Program-made: the position numbers and the translations under genes
Assembly (NCBI GenBank): GCA_951406725.2
Contig: OX597821.1
Location: 100,254,001 to 100,318,000, forward strand
Direction: 5' to 3'
DNA: 64,000 bases
Source: Octopus vulgaris
Lineage: Eukaryota
Notes under the pieces: generated by a model
What the model was told of the DNA's origin: nothing
What the model saw: the letters and a program-made list of their open reading frames with translations, nothing else
Database searches by the model: none
In this document: positions 1-64,000 of the stretch, piece after piece
Layout of the letters: every line of letters begins with the position of its first letter
Numbering within the stretch: the first letter of the stretch is position 1

Positions 1-99
1 ATGGATTGGCTACATCCGAAAATACCATCGTTAAACATAACACTAAATCAATTACTTTGGAAAAAAAGGAAAGAATTCAATATTTCTTATAAGCGCTCT

Positions 100-236
100 C
101 CTCATAGCAGAGGATTATCAGAATCGTTAGAGCGTCGAACAAAATGCCAACAGTGTTCAATTACAGCTCGTTTCAATTTGAGTTCAAAATACTATCCATG
201 CGATCTTTGCCCTTCATCCTTCAAGGTGAGCTGATC
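100..236 (+). mobile_element. Degenerate partial tRNA-derived SINE (family B, Nin/Deu-domain-like)
   Basis: cagaatcgttagagcg...tgagttcaaa...ctttgcccttcatccttc matches the family B copy at 19716-19950. Confidence 0.6.
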
Positions 237-1004
237 CTTCATCCTGTCAAGTGATGTGTAGATTTAGTATTGCTATAAATTATCTGAGATGCGAATGCAA
301 TTATTATAGAGAACTAAGAGATCATAATGAACAAGAAAACCTTGAACATTGTACAATAAATCACAAGCTTTGTAGAATTAAGCATAAGCATTGTTACCTT
401 ACATTGAACTCTATGGATCAGGATGATTCGTAAGGAAAACGTCATCTCTCATTAGCAACAACGACAGGACGAAAAACCAGCTTCATTAAATTTTGCATGT
501 GCTAAAACCAAAAGATTGCCTAATGACTGGGGAAATTAATGGCCCCAAAACTTCCCCTAATTTAATATGCGCATATGCATCTATGCCACTCTATGCTTCT
601 CCTAAAATATAAATTACATTTTGTAAAGATCTGAAAGAACTGCTTAAAACAGGTACATTATCGAAATCCTTTTTGCATAACGGGAGATTTTAAAAACAAA
701 ATTGGGTTATTTCGGTGTCAGAAAAATAGATAAAATGTTGATGGTTATTGAGTTACATATATAGATATTATGCACTCACTATCCAGATGCAACCTATTCT
801 GTGAAACCTTGAATTACCAATCGCTAGTTATTCTGATTTCGAAGTATCTTATTCATACATTATGTCTGATTTCAAAACTTTGGATCTCTTCCAACACGCT
901 CAGCCGTTCAGGGAACCACAATTAAACGCAAATTTAGAAGATGTAGCAATCATTCAAGTTGCATTAGAAAAATATAAAAAAACTTCACTACACACACTGC
1001 TTCA

Positions 1005-1187
1005 ATAAATACACACACACACACACGCACACATATATATATATATGTATGTAACTATACATGCATATACAGACATATGTATGTGTGTATGCATGTGTAT
1101 ATATAGACATATGTAATGTATATATGCATGTTTATATATATATACATACAAACATACGTCCATACATACATAAATATATACATACAT

Positions 1188-1273
<86 letters not shown>

Positions 1274-1670
1274 TTATTTATAAATATGTATGTATGTATC
1301 TATACATGCATATACAGACAGATATGTATGTGTGTGTATGCATGAGTATATATAGACATATATATAATGCATGTATGCATTATATGTATGTTTATATATA
1401 TACATACATACATACATACATACATACATACATACATACATACATACGACTATATATGTATGTTTATGTGCGACTGTGTGTATAAACGCTTTCGCTGAAA
1501 CATATATGTGTACATACATGGATACATAAATACATACGTGTGTACATTTATATATAGAAGCGTACACATACAAACACGCATATACACACGCGCACTCACA
1601 CATACAAACGCACAGACACTCGCACACACACTCACAGCCACATACGCATCCCTTCCCTCCACCCCACACA
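1005..1670. repeat. Compound microsatellite block (CA)n/(TA)n/(TACA)n
   Basis: Visible directly; source of the spurious YI/HT/CV ORFs. Confidence 0.95.
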
Positions 1671-1784
1671 CATTCAAGTATTATCGCTGAAAGTCATTGG
1701 TCCAAGCCATTATGAAATACATATTCATCACATTCAAGATATACGTAACATAACGAATGGTTTGAGGGAAATCGAAACATATAA

Positions 1785-1845
1785 ATGGCGGTGCCCCAGC
1801 ATGGCCACAGCTCATAAGCTGAAACTGGAATCAATCAATCAATCA
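1785..1845 (+). mobile_element. Solo 3' tail of CR1-group LINE/SINE with (ATCA)n end
   Basis: ggcggtgccccagcatggccacagctcataagctgaaact matches the LINE 3' end at about 18897-18937. Confidence 0.7.
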
Positions 1846-2208
1846 TATAAAGAAACCAATGGGAAGAAGGAATAGGTTACGGACTGATTCCTTCTTCCCT
1901 CAGTTATGTCACGTTATATGAATGAAGATGGTCGATTCATAAGATGATCAGTGCGTCGAACAAAATAACTTGCGTTATTAGTTGTGGAGCCTCACGTTCT
2001 AAACTTAATAACGTAAATGTCAACTTTGCTCTTCGTGCTTTTGGCCATCGGAGAAATAAAGTACTAATCAAGTACAGTAATCGATTAAAGAAACTATCGA
2101 TCTGTGACAACATGCAATGATCTAACGTACTGCTATTAGAGACCAAATCGTCATCCAATCCCTCATCAGGCGAGGTAACAAATCCGTTGATGTATACCTT
2201 TGTCACAT

Positions 2209-2855
<647 letters not shown>

Positions 2856-3827
2856 CATAATGAAAGCATTGAGGTGACAGAATTACGAGGATAAAACAAA
2901 AGTTTTCCATTAAGATTTGTGATTATTATAATGAATAAGGTAAATATTTATATTGAATTTGTCATTTTCGATGGGTGCGTAGCAGACACAGAGCACACGC
3001 GGAATATACGCAGCTGCTCATTACATCATCATATTAACCAGTATCATTAATTTGGTAGCATTTGAAACTACAGAAAATATCTTGCTCTCAGTAAGTAGGT
3101 AAACCATGAAACAAATACCTTAAACTTTGCAGTGGAAACTGCTAACATTGCATTTTAATATGCAATAATTATAGCGACACAGCGAGTACATATATTCAGT
3201 TTATTTAGCACATGCATTTATGCTTTGCCTTTAGGGAATTCAGAATAGAAAACAAAACAGGAAAATATTTATCCCTCGAGTAGTTATACAACTGATTCAG
3301 CAAAGTTCCTCAGTGCTCGTGCTCCATTTCTCCCGTGATTCGACTTGGAATATGCCACGGAATGTGAATAGAAAAGAATAAACGTGATAATTATTCCGTA
3401 TGGTTATTGTGTTTTAGAAAATAATAGACGCTGATAATATTGATTTCTTTTTTACATAGATATAAATACCGATGGGATCTAGATCGAGAATGTAATCGTG
3501 GAGTACATGTATCTACATCGTAAGATATTTTCTTATGCTGTCAATCTACTGCTATTTCGTTGTTATATTTATAAACAAATATCGCTTATTAAACATTAAA
3601 TATCGATTTGGAACATAGCGTGGCAAGTGGTTGGGAGATTTACAGTCGATCAGATCGATCGCCAGCCACATGTACTTGAGTAGTATATATTATATTGAAA
3701 AATCTATATCTATTAAATGGGTGACTTGCCATTTTGACACAACATTGATGAAGATAAACAGAATCGCGCACACAAGCATACATACACACAGGCATACACG
3801 TATTCAAATATATGGTTGTATATGCAT

Positions 3828-3895
<68 letters not shown>

Positions 3896-3914
3896 CCACA
3901 TAGACACTCCTACG

Positions 3915-3990
<76 letters not shown>

Positions 3991-4004
3991 CATATATATA
4001 TATA

Positions 4005-4462
4005 TAGACGTAGGAGTGTCTATGTGGCTATGTGGTAAGTAGCTTGCTTACGAACCACATGGTTCCTGGTTCAGTCCCACTACGTTGAACCTTCGGAAAG
4101 TATTTTCTACTATAGCCTCGGGCCGACCAAAACCTTGTCAGTGGATTTGGTAGACAGAAACTGAAAGAAGCCTGTCGTATATATGTATATATATATGTGT
4201 GTGTGTATGTGTTTGTGTGTGTGTGTGAGTGTATGTGTGTGTGTTTATGTGTTTGTGTTTCTGTGTTTTTCCTCCCAACATCGCTTGACAACCGATGCTG
4301 ATGTGTTTACGTCCCCGTAACTTAGCGGTTCGGCAAAAAAGTCCGATAGAATAAGTACTAGGCTTACAAAGAATAAGTCCTGGGGTCGATTTGCTCGAGT
4401 AAAGGCGGTGCTCCATCATGACCACAGTCAAATGACTGAAACAAGTAAATGAGTAAAAGAGA
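4005..4462 (+). mobile_element. Full-length SINE family A
   Basis: tRNA-like head, internal (TA)/(TG) tract, tail ggcggtgctcca..atg.cc.cagtcaaatgactgaaac followed by gagtaaaa-type repeats. Confidence 0.9.
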
Positions 4463-4549
4463 GTATATATATATTTTTCTCTTTTTTCTCTCTCCTTTTT
4501 TCTATCCATTATTTCTCTCCTTTGTTCTCTCCTTGTTTCTCTCCTTGTT

Positions 4550-4585
4550 TTTTCTGTAGAAGAGCGTAGGCTCGAAATGTAAAAG
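4550..4585 (+). ncRNA. Minimal type-I hammerhead-like motif, A6U variant (copy 1)
   Basis: TTTT CTGTAGA A GAGC-gtag-GCTC GAA ATGT A AAAG, within a short repeat ending in (TA)n at 4676. Confidence 0.55.
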
Positions 4586-4672
4586 ACTTTTTCTATTCCT
4601 GAGCGTTATACTAATACATCTGTTTGTTTTGTACACCACCTGTCTTCGTCTTTTGTTTTTTTCGTAAACTCT

Positions 4673-4740
<68 letters not shown>

Positions 4741-4829
4741 GTATATGGAGTAACGGTTATAATATACAGACTTATATAGATGTGCACGTGTGTAGGTATG
4801 TACGTTTTTTATTCTGTTATACATTTTAT

Positions 4830-4935
4830 CCTAAAGGCTGTGACCATACTGTAGCACCGCTAGTATCAGCAGTGACCATTGCTTGGCATTTGGTGAAGGA
4901 GGGAGTTTGATATTGCTGTGTTCGTTTGAGTTTCT
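4830..4935 (-). mobile_element. 3' end fragment of CR1-group LINE
   Basis: Reverse complement aactccctccttcaccaaatgcca...gcggtgctacagtatggtcacagcc matches 18830-18930. Confidence 0.6.
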
Positions 4936-5753
4936 TGCCATTACGTTAGTTTATTTGTGATCTTGAACACAAGGTCAAGGTGCCTCTTGAATATACATGC
5001 AAGATATTAAAAATAAATGTGGGTTTTTGAATCACAATTTATTACAGTACTTGATCCTTACTCTAGATAGGATGGGTGGGACTATTGGAACTGTGCAGAG
5101 GATCCTGTTCGGGGGGGCTGTTATAATTCTCGGTCGCAAAGTTTGGTGCAGCCCTCTATGTATGTATTTATGTATGTATGTATGTATGTATGTATGTATG
5201 TATGTATGTATACATATATCCAAATTTAAAGTTATTACATGCATGCTTGTACGTATATACATATATACATTTACACACACACATGCATGTATGTATATAT
5301 CTATGTATATAAAACCTTTGTGCTATTGTGCAACCCGAGTTGTTCAGTCGGTTCTGTGTCACTCTTGCCATCGTAATTGTAGTGAAGCATAATCAATTTG
5401 AACCTGTTGGATGATTAACCTCAAATCAACGATGATATTTTCCCCAAAATAAACAACGAAATGAATAAAAAAGTAAATAAAAAAACAGAAAATAAATACA
5501 TACCTCTTTTTTAAGGGCTGGTCGAATAATCCTAAAATGAAATAAAGAAAATACTGATGAGTTTAAATCGGAAACAGAAAAGAAATCGTAATATATATAT
5601 ATATATATATATAAGCAAAATAATTGAGATTCAGATGAATTGGGTACTTAGGTTGAAGCATCAAAACTTAGTGCAGTATTATCCGTACAACTTAAAAATA
5701 TGGTGAATAAAATCATAATAAGCAACAGGATATCTAGAGGATACACACACACA

Positions 5754-5823
<70 letters not shown>

Positions 5824-5851
5824 TACATATAACTTAATATAGACAGTATTT

Positions 5852-6030
5852 AAAGCGGCTAGCTGGCAGGACAATTACCGCACCATAAAATAATGCTTAG
5901 CGGCATTTCTTCCGATTTTGCGCCCTGAGTGACCTTGCCTTTCATCCTTTCGGATGATAAAAGAAGTATCACTTGTAATTGATTAGTCCGCCCACCCTTA
6001 ATTGCTGGCCTCGAGCCAAAATTTGAAACC
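5852..6030 (+). mobile_element. Degenerate SINE family B
   Basis: agctggcag...aatgcttagcggcattt...gcctttcatcctttcgg. Confidence 0.7.
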
Positions 6031-6244
6031 AGCTTACGCAGTATTTAAACAAGAGCCACTAATAGTTTCATGCCGTGGGAACAGGATAATTCGGCAGATT
6101 TGTATAATTTAACTTCCACGGCTTGAAACTAATAGTAGTGCTTACTTCAATACTGTACATATTAAATATTTATATCTTTTTTGTTAATCATAACTACAAT
6201 GGAGCAGTAAAGTATGTGTGTAGGCGTGTGTGTGCATGTGTGTG

Positions 6245-6612
6245 TATATCAAGTAACTCTTAAATTTAAAATTTTATATACCAGTGTAAAATTACTTCAG
6301 GTAATGATGTATTTTTATATGGGCAGTTCATCTCAGTTATCTAAAAGAATTTCTAATATTTACGCTACATTTGGGGATAGGAATAAATGTTACAGTACAG
6401 GGCTTAGTACATTAATTTGGTATCTAAAAGATCACAATAAACAATTTAATTTAGATTGGTTGATTCTCTCAAATTCGATACCTTATGATAAAGGCAAGGA
6501 ATTCTGTCTTCTCTGTAATTCTGAACTATTTTTTATTCTTTTTTCTAAAAACCCCCTTGTCAACACGGTTATAGAGCGTGCATGCCGATGTTTGGCAGAA
6601 ACACATCTTTAG
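6245..6612 (+). pseudogene. GIY-YIG endonuclease C-terminal fragment of a Penelope-like retroelement
   Basis: VYQ..YMGSS...KRISN...F...STGLS..IW.LKD....LDW.IL....PY....CLLC..E..FI.....LVN....C; 5'-truncated at a (TG) tract; the putative 3' UTR runs to (TA)n at about 7165. Confidence 0.8.
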
Positions 6613-7222
6613 TTCATATAAGTGATATCTATCAATATATATATTTTAAACATTAATTTTCTTCTTACATTTCACATCCACTAGATATATCTTTTTCCAA
6701 GACTTTAGGGTTTTATTTAATTTACATATCGTTATATATATTTGGTCTTTCTTTCCTTTACCCCTCCTCTTTCTATAGGCTACCTTTGACGTTATATCCT
6801 CTAACGTGTTTTTAAAAAAACTTAATAGCGTTCAGTTAAGCACTATACATATCCATCATATTCTGTCAAAATGTCTTATTGATGAGTTTCAAGAGAAGAT
6901 TATATTGTTTTACACCACTTTATTCCTTTAGAATAATACCAGCGACATCTTCGGCGCAGGTGTCGGAAGTAAAAGAATTTGAAAAACACCTGCGTTTAAC
7001 TCTATTTATTTATATATATTATACAAAATATTTCACGTAAACTCGGAGTTTCTACCTTTAGAAACAAGGAGTTACATAAGTTTTACTTGTGTGATTTTTG
7101 CTACCCTGGTAACTATGTATCTATTTTTTCCCTGTTAATTTTTAACAAGGGGAAAAATACATCTATATATATATATATATAAGAAAAAAGGTTTGAAAAT
7201 GCAATTTAAACGATGTTTATTT

Positions 7223-7263
7223 ACTTAACCGGTTTCACTCTTTGGTAAAAGATTGTCAAAAGT
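7223..7263 (-). ncRNA. Minimal hammerhead-like motif, U3-A8 variant (left arm)
   Basis: Reverse complement ACTT TTGACAA TCTTT-tacc-AAAGA GT GAA ACCGGT T AAGT. Confidence 0.55.
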
Positions 7264-7276
7264 TACATTTAAGGAA

Positions 7277-7505
7277 ACATTGAATAATATGGGTTCAAAA
7301 AAGTTTTTTACATAATTGTCACATTGAATATTATGCATTCAAAAAAGTTTTTTACATAATTGTCACATTGGATATTATGGGTTCAAAAAAAGTTTTTTAC
7401 ATAATTATCACATTGAATATTATGCATTCAAAAAAGTTTTTTACATAATTGTCACATTGGATATTATGAATTCAAAAATGTTTTTTTATACATAATTGTC
7501 ACATT
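7277..7505 (+). repeat. Minisatellite, 5 x about 44 bp (mirrored at 8406-8634)
   Basis: Unit acattgaatattatgcattcaaaaaagttttttacataattgtc with alternating ggg/gca variants. Confidence 0.9.
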
Positions 7506-8645
7506 ATTTGGGAAAATTTGGCAGAAAAGGATAAAACAAATATATTATTGGGAATTGGTTGCGTTAATTATTGGTTGTCGCAAATTGTCACATTACATGT
7601 ATATATATACAATCTTTGGTATATATATACAGCGTTTTGACAGCAAAAATTAAAATGGATTTTTTGTACATCTCAGAATATTTTAAGTATGTTTTTATCT
7701 GACCTGTCAGTATTAGCAGAAAGGCTGAACTGAGAGAACAGAAGAAGTAGCCAATGTGGTGTATACTTCCCCTTTATGCATGAATGATTTTGGGGTTATC
7801 AGGAGGTTAGTATGCGGGTGTGAATAGATGTGTCCGTGCCTGCTGGTCAGACAGCGTCTGTTTGTCACACACATATATATACACACAAACACACACACAC
7901 ACAACAACACACACACACACACACACACATGTGTTCTGTGTGTGTGTGTGTTGTTTGTATGTGGTGTGTGTCTGTATACTATGTGTGTGTGTGTGTGTGT
8001 GTGTTGTTGTGTGTGTGTGTGTTTGTGTGTATATATATGTGTGTGACAAACAGACGCTGTCTGACCAGCAGGCACGGACACATCTATTCACACCCGCATA
8101 CTAACCTCCTGATAACCCCAAAATCATTCATGCATAAAGGGGAAGTATACACCACATTGGCTACTTCTTCTGTTCTCTCAGTTCAGCCTTTCTGCTAATA
8201 CTGACAGGTCAGTAAAAACATACTTAAAATATTCTGAGATGTACAAAAAATCCATTTTAATTTTTGCTGTCAAAACGCTGTATATATATACCAAAGATTG
8301 TATATATATACATGTAATGTGACAATTTGCGACAACCAATAATTAACGCAACCAATTCCCAATAATATATTTGTTTTATCCTTTTCTGCCAAATTTTCCC
8401 AAATAATGTGACAATTATGTATAAAAAAACATTTTTGAATTCATAATATCCAATGTGACAATTATGTAAAAAACTTTTTTGAATGCATAATATTCAATGT
8501 GACAATTATGTAAAAAACTTTTTTGAACCCATAATATCCAATGTGACAATTATGTAAAAAACTTTTTTGAATGCATAATATTCAATGTGACAATTATGTA
8601 AAAAACTTTTTTGAACCCATATTATTCAATGTTTCCTTAAATGTA

Positions 8646-8686
8646 ACTTTTGACAATCTTTTACCAAAGAGTGAAACCGGTTAAGT
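8646..8686 (+). ncRNA. Minimal hammerhead-like motif, U3-A8 variant (right arm)
   Basis: ACTT TTGACAA TCTTT-tacc-AAAGA GT GAA ACCGGT T AAGT; palindromic stem III ACCGGT. Confidence 0.55.
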
Positions 8687-8763
8687 AAATAAACATCGTT
8701 TAAATTGCATTTTCAAACCTTTTTTCTTATATAATCCCACTCGTGCGATACCCCACAACTCAA

Positions 8764-8872
<109 letters not shown>

Positions 8873-9427
8873 ATGTGTGTGTGTGTGTGTGTGTATACAT
8901 ACACACACACACCCGGCATTGCAGTGTAAAATTACTGAATAGTAGTATAATAGACATGTAATTTCAGCTGAGAAAGAAAAAGAAGATCGGTATCACTGAG
9001 ATTAAGGAATTTATAATCACCATGGGAATTAAAGCGGTAATAGCATGAAAAAGTAGAGATGTTTTCACAAGAAACAGTAATGTATTGATATTTTTAAATG
9101 GCGGAGATGGACAACAATGTTGATGTGGATAAATTATTAGCGGATATTTGTAACAAAAAAATATGATGACAAAACAGACCACTTCATAAAGTAACCAGGC
9201 AGACATCATAGAGTCATTGCTATGTAGAGTGTGTATCGAAAACTGTGAAAATATAACAGATTTTGTAAGGACAGTGATAAGAGCAGTGACAATGACGTCG
9301 TGAAAACAGGCAGTTAGACATAAATTAAACTAGTTCTATATTTAAGAGATGAGGAATTAAATGCATTATTTACATTATTTTTATTATTTACATTCGACGG
9401 GTATTTGTCCTCATCTTTTTTGTTGTC

Positions 9428-9473
9428 AACACAACGTTTCGGCTGATATACCCTCCAGCCTTCTTCAGGTGTC
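9428..9473 (-). ncRNA. Minimal type-I hammerhead ribozyme
   Basis: Reverse complement GACAC CTGAAGA A GGCTG-gagggtatat-CAGCC GAA ACGT T GTGTT. Confidence 0.75.
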
Positions 9474-9556
9474 TTGGGGCATATGGCGTAGTGGTTAAGA
9501 TCGCGGATTACTAACTCCAAGATTCCGAGTTCGATCCCAAGCAGTGACCTGGACAA

Positions 9557-9633
<77 letters not shown>

Positions 9634-9716
9634 ATAATAATAATAATAATAATAATAATGATAATAACATCGAAAAATACCTTAGGAATGAGAACCCAGG
9701 TTCGAAATTTCCCCAA

Positions 9717-9762
9717 GACACCTGAAAATGGTTGGAGGGTATATCAGCCGAAACATTGTGTT
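9717..9762 (+). ncRNA. Mutated hammerhead copy (G8A; ACGT changed to ACAT)
   Basis: GACAC CTGAAAA T GGTTG...CAGCC GAA ACAT T GTGTT. Confidence 0.55.
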
Positions 9763-10379
9763 AACAACAAACAAGATGAGGACAAATATCCGTCGAATGT
9801 AAATAATGTATAATTTAAACTACTTTGACAAAAATTACTTTGCCATTTCTGTGTAGGTCGTGTGGCGAAAACGGTGAAAATGCAAACCATTTAAAATGTA
9901 AAACATTTCAATTTAAAATAGTAAATTAGATTACAAAGAGTATGAGCAGGGCAATCTTTAAGGCATGGGCACCATAAATAGTTGTCCAGGGACCTCACAG
10001 GTCTTGGGACCCAATTCTGATCCGTGTATGTTGAGGCTTGTCAACAAAAATTTGTATAAATCCCAGTGCATTGATTCATTCGAGGACCTATAAAGCTGCT
10101 AAGACGTTCTGAATAATTAAGCTGCTGTAGACAGCCTGCTCGTTATCAGAGATGCACATATCGTCAGTCACTAAAGGATACGCTCAACTGGTTACGGTCA
10201 AACAACTGGCAAGCAAATCTGTGGTACTGAGCAAAACGATATCGAGAAAACAGATCATGTCATAAACCATCTCGACAGAAATCACTGAATCTTCGCTATG
10301 TGACAAAAATGGGGAAAATGTAGCGCATTTGGTAACTGAAGGTAGGAAACTAGCTGGCTACGAATATAAGATTATTCAT

Positions 10380-10790
10380 ACTGGTTTCAAATGTTAACGC
10401 AAGGTCAGAACTTTGAGGACTGGGGAGTAAATCGCTTACATTGACTCAGATTGATCACTTGTGCTTGTTTTACCGGCCTGGAAAGTATGGAAAACAAAGT
10501 CGACCTCAGCGAGATTTGAACTCAGAACGTAAGGATCTGGAAAAAATGCGTTAACGATTCTGCCTGCTCACAAACTTACATAAATTCATTTTTAAATTTA
10601 ACACAAGGCTAGCAATTTTTCTGATGGAAGTGGGTAAGTCTATTACATCGAACCCTGTGTTTGATTAGTACTTAATGTTATTGACCCCCGAAAGGATGAA
10701 ACTCAAGGTGATCCCTTTACTCAGAATGTGAGGATTCGAAAGAAATGCTTTTAAGCATTTCTCCAGATACGCTAACGATTCGGTCAATTC
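10380..10790 (-). mobile_element. Two degenerate SINE family B copies
   Basis: aaagtcgacctc.gc.gatttgaactcagaacg and gacccccgaaaggatgaaa motifs. Confidence 0.7.
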
Positions 10791-10937
10791 GTTCTCTTTA
10801 TTAAAGCAATCCAATGTTGTCGTAGGAACCGTTCGGAAGGAAGAAATTATATGAAAATTATAAATTAGATTGGACACGAGTATCGTATGAACTATGAAAA
10901 GTAGCTTCCTATGTTTAAAGGAATTTGAACGAATCTA

Positions 10938-11068
10938 AATAATCTGGGACTCTGCCATGTAATTTGATCACAAGATAAAGAGCTGGAAATTTTATATGAT
11001 GGTGAAGACAATTATCCAGAAGCTGTGTGAAATAATAGATATTGCAATACCTGGAGAAACTAAGATTT
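10938..11068 (+). pseudogene. Dong/R4 LINE restriction-like endonuclease fragment
   Basis: Translates to IIWDS...DHKI...KLCEIIDIAIPGE, resembling the ILWD...C.IID.A.P motif. Confidence 0.55.
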
Positions 11069-11589
11069 TATTAAGTGTTTGCCAATATGTAACCACTAAG
11101 AAAGATGTTTATAATACTGATAGAGATGGGGTAGGAAAGCATTGTTATGAATAGACAAAGTAAACGATTGATTGAAATAGGAATCAATCCTTCAACAAAG
11201 TGCTTTTTATAGATGGTGGTCTTACAGGAAGCTGTATAGACCTTTGTAGGGACAGAGAGCGAAATAGAATTGCTACTCAATGGAAGATAGCTGTTTCTAA
11301 GCATATCCATCCTTTTGTCTTCTGTGGAGAAATTCTTTTCTTTTTTGTCAGAGTCAAACGCGTGAGAAGAGCATCCATCTTATTGCACATAATTGCTTTA
11401 TTATCATTCTTTATTAATATTGCAGCAACTATGACATCATTTCATTCTCCTTATAAAAATTTAGATCTAGATCCGAAGTCTAACAGCATTTAGGACTCCA
11501 AATCTTCCATATGTTGTTTTTGTTTTTAATAAGTAATAACTATAAAAGATATTATCATAGTTGTTATATTTTATCATCATTCACTTCGG

Positions 11590-11800
11590 TGGGAGCTGGC
11601 AGAATCGTTAGCACCCCGAACAAAATGCTTAGCGGAATTTCATCCGTCCTTATGTTCTGATTTCAAATTCCATCATGGCCGACTTTGTCTTTCATCCTTT
11701 CGGGGTCGATAAATTAAGTAACAGTGAAACTCTTGGATCGATGTAATCGACTAGTCCTTTCCCACAAAATTTCAGGCCTTGTACCTATAGTAGAAAGGAT
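11590..11800 (+). mobile_element. SINE family B
   Basis: gagctggcagaatcgttagc...tttcatcctttcggggtcgataaattaagta. Confidence 0.85.
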
Positions 11801-11814
11801 TAATATTATTATTA

Positions 11815-12190
11815 TGGAGTGAGAGAGCAATACATGCCATTAAAGCGACACCCAGGTACAAATATACGAAGTCCTTATAGACACACCATGCCTATCCATT
11901 TGATAAGGGTACACCTGGCGCATGCATCACAATCATATGTGTGCGCGACATGGAGGTCTCATATCAAGGTAAACAGTACATGACGTTGCATTTGAGGCCC
12001 AGTTAGAATTTTCATCTGTTCGAGTAGCCATCTCGTTCAAAAGGTCTCTGAATAAGGGTTGCTTAAGACTGATGAACGAAGCACCCATATTTGCAAGTGT
12101 GGATTAGTCAAACCTCAAAGAATCCCTTTCAGCACATAGCAATGATACCGCTAACTACTTCTGCTCGTGATCAGAGATAGTACATATCGT
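11815..12190 (-). mobile_element. Non-coding (AAT)n-tailed retroposon (Dong-associated 3' region); other copies at 10136-10235, 23090-23644, 27040-27230 and 33700-33890
   Basis: Shared gatgcatgtgcctggtgtacccttatcagacggg...ctctcactc core; complete 3' ends terminate in (AAT)n. Confidence 0.7.
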
Positions 12191-12499
12191 TGTTGTTGTT
12201 GTTTTCTTCTTCTTCCAGTCAGGACTCACGCCATTAGCCACAAAGAATAATCTCTAATTCGAGCCTACTCTAAGCTACTAAGAATGCGCATGGCAACTTG
12301 AAGATCCACCCACTACACGCGATAGACTGGCGGTTGCACGGGCGCGAAAGCTACGTTGTTATCCTCATAAACGGTGGCTTTTAACGGGTAGAGAACTGAA
12401 CCATTCTGGGAGTACAGAGGATTCGCAATCTAGAGTAGGGTCTGAAAGTTTACCACACCATAGAGGGTTACATCATGGTTCCTCTGCTTTGTGGCAGAA

Positions 12500-12687
12500 G
12501 TAGGAAGAAAGAGTGAGAGAAAGTTGTGGTGAAAGAGTACAGCGGGGTTCACCCACCGCCGCCGGAGAATCGTAGAGCTTAGGTGCTTTTGCTCAATAAA
12601 CACTCACAATGCCCGGTATGAGAATCGAAACCGCGTTCTTGCGACCGCGAGTCCGCTGCCCTAACCACTGGGCCATTGCGCCTCCAC
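12500..12687 (-). mobile_element. tRNA-derived SINE family D (OR-like), 5' half
   Basis: Reverse complement gtggaggcgcaatggcccagtggttagggcagcggactcgcggtc matches 38264. Confidence 0.85.
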
Positions 12688-13127
12688 TGTTGATGTTGTT
12701 GCTGTTAAGGCAGTGAGCTGACAGAATTATTAGCTCACCGATATTTTGTCCCACTTCACGTTCTGATTTCAAATTCTGCCGAGGCCGACTTTACCTTTCA
12801 TCTCCTTTCGAATCGTTTGAACATCTGACAAAATACTATGTGATATTTATTCCGGTCCTTTCGGTTCTGATTTCAAATTCTGCTCAGTTCAACTTAGCAT
12901 TTTATCCTAGCGGGCCTGATAAAAATGCTTTTATCAACCAAATACCAGCAAGTATATTATATAAGATATTTAAGCGATAAACCCTTTACTCCTGATTTCA
13001 GGTCTGCCCATTCTAACGACTACAGTACTTCTTATTTAAAACAAACATGATTCACCAGAACCACCGACTATAATCTTATCTATTTCAATTCATCAGTCAT
13101 CGAAGTAATCAAGCTTAGTGTTTTCAT

Positions 13128-13290
13128 ATGCGTGGCCTAGTGGTTAGGCTGTTGCACTCACGATCGCAAGATCGTGGTTTCGATTTTCCGATCGGTTTTC
13201 TTTTTGTGCGTTTTGTTTTTAGTAAAACTCTTCACCTTATGTTGCTCCAGTCCACTCAGCTACAAAAGGGTATCCCTAAGATGGATTGGT
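13128..13290 (+). mobile_element. tRNA/CORE-like SINE family C, partial
   Basis: gcgtggcctagtggttagg...ggtttcgat...ttgctccagtccactcagct. Confidence 0.7.
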
Positions 13291-14174
13291 GTGCAAGGGC
13301 CAGATGTTGACTCGGAAAATCACTGAAACAGAAATCTCGCGAGCCACAATTTGTATTCAACAATCGAAAGGAGGAACTATTCAGACTCGTACTGTGAATC
13401 CCGACTTGTAGGGATGGGTTGCTCAACTACATGGAAGAATGATTGACTGATTGATTGACACTTTAAAATTCCCGTTTCTCTTCACCAAAACTCTCAATAA
13501 ACCTCTCACTACTACTAATTGCACTGCAACCACTTCTACAATTTCTACCTCTGCTATCACCAAGAACAACAGCCTATTAACATTAAAAATATTTTATTAC
13601 AACGCTTACATTAATATTATAAAACAACTCCGGTATCATATGGTCAACAAGAACCGTTACGTCGTGCGATGGGAATGATATTAAGCCAACAGATTTTTAT
13701 TAGATATTCCCGCTCACATATATCTGTCACCTCCACCCCCACCTCCATTAAGCGGCATTTCTCTCTAAACGTTTGTTATCAAACATAAACCTATGTTGCA
13801 CATCTGCTATTCTTTTCGGTATATATGGTATATATGCAATACGACCATATTTTAGTCGTCATATACATACATACATACTTAATTCACAACCATATTTTAG
13901 TAGCCATATGCATACATATGCATACATACATACATAATTCGAAATCACTGTCAAGTTATTTCCCTGTAAACGTTATTACATATCGTTGCTATTATGCAAA
14001 AGTGTCGTAAGTCCAAAACATTGCGTTTTCAGAAAAGGAAACACTAGTTTCACCATTCCATAGCAAAACCGTTGTACTAAACATTAGCAATTTTTAATAT
14101 ATTGGTATCTGAAGCAGCTGGAGATGCAACAGGTTAACCAAAAGAACCAGCTATTGCAAGTACACATACACACA

Positions 14175-14249
<75 letters not shown>

Positions 14250-14519
14250 TATATATATATATGTATATCCTGTGACCCCTTCAGCTACAGTCCATTCCAC
14301 GTATTTCTTCCTGTTCTGTTTAGTCCATTTAGAATGGACTAAACAGTGCACACGCACACACACACACACACAAACAAACAAACACACATACACTCACACA
14401 TACTTAATATATACATAAGCACATATGTACATATATATATATGTACTTGTAAATGTACACTTAAAAACTATACATGCACGCATATACATGCATGTAGATA
14501 TATACACATATACCCCAAG

Positions 14520-14910
<391 letters not shown>

Positions 14911-15262
14911 ATTTTCTCTGAGCCTGCGTGAGGCTTCTATTTTATCTTGCCATGTGGGAAAGACCATCTAAATGTCATTTAACAGCTCTAAAACATTTTG
15001 CCAATAAAACACATCCATTACGTTCACATTACTTACACATGAACAACCCATTTTAAACTCCCACATTTCTTTGCATTTATTGCAAAGCTTCAAAGTATTT
15101 GGAGATCTCTTTGCTTACAAATGCTACCATGATGCATGCACTGCAGCTACATATACTGAACGGACAAAATAAATCCTCTACCTGCCGCACGACCGGCTAG
15201 AAATAGCAACCGAAATCACGTCTTATGTTTAATAAAGTATATACTGAATATATACTGAATAA

Positions 15263-15550
15263 TTCTGTTGTGTCAGGGGAGAGTCATTTTCTTTTGTGCC
15301 TTATAATGTAACACACTCACCGGTAACATTTCTACTTATTCCTTATTTTTATTTTCCTAAAATTTTCGTTGCGTCTTGCAACCCTTTCAATAGTCTAGGA
15401 AAATAAAAATAAGGAATAAGTGACAATTTTACCGGTGAGTGTGTTAAATTATAAGGCACAAAAAGCAAATGACTCTCCCCAGACACAACAGAATATGCTT
15501 CAACACACGAACTCATATAAAGAATCTTGCAAACCAAATCCCAAAACGAA
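15263..15550. mobile_element. Short fold-back element with an HHR-like loop and 11-bp TSD
   Basis: Arms 15262-15359 and 15396-15494; ATACTGAATAA at 15252-15262 and 15551-15561. Confidence 0.8.
15357..15393 (-). ncRNA. Minimal hammerhead-like motif, U3-A8 variant
   Basis: Reverse complement CTA TTGAAAG G GTTGC-aagac-GCAAC GAA AATT T TAG. Confidence 0.55.
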
Positions 15551-15679
15551 ATACTGAATAAGTTTTATGTAAATTAGACACGAGCATACTAAAGCGTGGA
15601 TAGCCAGTTTCTGTGTTCTCTATTTATTATTAACTGGGAGCTAAGCAAGAATGATAACAACCACAATAACAATACTGGC

Positions 15680-15870
15680 TTGCAATTTTGTCACAGAGGT
15701 TGCAGTTTTTGAGGGGAGAGGAAGGGGAAAACGACCCCGGTGCTTGACTTGTACTTAGTTTATAGACCCCAAAAGGCTGAACTGTAAAGTCGATCTCGGC
15801 GGTATTTGAACTCAGAGCGTACAGACGGACGAAATGCCGTTAAATATTTCGTCCGGCTAACGATTCTTCC
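15680..15870 (-). mobile_element. SINE family B
   Basis: aaagtcgatctcggcggtatttgaactcagagcg...aacgattct. Confidence 0.75.
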
Positions 15871-16966
15871 AATACTACGAGAACAATAATAGCAACACCG
15901 ACACTTGCTCTCCACCAGCTATCTTTACAATGCTATCCTGTAGGCAATGTTATATTTTGTAACATAGCACTATAGTTGTTAATTCATATGATACAATAAT
16001 AAAGTAATTTAGTGATGTAATATAGTAATATAGTAATATTCGTACGAGATTACTGTGTCTCCAGGACTGGACCCCGCATCCTATGTTGTCCCTTCAGGAA
16101 TTAACCATCGAAATGAGTAATAACATACTCACCCATTTCAATCATTAATACATCATTTAGAAAAATTATGGAAAGCTCTGGGCAAAATGAATTCCCTTTA
16201 GAACAACCAAGAGAAAATCGACTTCATAACTACTATCACGATTTCTGTATAAAATGACCTTCATCCCTACCAATATTACCACCGACACCACCAACTACAG
16301 CCGCTTTCACCGATGCCTCCTCCACCACCTCTACCAGCGCTACCATCATCACAATCACCAACACCAATACAAACACCACCACCACCACCTTCATCACCAC
16401 CAATAACAAAAACCAACAGTAGCAACAATCACAGTCGCTTTCATCATTACTCAACGGTGCGGCCATTATAAACATGGCCACTTACACATCTTTCGCAAAA
16501 CACAGCCATAACAACTCTATCACACTTTATTACTGTATCACTAAAACCAAACTGAATCATCCACGCCAACGTCGTCCCCGATGTACCCGTAAATCTAATC
16601 AACATCATCATCATCTCTTTTACCGATTTTGCTGCGACTATTACACACATTGCTATAAAAGTACCAACAGGAAAATTTGAAGACTTGTCAGTTTTGTGTT
16701 AATTTGTAGGCCGAGAATAACACATAAACAACAGTAGAAATAACAATTGTAATAATAGTAGATTTAGTTCTTTAGTGGTCTTGTAATTATCGATGTCATT
16801 TTAACCAGGTAACTCTACTCATTTATTGATGTGAATAGAATCAAGGGTTTTGTTGGTGCGAACAGCTTCCAAACATGGCGGAACTTCAGTTTCGTTGGAT
16901 TACTAATAATCTATTTGTGTGTTTGTGATTGTGTGTGTGTGTATATATATACATACATACACACAT

Positions 16967-17002
<36 letters not shown>

Positions 17003-17004
17003 GC

Positions 17005-17047
<43 letters not shown>

Positions 17048-18270
17048 AAGAAAGCAATTGATAGATAAACAAACGTATGGGTGCAATTGTGTATGTTAAG
17101 CTTTTATACGGTTTATTCAACAAGTTATCCTGGTCTGTAGTTGGAGAGATTTTAAGGATCGATTCTCTTAGAAAATCCGAACGTTTCTACTTACTGGTGA
17201 TTGTGAAGGCTGAAGTACTGGCACAATTGATAGAGATTTGGACGAGATGCATTCACGATAACTAGTTTGGCATCTCCGGCTTGTGAATTGAAATCCCGCT
17301 ATTCATTCCGACAATGATCAATAACCTAACGATTTCTTGTATTGCACCAGTGTCATTTGCAATGGAAGGTCTGAGTCGATTGAATCGACTCAAGTTTTTA
17401 ATATGTAGTTATTTATTTTATCGATCTTAGAGAAGAGAAAATCAAAGCCGTGTACAGAGAGTGTAAAAAGACGAAATACTGTTATGCCCCTTTGTGCAGC
17501 GCTCTAACTTGCGTAGCACTGAACTACGATATGCAAAGCACGGCCGTCACTCGCAAACGAATATGGCATGATAGCATGTGCTGATATTTCCTTTAACTGT
17601 TTTAGAGGGATATGTGATGGTGGGCAAATATAGAAGACTTCTGAGACACTCTTCACTGTTTATCAAGCGGAACGTCAAGCATGTGACAGCTGAAGGAGAG
17701 AGGACTTCATCAGCACTAATCTGCTACTCCTTTTCACTTGGGTACACCAGATCAACATAAAATGAAATGTCTTGTTCAAGGGAGGGACGTGCCACCTGTT
17801 CCAGCAATCGAATCCACATTTTTATGATTGTGAACGCAACGCTCTAACCACTTGACCACACAGCTTTAAATATACAGAAAGTCAAGTATAAAATATCTTG
17901 TACCTGATCATTGGCAATTGGTCCTTAACTCTATTCACTGGGTACCAGCGAAAGAAAGATCTTGACGAAGATGCGATAGAGATTCAAAGGGAAAATACCC
18001 TCGAGCAGTTCCCTTAATCACAGGGTGATTTGAATTCAACACCGCAGGCTATCGGTGTTATCATAAGATGAGCGACGTTTACTTGAAGCATTGTGCTAAA
18101 GAACTAAAACAAACTAGTAAAAAGGGTCAGCTTTTCATAATGCGAAAAAAAGAAACAGACTTTAATAACCTTTAACTTTCAGGCTTGAATACTGCAAGGC
18201 ATTTTACCCAACATGCTATTGACTTTAGCAGATCCCCCACATGCTCATCTCATTCGGTGACTCCTGCATA

Positions 18271-19572
18271 CGAGGTGGTATCAAAAAGTTCTCGGACTAT
18301 TTCTTTAACGGGCCGACAGATGTCAGCACACGGTTGCGTGCGCAGTGAGAGCTAGATGTGACCTTCATGAGGCAGTGTACCGAATGACATCACTGTGTTT
18401 ACTTCGCAAGTTGTGAAATTTAGGTTTTTGTGATCACGTGTATGCTGCGATGTTTGTCATAGAGAGGAAGCTGGAACAGACACAACGTGAAATTTTGCGT
18501 TAAACTTGGGAAGAGGTATGCAGTAAAATATATCTGGAAGATCCTGGAAGGAATTGTGCCAAATTTTGGCATTGGAAGCTACACCAATGCCGGAACGAGA
18601 TGACACTGCATAGTACCAAAGATCCCGGCAAGGCCATCGCGCTTCAGGACCAGCTACTGCAACAGCCTGGATTTCAGGTGCCCACAGCTTTTTAATATAT
18701 TCCCAAAGAGTCTGAGAAACTTGCACAAAGTGGATGTAGGGGTTTTTAAATCAAAGCTGGACCTCTTCGTGTCGAGAGTTCCAGATGAACCTACATCAGG
18801 GCAAGAAGGGCAAATGAGGGTAGCTATATCAAATTCCATTCTTCACCAAGTGCCACATATTAGATGACGCTCTTAGTAATAACAGTGTAGCAAAATAGCG
18901 GTGCATCAGCATGGCCACAACTCTGAGCTGAAACTAGAGAGAAAAAAAGTCTGCTACAAAATCATTGAGCATGCTTCGGCAAGCTTACGACAAGGAGGCA
19001 ATAGGGCGTAAGCAATGTTTCGAGAGGCATGGGCGCTTCAAAAAGTACGACAGAGCTGCAGGATAATCAAGAGCATGCTCATAGCTTTTTTTCGATGACC
19101 GCGGTCGAGAATTTGTCCCCCGTGCCAGACCGTCAGTCGAGAGTTCTACCGCGATGTCTTGAAGCGTTTAAGGGAGGACATTCGGCGAAAGCGCGGAGAT
19201 CTGTGGCGCGCGAACAATTCGATTCTTCACGACGATAATGCACGCTGTTACCGAGCTCTCATCACTCGTGAGATTCTCGCTAAACACAACATGGTAACGC
19301 TTCAGCACCCGTCCTATTCGCCAGATTTAGTACATGATTAAGCATCTCTTCCCCAAGGTGAAAATGCAGCTCAAATTTGCTGTTTTAACACCATTATCGA
19401 GATCAAGAGCGAGTCGCAGAAGGTCCTCGACTCGCTTACCGAATCCAGGCCGGATTCAAAAAGTGACAGGGACGCTGAGACCGGTGTATTGATGCACAAG
19501 ATGGTGTCAAAAAAGTTATTTCTTATTTCTTATTAAACATAACTAGTCCAGGAACTTGTTGATACCGTCTCG
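18271..19572 (+). mobile_element. Internally deleted mariner DNA transposon
   Basis: TA|cgaggtggtatcaaaaagttc...gaacttgttgataccgtctcg|TA TIRs; NVKFCVKLGK and LHDDNAR...HPSYSPDL motifs. Confidence 0.92.
18512..18948 (+). mobile_element. 5'-truncated CR1/L2-group LINE nested in the mariner
   Basis: RYAVKYIWKILEGIVPN...PQLFNIFPKSLRN...FKSKLD...VPDEP...SNSILHQ*, stem-loop tail and A-rich end; it interrupts the mariner sequence cttgggaag|tctgctaca. Confidence 0.88.
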
Positions 19573-19715
19573 TACAACACCATGTTTTAACAGTTTTTTT
19601 TGTTCAAAACAAAAGCTTTCAGATCCATCATCAAAAGTAAATAATCCGTATCTTTGTGCCTGGAATATATAAAGCTCATATTTCTTTTTACGCAGTGTAA
19701 GAAACACTTTATCTT

Positions 19716-19950
19716 AAGGCGGCGAGCTGGCAGAATCGTTAGCACGCCGGGCGAGATGCTTAGCAGTATTTCGTCTGCCGTTACGTTCTGAGTTCAAATT
19801 CCGCCGAGGTCGACTTTGCCTTTCATCCTTTCGGGGTCGATTAAATAAGTACCAGTTACGCACTGGGGTCGATATATTTGACTTAATCCGTTTGTCCGTT
19901 TTGTTTGTTCCTTCTGTGTGTAGCCCCTTGTGGGTAGTAAAGAAATAAGA
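19716..19950 (+). mobile_element. Full-length SINE family B (Nin/Deu-like core)
   Basis: Complete head, core cctttcatcctttcggggtcgat-aaataagtacc and tail gtaaagaaataag; flanking repeat taagaaac(a/t)ctttatct is TSD-like. Confidence 0.92.
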
Positions 19951-20309
19951 AACTCTTTATCTCAACTATTTTGTTATTCTATCAAGATATTTAGTATTAC
20001 TGGAGTATAAAATGCCCTATTTTCTAGCGTCGACTTGTCACTAGAAAGTTCCAGCCGTTGAGCAAATGTAGTGAAGATGAAAGTACGTGCTGACCTCTAC
20101 TAATTCGAAAGTCTGCAGATGCAAAATGAAAGAGAGCATAACTGTTTTAGAGCCTAATATATAACTAGTGCTTATCAGATCTATAATGATGAAAACAATG
20201 TAAAACATAAAGGGATCAAAACATTTTGGTTCAATTTGGGCATTGTCGACGATAATTATAAAATATATTCTAATTTTCACAACAATTTTGTTTGTTTATC
20301 AACGTAGTA

Positions 20310-20703
20310 CTACTCTTTACTCTCTCTTTTACTCTTTTACTTGTTTCAGTCATTTGATTGTGGCCATGCTGGAGCACCGACTTTAGTCGAGCAAATCGAC
20401 ACTAGGACTTATTCTTTGTAAGCCTTGTACTTATTGTATCGGTCTCTTTTGCCGAACCGCTAGGTTACGGGGGCGTAAACAAATCACCATCGGTTGTCAA
20501 GCGATGTTGGGGGAACAAGCACATACAAACACACACACACAAACACACACATATATATATATTTCCGTCTACCAAATCCACTCAGAAGGCTTTGGTCGGC
20601 CCGAAGCTATAGTAGAAGACACTTGCCGAAGGTACCACGCAGTGGGACTGAACCCGGAACCATGTGGTTGGTAAGCAAGCTACTTACCACACAGCCACTC
20701 CTA
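20310..20703 (-). mobile_element. SINE family A
   Basis: Reverse complement of the 4005-4462 consensus. Confidence 0.9.
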
Positions 20704-21049
20704 CATGCTTGTAAAATTCGTGTCGTTATCATTGATTATACTTCAATGTTTTCATGTTAAAAAGATGGTAATGGTTATATTCTTCATTTTGTTGGCAGAA
20801 TGGTTGTCGCATCGAACAAAAAGCTAAACATCATTTCTCATGGCGCTTTACATGGTGATTTCAAATCCCACCGAGGCCAATTTTGCTTTTGATCATTCTG
20901 GGTTGGATAAAATAAACTACCAGCTACACAGCGGGGTCGATGTAGTCGACTTGCTCCCGCCTCTCCTCATCATTTACTGGCCTTGTGCCTTTAAGAAAGA
21001 ATTGTTTATCTAAGAATTAACTCTAACTTTTCCATTTGTCATATATCAG

Positions 21050-21176
21050 ATGACATTCAAAATTTCCCCGCCTACAAGTAATTTGGGAGGCAACATATCC
21101 CTCAACTCCCGCTCGGGTTCGTTTCGGATGGCTCCACTTAATTCTAGTGACTGGCATATTGCCACTTATGACAGCT
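21050..21176 (+). other. Candidate exon (gene unidentified); diverged duplicate at 22058-22191
   Basis: Branch-like ctctaac, pyrimidine tract, CAG acceptor and GTAAGT donor; one frame reads *HSKFPRLQVIWEATYPSTPARVRFGWLHLILVTGILPLMTA. Confidence 0.35.
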
Positions 21177-22439
21177 GTAAGTATCTGACTGATACGCTTC
21201 CAATGTGCACTTGAATTTCTCCTATGGCTGCCTCAATGCATTTTTTCCAGAACATTTCATCTAAACCTAAATGATTTTTTGATTGTCTCTAAATCATCAA
21301 TGTCATTCAATTAATGAATTACCCTCTCAGATGAAAGATGAAATTTTAATCTTCATATGCTTGACAAGTTGACTTGTGTCAGAATGAAAAGGAATCATGC
21401 CCATATTTTACAGTATTTATATAAGTAATTCTGAAACGGTTCGGAATACATGATTTCTACTGTCCTAAATCTAATACTGCCAAGGTCTACTTAGTCCTCT
21501 CTGGTGTCCGAAAAAATATGCTCCATTCTTTAGGCACTGTCTAAGTCGACTCTAACCTTTCTACAGATTTATGGCAGTATACTAATTCCAAGAATATCAT
21601 TTGGTATCCACATGAACTATCTTCACCTTTTTAAAATGAGGAACATTGAAGGAAACGCATGTATTTAGTGATTCGTCACTTATTATTTCCAACTATAATT
21701 GCAATTATCACAGCAGTTTTCTTTTCTGTTCAATTTACAAAGATTTGATTCTTTATGAAATATTCAAATGTTATTTCCAAATTTGTCTCATAATTTCACT
21801 TTTGTTTAAAAATGCAATTAATTAAAAAAAAAAAATGTCTTCCTTGATAATTATATTTTACATTCCTATTTTGACAAGAATTTGTTTTATTGTCAACGTT
21901 AACCGGAACACGATTGTAAAACTTCGACATCTTATCAATGATCACACTACTCCACTTTCCATGTTCCACGTTCAAAATTTTAAAGATAATTTTTCTTCAT
22001 TTTCTACGATTAACTTATATTAATTTTTAATAATTTTTGCATTTGTTATCAAATCAGATGACATTCCAAATTTTCACATCTGCTCGTAATATGTGTGACG
22101 ACATATCGGCTTCTTCCGTACGGAATTCGTTATGATTATTTCGGAATTTTTGTGCTTAATTACAGTTATTAATGGGTTGTTATTTATGAATGTAAGAAAT
22201 AAGTTCAGGTAAAAACAAGTTTTTTTTTAATTAATACCCATCACGTCTGAATACATGCTGAAAACCTCTGAAGTTCCTTGGAACTAAGATATTTATTTGC
22301 TGGTTCTTTAGCAATTTTCTGGTTGTATTCACAGTAATCGATGCAAAACGTATTAGAGCATATGCCACGGTTTAATAATGTAATCAAATTTTATAAAATG
22401 AAGGGAAATAATCCTAATGATAACAATCATAATAGTTTC

Positions 22440-22860
22440 AAATTTTGGCACAAGATCAACCGGTTTTCAGTGAGGAAGGAGTTGATTACATCGATCCCAG
22501 TACTCAACTGGTACATATTTATAGACCTCGAAAGGATAAAAGGCAAAGCCAAACTCGGTCTAATTTGAACACAGAACGCAAAGTCGTAAGAAATGCCACT
22601 AAACATCTTGTCCGGCATGCTAACGATTTTTGCCTGCCTGCCGCTTTAATATTACTTTCTATTATAGGCACAAAGCATGAGATTCTAGGTGAGAGGTAGA
22701 TAGTCGATTACGTCAATTCCAGTGTTGAACTGGTACATATTTTATCGACTCCAAAACGATGAAAATTAAAGTCGACCTCGACTGAATTTGAACTCGGTGC
22801 GTGAAGCCAGAAGAAATGCGGCTAAGCATCTTCTCTGTTGTGCTAACGATTATGCCATCT
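22440..22860 (-). mobile_element. Two tandem degenerate SINE family B copies
   Basis: cgaaaggat.aaaggcaaag, aaagtcgacctcg and gctaacgat motifs. Confidence 0.75.
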
Positions 22861-22885
22861 CACAGCTCTAATAATAATAATAATG

Positions 22886-22968
<83 letters not shown>

Positions 22969-22969
22969 T

Positions 22970-23643
22970 ACTGAAGTATGTCAACTCGACAGAAAAATAA
23001 GCTTGACAATGATCTTAAGGCAGATACAGAACGACTTTATCTGCCAAGGAAGTGGACTTTTATCAATGCAATAACATTGTTTTGTCTTGGTATGAAAAAG
23101 ACTGGGTTAAAACTTGTCTCAAAACAGCAAATATTCAGTGCTCAAAACAGGCACAGATATTGCTTGTCAGTTGTTTGACCTTAACCAGTTGACCGTGCCA
23201 AAACTCCCTTAGTGGCTGACGATACCTCTGTGCATCTCTGATCACGAGACAAAGACCCATCAATGGCTAGTGAAACAGGGGAGCATCATAGCCATGAAAC
23301 TGTTGAGAGTAGGATTCTTTGGGGTTTGAATAATTCACCTACTGAGAAACATGAAAGAGCTGTACAATATATTCACTGGGGTGGATTTCTTTCAACATCC
23401 TTAAACAACCCTTATTGCCACATCTCAACCTTTTGAGCGGGATGTGCTACTCAACCTGAAGAAAATTCTAACTGGGCCCCACCTGCAAGGTCATGTGCTG
23501 TTTATCTTGATATGAGATCACCATGTCGCGCACATATGGTTGTGATGCATGTGCCTGGTGTACCCTTATCAGACGGGTAGTCATGATGGGTATATTGGGC
23601 TTCGTATATTTTACCCCAGTGTCACTTTGATGGCATGCACTGC

Positions 23644-23644
<1 letters not shown>
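22970..23644 (+). mobile_element. Dong/R4-derived mosaic inserted in (AAT)n
   Basis: EVCQLDRKI and KADTERLYLPR RT motifs followed by the (AAT)n-tailed retroposon; (AAT)n on both sides. Confidence 0.7.
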
Positions 23645-23710
<66 letters not shown>

Positions 23711-23713
<3 letters not shown>

Positions 23714-24097
23714 GATCAGTAAATATAAAGACTTGTTAATAGAAATTGAAAAAATGTGGCATCTCAAGGCGACTACAATAACAGTGATTGTAGGATCTCT
23801 AGGAATGATAAAAAAAGGTACTGAAACCTATTTGAAAATGATACCAGGCTTACCATCCCTACAGGAAGTGCAAAAAATCGTGTTAACTGGAACGGCTCAT
23901 GTACTGAGAAGAGCATTATCGCTGTGAAAACAACATCCATTCCTGAATTTATTTATTTATTAATTTTTTAAATACATATTTTACCTGTGAATTTGCGTGT
24001 GTAATCTGGGAATGCATACAATGAGCTTCTCTGCCCTAGGTGTACGGAAAACACTCGGCGAGAAACGGAAGAAAATTTGAAGAAAGAAGGAAAAAAC
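23711..24097 (+). mobile_element. 5'-truncated Dong/R4 LINE (RLE C-terminus plus 3' UTR) in (AAT)n
   Basis: KISKYKDLLIEIEKMW...VIVGSLG...QEVQKIVLTGTAHVLRRAL*; (AAT)n on both flanks, the known Dong target. Confidence 0.88.
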
Positions 24098-24135
<38 letters not shown>

Positions 24136-24899
24136 TTTGGCACAAGACCATTGATAATAATATTAATAATAGTAATAAGGATGCTGCTGATGTTCATGAT
24201 GATGATAATGATAATGATTACGCCGACGGAGAAAAAGCAGAAGTAGAAACAATCCTTTTAAACAGTAACAACAACTACAAGAACGGCAACAACAACTACA
24301 ACAACAACTACAGCACCAACGTACATTTATAACCCAGACGTTTAATTCGATGATTGCTTTTATGCAATTAACCTCAGCATTTTTCCTGTCAGGCTTAAAG
24401 CCATAGGATTTCGAATTTTCGAATTGATATAGACGTCTTTAACAGTAGCTTGAGAACCCATTCGACGACCTCTTGTCACATTCTTACACAGACCGTTATA
24501 TTCTAAGTACCTATCAATTGTTACTATACGTCATAAAAATGTCTGTTCTTCTGTAGCTATATCAGAATTTATATCTATGTCGATGCCTTGTTTGTTCTTA
24601 ACTTTTCCATCGCAACAAAATCATATTGCTTTACTGTATCATATCGAAAACTTCTCATCATCTTTCTCCACTTATTGCTTCTTTTCGTTTTCATAATTTT
24701 ATTTCTCAGTCTATTTCTTTCTCTCTCTCTCTCTCCCTCTTTCTCCCCTCTCACTTTCCTTCCCTACTCTCTCTTTCTTCCCTTATTTCTCTTTTCACTC
24801 CTCTCCATCTCTAAAACTGTTTACGGCGATCCGTCCTTTTTGCGTTTCGTGTTATATATATTTACCAGTCTGATTGATATTTCAATGCATCCGTTAGCG

Positions 24900-24919
24900 T
24901 TACTACTACTACCACTACC

Positions 24920-24983
<64 letters not shown>

Positions 24984-25190
24984 TTTTCTCTTGTAGGTGT
25001 TGTTGTTTTCCATCCTTCTCCTGCTCTTCCTTCTCCTCCCCATCGTCGTCGTCATCATCATCATCATCATCATAATCATCATCATCATCATCATCATCAT
25101 CCTCCTCCTCCTCCTCATCATCATCATCATCATCATCATCTTCTTCTTCTTCTTCTTCTTCTTCTTCTTCTTTTTCTTCTTCTTCTCGTT
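24900..25190. repeat. Compound trinucleotide microsatellite (CTA)(CCA)(CAT)(CCT)(CTT)
   Basis: Visible directly. Confidence 0.95.
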
Positions 25191-25371
25191 ATTGTTGTCA
25201 TTCGATTGGCCTCTTCTTCTGACGTACCTAATTTTGCTCCTAGCTTTCTCAATGATTTGCAAATGTAACTGAAGAAACCAATTTTCGTTTTATGTTTTAT
25301 AACACACACGGAGTTTCGATAGACTATTTATGAAGTTCGCCCTGTACTGGTGTAACACAACAAGCTTTTTG

Positions 25372-25541
25372 GTGAAATAATTGGTTTTTAACGGCTGAAC
25401 TCGAAGTAGTAAAGCTGTAAGTAATGACGTATAAATACTGGGTTAAGAACCCTTTTTTTTTACGTGTTATTATCTACGTGTTATTATTTACGTGTTATTA
25501 TCTGTACTTCGAGTTCTACCGTTAGAAACGAATTATTTCAC
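25372..25541. repeat. Fold-back with 37-bp imperfect arms around 3 x 14-bp tandem units
   Basis: gtgaaataattggtttttaacggctgaactcgaagta versus tacttcgagttctaccgttagaaacgaattatttcac; tacgtgttattat repeated three times. Confidence 0.75.
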
Positions 25542-25689
25542 TTTCCTGGAAATTTCTAAATTCCTATGACGTGAGCTTTTTTGAATTTTTTTCTTTTAAA
25601 TCATTGTATTTTACATGAGACTATAGGTCTTCGTGAATCCTTGGGTTAAGAGTCATAACATCCAAGAAGGAGTAATGACCAGTTGACAA

Positions 25690-26132
25690 CTCTGGCCTAG
25701 AAATCAGTTGAAGGGGGAGCTACCCCTGAAGGGTCGAGCAGTGACAAATGAGCCTCGTCGGTGGGGGTTGTGCCACCGGCAGGGGAAGAGACACCGTCGG
25801 TGGGAATTGAGCTGCTGACGGTAGAAATGACTACCTCGTCCCCGGAGGAAGACAAATTATTGGTCTTCTTCTACAGAGGCGGAGAAGTGAAGAAGGTGTT
25901 GGAAAAGCACCATAAGGAAGTACCTTTAGCCTGCACACTGGATCGCGAAAGGCTTCCGCAGATAGCTGTGGAGGTCATAACGTTGCCCGTGTTGCGTAGG
26001 CTGGAGGGACGCAATGAGGAATACCGCTTGTGGCCGGGTGACGTCGACACGGCACCCGCTTTGTGCTTGAATGAGGCGTGGGTGATGGCGGAGGATGGGG
26101 TCACAAGCGATGTTGGGAAGGAATATGGATAA
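25690..26132 (+). other. GC-rich island with 123-codon ORF, probably a TE ORF1 fragment
   Basis: Abrupt rise in GC and non-repetitive protein-like translation; family not recognised. Confidence 0.35.
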
Positions 26133-28369
26133 GAGGTTGAAAAGTATCAGTGTTATTGAAAGTTCCTAGTTTGGAAAAAAGGTAAGAGGCTTAGCGCCTC
26201 ATTTTGTTATAGAATTGTGAACAATGTAAGAGGTTTGTTGCCTCGTGAATAATAATCATCATCATTGTTCGACCGTTTTCGAGACAATGGAACTTACTAT
26301 GTTAATTGCAAATTCCATAGTCTTTTCAAATGGCTAATAATGTGTGCGCGGGCCGCTACTACACACATTGGAAAGCATTGTACAACCAATCACTAAAGAA
26401 GATCTTTCCTCCTCCATGAAACAAAGCTGTTCCCGCTGGACGTCAACCCAATATTTCTAAGCTACAGACCGAGTGATTTATTGTAAGGTTATCTCCCTAG
26501 ACAGATTGCCTTCACTACGGCTAAGGAGCCCTTTCTACCCCACTGACACAGGTTGTACTGGTTTATAGTTTACCTGTAGCAGGATCCGATGCTGCATACA
26601 TCGAACCTGACCTGACACTGAATAATATGAAATCGATGTTCCCCAGAAAGCACGATCGGCGGGCGTCACTTTTTCCCCCATTAGTCATCATTCTATTTTT
26701 CATTTGATGTAACATTATGACTGTGTCCAGCTTCCTTTCTCGATGTAAGGCCTTTATGGCTAATATAATTAAATAGAGAGGTGACAAATGTCGACGGCAC
26801 TGTAATAATACAGCCACCTCAACGTCGCTCCTTAGCACAAGGAAAATTTGAGTAGCTATAGATATCATGTTGTTTTCTGTCCTTTGCTTGTTCAAAATGC
26901 TTGTCTACTAATACCCGCTTATGAGTTTTGCAGGGCTTAAATTCTTACTCTGTGTAATATTATTTTTGTAGTAACTATTATTTCCTAGTTGCTTACCCTT
27001 CGAAAGTATGAAAAAATGGTTAATATTTTCTTCAAATTTTCTTTTTGTTATATTTACTCAAACCCCAAAGAATTCCTCTCGACACCTGACGACGATACCC
27101 ACTATTCCTGCTCATGATCAGAGATGCACATATTGTCAGCTACTAAAGGACATGCTCAAGTGGTTAAGTGGTTAAGATGAAGTAACTGACAAGCAAATCT
27201 GTGGTTTTGAGCAGAATATTTGCTATAAAAATATTTCTGCTTCAGAAACTCAGCGCTGAATCTGTCTGAAATGTAATGGAAAATGGGTCAGTTTCAAAAC
27301 ATTGATGTCCAGGTCACAAAAGCAATGTTTGAAGGGAACAGAAGTCATTTCTTTTGATTTCTGGATAGAAGCAAATAGAAAATAACACTTACTGCTCAAA
27401 CACAAAATAAATAAATAAATGAAAATTGTCTCAGTGTTACAGATACTGGCGTTTAGTTATATACATCACAGTTCCACAATTTTTATCTTCTGATAATTGC
27501 TTTTGGAGAAGTTTTCACTTTCGTTAACTGAAATATTTCTATCTATTTGAGTGGAAGAAGCTACAAATTGGCCAACTAAATAACTTAGGCTAATAATTTC
27601 AGGTCTTTGTTCTGAGATTAAGTTATATTGGGATTGTTAAGAAGTAATTCTTAATATATACTCTCTCCAGAGAACCACGTTCAAAATTCTTAGTTAATGC
27701 GATTTTAAAATATGTAATAAACTTTGAAATGAACCACGAGAGAACATATAGCTATTAGCCTATGTCAATCGGCAATCCCATGAGGATCATAAAATTTTAC
27801 GAGTTGCATTACATAGATTTGAACAGCTAACACATATTAGTGTTGTTTGCTTGGTTTCATCCTACTAGTAAGAATGAAATATCTACTTCCTCACTTCCAA
27901 ATATAGTTTGCAAAATAGCGAACACTTTACGGTTCTGGATTCGAAACCTGCCAAATAAGACAGGCTGCGATTTGGTGGAGTTATTAGAACGTCGGCTTGA
28001 ATGTTGTGCAGCGTTTGTTTCGGCGTTCTGAGTTCGAATCGCCGGTGACATCAGTTTTTTCAGGTTCGTTAAATAAATGCCAGTCCTCCTCCGCCTCCTC
28101 GCCCTCCTCCCCCTTCCTCTTCTTTTCTAAAAAAATCGGCTGAGTTAAGGTCTACACCACGACGGTCTCCCTTGATTTAAAATGCGGAAACCGTATGTAC
28201 CGATACCGTCCCCACTAAGACTATCATAAGATTAGGACCCAAGAAAGAAAGGAAGGTCATAATAAGAGTATTAAAGAATATTTAGTGCATAACATGGTCG
28301 GTCAATGAATTTTATAAGTAACAAAACGCCCCCCACGTCCAATGAACGGTGCTGAGTTGTCAAACATTT

Positions 28370-28703
28370 AAACCAAATTTTCTCAAAACAACGTGTCCGA
28401 CCGTCCCATTTTGTGGCTTTATTTCAAGCCAGCCGGCTTTTTTTTACGCAAACTGGATGTGCATTTTTCTCGTGTACGCGTAGTATCGATCGCAATAGGT
28501 GATGTACTTGCGCGTACAAATGCACGTTCCCACAGCTTTATCGATCGCATTCTCACCTGGAATCGATTTTTGTATATTTTTCAAGACTTATACACGCCCT
28601 GATACCGTCGGTATCTACATATCAAATTTGAGCGCAATCGGATGGAGGATGCCCGAGATACTAGAAGACACACACACAGACAGAACGGATTTTATATAAT
28701 AGA
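28370..28703 (-). mobile_element. Non-autonomous Helitron-like 5' portion
   Basis: Reverse complement a|TCtattatataaaatccgttctgtctgtgtg...ccgattgcgctcaaattt has the same layout as the 53042 element. Confidence 0.55.
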
Positions 28704-30071
28704 TGATAGCAAAAAGTGACGCGTAGAGAGCCCAGTATTGGTTACTGACGTAGCCGTATTGGTAACTGACGTGGCAAGCACAAAATGTATAATACCACTA
28801 CAAGGAGCAGCTCTGGTCGAGGTGTGGAGGCTTGTGCACCTCAATGACCCTGAGAACTATACTAGCAGAAGCCAAGCTTCTAGTAGGGTCTGTAATGCGG
28901 GACAGGTCATAGGATAGAGGTCAGAGTAATATGTACTACATCTTCCCAGAAGTTAAAATAATTTTTTCCTGGTGCCAACGCTCCTACCTATAAAAGAGAA
29001 TTTTCAGAAGCATCGATGACAATTCAATATCTACAAACCTACAAAACCTGGGAGAAGACGTCCTCCGCTCAAAGGTTGTCTAGATTCGAGAAGAATGGAG
29101 AAACATGCCAATGGTGTGTGCTCCATAGGGGGAGAGGGGGTTTAAGTGAATATATAAATCCATCAATGTTTAATTTGTTTTTCTTAAATTTATTGTGAAA
29201 AAACTGTACTGAATATTTATACAACAATGTTGCCAATATTCAACAAAATGTAGATGTTATTTGAAAGACTTTTCAATCTTTATAACAAATTGAATACATC
29301 TCTGTCAAATGCAATTATTGGTGAAATATCTATGATTATTCTTCTGATCTTAAAAGGAGGATCGTGGACAGTAATAGCTCACCTGTTATGCCATTGTTGT
29401 TGATTTACCCCAGGGTATCTCTCACCGAGCAGACTTGCGCTTAAATGGGTTCCATCCATGATGCTACCGGCCTTTTGTTTATCGGGAGCTACATTGTTTG
29501 ATGTGTTCTTCGTTGTTTCAGACAGTAGGGTATGATCTGAGTTAGAATTCGCCTGTTAGTTCTTTCATTTTGAGCTACCATATTGATACTTCTTAGTAAA
29601 TTTGCCTAATACGTCTATGATGACATAAGTAGTTAACTAGTGATAATGTCTAGTGATGTGGTTGTCTGGTAAATATACAAATTATCCCAACATCACCAAC
29701 AAAGATACATACATAATGCTACATGGCATCAATATCACTAAAAATTATACGGATTGCCGATCAGGAACTCAGAAAACAATACCAAGTAAAAGAATAAACA
29801 TACTACGACGGATACAATTTCATTATTTTGTGTGTACGTCAAAACTTTTTATTGCTTAGCAAACCAAAGGATGTAGCTTGACAGAATCATTAGAGCATCA
29901 ATAAAGGAAAAAAAATGAAGTTTTACAGCATTCCTTCTGTTCAGTTACGGTTAAGGTGTAGAGCTCACAATCAATAGGTTCTTGGTTCGATTTCTGTACA
30001 GGGTGACTAGTTGTGTGTTGTTCCAGTGTATCCGACAGATAACGAGTATTGGCCTACTAGTGCTGGTGCAA

Positions 30072-30105
<34 letters not shown>

Positions 30106-30264
30106 TCAGCTGTTAGGGCCTCTATCTTCTGCTGGATCAAATGAAATAAGGCAGAGTCGAGTATGAGACATTTCGGCAGCGCTGTTATGGTGCCGCCTAT
30201 TTGGTGTTTCTGATTTGATACTGACTTATAATGTTTCTCACGTTCTCGCCCTTCATTCACATTC

Positions 30265-30492
30265 TTATTTCTTTATTGCCCACAAGGGGCTAAACATAGA
30301 GGGAACAATTAAGGACAGACAAACGGATTAAGTCGATTACAGCGACCCCAGTGCGTAATTGGTACTTAATTTATCGAGCCTGAAAGGATGAAAGTCGACC
30401 TCGGCAGAATTTGAACTCAGAACGTAACGGAAGACGAAATACGGCTAAGCATTTCGTCCAGCGCACTAACGATTCTGCCATTTCACTGCCTT
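30265..30492 (-). mobile_element. SINE family B
   Basis: Reverse complement of 19716-19950. Confidence 0.9.
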
Positions 30493-30879
30493 CATTCACA
30501 CTCTCTTCCTATCTCTCTTTCACCTGATTATGTGTGTGAGCATCTAGTTATGTTTGTATATAGATGTTGTGTCTTCCTTTCTCTTTCTCTCTCTCTCACT
30601 GTATGTTTATATTTCTATAATCGCGTGGGAGTGCGTGTATGTAATTTCCTCAAGTGCCAAAAAGTACTGTCACAAGAAGAGATTTCATATCCAGTCGGTC
30701 GTGCCAATTCGGTACCCGCCAAACGACTGGATGGAGACGTCTCGTTTCAAGCCGAGAGGATGTCTCTGCATGTTTGAAGCCACAAAGGCAACTGAATCAA
30801 AAGCAGTAAGACCAAGTGACAGACAAACCGAACGACAGGCAAACAGACAGAAACACACGGAAACACTAACAAAAACAAA

Positions 30880-31200
30880 CCTGGCACTTCGTCGGTTACA
30901 ACAAGGATTCCAGTTGAACTGATCAACGGAACAACTAGCTCATGAAATTAACGTGCATGTGGCTGAGTAGATCACAGACATATGCACCCCTTAACGTAGT
31001 TCGCAGGGAGATTCAGCGTGACACAGAGAGTGACACAGCTGATCCTTTGAAATATAGATACTACTCATATTTGCGAGCTGAGTGGACTGGAGCAACGTGA
31101 AATAAAGTGTCTTGCTCAAGGACACAACGAGTCACCGGGAATTGAACTAATGTCCTTGTGATCGGGAACCGATTTCCCTAACCACTAAGCCACGCGTCTT
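30880..31200 (-). mobile_element. SINE family C variant (related copy at 55520-55815)
   Basis: agctgagtggactggagcaacgtgaaataaagtgtcttgctcaaggacacaac...ctaaccactaagccacgcg. Confidence 0.8.
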
Positions 31201-31937
31201 CGAAAGCATAAGTCATGATAAAATGAACCGGAAAAAATGGAATATGTGTGTATATGCGTAAGTACGACTGTGTGCGGTTGTATGTGTGTAAGTAATATCG
31301 GGTGTATGTGAATATGGTTGTGTGTGATTGTATGTGTGTAAATATGAGCGTGGAGTTGTGTGAGTGTATGCGTGTGGGTATGATTGCTTTCGTGTAAGTA
31401 AGAATGTGTGGTTGCATGTGTGTAAGTATGTATGTGCGGTCGCATATAAGTACGTGTGTGTGTAAATATGAATGTGTGTGCTTGTACGCGTGAGTATAAA
31501 TACAGTTGTATGCGATTATATGTGTGTAAGTATGAGTGTGTGTGTGTATGTGTATAAGTGGGATTGTGTGTAGTTGTACGTGCGAACGTGGGAATACTCG
31601 CTTTATTGATGTATGTATGAATGACCGAGTAACTATGTGTTGGCCTATAGGAGTAAGTAAAAGATTTTAGTGATTCAATATGGTGCATGTGAACGTGAGT
31701 GCCGTATGCTCATGCATAATTGCACATGGTTGTGTGCATACCTATGAATATGTAGTTATATGTTTTATGTATTTAAGAGAGACGAGGCATTATTTGAGTG
31801 CTCCTATATTGCAATATTGTGCAGCATTGCAAGTGTCAGGTGTCAGTAGGCGAGCAGCATTTATATATGTATGGATATATGTATGTATGCATGTATGTAT
31901 GTATGTATGTATGTATGTATGTATGTATGTATGTATG

Positions 31938-32001
<64 letters not shown>

Positions 32002-32054
32002 TGTATATATGTATGTGTATGCATATATGTGTATATGTATGTGGTATGCATGTA

Positions 32055-32090
<36 letters not shown>

Positions 32091-32252
32091 CAAAACGCAC
32101 CCACGAACCCACCACACACCTTCACACGCATATAGATAGGTTGATAAATAGATAGATAGATCGATAGACAGATAGATAAATAGTTAGATAAATAGATAGA
32201 CAGATAGCTAGATACACAGACAGACATACAAACATACAGACAGACAGATAGG

Positions 32253-32336
<84 letters not shown>

Positions 32337-33197
32337 CTTTTGAGCACATGAATATATGAATAAACTCCATTTCGGTAATGCGTGATAGTTAGGTATGTTT
32401 GTGTGAAAAAGACAGAAAGAAAGAAAGAAAGAACGGAAGAAAGAATAAAGAAAAAGAAAGAAAGAAAAGAAGATAGATAGAGAGAGAGAGAGAACTAACA
32501 AGTAAGAAAGTAACACAGAGAAAGAGAGAGAACTCGGATATACGTTCAATGGCCTGTTAGTGTGATTTTCAAATTATATTCAAATAGAGACAATCTGACA
32601 TTTTATTCTTTATATACAGTAATAACATCAAATAACGTCGAAGTTCAATTTAAAATCGGACAATAGTAGTAGACGTAGAAACACAAAGAGATATTTATAT
32701 GGACGGGAAGAAAGGTGGGTAGCAGGATAAAGCAGAGATTGGCACTCAGCTCGACAACCATATATATATCGATAAGACAGTCGGAGAAAGAGACAGGACA
32801 TAGAGGTAAATGAAGATAGACACGGACGTAGGTAAATAGGTGTATAAATGAACAAACAGATTTAAGTGTGTGCGTGTGTATGTGTGTATGGCGTGCGCAC
32901 GCGCGTGCATGTGTGTGTGTGTACACAAATGTATATAATTCCAAGTACACTCATATGCATTATATGTATGCCTGTATGTGGGTATCTATGAGGGGAAATA
33001 CGTCTGCGTGTGAGAGAGTATAGCTAGATAGATAATAAATAGATTAATCATAGATAGATTGATAAAACAGAGACATAAATAGTTATCTCCCCTTCTCCCT
33101 AGCCCTCCTGGGTGACCCTTTCCGTCCGGCATTCGCCATGATAGATCGCTAGCCACTACACATTCTTTATTTTCTCTCCTTGTTTCTTTCTGTGTTC

Positions 33198-33233
33198 CTT
33201 TCTGTGGAAGAACGTAGGCTCGAAACGTTAAAG
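33198..33233 (+). ncRNA. Minimal hammerhead-like motif, A6U variant (copy 2)
   Basis: CTTT CTGTGGA A GAAC-gtag-GCTC GAA ACGT T AAAG. Confidence 0.55.
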
Positions 33234-33548
33234 ACTTTTTCACTTCCCGAGCGTTATACTAATACATCTGTTTGTTGTCTACACCACCTGTCTTCGTCTT
33301 TTTTTTGTGAATTCTCCCCATATACATATATATATATAATTCGATTAGAGGTTGTGTTAACCTCATGAATGAATAGTGTCATCCAAGGAAATACTAGTTC
33401 AATACCTTGTATTTTGGGGGAATTAATTACCTTAAAGTAATAGGTGTATATATAAAAACATATAGTTTATATTCATATAAAAGAAGAAAAAGAAAATGGA
33501 GATTGGGAAGTTAATAATTGTTTATTATTAACAGTAAATTAAGCATCA

Positions 33549-33640
33549 TCCCTTACAGCTGTTTCAAGTAATACTCAGTAAATATTAAGTAAATATTAAA
33601 TTTATATCTATTTGGCCTGAGCATAATATCTTCAGAAGGA
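33549..33640 (-). ncRNA. Type-I hammerhead ribozyme in a pLTR-like element (33339-33660)
   Basis: Reverse complement TCCTT CTGAAGA..ATGCTCAG...CTGAGTAT..GAA ACAGCTGT A AGGGA; the element ends cacaacctctaatcgaat(TA)n. Confidence 0.7.
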
Positions 33641-33950
33641 AAAAAATACACTCTTGGATGTTTTATGTCTTTATTGATTCATTGTAGTAGACTGAATATA
33701 TTCCCTCGGGCCCTACCTGCAAGGTCATGCGCTGTTTATTTTGAAATAATATCACCTTGTCGCGCACTTATGGCTGTGATGCATGTGCCTGGTGTACCCT
33801 TATCAGACGGGTTGTAATAATGGGTATAATGGGCTTTGAATATTTTAATCCAGTGTCACTTTGATGCCATGCGCTGCTCTCTCACTCAATAATAACAACA
33901 ACAACAATAAAAATAACAACAATAACAGCAACAATAACAACAACAACAAC

Positions 33951-34006
<56 letters not shown>

Positions 34007-35264
34007 AAACAGATAGTAATTTGAGCATAGTCATTCCCTAGGGATAATAGTTTCGTTAATTGCATACATGGGTACTTGAAGGAGAGAAAGAAATTGGCGC
34101 AACATTGGAAGAACCGGGTAATAACACAAATGCGGAATAGAATGGGTGAAAGACGCTACATGAGTGAACAGAGGAGAAGAAAGCTGATAAATTGATAAAA
34201 AAAGAAACAGAATAGGAGGGATGAGATGGAGTAAAGGAAAAAAAAACAAACGAAGGAATTTTAAGAGAGAAGGAAGCGGTGTAATGAGAAAGACAGTGGA
34301 AGAATTGAAGAGATGATAAAACGAGAGAAAATGAGGGAGAATAAAGAGTTGGCGGGCAGCAGAATTAATGAGTGATACATAGGGTGAGATAAACTGAAAG
34401 AGGAATGAATGGGAGATGAAGGGGAAATGATAAACAACTTTCCTAAGAGAGAGACACGCGGTTAGAAGAAAAAACAACTTGAAGAAGTGTAAGATATAAT
34501 GTTTATTAGCACTTCTTATCGTTGATGCCAGCTTGTTGTTAATCCTTTATTCCTTATCTCAGTTGCTGCTGGTGTGCAGAACACCACCTGATTGGATAGA
34601 AGCAACAAGAGTCTTTGAAAAACTATAAATTTTCTTCGGCCTTCCAAGGAAGAAATTTAAATACAGCTTCTTTCAATGGATCCTCTTTGAAAAAGTTGGA
34701 CCATTTAGAGGTAATTTATTCTCGTTTCCAACTGTGGTTGTTAATCAGTTTTCATACTAAAATATCATTTAATTAAGGCCTTAAGACGTTTCTTCTCTTC
34801 CTAGCTTGGACTGATTGCTTTCCGAATCCCAAGGAACTCCTTTTTAACAGCTGTCAAGGTTACAACCAAATTAATTCCATCACTCCAAACGGAAAAGAAA
34901 GCGATGTATTTATGGTGCTAAGATCCACTGTCAAAATAGAAATTAAGCGGATTGTCAAATATTTAGCTGTGTTTGCTCCTTTAGCAAGAATTTATGTCGC
35001 TGATAAATAATAAAATTTTGTGCAGTATTTGTGCATTCACAAGAATAGAACACCTTTGTCATATTTGCGATGGCGATTCTATAAAGAAGTGAACTTTTGG
35101 AGCCAAAGTTCAATGAAGAGATTCAAGACATTAAATAAACATACGTGCAGATAGTTCTGAGTGATAAATAACTTTCACCGAGTAAGACGGCTCTTCAGAC
35201 ACACAGAGATATCTGGAGTATAATACTGCAGAATACAAGACGACGAGGCAATAAGTATTGTTTT

Positions 35265-35438
35265 CTACTCTAGGCACAAGGCCCAAAATTGTGGGCGAGG
35301 GGGCCAGTTGATTAGATTGACCCAGTACGCATCTGGTACTTAATTTATCGACTCCTAAAGGATGAAAGGCAAAGAGAGACGATATACCGCTAAGCATTTC
35401 GCTCGGCTTGCTAACGCTTCTGCCAGCTCGCCGCCTTA
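35265..35438 (-). mobile_element. SINE family B, internally deleted
   Basis: Family B motifs on the reverse strand. Confidence 0.8.
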
Positions 35439-35801
35439 GACGAAGCAATAAGTATTGACAAAAATTCCACACAGCCACTCCTACGCCTATATATTGACTA
35501 TTTGAATATCAACGCTTGAAAACTTGATCCCACAATGGCAAGGTTTGATACAACGTTCATTTAAGTCTTCCTCTTTGCATGCTATCGATGTTGCTTAGAA
35601 CAAGGTTGATACAGATTGACGTTGCTTACAGAGCGTGATGAGCTGGTACAGAAACATGACATGCTACCCACCGTTCTACCAGATTCAGCAATACATTAAT
35701 CCAAGGACGGACACTTGGCGGTAGTTGATCTCAGTACAGAGCCGAAACAAATATCATAAAACCGTCTTTTTGAGGCGCTAATAACTCTGCTTTATTGCGT
35801 A

Positions 35802-35947
<146 letters not shown>

Positions 35948-37423
35948 GTAACTAGCTAGCTAGCTAGACATACGTGTGTGTGTGTCTGTGTTTCTCTTCA
36001 TGAATAAGTGCCTGTGTGCTTGTTTCTGTCTGTAAATTGGTTACATTTTGAGCTCAATACACATACAAACACCCACGTGCACATACAAACACGCTCGAGC
36101 ACAAACACACAGACACTCACTTACACGCATATATATGAGAGAGAAAGCAAGGGAGAGAATGGAAAAAAAATAGAAATACTTACGTGGAGAAATGAGAGAA
36201 GTATAAAAGACATTTGCTATCCCCATGCTCGGATTATTCAAGTGAAAGCATTTAGAGAAATCGGTGTGTAAAAATGTGTCCATTTTATCGATGAGGTTTC
36301 CTCATTCTGGTCCTAATTTACCGTAAAAAATTCGCAACAACGCCATAAACGCACTAATGGGGAGAAATTTAAAATAATTTTACGACATATATTGCTTTGT
36401 TTATGTCAAAATCGACGATCTATACTTACCTCTTTTATTACAGAAGCCATTTTGAAATTTATATACAACATGTCTTCTATCTAGATCTGACAAGATATTT
36501 TTGCTAAACATTTTTGCTTCGTTTTTAAACATAAGTAAATGGAAACAATCCTACCTTCCAAAATCCAAATAACATTTTATTTCTTCCAGTGACTGATTTA
36601 TCGCAATTACTAATGTTTTCTTCAAATGTAAGAATAGAGATTTATACGGGATATAAGAGAGAGTACATGATATTCCTGCTTGTCTGAATGTTGCTATGGC
36701 AAGCAATCCTATTTACAATAAACATACCTTCTGCATATGCAGTCGTTCACCCTACATATATGTGCTAAAACCATCAGCTAAACATGCTAAATGCCATCAT
36801 GATAAAGGTATTTTAACCTCGAAATATTGATGTATAAAAAGTTTAAACTGTTATTTTCGTTTTATAATACTTCTGCTTTTCACTCATTTTCAATATAATT
36901 TCTACTTACATTCATAAATTTAACAAATATTTCCTTTATTATCATTTCAGAAAATAGGCATTTAATATATAAAAGTTTCATTAATAATGTATAACAGATC
37001 CACTTGAATGAACGAGTTCGGCCATTGTTGAACGGCAATCAGTCATGTTTAAATTGACAATTGCGTTTTTACACACAAATAATACAATAATAAACTAAGT
37101 TATCAATAGTTTTTAGTGATCTAAGTATGACTATTAGTGTACTTGTGCAGAAAATATTTGCAGAATTTATCAGAGGAAATGGGAAAAGTCGCAGACCAGC
37201 TTTGTTTTTTGTTAGTATTTCATTGGACTCAACAGAAGTCGAGGTGAAAAGTTGACGCACCCACTCATATCGGTATTCCTGTTACGCTCCAGCTTTTATA
37301 AAATTTATTTGCAAAACTCGTTTTATTTTCTTATACATCAATCATAATTTTATCGCTACAACATTTCTTTCAACTCATCCAGGTCTTCTTTACTAATAAG
37401 TCTATCCTCCTCTATCTCTCATG

Positions 37424-37527
<104 letters not shown>

Positions 37528-37540
37528 ATCTATCTATCTA

Positions 37541-37593
<53 letters not shown>

Positions 37594-38263
37594 TGTATAT
37601 GTATAAAGGTAAGCAGAGTTAGCGGTTTTAGTAACCGACTAAGGGATGATAGTATGCGTATTCACTGTCGGTATCCCTGAAAACTTTCGAACCACATCAG
37701 TTGATTGTAAATCAAGTTTTCTCCATTTTCTGATCAACCCCCATCTATATATATATACACACACACACATAGCAATAAAAAGGGAGGAGGAGAATTTCAA
37801 TTATCCTCACGTTGAGAGATGTAATGCAAAAAAATATTTATATAAAATGAAAATTATAAAATGAAATTTAATTAAATATAAAAAGGAAAATGCACGCAGA
37901 TTACATAGTTTTAATGTATTTTTCAACATATTTTATAAGCGGAAGAGTATTGTGTTTGTCGACCGGTTTCGCTTTCGCAAATTATGACATTGAAATTATT
38001 GTAGTTTCGTATTTTCTTAAGAAGATTTTAGTCCATGTTGTGTATGGGAGTTTTTTTGGGATACAACTCCACATAACTTTAAGATTCGTGTGCGCATAGG
38101 GAAACGACTATTTCATCAGAGGTAAGAAGGAGGCTGCTACAAGTAAGTGATGAGACAGACGTGTCCTACGCGTCCACGAAATTTTGAGTCAAATGAAATG
38201 GAACCCAATCAAACTGTTATTGATAATACATGGTGCTCCAATCAAAACTTCCTATATATCAAA

Positions 38264-38572
38264 GTGGAGGCGCAATGGCCCAGTGGTTAGGGCAGCGGAC
38301 TCGCGGTCGTAGGATCCCGGTTTCGATTCCCAGACTGGACGTTGTGTGTGTTTATTGAGCGAAAACACCTAAAAGCTCCACGATGCTCCGGCAGGGGGGG
38401 AGGTGATCCCTGCTGTACTCTTTCACCACTCTTTCTCTCACTCTTTCCTCTGATGGCCTGCTCGCTTAGCCAGCGGGGTGGCGTCATTCGAAGGCCAAAA
38501 ACAATGCGAACGCATTGTGATCAGCGATGTGTAGCAATATCTGATGGTCTGGTCGGTCACGGGATCACGTGA
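38264..38572 (+). mobile_element. Full-length tRNA-derived SINE family D with an RTE-like tail
   Basis: A-box tggcccagtgg, B-box ggtttcgattcc and tail ctggtcggtcacgggatcacgtga; TSD-like atatatcaa on both sides. Confidence 0.88.
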
Positions 38573-39056
38573 TATATATCAATACGTAACACACAGGAAT
38601 TTATTCAATGTAACAAGAAAAGAGAATATCATATAAACGTATCGCTTTTGATTAATTATTACCATCGTAATAGTGGGCTATTTTTGATGAATTATTATTG
38701 CTGATGCTGATTACCTTTTTAAATAGTAGTGATGTGAAATTAAAAAAGATGCATCAGCCAATGAGAAACAATATGTTACCACGTGGTCAACTGGGCGTAT
38801 TGTCTGCTGATTGATGTCTGTCTCGCTGGAATATCTAAATATAACCCATTGATCGTTCTTTAAATCGGGAAATATTTTATATGCTGTGATACGTTTTTCT
38901 GCTTATTTTTTCATAATGTAGTATGCCCAATGGTATCTGTGTATGTATCTGTGAGTGTGGAGAGAGAGAGAAATAGGTAGATAGATAAAGAGAGAGATTT
39001 ACATATGCATATATGCATAAGCACAACACACACATACACACATATGTATTCACACT

Positions 39057-39122
<66 letters not shown>

Positions 39123-39688
39123 AATAAATATGTATATTATATAGAGGGCATTACTATACATAAATGCCACACGCTAGAAGGGACTCTTAAAGTCAAAACT
39201 ACCAAAATAAATAAAAACATCGTATCGAATGCGAGGGAATGCAACTCTCGAAGCGACCCTTTTAAAAGCAGAATTCAGCTGCAAATCATATGATTTCATA
39301 ATTAGTTCAGAAATGCACATTTTAATCGTCAGTGCGAGCATAATTCAAGATTATAAAGAATGAAGAAAAATCAACATACCAGATGAACACCCAATATATC
39401 CAGCGTAGCATATAGAAATGTTCAACTTTTATACATCTATGTAAAAGGCGGGCTTTTTCGAAATGCATCTCGGTACAACGGGTTTATTACGTACATATAA
39501 AAAGTTATCTGTGTGTGTGTGTGTGTGTGTTTATGTGAAGTGAAGCGCTTAGGAATCACATGTTTCTGGCTCAATCTGACCAGACGCTATGTGGGCCAGT
39601 GTCTTATTTTATTTCTTGTGTTAACTGACATTTACTATGTGGAATATCTATTCGAGAGACACTGTATTTATTTATGTATGCCTGTATG

Positions 39689-39766
<78 letters not shown>

Positions 39767-40163
39767 TGTATATATGTGCGTATACAGGCAAACAGAAAGA
39801 AAGCAAAGACGGGAGAATTTCAGTATAAATATATAGACATATATATGTAGGGTACATGGTACACCACACATGTACTTAGTGGCTGATGTTGCACTCACGA
39901 TCGCGAGATCGCGGTTTCAATTCCTAGATCGGGTGGTGCGTTGTGTTCATGAGCTAAGCACTTCATCTCACGTCACTCTGCGATCACTTCAAACCCTGAC
40001 GCGTGGTACACCGTGTACCTGTTCAGGCAACGCCGATTTGATGGCGAGAGGGAGCTAATGTGCAGCACACACATTTAATCATTATAAACAAATCCTTTGT
40101 GCAGGTCGTTCGGTAAAAGCTGAACGCTTATACGTCGTTTTCCATAATATATCAATAGATATA

Positions 40164-40415
40164 GTGGAGGCGCGTGGCTTAGTGATTAGGGTGTCAGCAT
40201 CATGATCGTAAGATTGTGGTTTCGGGCAATGCGTTGTGTTCTTGAGCGAAACACTTCATTTCAAGTTGCTCCAGTCCACTCAATGGCAAAAATGAGTAAC
40301 GCTCAATGGCAAAAATGAGTAACGTCCAGATGGGGAACACATACGCCATAGAAACCGGGAAACCGGGAAACCGGGAAACCGAGCTCATGAGCCTGGCTGG
40401 GCTTTAAAAAGGGCG
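40164..40415 (+). mobile_element. SINE family C
   Basis: Matches the reverse complement of 51645-51892; carries local tandem duplications. Confidence 0.85.
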
Positions 40416-40746
40416 CATTCATTTTAAACGGCGGTGCATCAGCATGGTCGCAGTTCTGAGCTGAAACTAGAAAGAAAGCCCTCACAGAGTACAAACGACA
40501 AAGCCAAGCTCTTGTATTTAAATTGTTTATCCGCATAATTGTCTTCATATCTGCTCACCTTGATTCCTCTTATAGTCACAATTTACTCCCATGGAATTGA
40601 TCCCCCGTAAAGACATTGGAGTCTAGGTTTGAATAATTTGAACACTGAGATTCTCTGGATCGCGTCTCTTGACTATATGTAGTCAACACACACACACACA
40701 CATATATATGTTTGTATGTTTTTTATATGTGTGCATGTATATATAC

Positions 40747-40777
<31 letters not shown>

Positions 40778-42093
40778 TGTATGTATGTATGTATGTATGC
40801 ATGTATGTATGCATGTATATGCATACTCATATCCACATATGTATGTATCTGTGTTTGCGCTTGTATTTGTCTCCCACGAACCGATTGACAACCGGTGCTG
40901 GTTTGTTTACGTCCCCGTTTGCTAGCGGTTCGACAAAAGCGATCAATAGAATAAGTACCAGGCTTTTAAAAAGTATCCAGTGGGTTTGATTCGGTCGACT
41001 AAAACCACTGAACGTAATGTCCCATGACGTTCGCAGTCCACTGACCAAAGCAAGCTTTTAAAAAATGCAGTATGAAAGATAATCCTTGTCAATCTTCTTT
41101 GTCTAATGTTAGGGCATCCAAAAGTTTTCTCCGGACTCGTAATCAATACAACAATCAACTGTTATTTTTTCAGTGATATCTCTCATCCCTTAACATCTCG
41201 TAATATCATTATACTCTGATAACACCTTGCTGACGAAAGTTGAAATCACCACTGCTCTGTAATTTTGTCTCATAAAATATTTCGAATCTTATTCTCGAAT
41301 TCGTCCTTTTTATTCACTGAACGTTATCTTCCGTTAATGTTCGTGCAATATCTATCTAAACAATAACTTCCAACATATATCTATCGACTTAACATTGTAT
41401 TTATCTCTCAATCTCAGAGTATATCGCTCTATCTATTTTTCTAGGTGTGTATCTCTGTGGCGATCTCAATAAAACACACACACACACACAAACTCTCTTT
41501 CTCTCTCTGTGCCACTCTGCCTATCCACACCCATTTGTGTATATCTTATAGATGAAAGAAAATTCATATTCTGCTGTAAGTTAATAAAAGATCACAAGGA
41601 AATAGATAAGCAAAGAGGAATGGATGAGGTGGGGAAAGAAAGAAATTATCCCAAGACAGAGATTTCAAAAAACTGTGAAGACAACAGGAAAAAAAACTCA
41701 AAATACACCCACATCACACCTTCTAATATCTGGTTAACAACTGACTTTAAAAGAGTGAATAAAATATAAAATAAATGACCAGGACATAGATATAAAATGA
41801 AATCAAATAATTTATAGATAACAAAACACCCCTCCACTCTAACACAAACATATTGTTATAGCAAAATAAGAATATGGTATAAGATACGAGTGTTTGAGTT
41901 GCTAATATAACTATCTCGATTAAATTGCTTTATGTCCCAATACACGATGAAGCCAGTTCAACTGAAGAACTTAAGAATCTACGAAAATATGTATCTATAT
42001 CGCCTCCAGAAACAGTCAATTTCTCTGAATGTGCGTGTGTCTTTGTGTATGTGTTTGTGTCTCTGTGTGTGAGTGTGCGTTTTTTCTGTGTCC

Positions 42094-42129
42094 CTTTCTG
42101 TGGAAGAGCGTAGGCTCGAAACGTAAAAG
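42094..42129 (+). ncRNA. Minimal hammerhead-like motif, A6U variant (copy 3, most intact)
   Basis: CTTT CTGTGGA A GAGC-gtag-GCTC GAA ACGT A AAAG; the element ends ttcgtaaactctccc(TA)n. Confidence 0.62.
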
Positions 42130-42253
42130 ACTATTTCTGTTGCTGAGCGTTATACTAATACATCTGTTTGTTTTGTACACCCTGTCTTCGTCTTTTGTTT
42201 TTTTTTCGTAAACTCTCCCTATATATATATGTGCATATATATATATGTATACA

Positions 42254-42289
<36 letters not shown>

Positions 42290-42297
42290 CATATATG

Positions 42298-42330
<33 letters not shown>

Positions 42331-42516
42331 GCATTAACACGTGTATACGCCGACAGGCACACATAATCACGATGTCACATACATATATGAGTACGTAAAC
42401 ACAAATAGATGCATGTACATAGGAATATAAACATATAAGCAGATATTTCCACACATACTCACACATACACACTCACACATATATATATATATTCATATAT
42501 ATATGTATATATATGC

Positions 42517-42548
<32 letters not shown>

Positions 42549-42563
42549 GTATATATATATATG

Positions 42564-42649
<86 letters not shown>

Positions 42650-42820
42650 CGTACACACACACATACACAGGGGTAAGTAAATTGATTACTTATGTAAGAT
42701 CCGTCTTGCGAGAAAACTCGTGAGACGAAACTTCGCTAAGTAATCAATTTCATCTGTTATAATAAATGCATTAGACTCTGCAAAGTCCTAACTTTGTGGT
42801 TGTGGTGCGGATTTCTTTAC

Positions 42821-42865
<45 letters not shown>

Positions 42866-42885
42866 AAACTTGTATACATGCCTAC

Positions 42886-42942
<57 letters not shown>

Positions 42943-43598
42943 AAACTTATATACATGCCTACATATGTATTTATGATTATGTATATATATGTATATCCTA
43001 TCTTACTTGCACCACTACATGTATATGTCTGAGCGAGTGTGTGTGTATTTACGTACATATAAAAAGTTATGTGTGTGTGTATATGTGTGTTTTTACGTGA
43101 AGTAAAGCGCTTAGGAATCACGTGTTTCTGGCTTCAGTCTGAGCAGACGCTATGTGGGCCAGTGTCTTATTTTACTTCTTGTATTAACTGACATTTACTA
43201 TGAAGAATATTTATTCGAGAGACACTGTCTTGAATACCATCGAATAAGCCCAAATTTCATTCTGCCACAGTTCAGTCTAGAGATACCTACACACATACAA
43301 ACACATACACAAACAGTCTCCTACATACGCACACAGATTATCATTGTTTCATCATTATCATTGTTTCAACGCTTTCTTTTCTGTGGTTGTATGGAATTTC
43401 CCCGAAACAGATTTTTTTGGTCGGGTGCCTTTCCTATCGCCAACACGGAAAAATGGAGGAGAATGACACCGCATTTAAAAGAGTAAAAGAGTAAAAGAGC
43501 TTACAGCTGTCTCTGCGATAAGATACAATGGACTCATAGTGGAATTCCTGAATAAAACCTTATAGCTATATACCCTTAATATATATATTCCAAGAGAG

Positions 43599-43660
<62 letters not shown>

Positions 43661-43699
43661 ACATATATATATATGTATGTATGTAAATATGTATGTATG

Positions 43700-45440
43700 T
43701 AAATTCCAAGAGAGTTAGAGGTTGTGAATCCAACCAACTAAGGGATAATATCTATCCAATACACTGCTGGTAGAATACTCAATTATTAATACACAAGTGT
43801 TTTTTATTGCATGGCAATTACACTGTCGAGTGTAATAAATAGGCGAGGGTAAATAGTTATGTTACCCTTAATTCATACAGCAATAAGAAAATGGAGGGGA
43901 TCAATAGGTGGTATTCATCAAATCTTAGACATTATATTATGTCAATTTATAAATTTTTAGAAAGACAATTATAACAATATATATGCATATATAACACATT
44001 ATACTTTACATATATCATCATATATATAAAATATATTACTGATATTTTTATATTTTATATATTATATATGTAATGTATAATATGTTATATATGCGAAACA
44101 CAAGCCCTGGGTGACGAAGAAGATTAAACGAGAACTTCGACTCAGAGATATTGCTTGGGCTGAATTCAAAAATCTGGATTCGACTGCAGCTTTTGAGGTG
44201 TACAAAACTCAACGAAACCGAGCCGTGAAAATTGAAAAGGAAGAACGCTTCAGTTATAAATACAAAATCGCGGCAAATGCCAGTAGCAATCCAAAAACCT
44301 TCTTTGCCCATGTCCAACGGAATTCCCGCTTGAACAACCACATTGCAACGTTGGTAGACTCAACAGGCGTATCGATAAGGACCCTTATCAACAGAGTCAA
44401 TTATTTGCCGAGGCTTTTTCAACTATTTTCAAACAAGATGATGGTCGTGAACCCCCTCCATTTGATAGATCAGTACCTCCAATGCTTCGATTGGTCATCA
44501 CGCGGGACCAAGTCAAACGTGTTATTCAAGGCCTCGATGTCAACAAGGGTCACGGCCCTGACGGCATACACCCACGGGTTATCAAAGCGTTGGCTCCGGT
44601 CATCTGCGAGCCCTTAACACGTCTATTCAATATGTCATTGGCGACGGGTGTTATACCTGCGGACTGGAGAACAGCGATAATCTGCCCAATTTTCAAGAAA
44701 GGGAGCCGCGAAGACCCGCTTAACTACCGACCGGTTTCCCTTACATCAATAATCAGCAAGATGTTCGAAACCATCCTTAAGAAAAGTATGATGCTCCACC
44801 TCCAAAACACAGCCTCTATCTCTGATTCCCAAGCCTCTTCTCCTTATCTCCTCAAAGATATACAGCATCTCGAAAGAGTCCAGAAGCTGGCTACCCGCAT
44901 GGTTCATGGTCTCAAAAATTTGTCCTATGAAGAAAGGCTGAGGACGCTCGACATTTATTCTCTAGAAAACGCCGCCGCCGTGGTGATCTCATTCTCGCCC
45001 ACAACATCATAAGCGGAAAGTGTAACCTCTCGAAAGAGCTGTTCTTCACTCCTGATCCAGAGCGTCGGCTGCGGGGTCATTCCGAAAAGCTCTACCTGCG
45101 ACGATTTCATCCCAATCGAAGGAGAGGAGCTTTCTCCGTCCGGGTTGCGGATCCGTGGAACAAGCTGCCAGACGAGATGGTGAAGATGCCGACTACCGCT
45201 TTGTTCAAAGCCTCCCTGGACCTCAAGTGGCCTGAACTCTTTACATGAACACCACCCTGTACTTAACTCCATGTCCCCCTACATGGCCTTGCTATTTGCT
45301 TTTGAGCCAAATTAACTAACTAACTAACTAACTAACTAACATATTGTTAAAATTGTCTTTTTAAAAAACAGATAGACATAATATAATGTCTAAAACTTGA
45401 TGAATTCCACCTATTGATCCCCTTATTTTTCTTATTGCTA
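43700..45440. mobile_element. pLTR-like fold-back (arms 43880-43980 and 45341-45440) with a CR1 LINE in the loop
   Basis: About 100-bp inverted repeat; the left end shares ttagaggttgtg with the 33339 element. Confidence 0.65.
44098..45340 (+). mobile_element. CR1 LINE, 5'-truncated with the RT core deleted
   Basis: PWVTK, GPDGIHPRV, PIFKKG..DP.NYRPVSLTS, LERVQKLATR, SYEERL, RLRGH and FSVRV..WNKLP motifs; (CTAA)n tail. Confidence 0.93.
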
Positions 45441-45689
45441 TATATATACGACGGGCTTTCACTTTCCGTCTAGCAAATCCACTCACAAGGCTTTGTTTGG
45501 CCCGAGGCTATAGCAGAAGACACGTCCCTAAGATGCCACTGTGACTGAACTGAAAACTATGAGTTTAGGAAACAATATTTTAAGCTCAATGTCACACATG
45601 CGCGTATTGCGCATGTTTGAGCATATGTGTATTTTGGTATCTATACAAATGTGCCTGCATATGTCTCGATATTAGTAATATATATTCTT

Positions 45690-46107
45690 TTATTCTTCTA
45701 CTCTTTTCTAGTTTCAGTCATTAAGGCACCGCCATAATTCGAGAAAATCGTCCCCAGGACTTATTCTTTGCAAACCTAGTAGTTATTCTATCATTCTCTT
45801 TTGCCGATCCGCTAAGTTGCGCTTATGTAAACATACCAACATCTGTTTTCAAGCGAAGGTTGGGACACACAATTACACGCATATATATGTATATGTATGT
45901 GTGTGTGTGTATGTGTGTATGTGTGTGTGTGTGTGTGTGTGTATACGACGTGTTTCTTTCACTTTCCGTCTACCAAATCAACTCACAAGGTTTTGGTCGG
46001 GCCGAGGCTAGAGTAGAAGACACTTGCTCAAGGTGCTTAGTGGGACTGAACCTGGAACCATATGGTTGGGAAGCAAGCTTCTAACCACACAACCACACCT
46101 GCGCCTA
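45690..46107 (-). mobile_element. SINE family A (additional partial copies at 45448-45600, 46678-46755, 48143-48260, 40860-41050 and 55215-55385)
   Basis: Similarity to the family A consensus. Confidence 0.85.
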
Positions 46108-46394
46108 TGTATATTATATTCTTTTACTCTCTTACGTGTTTCAAACCAAAGGCTGTGGCCATTCTGGGGCAATGCCAGTGGAATCTCATTTCCAATGACC
46201 ATTCATATGGTATTGGCTTTTGCTGAAGGAGGGAGTTCGATATTGGTACCATGTTTTGAGCTTCTTGCTGTGATGGTTCATATTCGACCTTGGATCATTG
46301 GAGGTTAAGTTGTTCCATCAAAACATTTACCCCTACTCCGTGAAGAACCCTCTGGTATTTTGGCTATATATATATATATATATATATATATACT

Positions 46395-46578
46395 CTTTAT
46401 GACAAGAAGATCTGTTGACTGATAATCGACTGATAATCGACTCCGGATTGTATATGACATGGATGTAAAGACTTGTGCGGCAATAACATTCACCTCTTAC
46501 AGAGTCGATTATCAGTCAACACAGTAATAAGTTACAGAAAAGGGTGACGAGATAGAAATCCCATCTTCTTGTCATAAA

Positions 46579-46579
<1 letters not shown>
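46395..46579. repeat. Nested fold-back between (TA)n and (TG)/(TA)n tracts
   Basis: ctttatgacaagaagat / atcttcttgtcataaag outer arms and tgttgactgataatcgac / gtcgattatcagtcaaca inner arms. Confidence 0.8.
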
Positions 46580-46657
<78 letters not shown>

Positions 46658-48408
46658 CACATATACATATATATTCATACGATGGGTTTCTTCCATCTTC
46701 CGTCTACCAAATCCACTCACAAGGCTTTGATCTGCCTGAGGCTATAGTAGAAGACATATATATATATATATAAGCCTCACACATACATGCATATGCATAT
46801 ATAATGCATACATACACAAACACACATATATATATATCTTATATGTATATTTATATATAAACATGTAAATACATGCATGGATAAATGCATGTTTATTTGT
46901 GTGTATATGCATGCATCTCTCCGTTCATGCATACATAAATCTGCCTGAGTGCTAGTTTATTTGTAAGTGATAACAATAATACAAAACGATGCATATGTGC
47001 GCATAAGCTTATCTACGGTATCCACTAATTCTAAAATGGAGAATATGTCTTCAATCTACATACAGTTAGGTACCAGCGAAGTAAAGGCCACTTTATCTTA
47101 TGAGAGTATTAGCGCAAATTTCCGTGGGTTGTAACATTTATTTTATTGTGACGATTGACGCACATCATAGGAAAAGAATCAATAAGCCTTATATACCCTC
47201 TCACCAAAAATACTGTTTGAAGATACTAAGAACTTAACGTCAATCTTTTTATTAAGCCGAAACTATTTACTAAGAGTGACAAGTTTCATTAATTCAACCC
47301 TGAAGTCTTTTGATTAAAAATGTAATAATTGACTAAATGGGAGATAAATGCTTTAGAGAAAGTTTTGGTTTAACCTCCGTTTAATCAAATACAACATGTC
47401 CGCGATTATTTTTAACTAAAAACATCTAGGGCGTTCGGCTATTTTGTGTAATGCAATGTCATCTCGTAATATCTCAAACCGTATTATATAAAATAAAGCT
47501 AGGACATTTGATAATTTTCTGTAATGCGGTGTCGTTATATGTAATAACCTAACGGATATTATCCAAAGCAGCTAGGGCATTTGATAATCTTTTGCATCCT
47601 CATTAAAACAGGTAACGTATTTCAAACGAATGTGCTTTATGCTTGCGTATGTGTTTGCATTTGAGTATATCAGGGCGTATGTGTGTGAGTACATGCGCAT
47701 TTGTCTGTATGGATGGGTGTGTATTTGTGTGTGCGTGTACATGCGTGTCTGTGTGTGTGTTTGTATTAGTCATGTTGTCTTCTTCCCTAGTGTTTTGAAA
47801 TACAGACTTGATGTCATAAAACACAGGATATTGAAATGCGTTTCCGTATTCTCGGGATGTCAGAGAACAGTTTGCGATAGCAAATGGGAAGATAACGTGC
47901 TTATGCAGCTGCTCTTTCTAATGCTGAGATACATGCTTTAAATATTTTATATACAAAAGATTAACGACGTGCTTCCCTTTTATAAACACTCGTACATGGC
48001 CTCCTGTTGTTTTACAAACAGAATAAATATTCTTTTTCCATAGAAATATAGCTATATATGCAAAAACAAAAGTAGAGAACAAAAGAAGTTTTACACAAGT
48101 TGAACATGATATTCATATTAGTTGGCTCTGTTGTTATAAAGCTCGCACTGATTTCGGGTTCAATCCTACTGTGTGGCACTTTGGGAAAAGATCTTCGACT
48201 AACATTACCAATGTCTTGTAAGTGAATTTGGTAGATGGAGTCTGTATGGAAGCCAGCCGTTTATATATATATATATATACATACGTACATACATACAAAT
48301 ATACATACGTACCTACATACGTAGATACATACATAACATGTATACATATATATATACATATGCATATACACACACATATATATACTTACATACATATATA
48401 CATATATG

Positions 48409-48477
<69 letters not shown>

Positions 48478-48479
<2 letters not shown>

Positions 48480-49167
48480 TTAATAATAAAGGGTAAAATT
48501 AATTAATTAATTAATCAATTAATTAATAATTAATAATTCTACCAAGTAGTTCGGTATGTTAAAAGAATCATTATCGGTAAAACTTAAACAAAAATTCTTA
48601 TAATTATGAGTATAATTATAATTAGTGTTCAGCAAAGAAATTTGCTTTACCACTTTATTATTAATGATGATATAATTCTCTCTCTAATAGTAAACTACAG
48701 TTTTGTTTCTGTAGAATTTTACATGATATTACACGTGGGTGGGTGAGGGAAAATACGAGATCTCATTCGTCTGTTTGAATTCAGAGGTACTGGTCATTGG
48801 ATATAATTTGTCTGGTGTCGCTGGAATCAGATAAGGTATGTTAATTTTTTTCTTTTTTTACAGTGCTCTCAATTTTAAAGTCTTGAAGTACTGTGCTGAA
48901 GAGCGAGAATGATAGAATGGAAATGTGGCTTTTGCATTTTTCATATCTATCTAACTCCGAAACGCGTTCACAGTTAATGTAAACCGAGTGAATTCGTTAC
49001 TTTTTTTCTCTTTACCTGCGTGGGTTGTTGAGTATTGTCGTCTGGGAGATTTTCTTATGGTAGAGAAATAACGAGTTTTGGATGCTATTTCTAAATTTCG
49101 GTAGGTGGTGAAGCAAATTTCTTTGCTGAACCCTAATTATAATTATACTTATAATTATAAGAATTTT

Positions 49168-49170
<3 letters not shown>
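48478..49170 (+). mobile_element. ORF-less HHR element with an inverted terminal copy, in (TA)n
   Basis: 48591-48652 is inverted relative to 49105-49168; 48478-48498 is inverted relative to 48646-48666. Confidence 0.78.
48890..48974 (+). ncRNA. Type-I hammerhead ribozyme with canonical core
   Basis: ACTGTG CTGAAGA [long stem II G..GAG/GATAGA...TCTATC/CTCC] GAA ACGCGT T CACAGT. Confidence 0.82.
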
Positions 49171-49237
<67 letters not shown>

Positions 49238-49323
49238 GCAGTGACCCAGCATAGCCACAGCTCGTGAGCTGAAACTAGATAAAATAAAGAATATATGTAT
49301 ATATATATATACATATATATATA

Positions 49324-50156
49324 CAGGGTACTGTGAATAAACTGTCGTCTAAATTGCGCAAACATGAAAATAACACTAACATCTCATTTTAGCAGATATA
49401 TTTACCAAAATTACACTAAAATATCTTGAAATACTAAAGAGTAAATTTATTCAATGAAATTGCCATTGGCTTCAACCACAGCCTCCAGACAACTTTAAAT
49501 TCTCCCGCAACTCTTGTGGGCGGTGTACTTGCTTAAGATGGTGAATACTGTCATAATCCTTGCCCTCAGTTCATCTTCTGTGTTACAAGGAGTTCTGTTG
49601 GTCTCACGCTCAATTGCACCCACACATAATAATCATGGAGGTTGCACTGTGAGGAGTTAGGTGGCCAGATGTTAGGGATGATGTGTCGCAGAAATTGTCC
49701 GACAGCCATGACTGGTTCCTTCTGCTTGTGTGGCATGGTGAAAGAGTCCTGTTGGCAGATATAGGTTCTTCCAGCAGCCCATCGTAGCACTACCTGCCCC
49801 AAGCACTTGATGTAGGCCTCCGTGTTGAGTCTGAGGTCGTGTGGGAAGATGAATGGCTGCATAACGTCGCCGTCACTAGTAATCACTCCAAACACCATAA
49901 TGCTGAGTGGATGTTTGATTTTTATCACATTTGGTACGTGTTCACATTGGAACATGTTTGTATTGGAGCTTCTGGCGCGAATGCCAAGCAGGACAGAATG
50001 TCGTTTCTAAATTTCTGGCAGAATTAACTGAGTCATATTGTTGTTTTTCTCACAGACTGTGCCCAACAGACGATACGATACTGTGTAGTCGACAAAAAAT
50101 TAAAAAAACAATGCGCTTGCGCGAAACTAAAATTATAAAATGGCCTCAATGTACCC
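49324..50156 (-). mobile_element. Degenerate maT/DD37D-like Tc1/mariner transposon
   Basis: KHPLSIMVFGVITSDG...QQDS...WPPNS..CN..DYYVW; TA|cagggt terminus. Confidence 0.82.
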
Positions 50157-50199
50157 ATACACATATTTGTGTCTGTGTGTGTGTGTGTATATATATATA

Positions 50200-50383
50200 T
50201 AGGAGTTCAGGAGAAACGACCACTCGGAAGGCCTCCGCGACGGTGGAGTTATGAATTCAGGAGGTTGACTGAGATCACGCGGATGAAAAAGGCGCGATCT
50301 AGAGAGGAGTGGCTAGCGTGCTGTGACCAGCGTTTTCAAATGGACACCCGACGGACTGGTCGGTCAAGGCGATCAAGGTTATA
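50200..50383 (+). mobile_element. RTE LINE 3' end
   Basis: KRPLGRPPRRW...A.SREEW C-terminal motif followed by a short tandem tail tcaaggcgatcaagg. Confidence 0.75.
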
Positions 50384-50482
50384 AATATATATAGAGACAG
50401 ACAGACAGATTGATGGATGGACAGACAGAGAGAGAGACAGACAAACAGACCGACAGACATACATGTATGTATATATACATCC

Positions 50483-50514
<32 letters not shown>

Positions 50515-50709
50515 CTATTGATGGGTGCAAGTTCTCCCCAATTTTTTTTAGGGTACAAAATCTAAGTTTGCACCTCGTCTTTCTTTTCTCGGGTTTATAA
50601 AAGAGTGTGTATAAATTGATTTGTAAAAAGTAGCTCCAAGTTAATTTTCTCAAAGAACGAAGGACAAATGTAAATAACAAAAATAATATATCAATAGTTT
50701 AATCTAACA

Positions 50710-50935
50710 AGCATTTTTAGAGAGTTATAGCAAAAAAATAGCAAAAAAATGGAAAAAATGATGGTAAATTTTTTTTTGAGATTTAAAAAAGGTAGAGTTG
50801 CGTCCCCTAGACAGTTTGTGGTTCGTATTCCTGATTCTCGACCCCATGTCGAATTTATCGATTTTTTTCAGAACTGGGGGAACTTTTCAAAATTTTCGCT
50901 GCGTTAGTTTTGAATTATGACATTGGGCTATGTGC
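50710..50935 (-). mobile_element. Internal Helitron fragment flanked by 22-bp direct repeats
   Basis: Reverse complement matches about 53150-53373; ATATCAATAGTTTAATCTAACA at 50688-50709 and 50936-50957. Confidence 0.85.
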
Positions 50936-51128
50936 ATATCAATAGTTTAATCTAACAGTTATATACACATATAATTTAATAACAGTTATATATAATATAA
51001 TAACGGTTATATGTAAGTTAAAAAAATATCTAATAGATTTAAATGATATAACTCATTTCAATAAATTGATATAGTGTCATCAATTTATCTAAAAATATTA
51101 CAATAATTCTCTTAATATTATTTTGCAT

Positions 51129-51520
51129 TAAGGCGGCGAGATGACAAAAACGTTAGCACGCCGGGCGATATGCTTAGTGGTATTTCGTTTGCCACTACGT
51201 TCTGAGTTCAAATTCCGCCGAGGTCGACTTTGCCTTTCATCCTTTCGGGGTCGATTAAATAAGTACCATTTACGCACTGGGGTCGATATAATCGACTTAA
51301 TCCGTTTGTCTGTTCTTGTTTGTACTCTATGTGTTTAGCCCCTTGTGGGCAATAAAGAAATAAGAAACGTTAGCACGCCGGGCGAAATTCCTAGCGGTAT
51401 TTCGTCTCTCTTTACGTTCTGAGTTCAAATTCCGCCGAGGTTGACTTTGCTCTTTCATCCTTTCGGGATCAATAGATTAAGTACCAGTTGCGTACTAGGG
51501 TCAATCTAATGGACTGGACC
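51129..51520 (+). mobile_element. Dimeric SINE family B (similar dimer at 60420-60815; monomers at 52272-52506, 59940-60130 and 63290-63420)
   Basis: Full monomer followed by a 5'-clipped second monomer. Confidence 0.9.
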
Positions 51521-51542
51521 ACTTTTATACTACACACGCACG

Positions 51543-51598
<56 letters not shown>

Positions 51599-51644
51599 TG
51601 TACGTATGTATGTGTGTGTATATGTAAAATAAAATAAACAAATG

Positions 51645-51892
51645 TGCCCTTTTTTAAAGCCTAGCCAGTCTCATGGGCCCGGTTTCCCTGTTTCTATGGC
51701 GTATGTGTTCCCCAGCTGGACGGGACGCCAGTCCATCGCAGCGTTACTCATTTTTGCCAGCTGAATAGACTGGAGCAACGTGAAATGAAGTGTTTTGCTT
51801 AAGAACACAACGCTTCGCCCGGTCCAGGAGTCGAAACCACAATCTTACGATCATGATGCTGACACCCTAACCACTAAGCCACGCGCCTCCAC
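51645..51892 (-). mobile_element. Full-length SINE family C
   Basis: tRNA head, CORE-like segment, gcgatggactggcgtcccgtccag and gaaaccgggcccatgag tail. Confidence 0.88.
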
Positions 51893-53041
51893 GTGTGTAT
51901 ATATACACAGGCGTATATATTCACCATATTCACCCTGCGAAAAACTGCCTCCACGAAAAACTGCAAATCTTCCAACAATCCGCAGTATTCATCAACAAGA
52001 AATGCGATTTCTCGTATTGCTGTCAGCATTGATACGCTCTTCTGGCAATTTTCAGGCTTCTGACTGACGCAAACCCGGATATACCCACTTTGCACCAGTT
52101 GCTACTCTGCACCACCTGCACCAAGGTCACCGGTATCAACCAACCCCATGAGCTGGACCACCATTTGCCAATCCCCAACTTTTCCCAATCCCCAGCGCTT
52201 GTTTTGCGCGAGTGTACTCGCACGTGCGTACATATGCACATGCGTACGCGCACTGGTATGCATGCCTGCATCAAGGCGGCGAGCTGGCAGAATCGTTAGC
52301 GCGCCGGGCGAAATGCTTTGCGGTATATCGTCTGTCGCTACGTCCTGAGTTCAAATTTCGCCAAGGTCGACTTTGCCTTTCATCCTTTCGGGGTCGATAA
52401 ATTAAGTACCAGTTACGCACTGGGGTCGATGTAATCGACTTAATCCGTTTGTTTGTCCTTGTTTGTCCCTTCTATGTTTAGCCCCTTGTGGGTAGTAAAG
52501 AAATAGGTATGCATGCCTGCATGCATGCGAATATGCATATGTACATATCAATGAATACGCATGTGTGTATGGGTGTATGTCTGTGCATGTGTGCGCATGC
52601 ATGTGTATGTGCTTGCGTGTGCGCGTGCTTTTCGTCCAAGCGTCTGTCTATAAGTGTGTGTGTGTGTAGACGACGTGCGTGCGTGTACGCCCATGTATAA
52701 ATGCGCACACTCACATCAATATACACATGCACGCAAAACTCTATGTGCGCGTTTTCACACACATATATAGAACTATACATTTGCATATGCCACCCCTTCC
52801 TACTTCCCTCCCCAACAAACTGACCGATTTCTAATCCCCACGTACTCTATTTCCTGTTCTCTACGTGGTGAATTTCTTGTTCGCTATGCGGTATTTCCCC
52901 CCAACTAACTGTTACCCATATACCAACATCAAACCACCACATCGCGTGATCTTACTCGACCAATTGCAGCCCACCTTACGATAATAACAGTCAACTTCTG
53001 TCATTCAAATTCAAAATGGCTGACGACCAGCATGATCAATA

Positions 53042-53423
53042 TCTCTCTATATATAAACGGCAGTTTGTCTGTGCGTTTTCTGTGTGTCTGTTTTCTCGTA
53101 CCCTCACTCTGACCACGGCTTTCAACCGATTCTGATGAAATTTGACACACACATAGCCCAATGTCATAATTCAAAACTAACGCAGCGAAAATTTTGAAAA
53201 GTTCCCCCAGTTCTGAAAAAATCGATAAATTCGACATGGGGTCGAGAATCAGAAACCCAAACCACAGACCGTCTAGGGGACGCAACTCCACCTTTTTTAA
53301 CACTCAAAAAAATTTACCATCATTTTTTTCCCATTTTTTTGCTATTTTTTGGCTATAACTCTCTAAAAATGCTTTATAGTTATTTCCCTTACAAACCTGA
53401 GCAACGCCGGGCGATACTGCTAG
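53042..53423 (+). mobile_element. Complete non-autonomous Helitron (382 bp)
   Basis: A|TC 5' end, subterminal hairpin cctgagc-aac-gccggg, CTAG|T 3' end, no TSD. Confidence 0.9.
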
Positions 53424-55394
53424 TATATATATATATATGTATGTATGTAAGTATGTATGTGTGTATGTATGTATATATGTATGTGTCTATGTATGTATTA
53501 TGTATGTATTTGTGAAGGTGTATGTGCGCGCGCCTATGTGTATAATTGTTCCTGGTGACGGTCGAAACTTCGATTCTATTGTCACAGCAATGTTTGTAAA
53601 AGTTAATAACCATGTACTCTACTAAAATGTACTGAGTAATCTTTCAGTTTTATATTAAATTTTTATACGTAACATGATATAAATACCAAAGTATATAAAT
53701 ATCTGTGTGTGTGTAATATATGTATGTATATATATATACTTACATATATATACATATATACATAGATACATATATAGACATATATACCTACATATATATG
53801 TAGAAACAGACGCACATAGAGACAGAGATAATTGTATTGACAGACAGAACGCCATGTTTGTAGACAGAACATCGAGATCAAAAGAACAAACTACATTTCA
53901 GTAACGAGTGAGCGTATATCTGAGTGTACGTGTGTACGTATGTGCATGACAGATCATACATCCATTTTTTTTTATTACTACAGATTATAATAATAGATTT
54001 CGAAACCTTCAACATATATTTGTTGGTGTTATTAGAAAAACTTATATTAAAATTTCTTAATAAAAATAAGCTTAAGAAACGTCTGTAAAAACTAAAACAA
54101 TATAGATAGTGATCCGTGTTCCATATGTGTAGCCAGATTATATCTTCTTTAAAAAAATCATGTAAGCAAGCGAGATAAATTGAAGAAACCGACGAAAGAA
54201 ATAACTATAGCAATACAAAGGGAATTGTAGCACTCGGTCAAGACATACCTAATGGTTGATAGTCGTTCGTCTTTCAGACAAAAGAATATTTTGACGTTGT
54301 TAGATGAGAGATGACAATGGCGCTTGCGTTTGTTGGAAAATTTCTTAGGCACCTCTTCAGAGAGGGAGAGAAAGAGAAATTGTGCAAGGAGGGAGAAAGA
54401 ATGACAAACAATCAATGATTTTGTGACGAATGAAGTTTAGTTTTGAGATTGTAAATTCAAAGTGCGTGTAAAACTCTTGTGGATGCTTTTAAGTTAATAG
54501 TTCTTGTAGTGCGGTGTTTCGGAAGCGACGAATTCCGTCGTCTTTAGAATTCTTCAATTTGTGTCAATCTATGAAACTTGCAGATTGACTTTACAATGCA
54601 AGCGTTCAACATTCAGGGTTTCACTATATTTAAGCTGTTTTATGATTGCGGTCTTGTATTCTTCTGTTCCCAGAAAGCCATTATGTTATTCCTTTGTTTT
54701 ATGCTGTTTAGGGAGGACTTATTCGTTCTTCAAAATTGGTCTGAGATAAAAGGAATAAAACAAGAGCTGAATCGATTGCACTGAGGATATTACCAAAGAA
54801 TCGAATAACCCTTTCTTTACTTTCATTCTCTCACCTTTCTCTCTTTAACCTCCCCTCTTTGACTTCTCTTTACCACTCGCCCTTTCTCTCCTGTTTCTAC
54901 CATTTCTTTCTAATCTTCTACTTGATTCGTTAGCGTCCAACACAACCGATTCTTTTCTTTCTCACCGTTTTCTTAACAGAAATCACTCGGTCTTCTTCCT
55001 CTCTCACTTTCCTTCTTTCCCTCGTTATTAAGTTGTGTATCTTCATATCTTTACATTTCCATTTATATTTACTACGTTTTATAAGAATATTATATTGATT
55101 GCCACTACTTGACCATTACTTTAATTTTATCGACGCCGCTAGGATGAGATTTCAAGTTGACAACGGCAGGGTTCGAAATCATAACATCAAAGCCTGTAAC
55201 TATAGACATTATCTTGTATCTTTTACTTGCTTAAGTCATTAGACTACGACCATCCTGGGGCACCGCTTTGAATGATTTTAGTGGAGTGAATCGACCTCAG
55301 TCGATTATTGTTTTTGCCGAACCGCTAGTATTACTGAGACGTTAACAAACCAACTCCAATTGTCATGAGGTAGTGGGTGACAATCACAGACATA

Positions 55395-55456
<62 letters not shown>

Positions 55457-56281
55457 CGTAGTAGTTCATACATGCATACATACATACAACATACATACAT
55501 ACATACACCAACAAACTGACATTCCGTCAATTACGACGACGTGGGTTCTATAGTTGATCCAATCAACGAAACAATATCAAATCAAAGACACTGACACGCG
55601 TTGCCTTAACGAAGTCCTCAGGTAGATTCACCGTGACACGGAATATGACACGATGACCCTTTGAAATTCAGGTGCAACTTAATTTTGCGAGCTGAGTAGA
55701 CTGGAACAAAGTGAAATAGATATTCATGCAGAAAGAGCATAACGCGCCACCAGGAATCGAACACACGACCGTTCGTCCGTAAGGCGAATACACTAACCAC
55801 TGAGTCACGCGCCTACACTACATACATACACACACACACACATACTCACACATACACACACACACACATATGCACATATGCAGGTTCGTTTGACGGCAAT
55901 ATACCATTTAGCTATTGACACCAAGCAAATGCATACATAGTCTACCATCGGGCATTTTGGTCTGAGAGGGTCCGGACAGCAGCCTAGTCTGCCCATATAT
56001 TAATATAGCCGTGTATTAAGGAGTTTCTGGGACATATGCCAAACTATTGCAATTGAATACACTTAATGCTGCCACACCTGTAGAAAGAAAGGAGGCAAAG
56101 GGATTTTCCGAGCGTGTGCACTCAATAAACGAAAGATATATATATAATTTTCTGCTGCTTAAAATAAAGTATATATATATATATATATGTTTGCGTGTAC
56201 ACGGTTTTGAATCTATCTATCAACATGTATATGTGTGTCTGTGTATTTATGGGTGCGTTTGTTCACACACACACACACACA

Positions 56282-56340
<59 letters not shown>

Positions 56341-56994
56341 TTATACATACACACATATATATATATATACACGCACGCACACACACACACACACACATAC
56401 AGACACAGAGACACACATGTAATAAGCATCTTTACAAATGAAATATATCAGCTCCCTAGAATTCAAATACCTGGAGGCTACGATTGCTAATGATCACGTA
56501 GAAACAGCATTAATTCAATATAACATGATTGAAAAATCGTACGCAATTTTGTATAAAGAAGAAAGCGATATAGCGATATAGAAAGATATTGAGGGAAAAG
56601 CAGTCCGTTTAATGCGTATTAAAACGAAGCTACAAATTCTGAGATGATCAGTTCAGCTAATTTATTCTGCTTTATTATATAGTGGAATTCGATGTTGGCA
56701 ATTAGCCCCTGTTAGCCTTTTCTTGGATTTCATTTAACATTCGTTTAATTCAATTCGTAAGATGGTTTGTTTGCACCGAGTAAACGTGGTTTTCAAAACA
56801 TGAAACATTTGTCTTAAATATTGCTACAGAATTACAGAGCCTCAAGAATCCCTAATGATTCACGCTAACGCACTTACCATTGTAAGAATATTAAGTTAAA
56901 TAAGTGAATGGCCAATAAAGATATACATACTATGATCTGTATACAGAGTTGTAAAAATATATTTGTATATAAGAATGTGTGTAAACATGCCTGC

Positions 56995-57025
<31 letters not shown>

Positions 57026-57062
57026 TGTATGCATGTATGTATGTATGTATGAATGTATGTAT

Positions 57063-57369
57063 GTTATTGTTCAGTTTTATTTCAAGATTTCTTGCCAATA
57101 CTGAAAGAGTCGGTTCCTAACCTTGATGCAAGGCTCCTTAATTGGAATTGCAACACCAACAGGGCATTTTTGTATGTATATATGTATATGTGCAGATTTG
57201 TATGTTTTGTTTTATCTATTTATTGTCATGCATATAGATGCATGTCTAGATTGCTCATATATACTTAAATGATTAATTTCTGGAAATTTTACAGATTTTT
57301 ACAGTTCCAGCGACAGCTTGGATATGTAGTCTTAGAATCAACATTCTCTTTTCTTGTTTTGAGAAGACT
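57063..57369 (-). mobile_element. Short 3' end of a Dong/R4-like LINE in (ATGT)n
   Basis: Diverged duplicate of 57378-57790. Confidence 0.75.
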
Positions 57370-57377
57370 GTATGTAT

Positions 57378-59500
57378 GTCATTATTCAATCTATTCAAAG
57401 ATTTCTTGCCAATAGAGAAAGAACCGGTTTCTAACCTAGATCCAAGGCTCCTTCGTTGGAATTTCAACGTCAACAACAGGGTATTTTTGTTTTTATGTAT
57501 GTATGTATGTATGTATGTATGTATGTATGTATGTATGTATGTATGTATGTATTATGTATGTATGTATGATGTATGTATGTATGCATGCATGTATGTATGT
57601 GTGTATGTACGTGCAGATTTGTACGGTTTTTGTATGTATTCTCATGCATATAGCTGCATATCTAGACATGCTCATATATATTTAAATGATAAACTTCTGG
57701 AAAGTTTAACAGATTGTTACAGTTCCAGTGATGGATTGGATGTGTAGTCTTCGAATCTAACTTTCTCCTTTTTGGTTTTGAGAAGCCTAATTTCTCAAGA
57801 TTGGTATTTAGGGAGTGTTTTACAAATCGAAGAGCTCTGATAATTACAGGTTTAAATCTGAAATTATAATCTGGATAGACTAACTGCAGATTTCTCAATA
57901 ATTCAGCATAGGTGTTCTCTTTTTCACTGATCTTCAGCTTTATGTTAACATCATTGTATCAGGTCTGTTGTGCTTACATTTTATTGAGGTCGTCACTAGG
58001 ACATTCCACCAGTATTCCTTTTTATTAGGACATTCCACTAGTATTCCTTTTTATTATGAGTAGCTATGTCTTCTACCATATTGTGGGTTCTTATTTCTTT
58101 GTTCATGGGTTTATCCTTCTGACGGATTTCATTTTAGAGTGTCCTAGCTACAACATCATGTCTCATCAGTAGATAATACCGTGATGATATTTTCAGACAA
58201 CGGCTTATGATGTGGATGATATTTTCAGTGTAAACTCTACAAAGTCTGCATCGGTTGTCACATTTTACTGCTTTCCCTACATCTCTATACCTTTTGTGCA
58301 TCAGGTACTTGGTTGATATTTCTTGTTCCTGGATTGCAAACACATACCCTTCAAAGTGGGAGGTAGTAATCCGGCTGTGATAAACTGCTTTGATGATCGA
58401 TGTTACTATCATCTCGGAGCTTTGTACTAACAAAGCCATGCATAATCTTCTGTTCATATAGGCTCCTCCTTTCATCTGATGATACTTTGCAGTAGAGTCG
58501 TGCAAATTCTTTGGCCAGGTATTCTAGGTTATCAGACAAAGTGTGTTGCTCAAGGAGCTGCCTTCCAATTCTTATGACGTTATCAGCCTCATTTATGCAA
58601 ACTTTGTTAAGGGATGCACTTTGACACTTGGTGGTTAAAAGATGTTGTCAAAAGGATATGATACGACATTCAAAGGCATTTTGGATCGATTTTAAGCCTA
58701 TGCCGCCAAATTTTCATTTTAAGTAGAGGCGGTCTACGTCATATTTTATGTGTAAATTATATGTGCTTGTTAGTGTTTTTCAGGTTTTCACATTATTGGC
58801 TCGGATCTCATCAAGCGTTCAATCACGCAGCCCAAATCTTGGTATGAGTACTGGCACTGCAAAGACATTGTGGTTCACTGTTTTTATTGAATTACAGAGA
58901 ATTCTAAGGTCTAATTTTTTATTCGTCTGTAATATGCTTTAGTGAAACGTGTTTTGTTACAGGTAGCATTATGAGATATATTTTCATCCACCCCTAGATA
59001 TATGTAACATTCCTCATCAGATACAAGGGAAACAGTCAAATCATTGATTGAGATGTTATTAGTCTGGTTCATAGTTTTCCCGCTTTTCACAACCACATAA
59101 CAACATGTATACTGACCAAACTCTAACCCTACATCCTTTCAGAATGTAACTAGGACAAGGCTCTTTTCCATCTCATGCATATTCTTTGCATAAAGTTTTA
59201 CGTTATCCACAAAGAAACAGTGTGTAATTTTGGTATTTCTGTTTCCCCGTGAACCAGTGAGATATCCTTCAGACTTCCTTAGCATGAATGACAAGGGGTT
59301 TACAGAAATTATAAACAATATCACAAAGAGGCTCTTGGAGTATGCTTTTGCGATACTGTATTCTATTGGTGATAATACAGTCACTCTTTGTGCTTGATTT
59401 CATGATGGTGGCCCATGATGAAGTCAGGTCAGCTATGGCTTCGACTATTCTCACTGGAACTTTAGCAGGTTGAAGGGCTTCTATTATCCATGAGTGGAGA
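57378..59500 (-). mobile_element. Degenerate Dong/R4-clade LINE in (ATGT)n
   Basis: THCFFVDNVKLYAK (RT), YIYLGV, SHFEGYVFAIQEQ, CRLC...HIISRC...Y..RHDVVA (CCHC) and FKPVII.AL motifs; many frameshifts. Confidence 0.88.
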
Positions 59501-60130
59501 ACATGTATGTATGTATGTATGTATGTATGTATGTATGTATGTATGTATGTATGTATGTATGTATGTATGTATGTGTGTGTATGTGTGAGCGTGTATGTGT
59601 GTGTGTTCTGTTTCTCTTTTTAATTTTAAAGTAAATTTTGAAGGGCACATACTTAATGGCAAGTTGTGAAGGAAATCATCTTGTTTTAACCGTCATCTTT
59701 TAAATCTTAAGAAGATCATTCAGATTTTTATAATCCCAGATATCGCGTACATTAAGTATTTGTGTTCTCTCCCCAAGATACAAATTTCAACCATACTTCG
59801 TTCCAGATGGGTTGGTATGTATCCTGTTGGGTACAAGATCTGCAAATTCTTAATGAATGGTCCATACATAGCTTCTTTCTCTTACAGGTTTTCTAATCAC
59901 ATAGGTGTCCAGAAGGCAGATAATTTCCACGTACGTTTTCTACTGGCAAAATTGTTAGCAAACCGGGCAAAATGCTTAGCGGCTATTCGGCCGACTTACG
60001 TCTGAGCACAAATTCCACCGAGGTGGAATTTAACTTTAATTCTTTCGGGAAAAAGACAAGGTACAAGTTGAACGCTTCGATCGATGTGATCCTGCCAAAT
60101 TTCAGGCCTCGTGCCTACAGTAAAAAAGAT

Positions 60131-60197
<67 letters not shown>

Positions 60198-60940
60198 TTA
60201 TATATACATATGTACATATATATTAGTTACCGGTTTCAATTCAGGAATCATTGTTGGACATTCTTATGATTGTTTACTGAGATGAAGGAGCTAAGTTCCT
60301 ATGACGACTTCTATCAGCAATTTCATCAATATAAATATAAGCAGTTTCCATGTGATGGGATGACTCTTCCGTAGTCAACAATACGTAGTTCTCTTTGGTA
60401 TTATATATATTATGTATCATAAGGCAGCGAGATGGCAGAAACGATAGCACGCCAGGCGAAATGCTACGCGATATTTCGTCTGCCGCTAAGTTCTGAGTTC
60501 AAATTCCGCCGAGGTCGAATTTGCCATGCATCCTTTCGGGGTCGATTAAATAAGTACCAGTTACGCACTGGGGTCGATGTAATCTACTTAATACGTTTGT
60601 CTGTCCTAGTTTCTCCTCTCTATGTTTAGGCCCTTGTGGGTAGTAAATAAATAGGTATTTCGTTTGTCATTACGTTCTGAGTTCAAATTCTGCCGAGGTC
60701 GATTTTGCCTTTCATCCTTTCGGGGTCGATAAAGTACTACCAGTTGCGTACTGGGGTTGATCTAAGCGACTGTCTCGTCCCCTAACATTTCGGACCTTGT
60801 GTCTAGAGTAGGAAAGTATATATTATATATCATGTATTATATATTATACATGTATGTATATATTTCTATATAATATATGTATGTAAATTAATAAGAGTTA
60901 TATAAATATATATACATATATATATATAATTAATGGCGGT

Positions 60941-60991
<51 letters not shown>

Positions 60992-62399
60992 GTCAATTCC
61001 ATTATTATCAACATAAGCCCTCTACCTTCTAAGCATCAGTCTCACCCTCTCTCTATCTCGCCCTGTCTCCTACGAAATATATGTATACACACATGCACAT
61101 ACTCATACACACAGATACACATACACACAAATACATGTACACAAGCACATTCATACGCACACATATACACACGCATGCACGCACATACACTCATTCACAC
61201 AATACATGCACACATATAATATATTTATGCACGCAATTCCATGCACGTTGAGTCCCTTTGTGTTCCTAGCAACATCTTTCGGCTCAGCGAATTTCCCTCA
61301 AAAACTTTGATGGAATTTTTTATACTTACATCGTATTAGATTCATAATATATCACCTGTCACGTGCACACACACACAGAGGCACACATGAACGTATGCAT
61401 ATATGTATACACACTTGTATGTATGTATGTATATTCATTGATTTTGCTTCACTTCCGAGCAAATATATGCTTTATTTCATTTCATTTCCATTCAGTAACT
61501 TAGTCACGTCAACTGTGTTCATTATAATACAAGATATTTTTCATCACAGCGTGGAATAACAAAAATAATCACACAAGCCACATGATAAAAAGTTGGTCAC
61601 TTTATTTACGTATATTTTTCAATTAATAGCAATTCCAAAAGCTTCTTTCGAAAATCTTCCATTAAATGTAATTCAAAATATCTTCATAACTCCTATTTCT
61701 TCATTAAATATGTATGGCATGCATCGTTTATAAGTATTATATACGTTTTACGCTCGCTCGCGCACGCACAAATGTATGTATACCTAACTAGGTAGCCATA
61801 TATATATAGATAATGCTTGCGTTTATATATAAACATGTTTATGTAACACACGTATACATAGGCACACACTTATACCACGTGTGTGTATATATATGTATAT
61901 ATCTATAAATATCTTATTCATATATATATATACATCATATGACATATATGCATATTTATATGTATATCTGTGTATCTATCTATATGTATATGTGTGTATA
62001 TATGTATATATGTATGTGTGTGTGTGTATATATTTATGTATATGTATGTATGCATGCATGTATGTATGTATGTATGCATGTATGTATGTATGCATGCATG
62101 TATGCATGTATGTATGTATGTATGTATGTATGTATGTATGCATGCATGCATGCATGTATGTATGTATGTATGTATGAATCTTAGCACCTTCCTGAAGGAT
62201 TATATGAAAGGAAAGATTTTCAAAAGCAGATATTACCGACATAGCTCTTCTTTCAGGAACACTGATAAATGAAATGCAACAAACTCGCTGATGCAGAGCT
62301 TGGAATGAAGTAAGACACACATTTCCATCGCACGATATTCTGAAGCACATAAAAAAATTAGTGTGGTAGTTGCTGAGTATATTCGTTACAATTTTTGTT

Positions 62400-62802
62400 G
62401 TGTCAGTCATTAGATTGCGGCCATGCTCGAGTACCGCCTTTTGTCAAACAAATCGCCCCCAGGACTTATTATATCATTCCATTTTGCCGTAGCGCTAGGG
62501 TTAGGGGATGTAGACACACCAACATCGATTGTCAACCGATGATAGCAAGATAGAAATAAATGCATACTTATATATATATGTGTGTGTTTGTGTGTGTGTG
62601 CGTGTGTATGTGTGTGTGCGTGCGTGTGTGTGTGTGTACGACGGGCTTCTTTCAGTTTCCAACTACTAATTGCACTTGGGAGGCTTTGGTGGGCCCGAGG
62701 TTATAGTAGAAGACATTTGCCCAAGGTGCCACGCAGTGAGACTGAACTCGGAACCTTGTGGTTGGGATGCAAGCTTCTTACCACACAGCCACTCCTGAGC
62801 CT
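62400..62802 (-). mobile_element. SINE family A
   Basis: Similarity to the family A consensus. Confidence 0.85.
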
Positions 62803-64000
62803 ATATATATTTTCAACGATTAACGCCCGGATTTTGCATTTGTTTGAAAAAACAAATCTTTGTAAAGAAATAATTTAGTTAAAATATACAAATTTTCAGC
62901 ATCATCTCGTACTGACTTCTTTACTGTGATAGCGGTTTGCTAATCGCTTACTTAGTCTTTTCTAATGTTTATAATATATACTTAGAGATTCGTTGAAATG
63001 TTTCTCGAGGGATAATTTGTTTAAAATTGACTTGAGATATGGTCTGTTAAGTTGTTAACTTGAAACTTCATGCATGATTTGTGCATACATATGTGTTTGT
63101 ATGTGTGTATATATTATAATACGCCACATACGAACACAGCAAAATACCTCTCAAATCATCGTAATCGGAGTATAATCATGTAAGTTCTGTACGTTTAATT
63201 CTAGTTAGCTTCCATGCGTCCTGTCACCAATTTTTGTCGGTCAAGTAGAGTTAAACATAAAAAGACTGAGCCAGACAACGGTAGAAATATTCTTTTCTAC
63301 TCTAGGCACAAGGCCCGAAATTTTGGGGGAGGGGGCCAGTCGATTAGATCGGCCTCAGTACGCAACTGGCACTTAATTTATCAACCCTGAAAGGATGAAT
63401 GGCAAAGTCGACCTCCAGCGGTAGAAATATTTATGGTTTTGTATCAATCGTGCTAACATACGTCCAGCTGTCAATACAACGACACTGTGAATATTACTTA
63501 AACTAACCAACGTAAAATAAGATTCTTAGGGGCAATAATTATCTGGTTATAAAACCGAACAATTGCATTTCAAATTATCTGAATTGACGCATAAGTGACA
63601 GAGGTTCTCAAAGTATAAGTGGTTATAAATAATTTAGATCTACAAAGTAGTTTTTAGTGAGACGCAGAACGTGAAGTATATTTTTTATACACTACATTAA
63701 AGCAAATATGGCGGCTACAACTTTTCGGCTTTATATTTATTTTCTTGAGCAAAATATTGTTTCTGCATGATTGCGCTTCGTATGCAAGGCCATCAAGCGA
63801 AATTTCTTGTAGCTTGTTCACATTTAACAGCCATTCACGCGGTTAAAATAAATAAAATTTAGTTGATTGAAGAAACGCGCCGAAAGAAACGGTACGTATA
63901 ACAATGGATTCATTTCTTTTCTTCCAGTTTTGGAATATCTTGTTAACTAATTATCAAGGAATCAGATTAACTCTGTGACATTGAGTTTCCCGTGAATGTA

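Follow-up and report, generated by a model that had tools for sequence, protein, structure and literature searches.

Head-to-head insertion of an ORF-less hammerhead ribozyme unit in Octopus vulgaris, probably mobilised in trans by a Penelope-like element

A 693-bp insertion (48478–49170) made up of a head-to-head pair of related copies lies within a (TA)n tract of the Octopus vulgaris genome. The surrounding 64-kb window (the whole stretch of DNA that was analysed, in whose numbering all positions are given) is rich in microsatellites, ranges from 31 to 44% GC and carries fragments of several transposons. The features of the insertion and its target are the following:

48413–48477: (TA)n tract on the left side of the target
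48478–48653, minus strand: inverted copy, 176 nt, in the order X-Y-z; its 3' end abuts the left (TA)n tract
48478–48497, minus strand: z, the tail-like 3'-terminal segment of the inverted copy, repeating the first bases of the forward copy
48498–48589, minus strand: Y, 92 nt, 18% GC, linking X to z and including an (AATT)n run
48590–48653, minus strand: X in the inverted arm, 61/64 identity to 49105–49168
48646–48653: head-to-head junction, 8 bases common to both copies (microhomology)
48646–49168, plus strand: forward copy, 523 nt, z-Z-hammerhead-X, without an ORF
48732–48753, plus strand: 5' arm of a predicted long-range 21-bp helix
48846–48863, plus strand: acceptor-like pyrimidine tract (14/15 pyrimidines) and CAG, 26 nt 5' of stem I
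48890–48974, plus strand: type I hammerhead ribozyme motif (strict descriptor), predicted cleavage between 48968 and 48969
48982–48998, plus strand: stretch predicted to pair with 48961–48975, covering the cleavage site
49002–49022, plus strand: 3' arm of the predicted long-range 21-bp helix
49105–49168, plus strand: X as the 3'-terminal part of the forward copy, containing short hairpins, 23% GC
49171–49198: (TA)n tract on the right side of the target

Other mobile-element fragments are spread over the window. A 5'-truncated remnant of a Penelope-like element (PLE), read as Neptune type, occupies 6241–7165 (plus strand). Its GIY-YIG C-terminus reaches a stop at 6612; a pyrimidine tract with AG follows at 6778, and a sequence resembling the first core of a hammerhead, in degenerate form, lies near 6880. 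A donor-like site, hairpins at the terminus and a closing TA run complete the remnant; its layout resembles that of the 615-nt unit described below, to which it is not homologous. Inserted in this TA run is a fold-back element (7176–8733) whose near-perfect arms measure ~780 nt; it contains sub-repeats, has a short centre rich in TG/CA and resembles a MITE or fold-back transposon. A second short PLE endonuclease-like coding scrap follows a microsatellite at 62204–62284 (plus strand). Broken LINE-like endonuclease/RT frames (44081–45248, plus strand) and a Tc1/mariner-type transposase-like fragment (49566–50006, minus strand) were recognised by eye, with no Pfam match to either. A dispersed, SINE-like 239-nt repeat is found at 19710, 51124, 52267 and 60415 (80–88% identity to the reference copy), and fragments of a non-LTR retrotransposon C-terminus at 57662–59619 (minus strand; weak zf-RVT match at 58137–58523, E 0.008) and 23631–23927 (plus strand). 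The GC-richer segment 25700–26146, open on both strands, is possibly an exon or a transposon fragment.

The two copies of the insertion repeat each other's ends. The start of the inverted copy (48653–48590) and the end of the forward copy (49105–49168) are identical at 61 of 64 nt, and the end of the inverted copy (48497–48471) agrees with the start of the forward copy (48646–48674) in 27 of 29 alignment columns, a match that continues into the TA flank. The score of this z overlap was reached in 0 of 20,000 shuffles, or in 7 of 20,000 when the 8 junction bases, which possibly derive from the other repeat, were left out, and its 14-mer core occurs in the window just at these two sites. Y is present in the inverted copy only and elsewhere absent from the window. 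The order in the template is thus X-Y-z-Z-hammerhead-X with a period of 615 nt (523 + 92), at 31% GC, which bears out both the apparent circular permutation and the identity of forward start and inverted end proposed in a first-pass annotation of this DNA, and replaces its estimate of ~630 nt for the unit. The head-to-head junction is not a palindrome, and an inverted 5'-truncated copy beside a direct one is what a PLE-mobilised insertion displays, as is a microsatellite or AT-rich target, here (TA)n on both sides. No target-site duplication is readable, both flanks being (TA)n. The z segment is 20–27 nt long and tail-like, as against 30–40 nt for a PLE tail, and the two 3' ends of the insertion lie ~115 nt apart. 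The insert continues intact across the hammerhead cut site, which is not an insert boundary. Neither blastn nor nhmmer found further copies of the 693-bp insertion within the window, and the tandem genomic arrays suggested earlier as a check were likewise absent from it, the locus being a single copy with one hammerhead. As the comparison covered the window, a single copy in it does not demonstrate a passenger family.

The ribozyme motif has the CUGANGA, GAAA and NUH elements and the three helices, with helix I open, that define a type I hammerhead. Stem I pairs 48890–48895 with 48969–48974 (6 Watson-Crick bp); the core CUGAAGA (48896–48902) leads into the G10.1–C11.1 pair (48903/48958) and a bulged C (48904), and the 56-nt stem II comprises 4 bp, a 3×3 internal loop and then ~13–17 more bp. 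The GAAA element (48959–48962) is followed by a palindromic CGCG loop (48963–48966) and U16.1–U17 (48967–48968), which puts the predicted cut between 48968 and 48969 at a GUU site. The 6-bp stem I, CUGAAGA, long stem II and GUU site named in the first-pass annotation are all present, and its claim that this is the best hammerhead of the window holds: 48890–48974 was the sole strict match on both strands, and among 60 Markov-simulated windows none contained a hammerhead with stem I of at least 6 bp and one did at a threshold of at least 5 bp. The term "canonical" suits helix I and the core; it does not suit helix III, which consists of 1 bp and a palindromic tetraloop, or loop 2, which is replaced by the extension. 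What departs from the usual hammerhead is the long stem II. By itself it was equalled by 4 of 500 shuffles; the whole 96-nt motif is unremarkable in stability (z −1.2, 22/200 shuffles). As regards a possible loop 1–loop 2 contact, stem II has an internal loop after its first 4 bp, and the constrained fold formed no distal stem I extension.

Rfam hammerhead models gave no match to the motif, either at gathering score (0 matches) or among the 19 matches at E≤10, a miss for which the long stem II is the likely reason. C/D snoRNA-like Rfam matches at 48656–48728 fell far under gathering scores. The exact hammerhead pattern had 0 matches in bacterial and archaeal genomes. Phage records yielded eight matches of 49 nt in Clostridium phage integrase genes, AT-rich and covering 9% of the query, which were rejected as chance. 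Elsewhere in the window, candidates at 17690 (the sole addition made by a one-mismatch scan) and 21652 look like chance, and another candidate site was noted at 33565. A type III reading of the motif by way of the upstream hairpin was discarded, as stem III would by eye be 1 bp only.

The GUU site and the bulged C may, we presume, reduce activity. The ACGCGU palindrome has a computed self-duplex energy of −7.5 kcal/mol, and helix III as modelled appears too weak for efficient cleavage of a monomer; the ribozyme would most likely cut only as a double hammerhead, with the palindrome exchanged between units of a multimeric transcript. Motifs with a small palindromic helix III are described as cleaving poorly alone and functioning as dimers (PMC4209133), as is likewise reported in PMC7229834. 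Against activity as a dimer, only one of nine predicted Xenopus dimers is reported to have cleaved in vitro (10.64898/2026.07.22.740005).

RNA folding predictions give the circularised unit a free energy of −159.7 kcal/mol (z −5.7, 0/60 shuffles) with 67% of bases paired, so that the predicted circle is highly self-paired, as in non-LTR retrozymes; the stability comes mainly from the forward copy. A 291-nt core scored z −4.3 in the sense and −2.4 in the antisense direction, the minimum among 42 control strand-tiles being −2.2 (21 of 43 tile positions were kept; microsatellites, the element and the fold-back were left out). The predicted 21-bp helix encloses the ribozyme domain, with G·U pairs at 7 of its 21 positions; the flank duplex reached −45.3 kcal/mol (0/1000 shuffles; antisense −18.7), in windows picked after the fold had been seen. 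In these models the RNA-level structure is strand-biased. The region of the 6.3-kb PLE remnant that resembles a pseudo-LTR (pLTR) also folds above shuffles (z −2.8), and structure is therefore no guide as to whether a passenger family or an ordinary pLTR is present. Pairing of Y with the rest of the unit was considered as a means of closing the circle and rejected, as 15 of 60 shuffles were equally good. Since Y pairs non-specifically, folding offers no support for circularity as such.

Within the unit, 48859–48867 is predicted to pair with 48887–48895, which contains the 5' strand of stem I, and in all longer contexts stem I was displaced by this upstream hairpin together with the downstream complementary stretch at 48982–48998. 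The ribozyme is thus predicted to be sequestered in the monomer. A block as strong was obtained in 7 of 300 shuffles upstream and 30 of 300 downstream, and one to ≤0.02 in 98 and 70 of 300; these folds point weakly to a deliberate blocking of the ribozyme. A splicing-gated ribozyme was rejected: with candidate introns removed (donors 48743, 48787 and 48836), the stem I probability stays ≤0.04. Acceptor-like sites with a pyrimidine tract comparable to that at 48846–48863 number 13 in the window. Other splice-like features were seen at the unit boundary, where the X-Y sequence (18–23% GC) is intron-like and followed by acceptor-like AGs at 48690–48714 and an ATG at 48723, which may, on sequence grounds, denote a 5'-UTR intron across the boundary. 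A donor-like GT at 49101 lies 4 nt outside the point where the inverted copy stops, a coincidence that is not significant given that the 523 nt contain 9 donor-like sites.

The unit has no apparent coding capacity. Read round its 615 nt, it has no sense ATG ORF above 24 aa and no stop-free stretch above 44 aa, which agrees with the earlier description of the unit as ORF-less, and no ORF with the RT and GIY-YIG endonuclease of an autonomous EN+ PLE was found in it. A Pfam scan of 18 ORFs, eight of them from the element, gave nothing at the cut-off. For a more sensitive search for PLE protein remnants, the GIY-YIG-like fragment at 6301–6591 was used as a seed, yielding 541 relatives and then 204 longer ones; RT-linker-GIY-YIG proteins were among the matches listed for it and are read as Neptune type from their motif order. 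After an unrelated protein (P0115) had been dropped, the main profile was built from 111 full-length Neptune-like proteins (at least 600 aa) from the matches listed. Against the element its best score was −0.0 bits (E 0.06), while the same profile recovered the 6.3-kb remnant (E 8e-16) and the scrap at 62213. Pieces of the remnant were recovered in 6 of 6 cases at 40 aa, 6 of 7 at 30 aa and 2 of 8 at 15 aa, in a check made with sequence from the endonuclease end, itself a relative of the profile seed; the profile would overlook PLE remnants shorter than ~20 aa or belonging to a distant PLE clade. Profiles of the N- and C-terminal parts scored the element at background, 37 and 82 of 90 control tiles scoring better, and two additional protein searches returned nothing. 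A three-residue likeness (NYS) to Neptune N-termini near 48693, a tblastn match on the antisense strand that crosses stops (E 0.024) and two tblastn-type matches at E 0.01–0.02, where controls gave 2–86 matches each, were rejected.

The data presented above have led us to a model in which the locus is one insertion of an ORF-less hammerhead element of ~615 nt, with the size and layout of a pLTR, that was mobilised in trans by a PLE RT/GIY-YIG endonuclease. We regard this as the probable reading, with room for serious doubt. The sequence itself shows the hammerhead motif, the permuted order X-Y-z-Z-X, two copies placed head to head, a (TA)n target and no coding capacity. A source locus with tandem or partly tandem units would give rise to an RNA exceeding one unit, for which a re-ligated circle would be equally serviceable, and the PLE protein would nick both strands of the (TA)n tract. 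One nick would prime cDNA synthesis ~200 nt downstream of the uncleaved hammerhead, copying X, the ribozyme and Z; the TATA end at the other would anneal at TGATATA just past z in the same RNA, copying z, Y and X. Joining of the two cDNA 3' ends through the shared bases 48646–48653 would then leave an inverted 5' piece and small overlaps. Internal priming of this kind predicts that the z match continues into the TA flank, and the observed continuation supports a TATA-ended primer.

Because the 64-nt X is copied twice and the order is X-Y-z-Z-X, the template must have been either longer than one unit or a circle, and the position of the cut site inside the insert is at odds with a linear monomer cut by the hammerhead. 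A linear tandem transcript and a circle are both compatible with these constraints. The first-pass annotation had taken the running of the unit's end into its start as expected of a tandem or circular template, as in retrozymes; the need for a template longer than the unit stands, and the feature is specific neither to retrozymes nor to circles, since PLEs are generally tandem-permuted and twin priming gives the same overlap. Indeed, the 3' tail of PLEs in general is described as the start of the body (PMC2377424, PMC11167929), and in D. virilis a 34-bp repeat is reported both where the ORF starts and at the 3' terminus (PMC2377424). In L1 twin priming on one linear RNA, the inverted piece ends where the forward one begins, often with a short duplication (PMC12350158). 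Its application to a PLE substrate is our extension by analogy, and a search for literature linking twin priming to PLEs found none. The twin-priming geometry of L1 is reportedly due to Ostertag and Kazazian in 2001.

PLE insertions are described in PMC8557442, PMC3846280 and PMC8969392 as partly tandem, accompanied by an adjoining 5'-truncated copy in inverted orientation, extended on one side by a 30–40-nt tail and targeted to microsatellites, and one example in PMC3846280 has an inverted pLTR overlapping the direct one by 15 bp. Purified Poseidon protein is reported to cut and extend both strands of AT-rich DNA, to start internally downstream of the hammerhead and to use unprocessed RNA, with no need for hammerhead cleavage (PMC11167929). 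Counting against trans-mobilisation is the distance of ~115 nt between the two 3' ends, which exceeds the 30–40 nt of a PLE tail. In a comparison of the unit with the 3' region of the in-window Neptune remnant (6613–7165, the only candidate compared), 179 of 200 shuffles scored as well. With no homology to that region, the PLE link rests on anatomy, not sequence. The remnant at 6241–7165 marks the Neptune type as a possible helper in this genome.

The main rival, named as an ordinary PLE deletion in the first-pass annotation, holds that the locus is a one-off dead autonomous PLE: a full-length X-Y-z-ORF-Z-X RNA was inserted through two nicks and lost its ORF locally by a template jump or later deletion, for instance at the unpaired linker 48715–48731, which has an ATG right after an acceptor-like AG. 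Such an origin would account equally for the overlaps and for the inversion, copies with internal deletions between inverted pLTRs are known (PMC3846280), and there is a single copy in the window. The distance of ~195 nt from z to the acceptor-like site is also comparable with the ~166 nt between stop and acceptor in the in-window remnant. Against this, an ORF of ~2.1 kb must vanish tracelessly, with no coding remnant found on either side of the possible deletion, and the repeats differ at only 3 of 64 sites. The small divergence of the X copies makes the insertion look young and leaves little time for later deletion, and a young-looking copy with no coding trace leads us to prefer an ORF-less template over local loss of the ORF, which we hold possible and on balance unlikely. 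We consider it improbable that the template was a closed 615-nt hammerhead circle, copied by the PLE protein from both nicks simultaneously.

Two priming events might instead have left an ordinary pair of 5'-truncated pLTR ends, one inverted and one direct, the z overlap being chance or a repair patch taken from the forward copy next to it and no 615-nt unit existing. Inverted and direct truncated pLTRs are the usual PLE by-product (PMC8557442), z is short and AT-rich with the Y-z join inside an (AATT)n run, and Y does not pair specifically with the rest; the z overlap, however, is attained by only 0–7 of 20,000 shuffles, has a 14-mer core unique to its two sites and is placed exactly at both termini, which makes this account very improbable. 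A DNA-level rearrangement of an existing element (replication template switch or assembly fold-back), in which the RNA template is irrelevant to the inversion, could draw on the two inverted-repeat pairs in AT-rich, hairpin-prone DNA between microsatellites and is nonetheless extremely improbable, as the arms are 95% identical with a non-palindromic junction, which a read fold-back would not give, as 3' ends of the element lie outermost on both sides, in TA tracts, and as a prior tandem X-Y-z-Z-X would be needed all the same.

Taken as a PLE-mobilised ORF-less element, the insertion works like a non-LTR retrozyme or a non-autonomous PLE. It shares with non-LTR retrozymes the lack of an ORF, the type I hammerhead, a unit of a few hundred nt with GC below 50% (615 nt, 31%) and strongly self-paired predicted RNA, and with axolotl HHR_Amex1 a helix III of 1 bp with a palindromic tetraloop (PMC7229834). 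It differs in having no array at the locus, a stem II extended to 56 nt and a circle that is predicted only. Tandem hammerhead units and circular RNA are the defining traits of retrozymes (PMC7229834, 10.64898/2026.07.22.740005); with one hammerhead and no array in the window, in place of at least two tandem units, the element is not filed as a retrozyme here. The unit could be a dispersed retrozyme monomer, a form that Li, Clavereau and Pollet 2026 describe and for which they propose a pLTR origin; it falls inside the size range of their families (51–972 bp; 10.64898/2026.07.22.740005) and is longer than the 170–400 nt given as typical by Cervera and de la Peña 2020 (PMC7229834). A block of the ribozyme by complementary sequence, as predicted here, is described as typical of plant retrozymes and viroids and not of most animal retrozymes (PMC7229834).

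The pLTRs of EN+ PLEs (Penelope/Poseidon, Neptune) have in common with the unit a palindromic small helix III and a helix II bulge (Cervera and de la Peña 2014, PMC4209133), an acceptor-like site just 5' of helix I, where the D. virilis intron end maps, and 3' ends downstream of the hammerhead. They also share with it insertion into a microsatellite, an extension on one side only and an adjoining truncated copy that is inverted. The 6-bp helix I and the 1–2-bp palindromic helix III in the metazoan type I description of PMC4209133 agree with the motif; helix I is 2–5 bp in the metazoan PLE variants given there, as against 6 bp here, and stem II is far longer here. The unit further differs from EN+ PLE pLTRs in lacking an RT/GIY-YIG ORF, in ends that differ by ~115 nt, in its non-palindromic inverted junction and in showing no sequence link to a named PLE family (one in-window candidate compared). 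Chlamydomonas MRC1 and Chlamys-N4 are similar as protein-less, pLTR-type or head-to-tail microsatellite insertions that use a PLE partner, and different in mostly lacking canonical hammerheads, in their (C)n or (CA)n targets and in that the partner is known (PMC8557442, PMC9977147). L1 twin-priming insertions likewise have an inverted 5' piece that abuts the forward start in the template, a short duplication and microhomology (PMC12350158); the octopus insertion differs from them in having no poly(A) tail and no readable target-site duplication and in a template that repeats X terminally.

That PLE machinery carries animal retrozymes has been argued from co-occurrence and pLTR similarity (PMC7229834, 10.64898/2026.07.22.740005), and their mobilisation mechanism is stated to remain open (10.64898/2026.07.22.740005). 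Octopus vulgaris has recently active Penelope families according to PMC13282606, in the main text of which the word "ribozyme" is absent. A literature search on octopus hammerheads and PLEs, limited to main publications, found no description of this element; the family may already be covered, perhaps unlabelled, by retrozyme or pLTR sequences in supplements or in Repbase/Dfam. The element is a known kind of passenger with, at this locus, an unusually readable insertion scar, and as a single copy its significance is modest. Were the template a circle, the overlaps of 64 nt and ~25 nt would represent each cDNA running into the other's start, the scar would be direct evidence in the genome that a PLE had retrotransposed an animal retrozyme from a circular template, and the family would combine an extended stem II with a viroid-like self-blocked ribozyme. 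The overlap geometry itself suggests a single-RNA, two-nick origin for the inverted ends of PLEs, and an ORF-less hammerhead unit bearing a PLE insertion signature would give locus-level support for trans-mobilisation.
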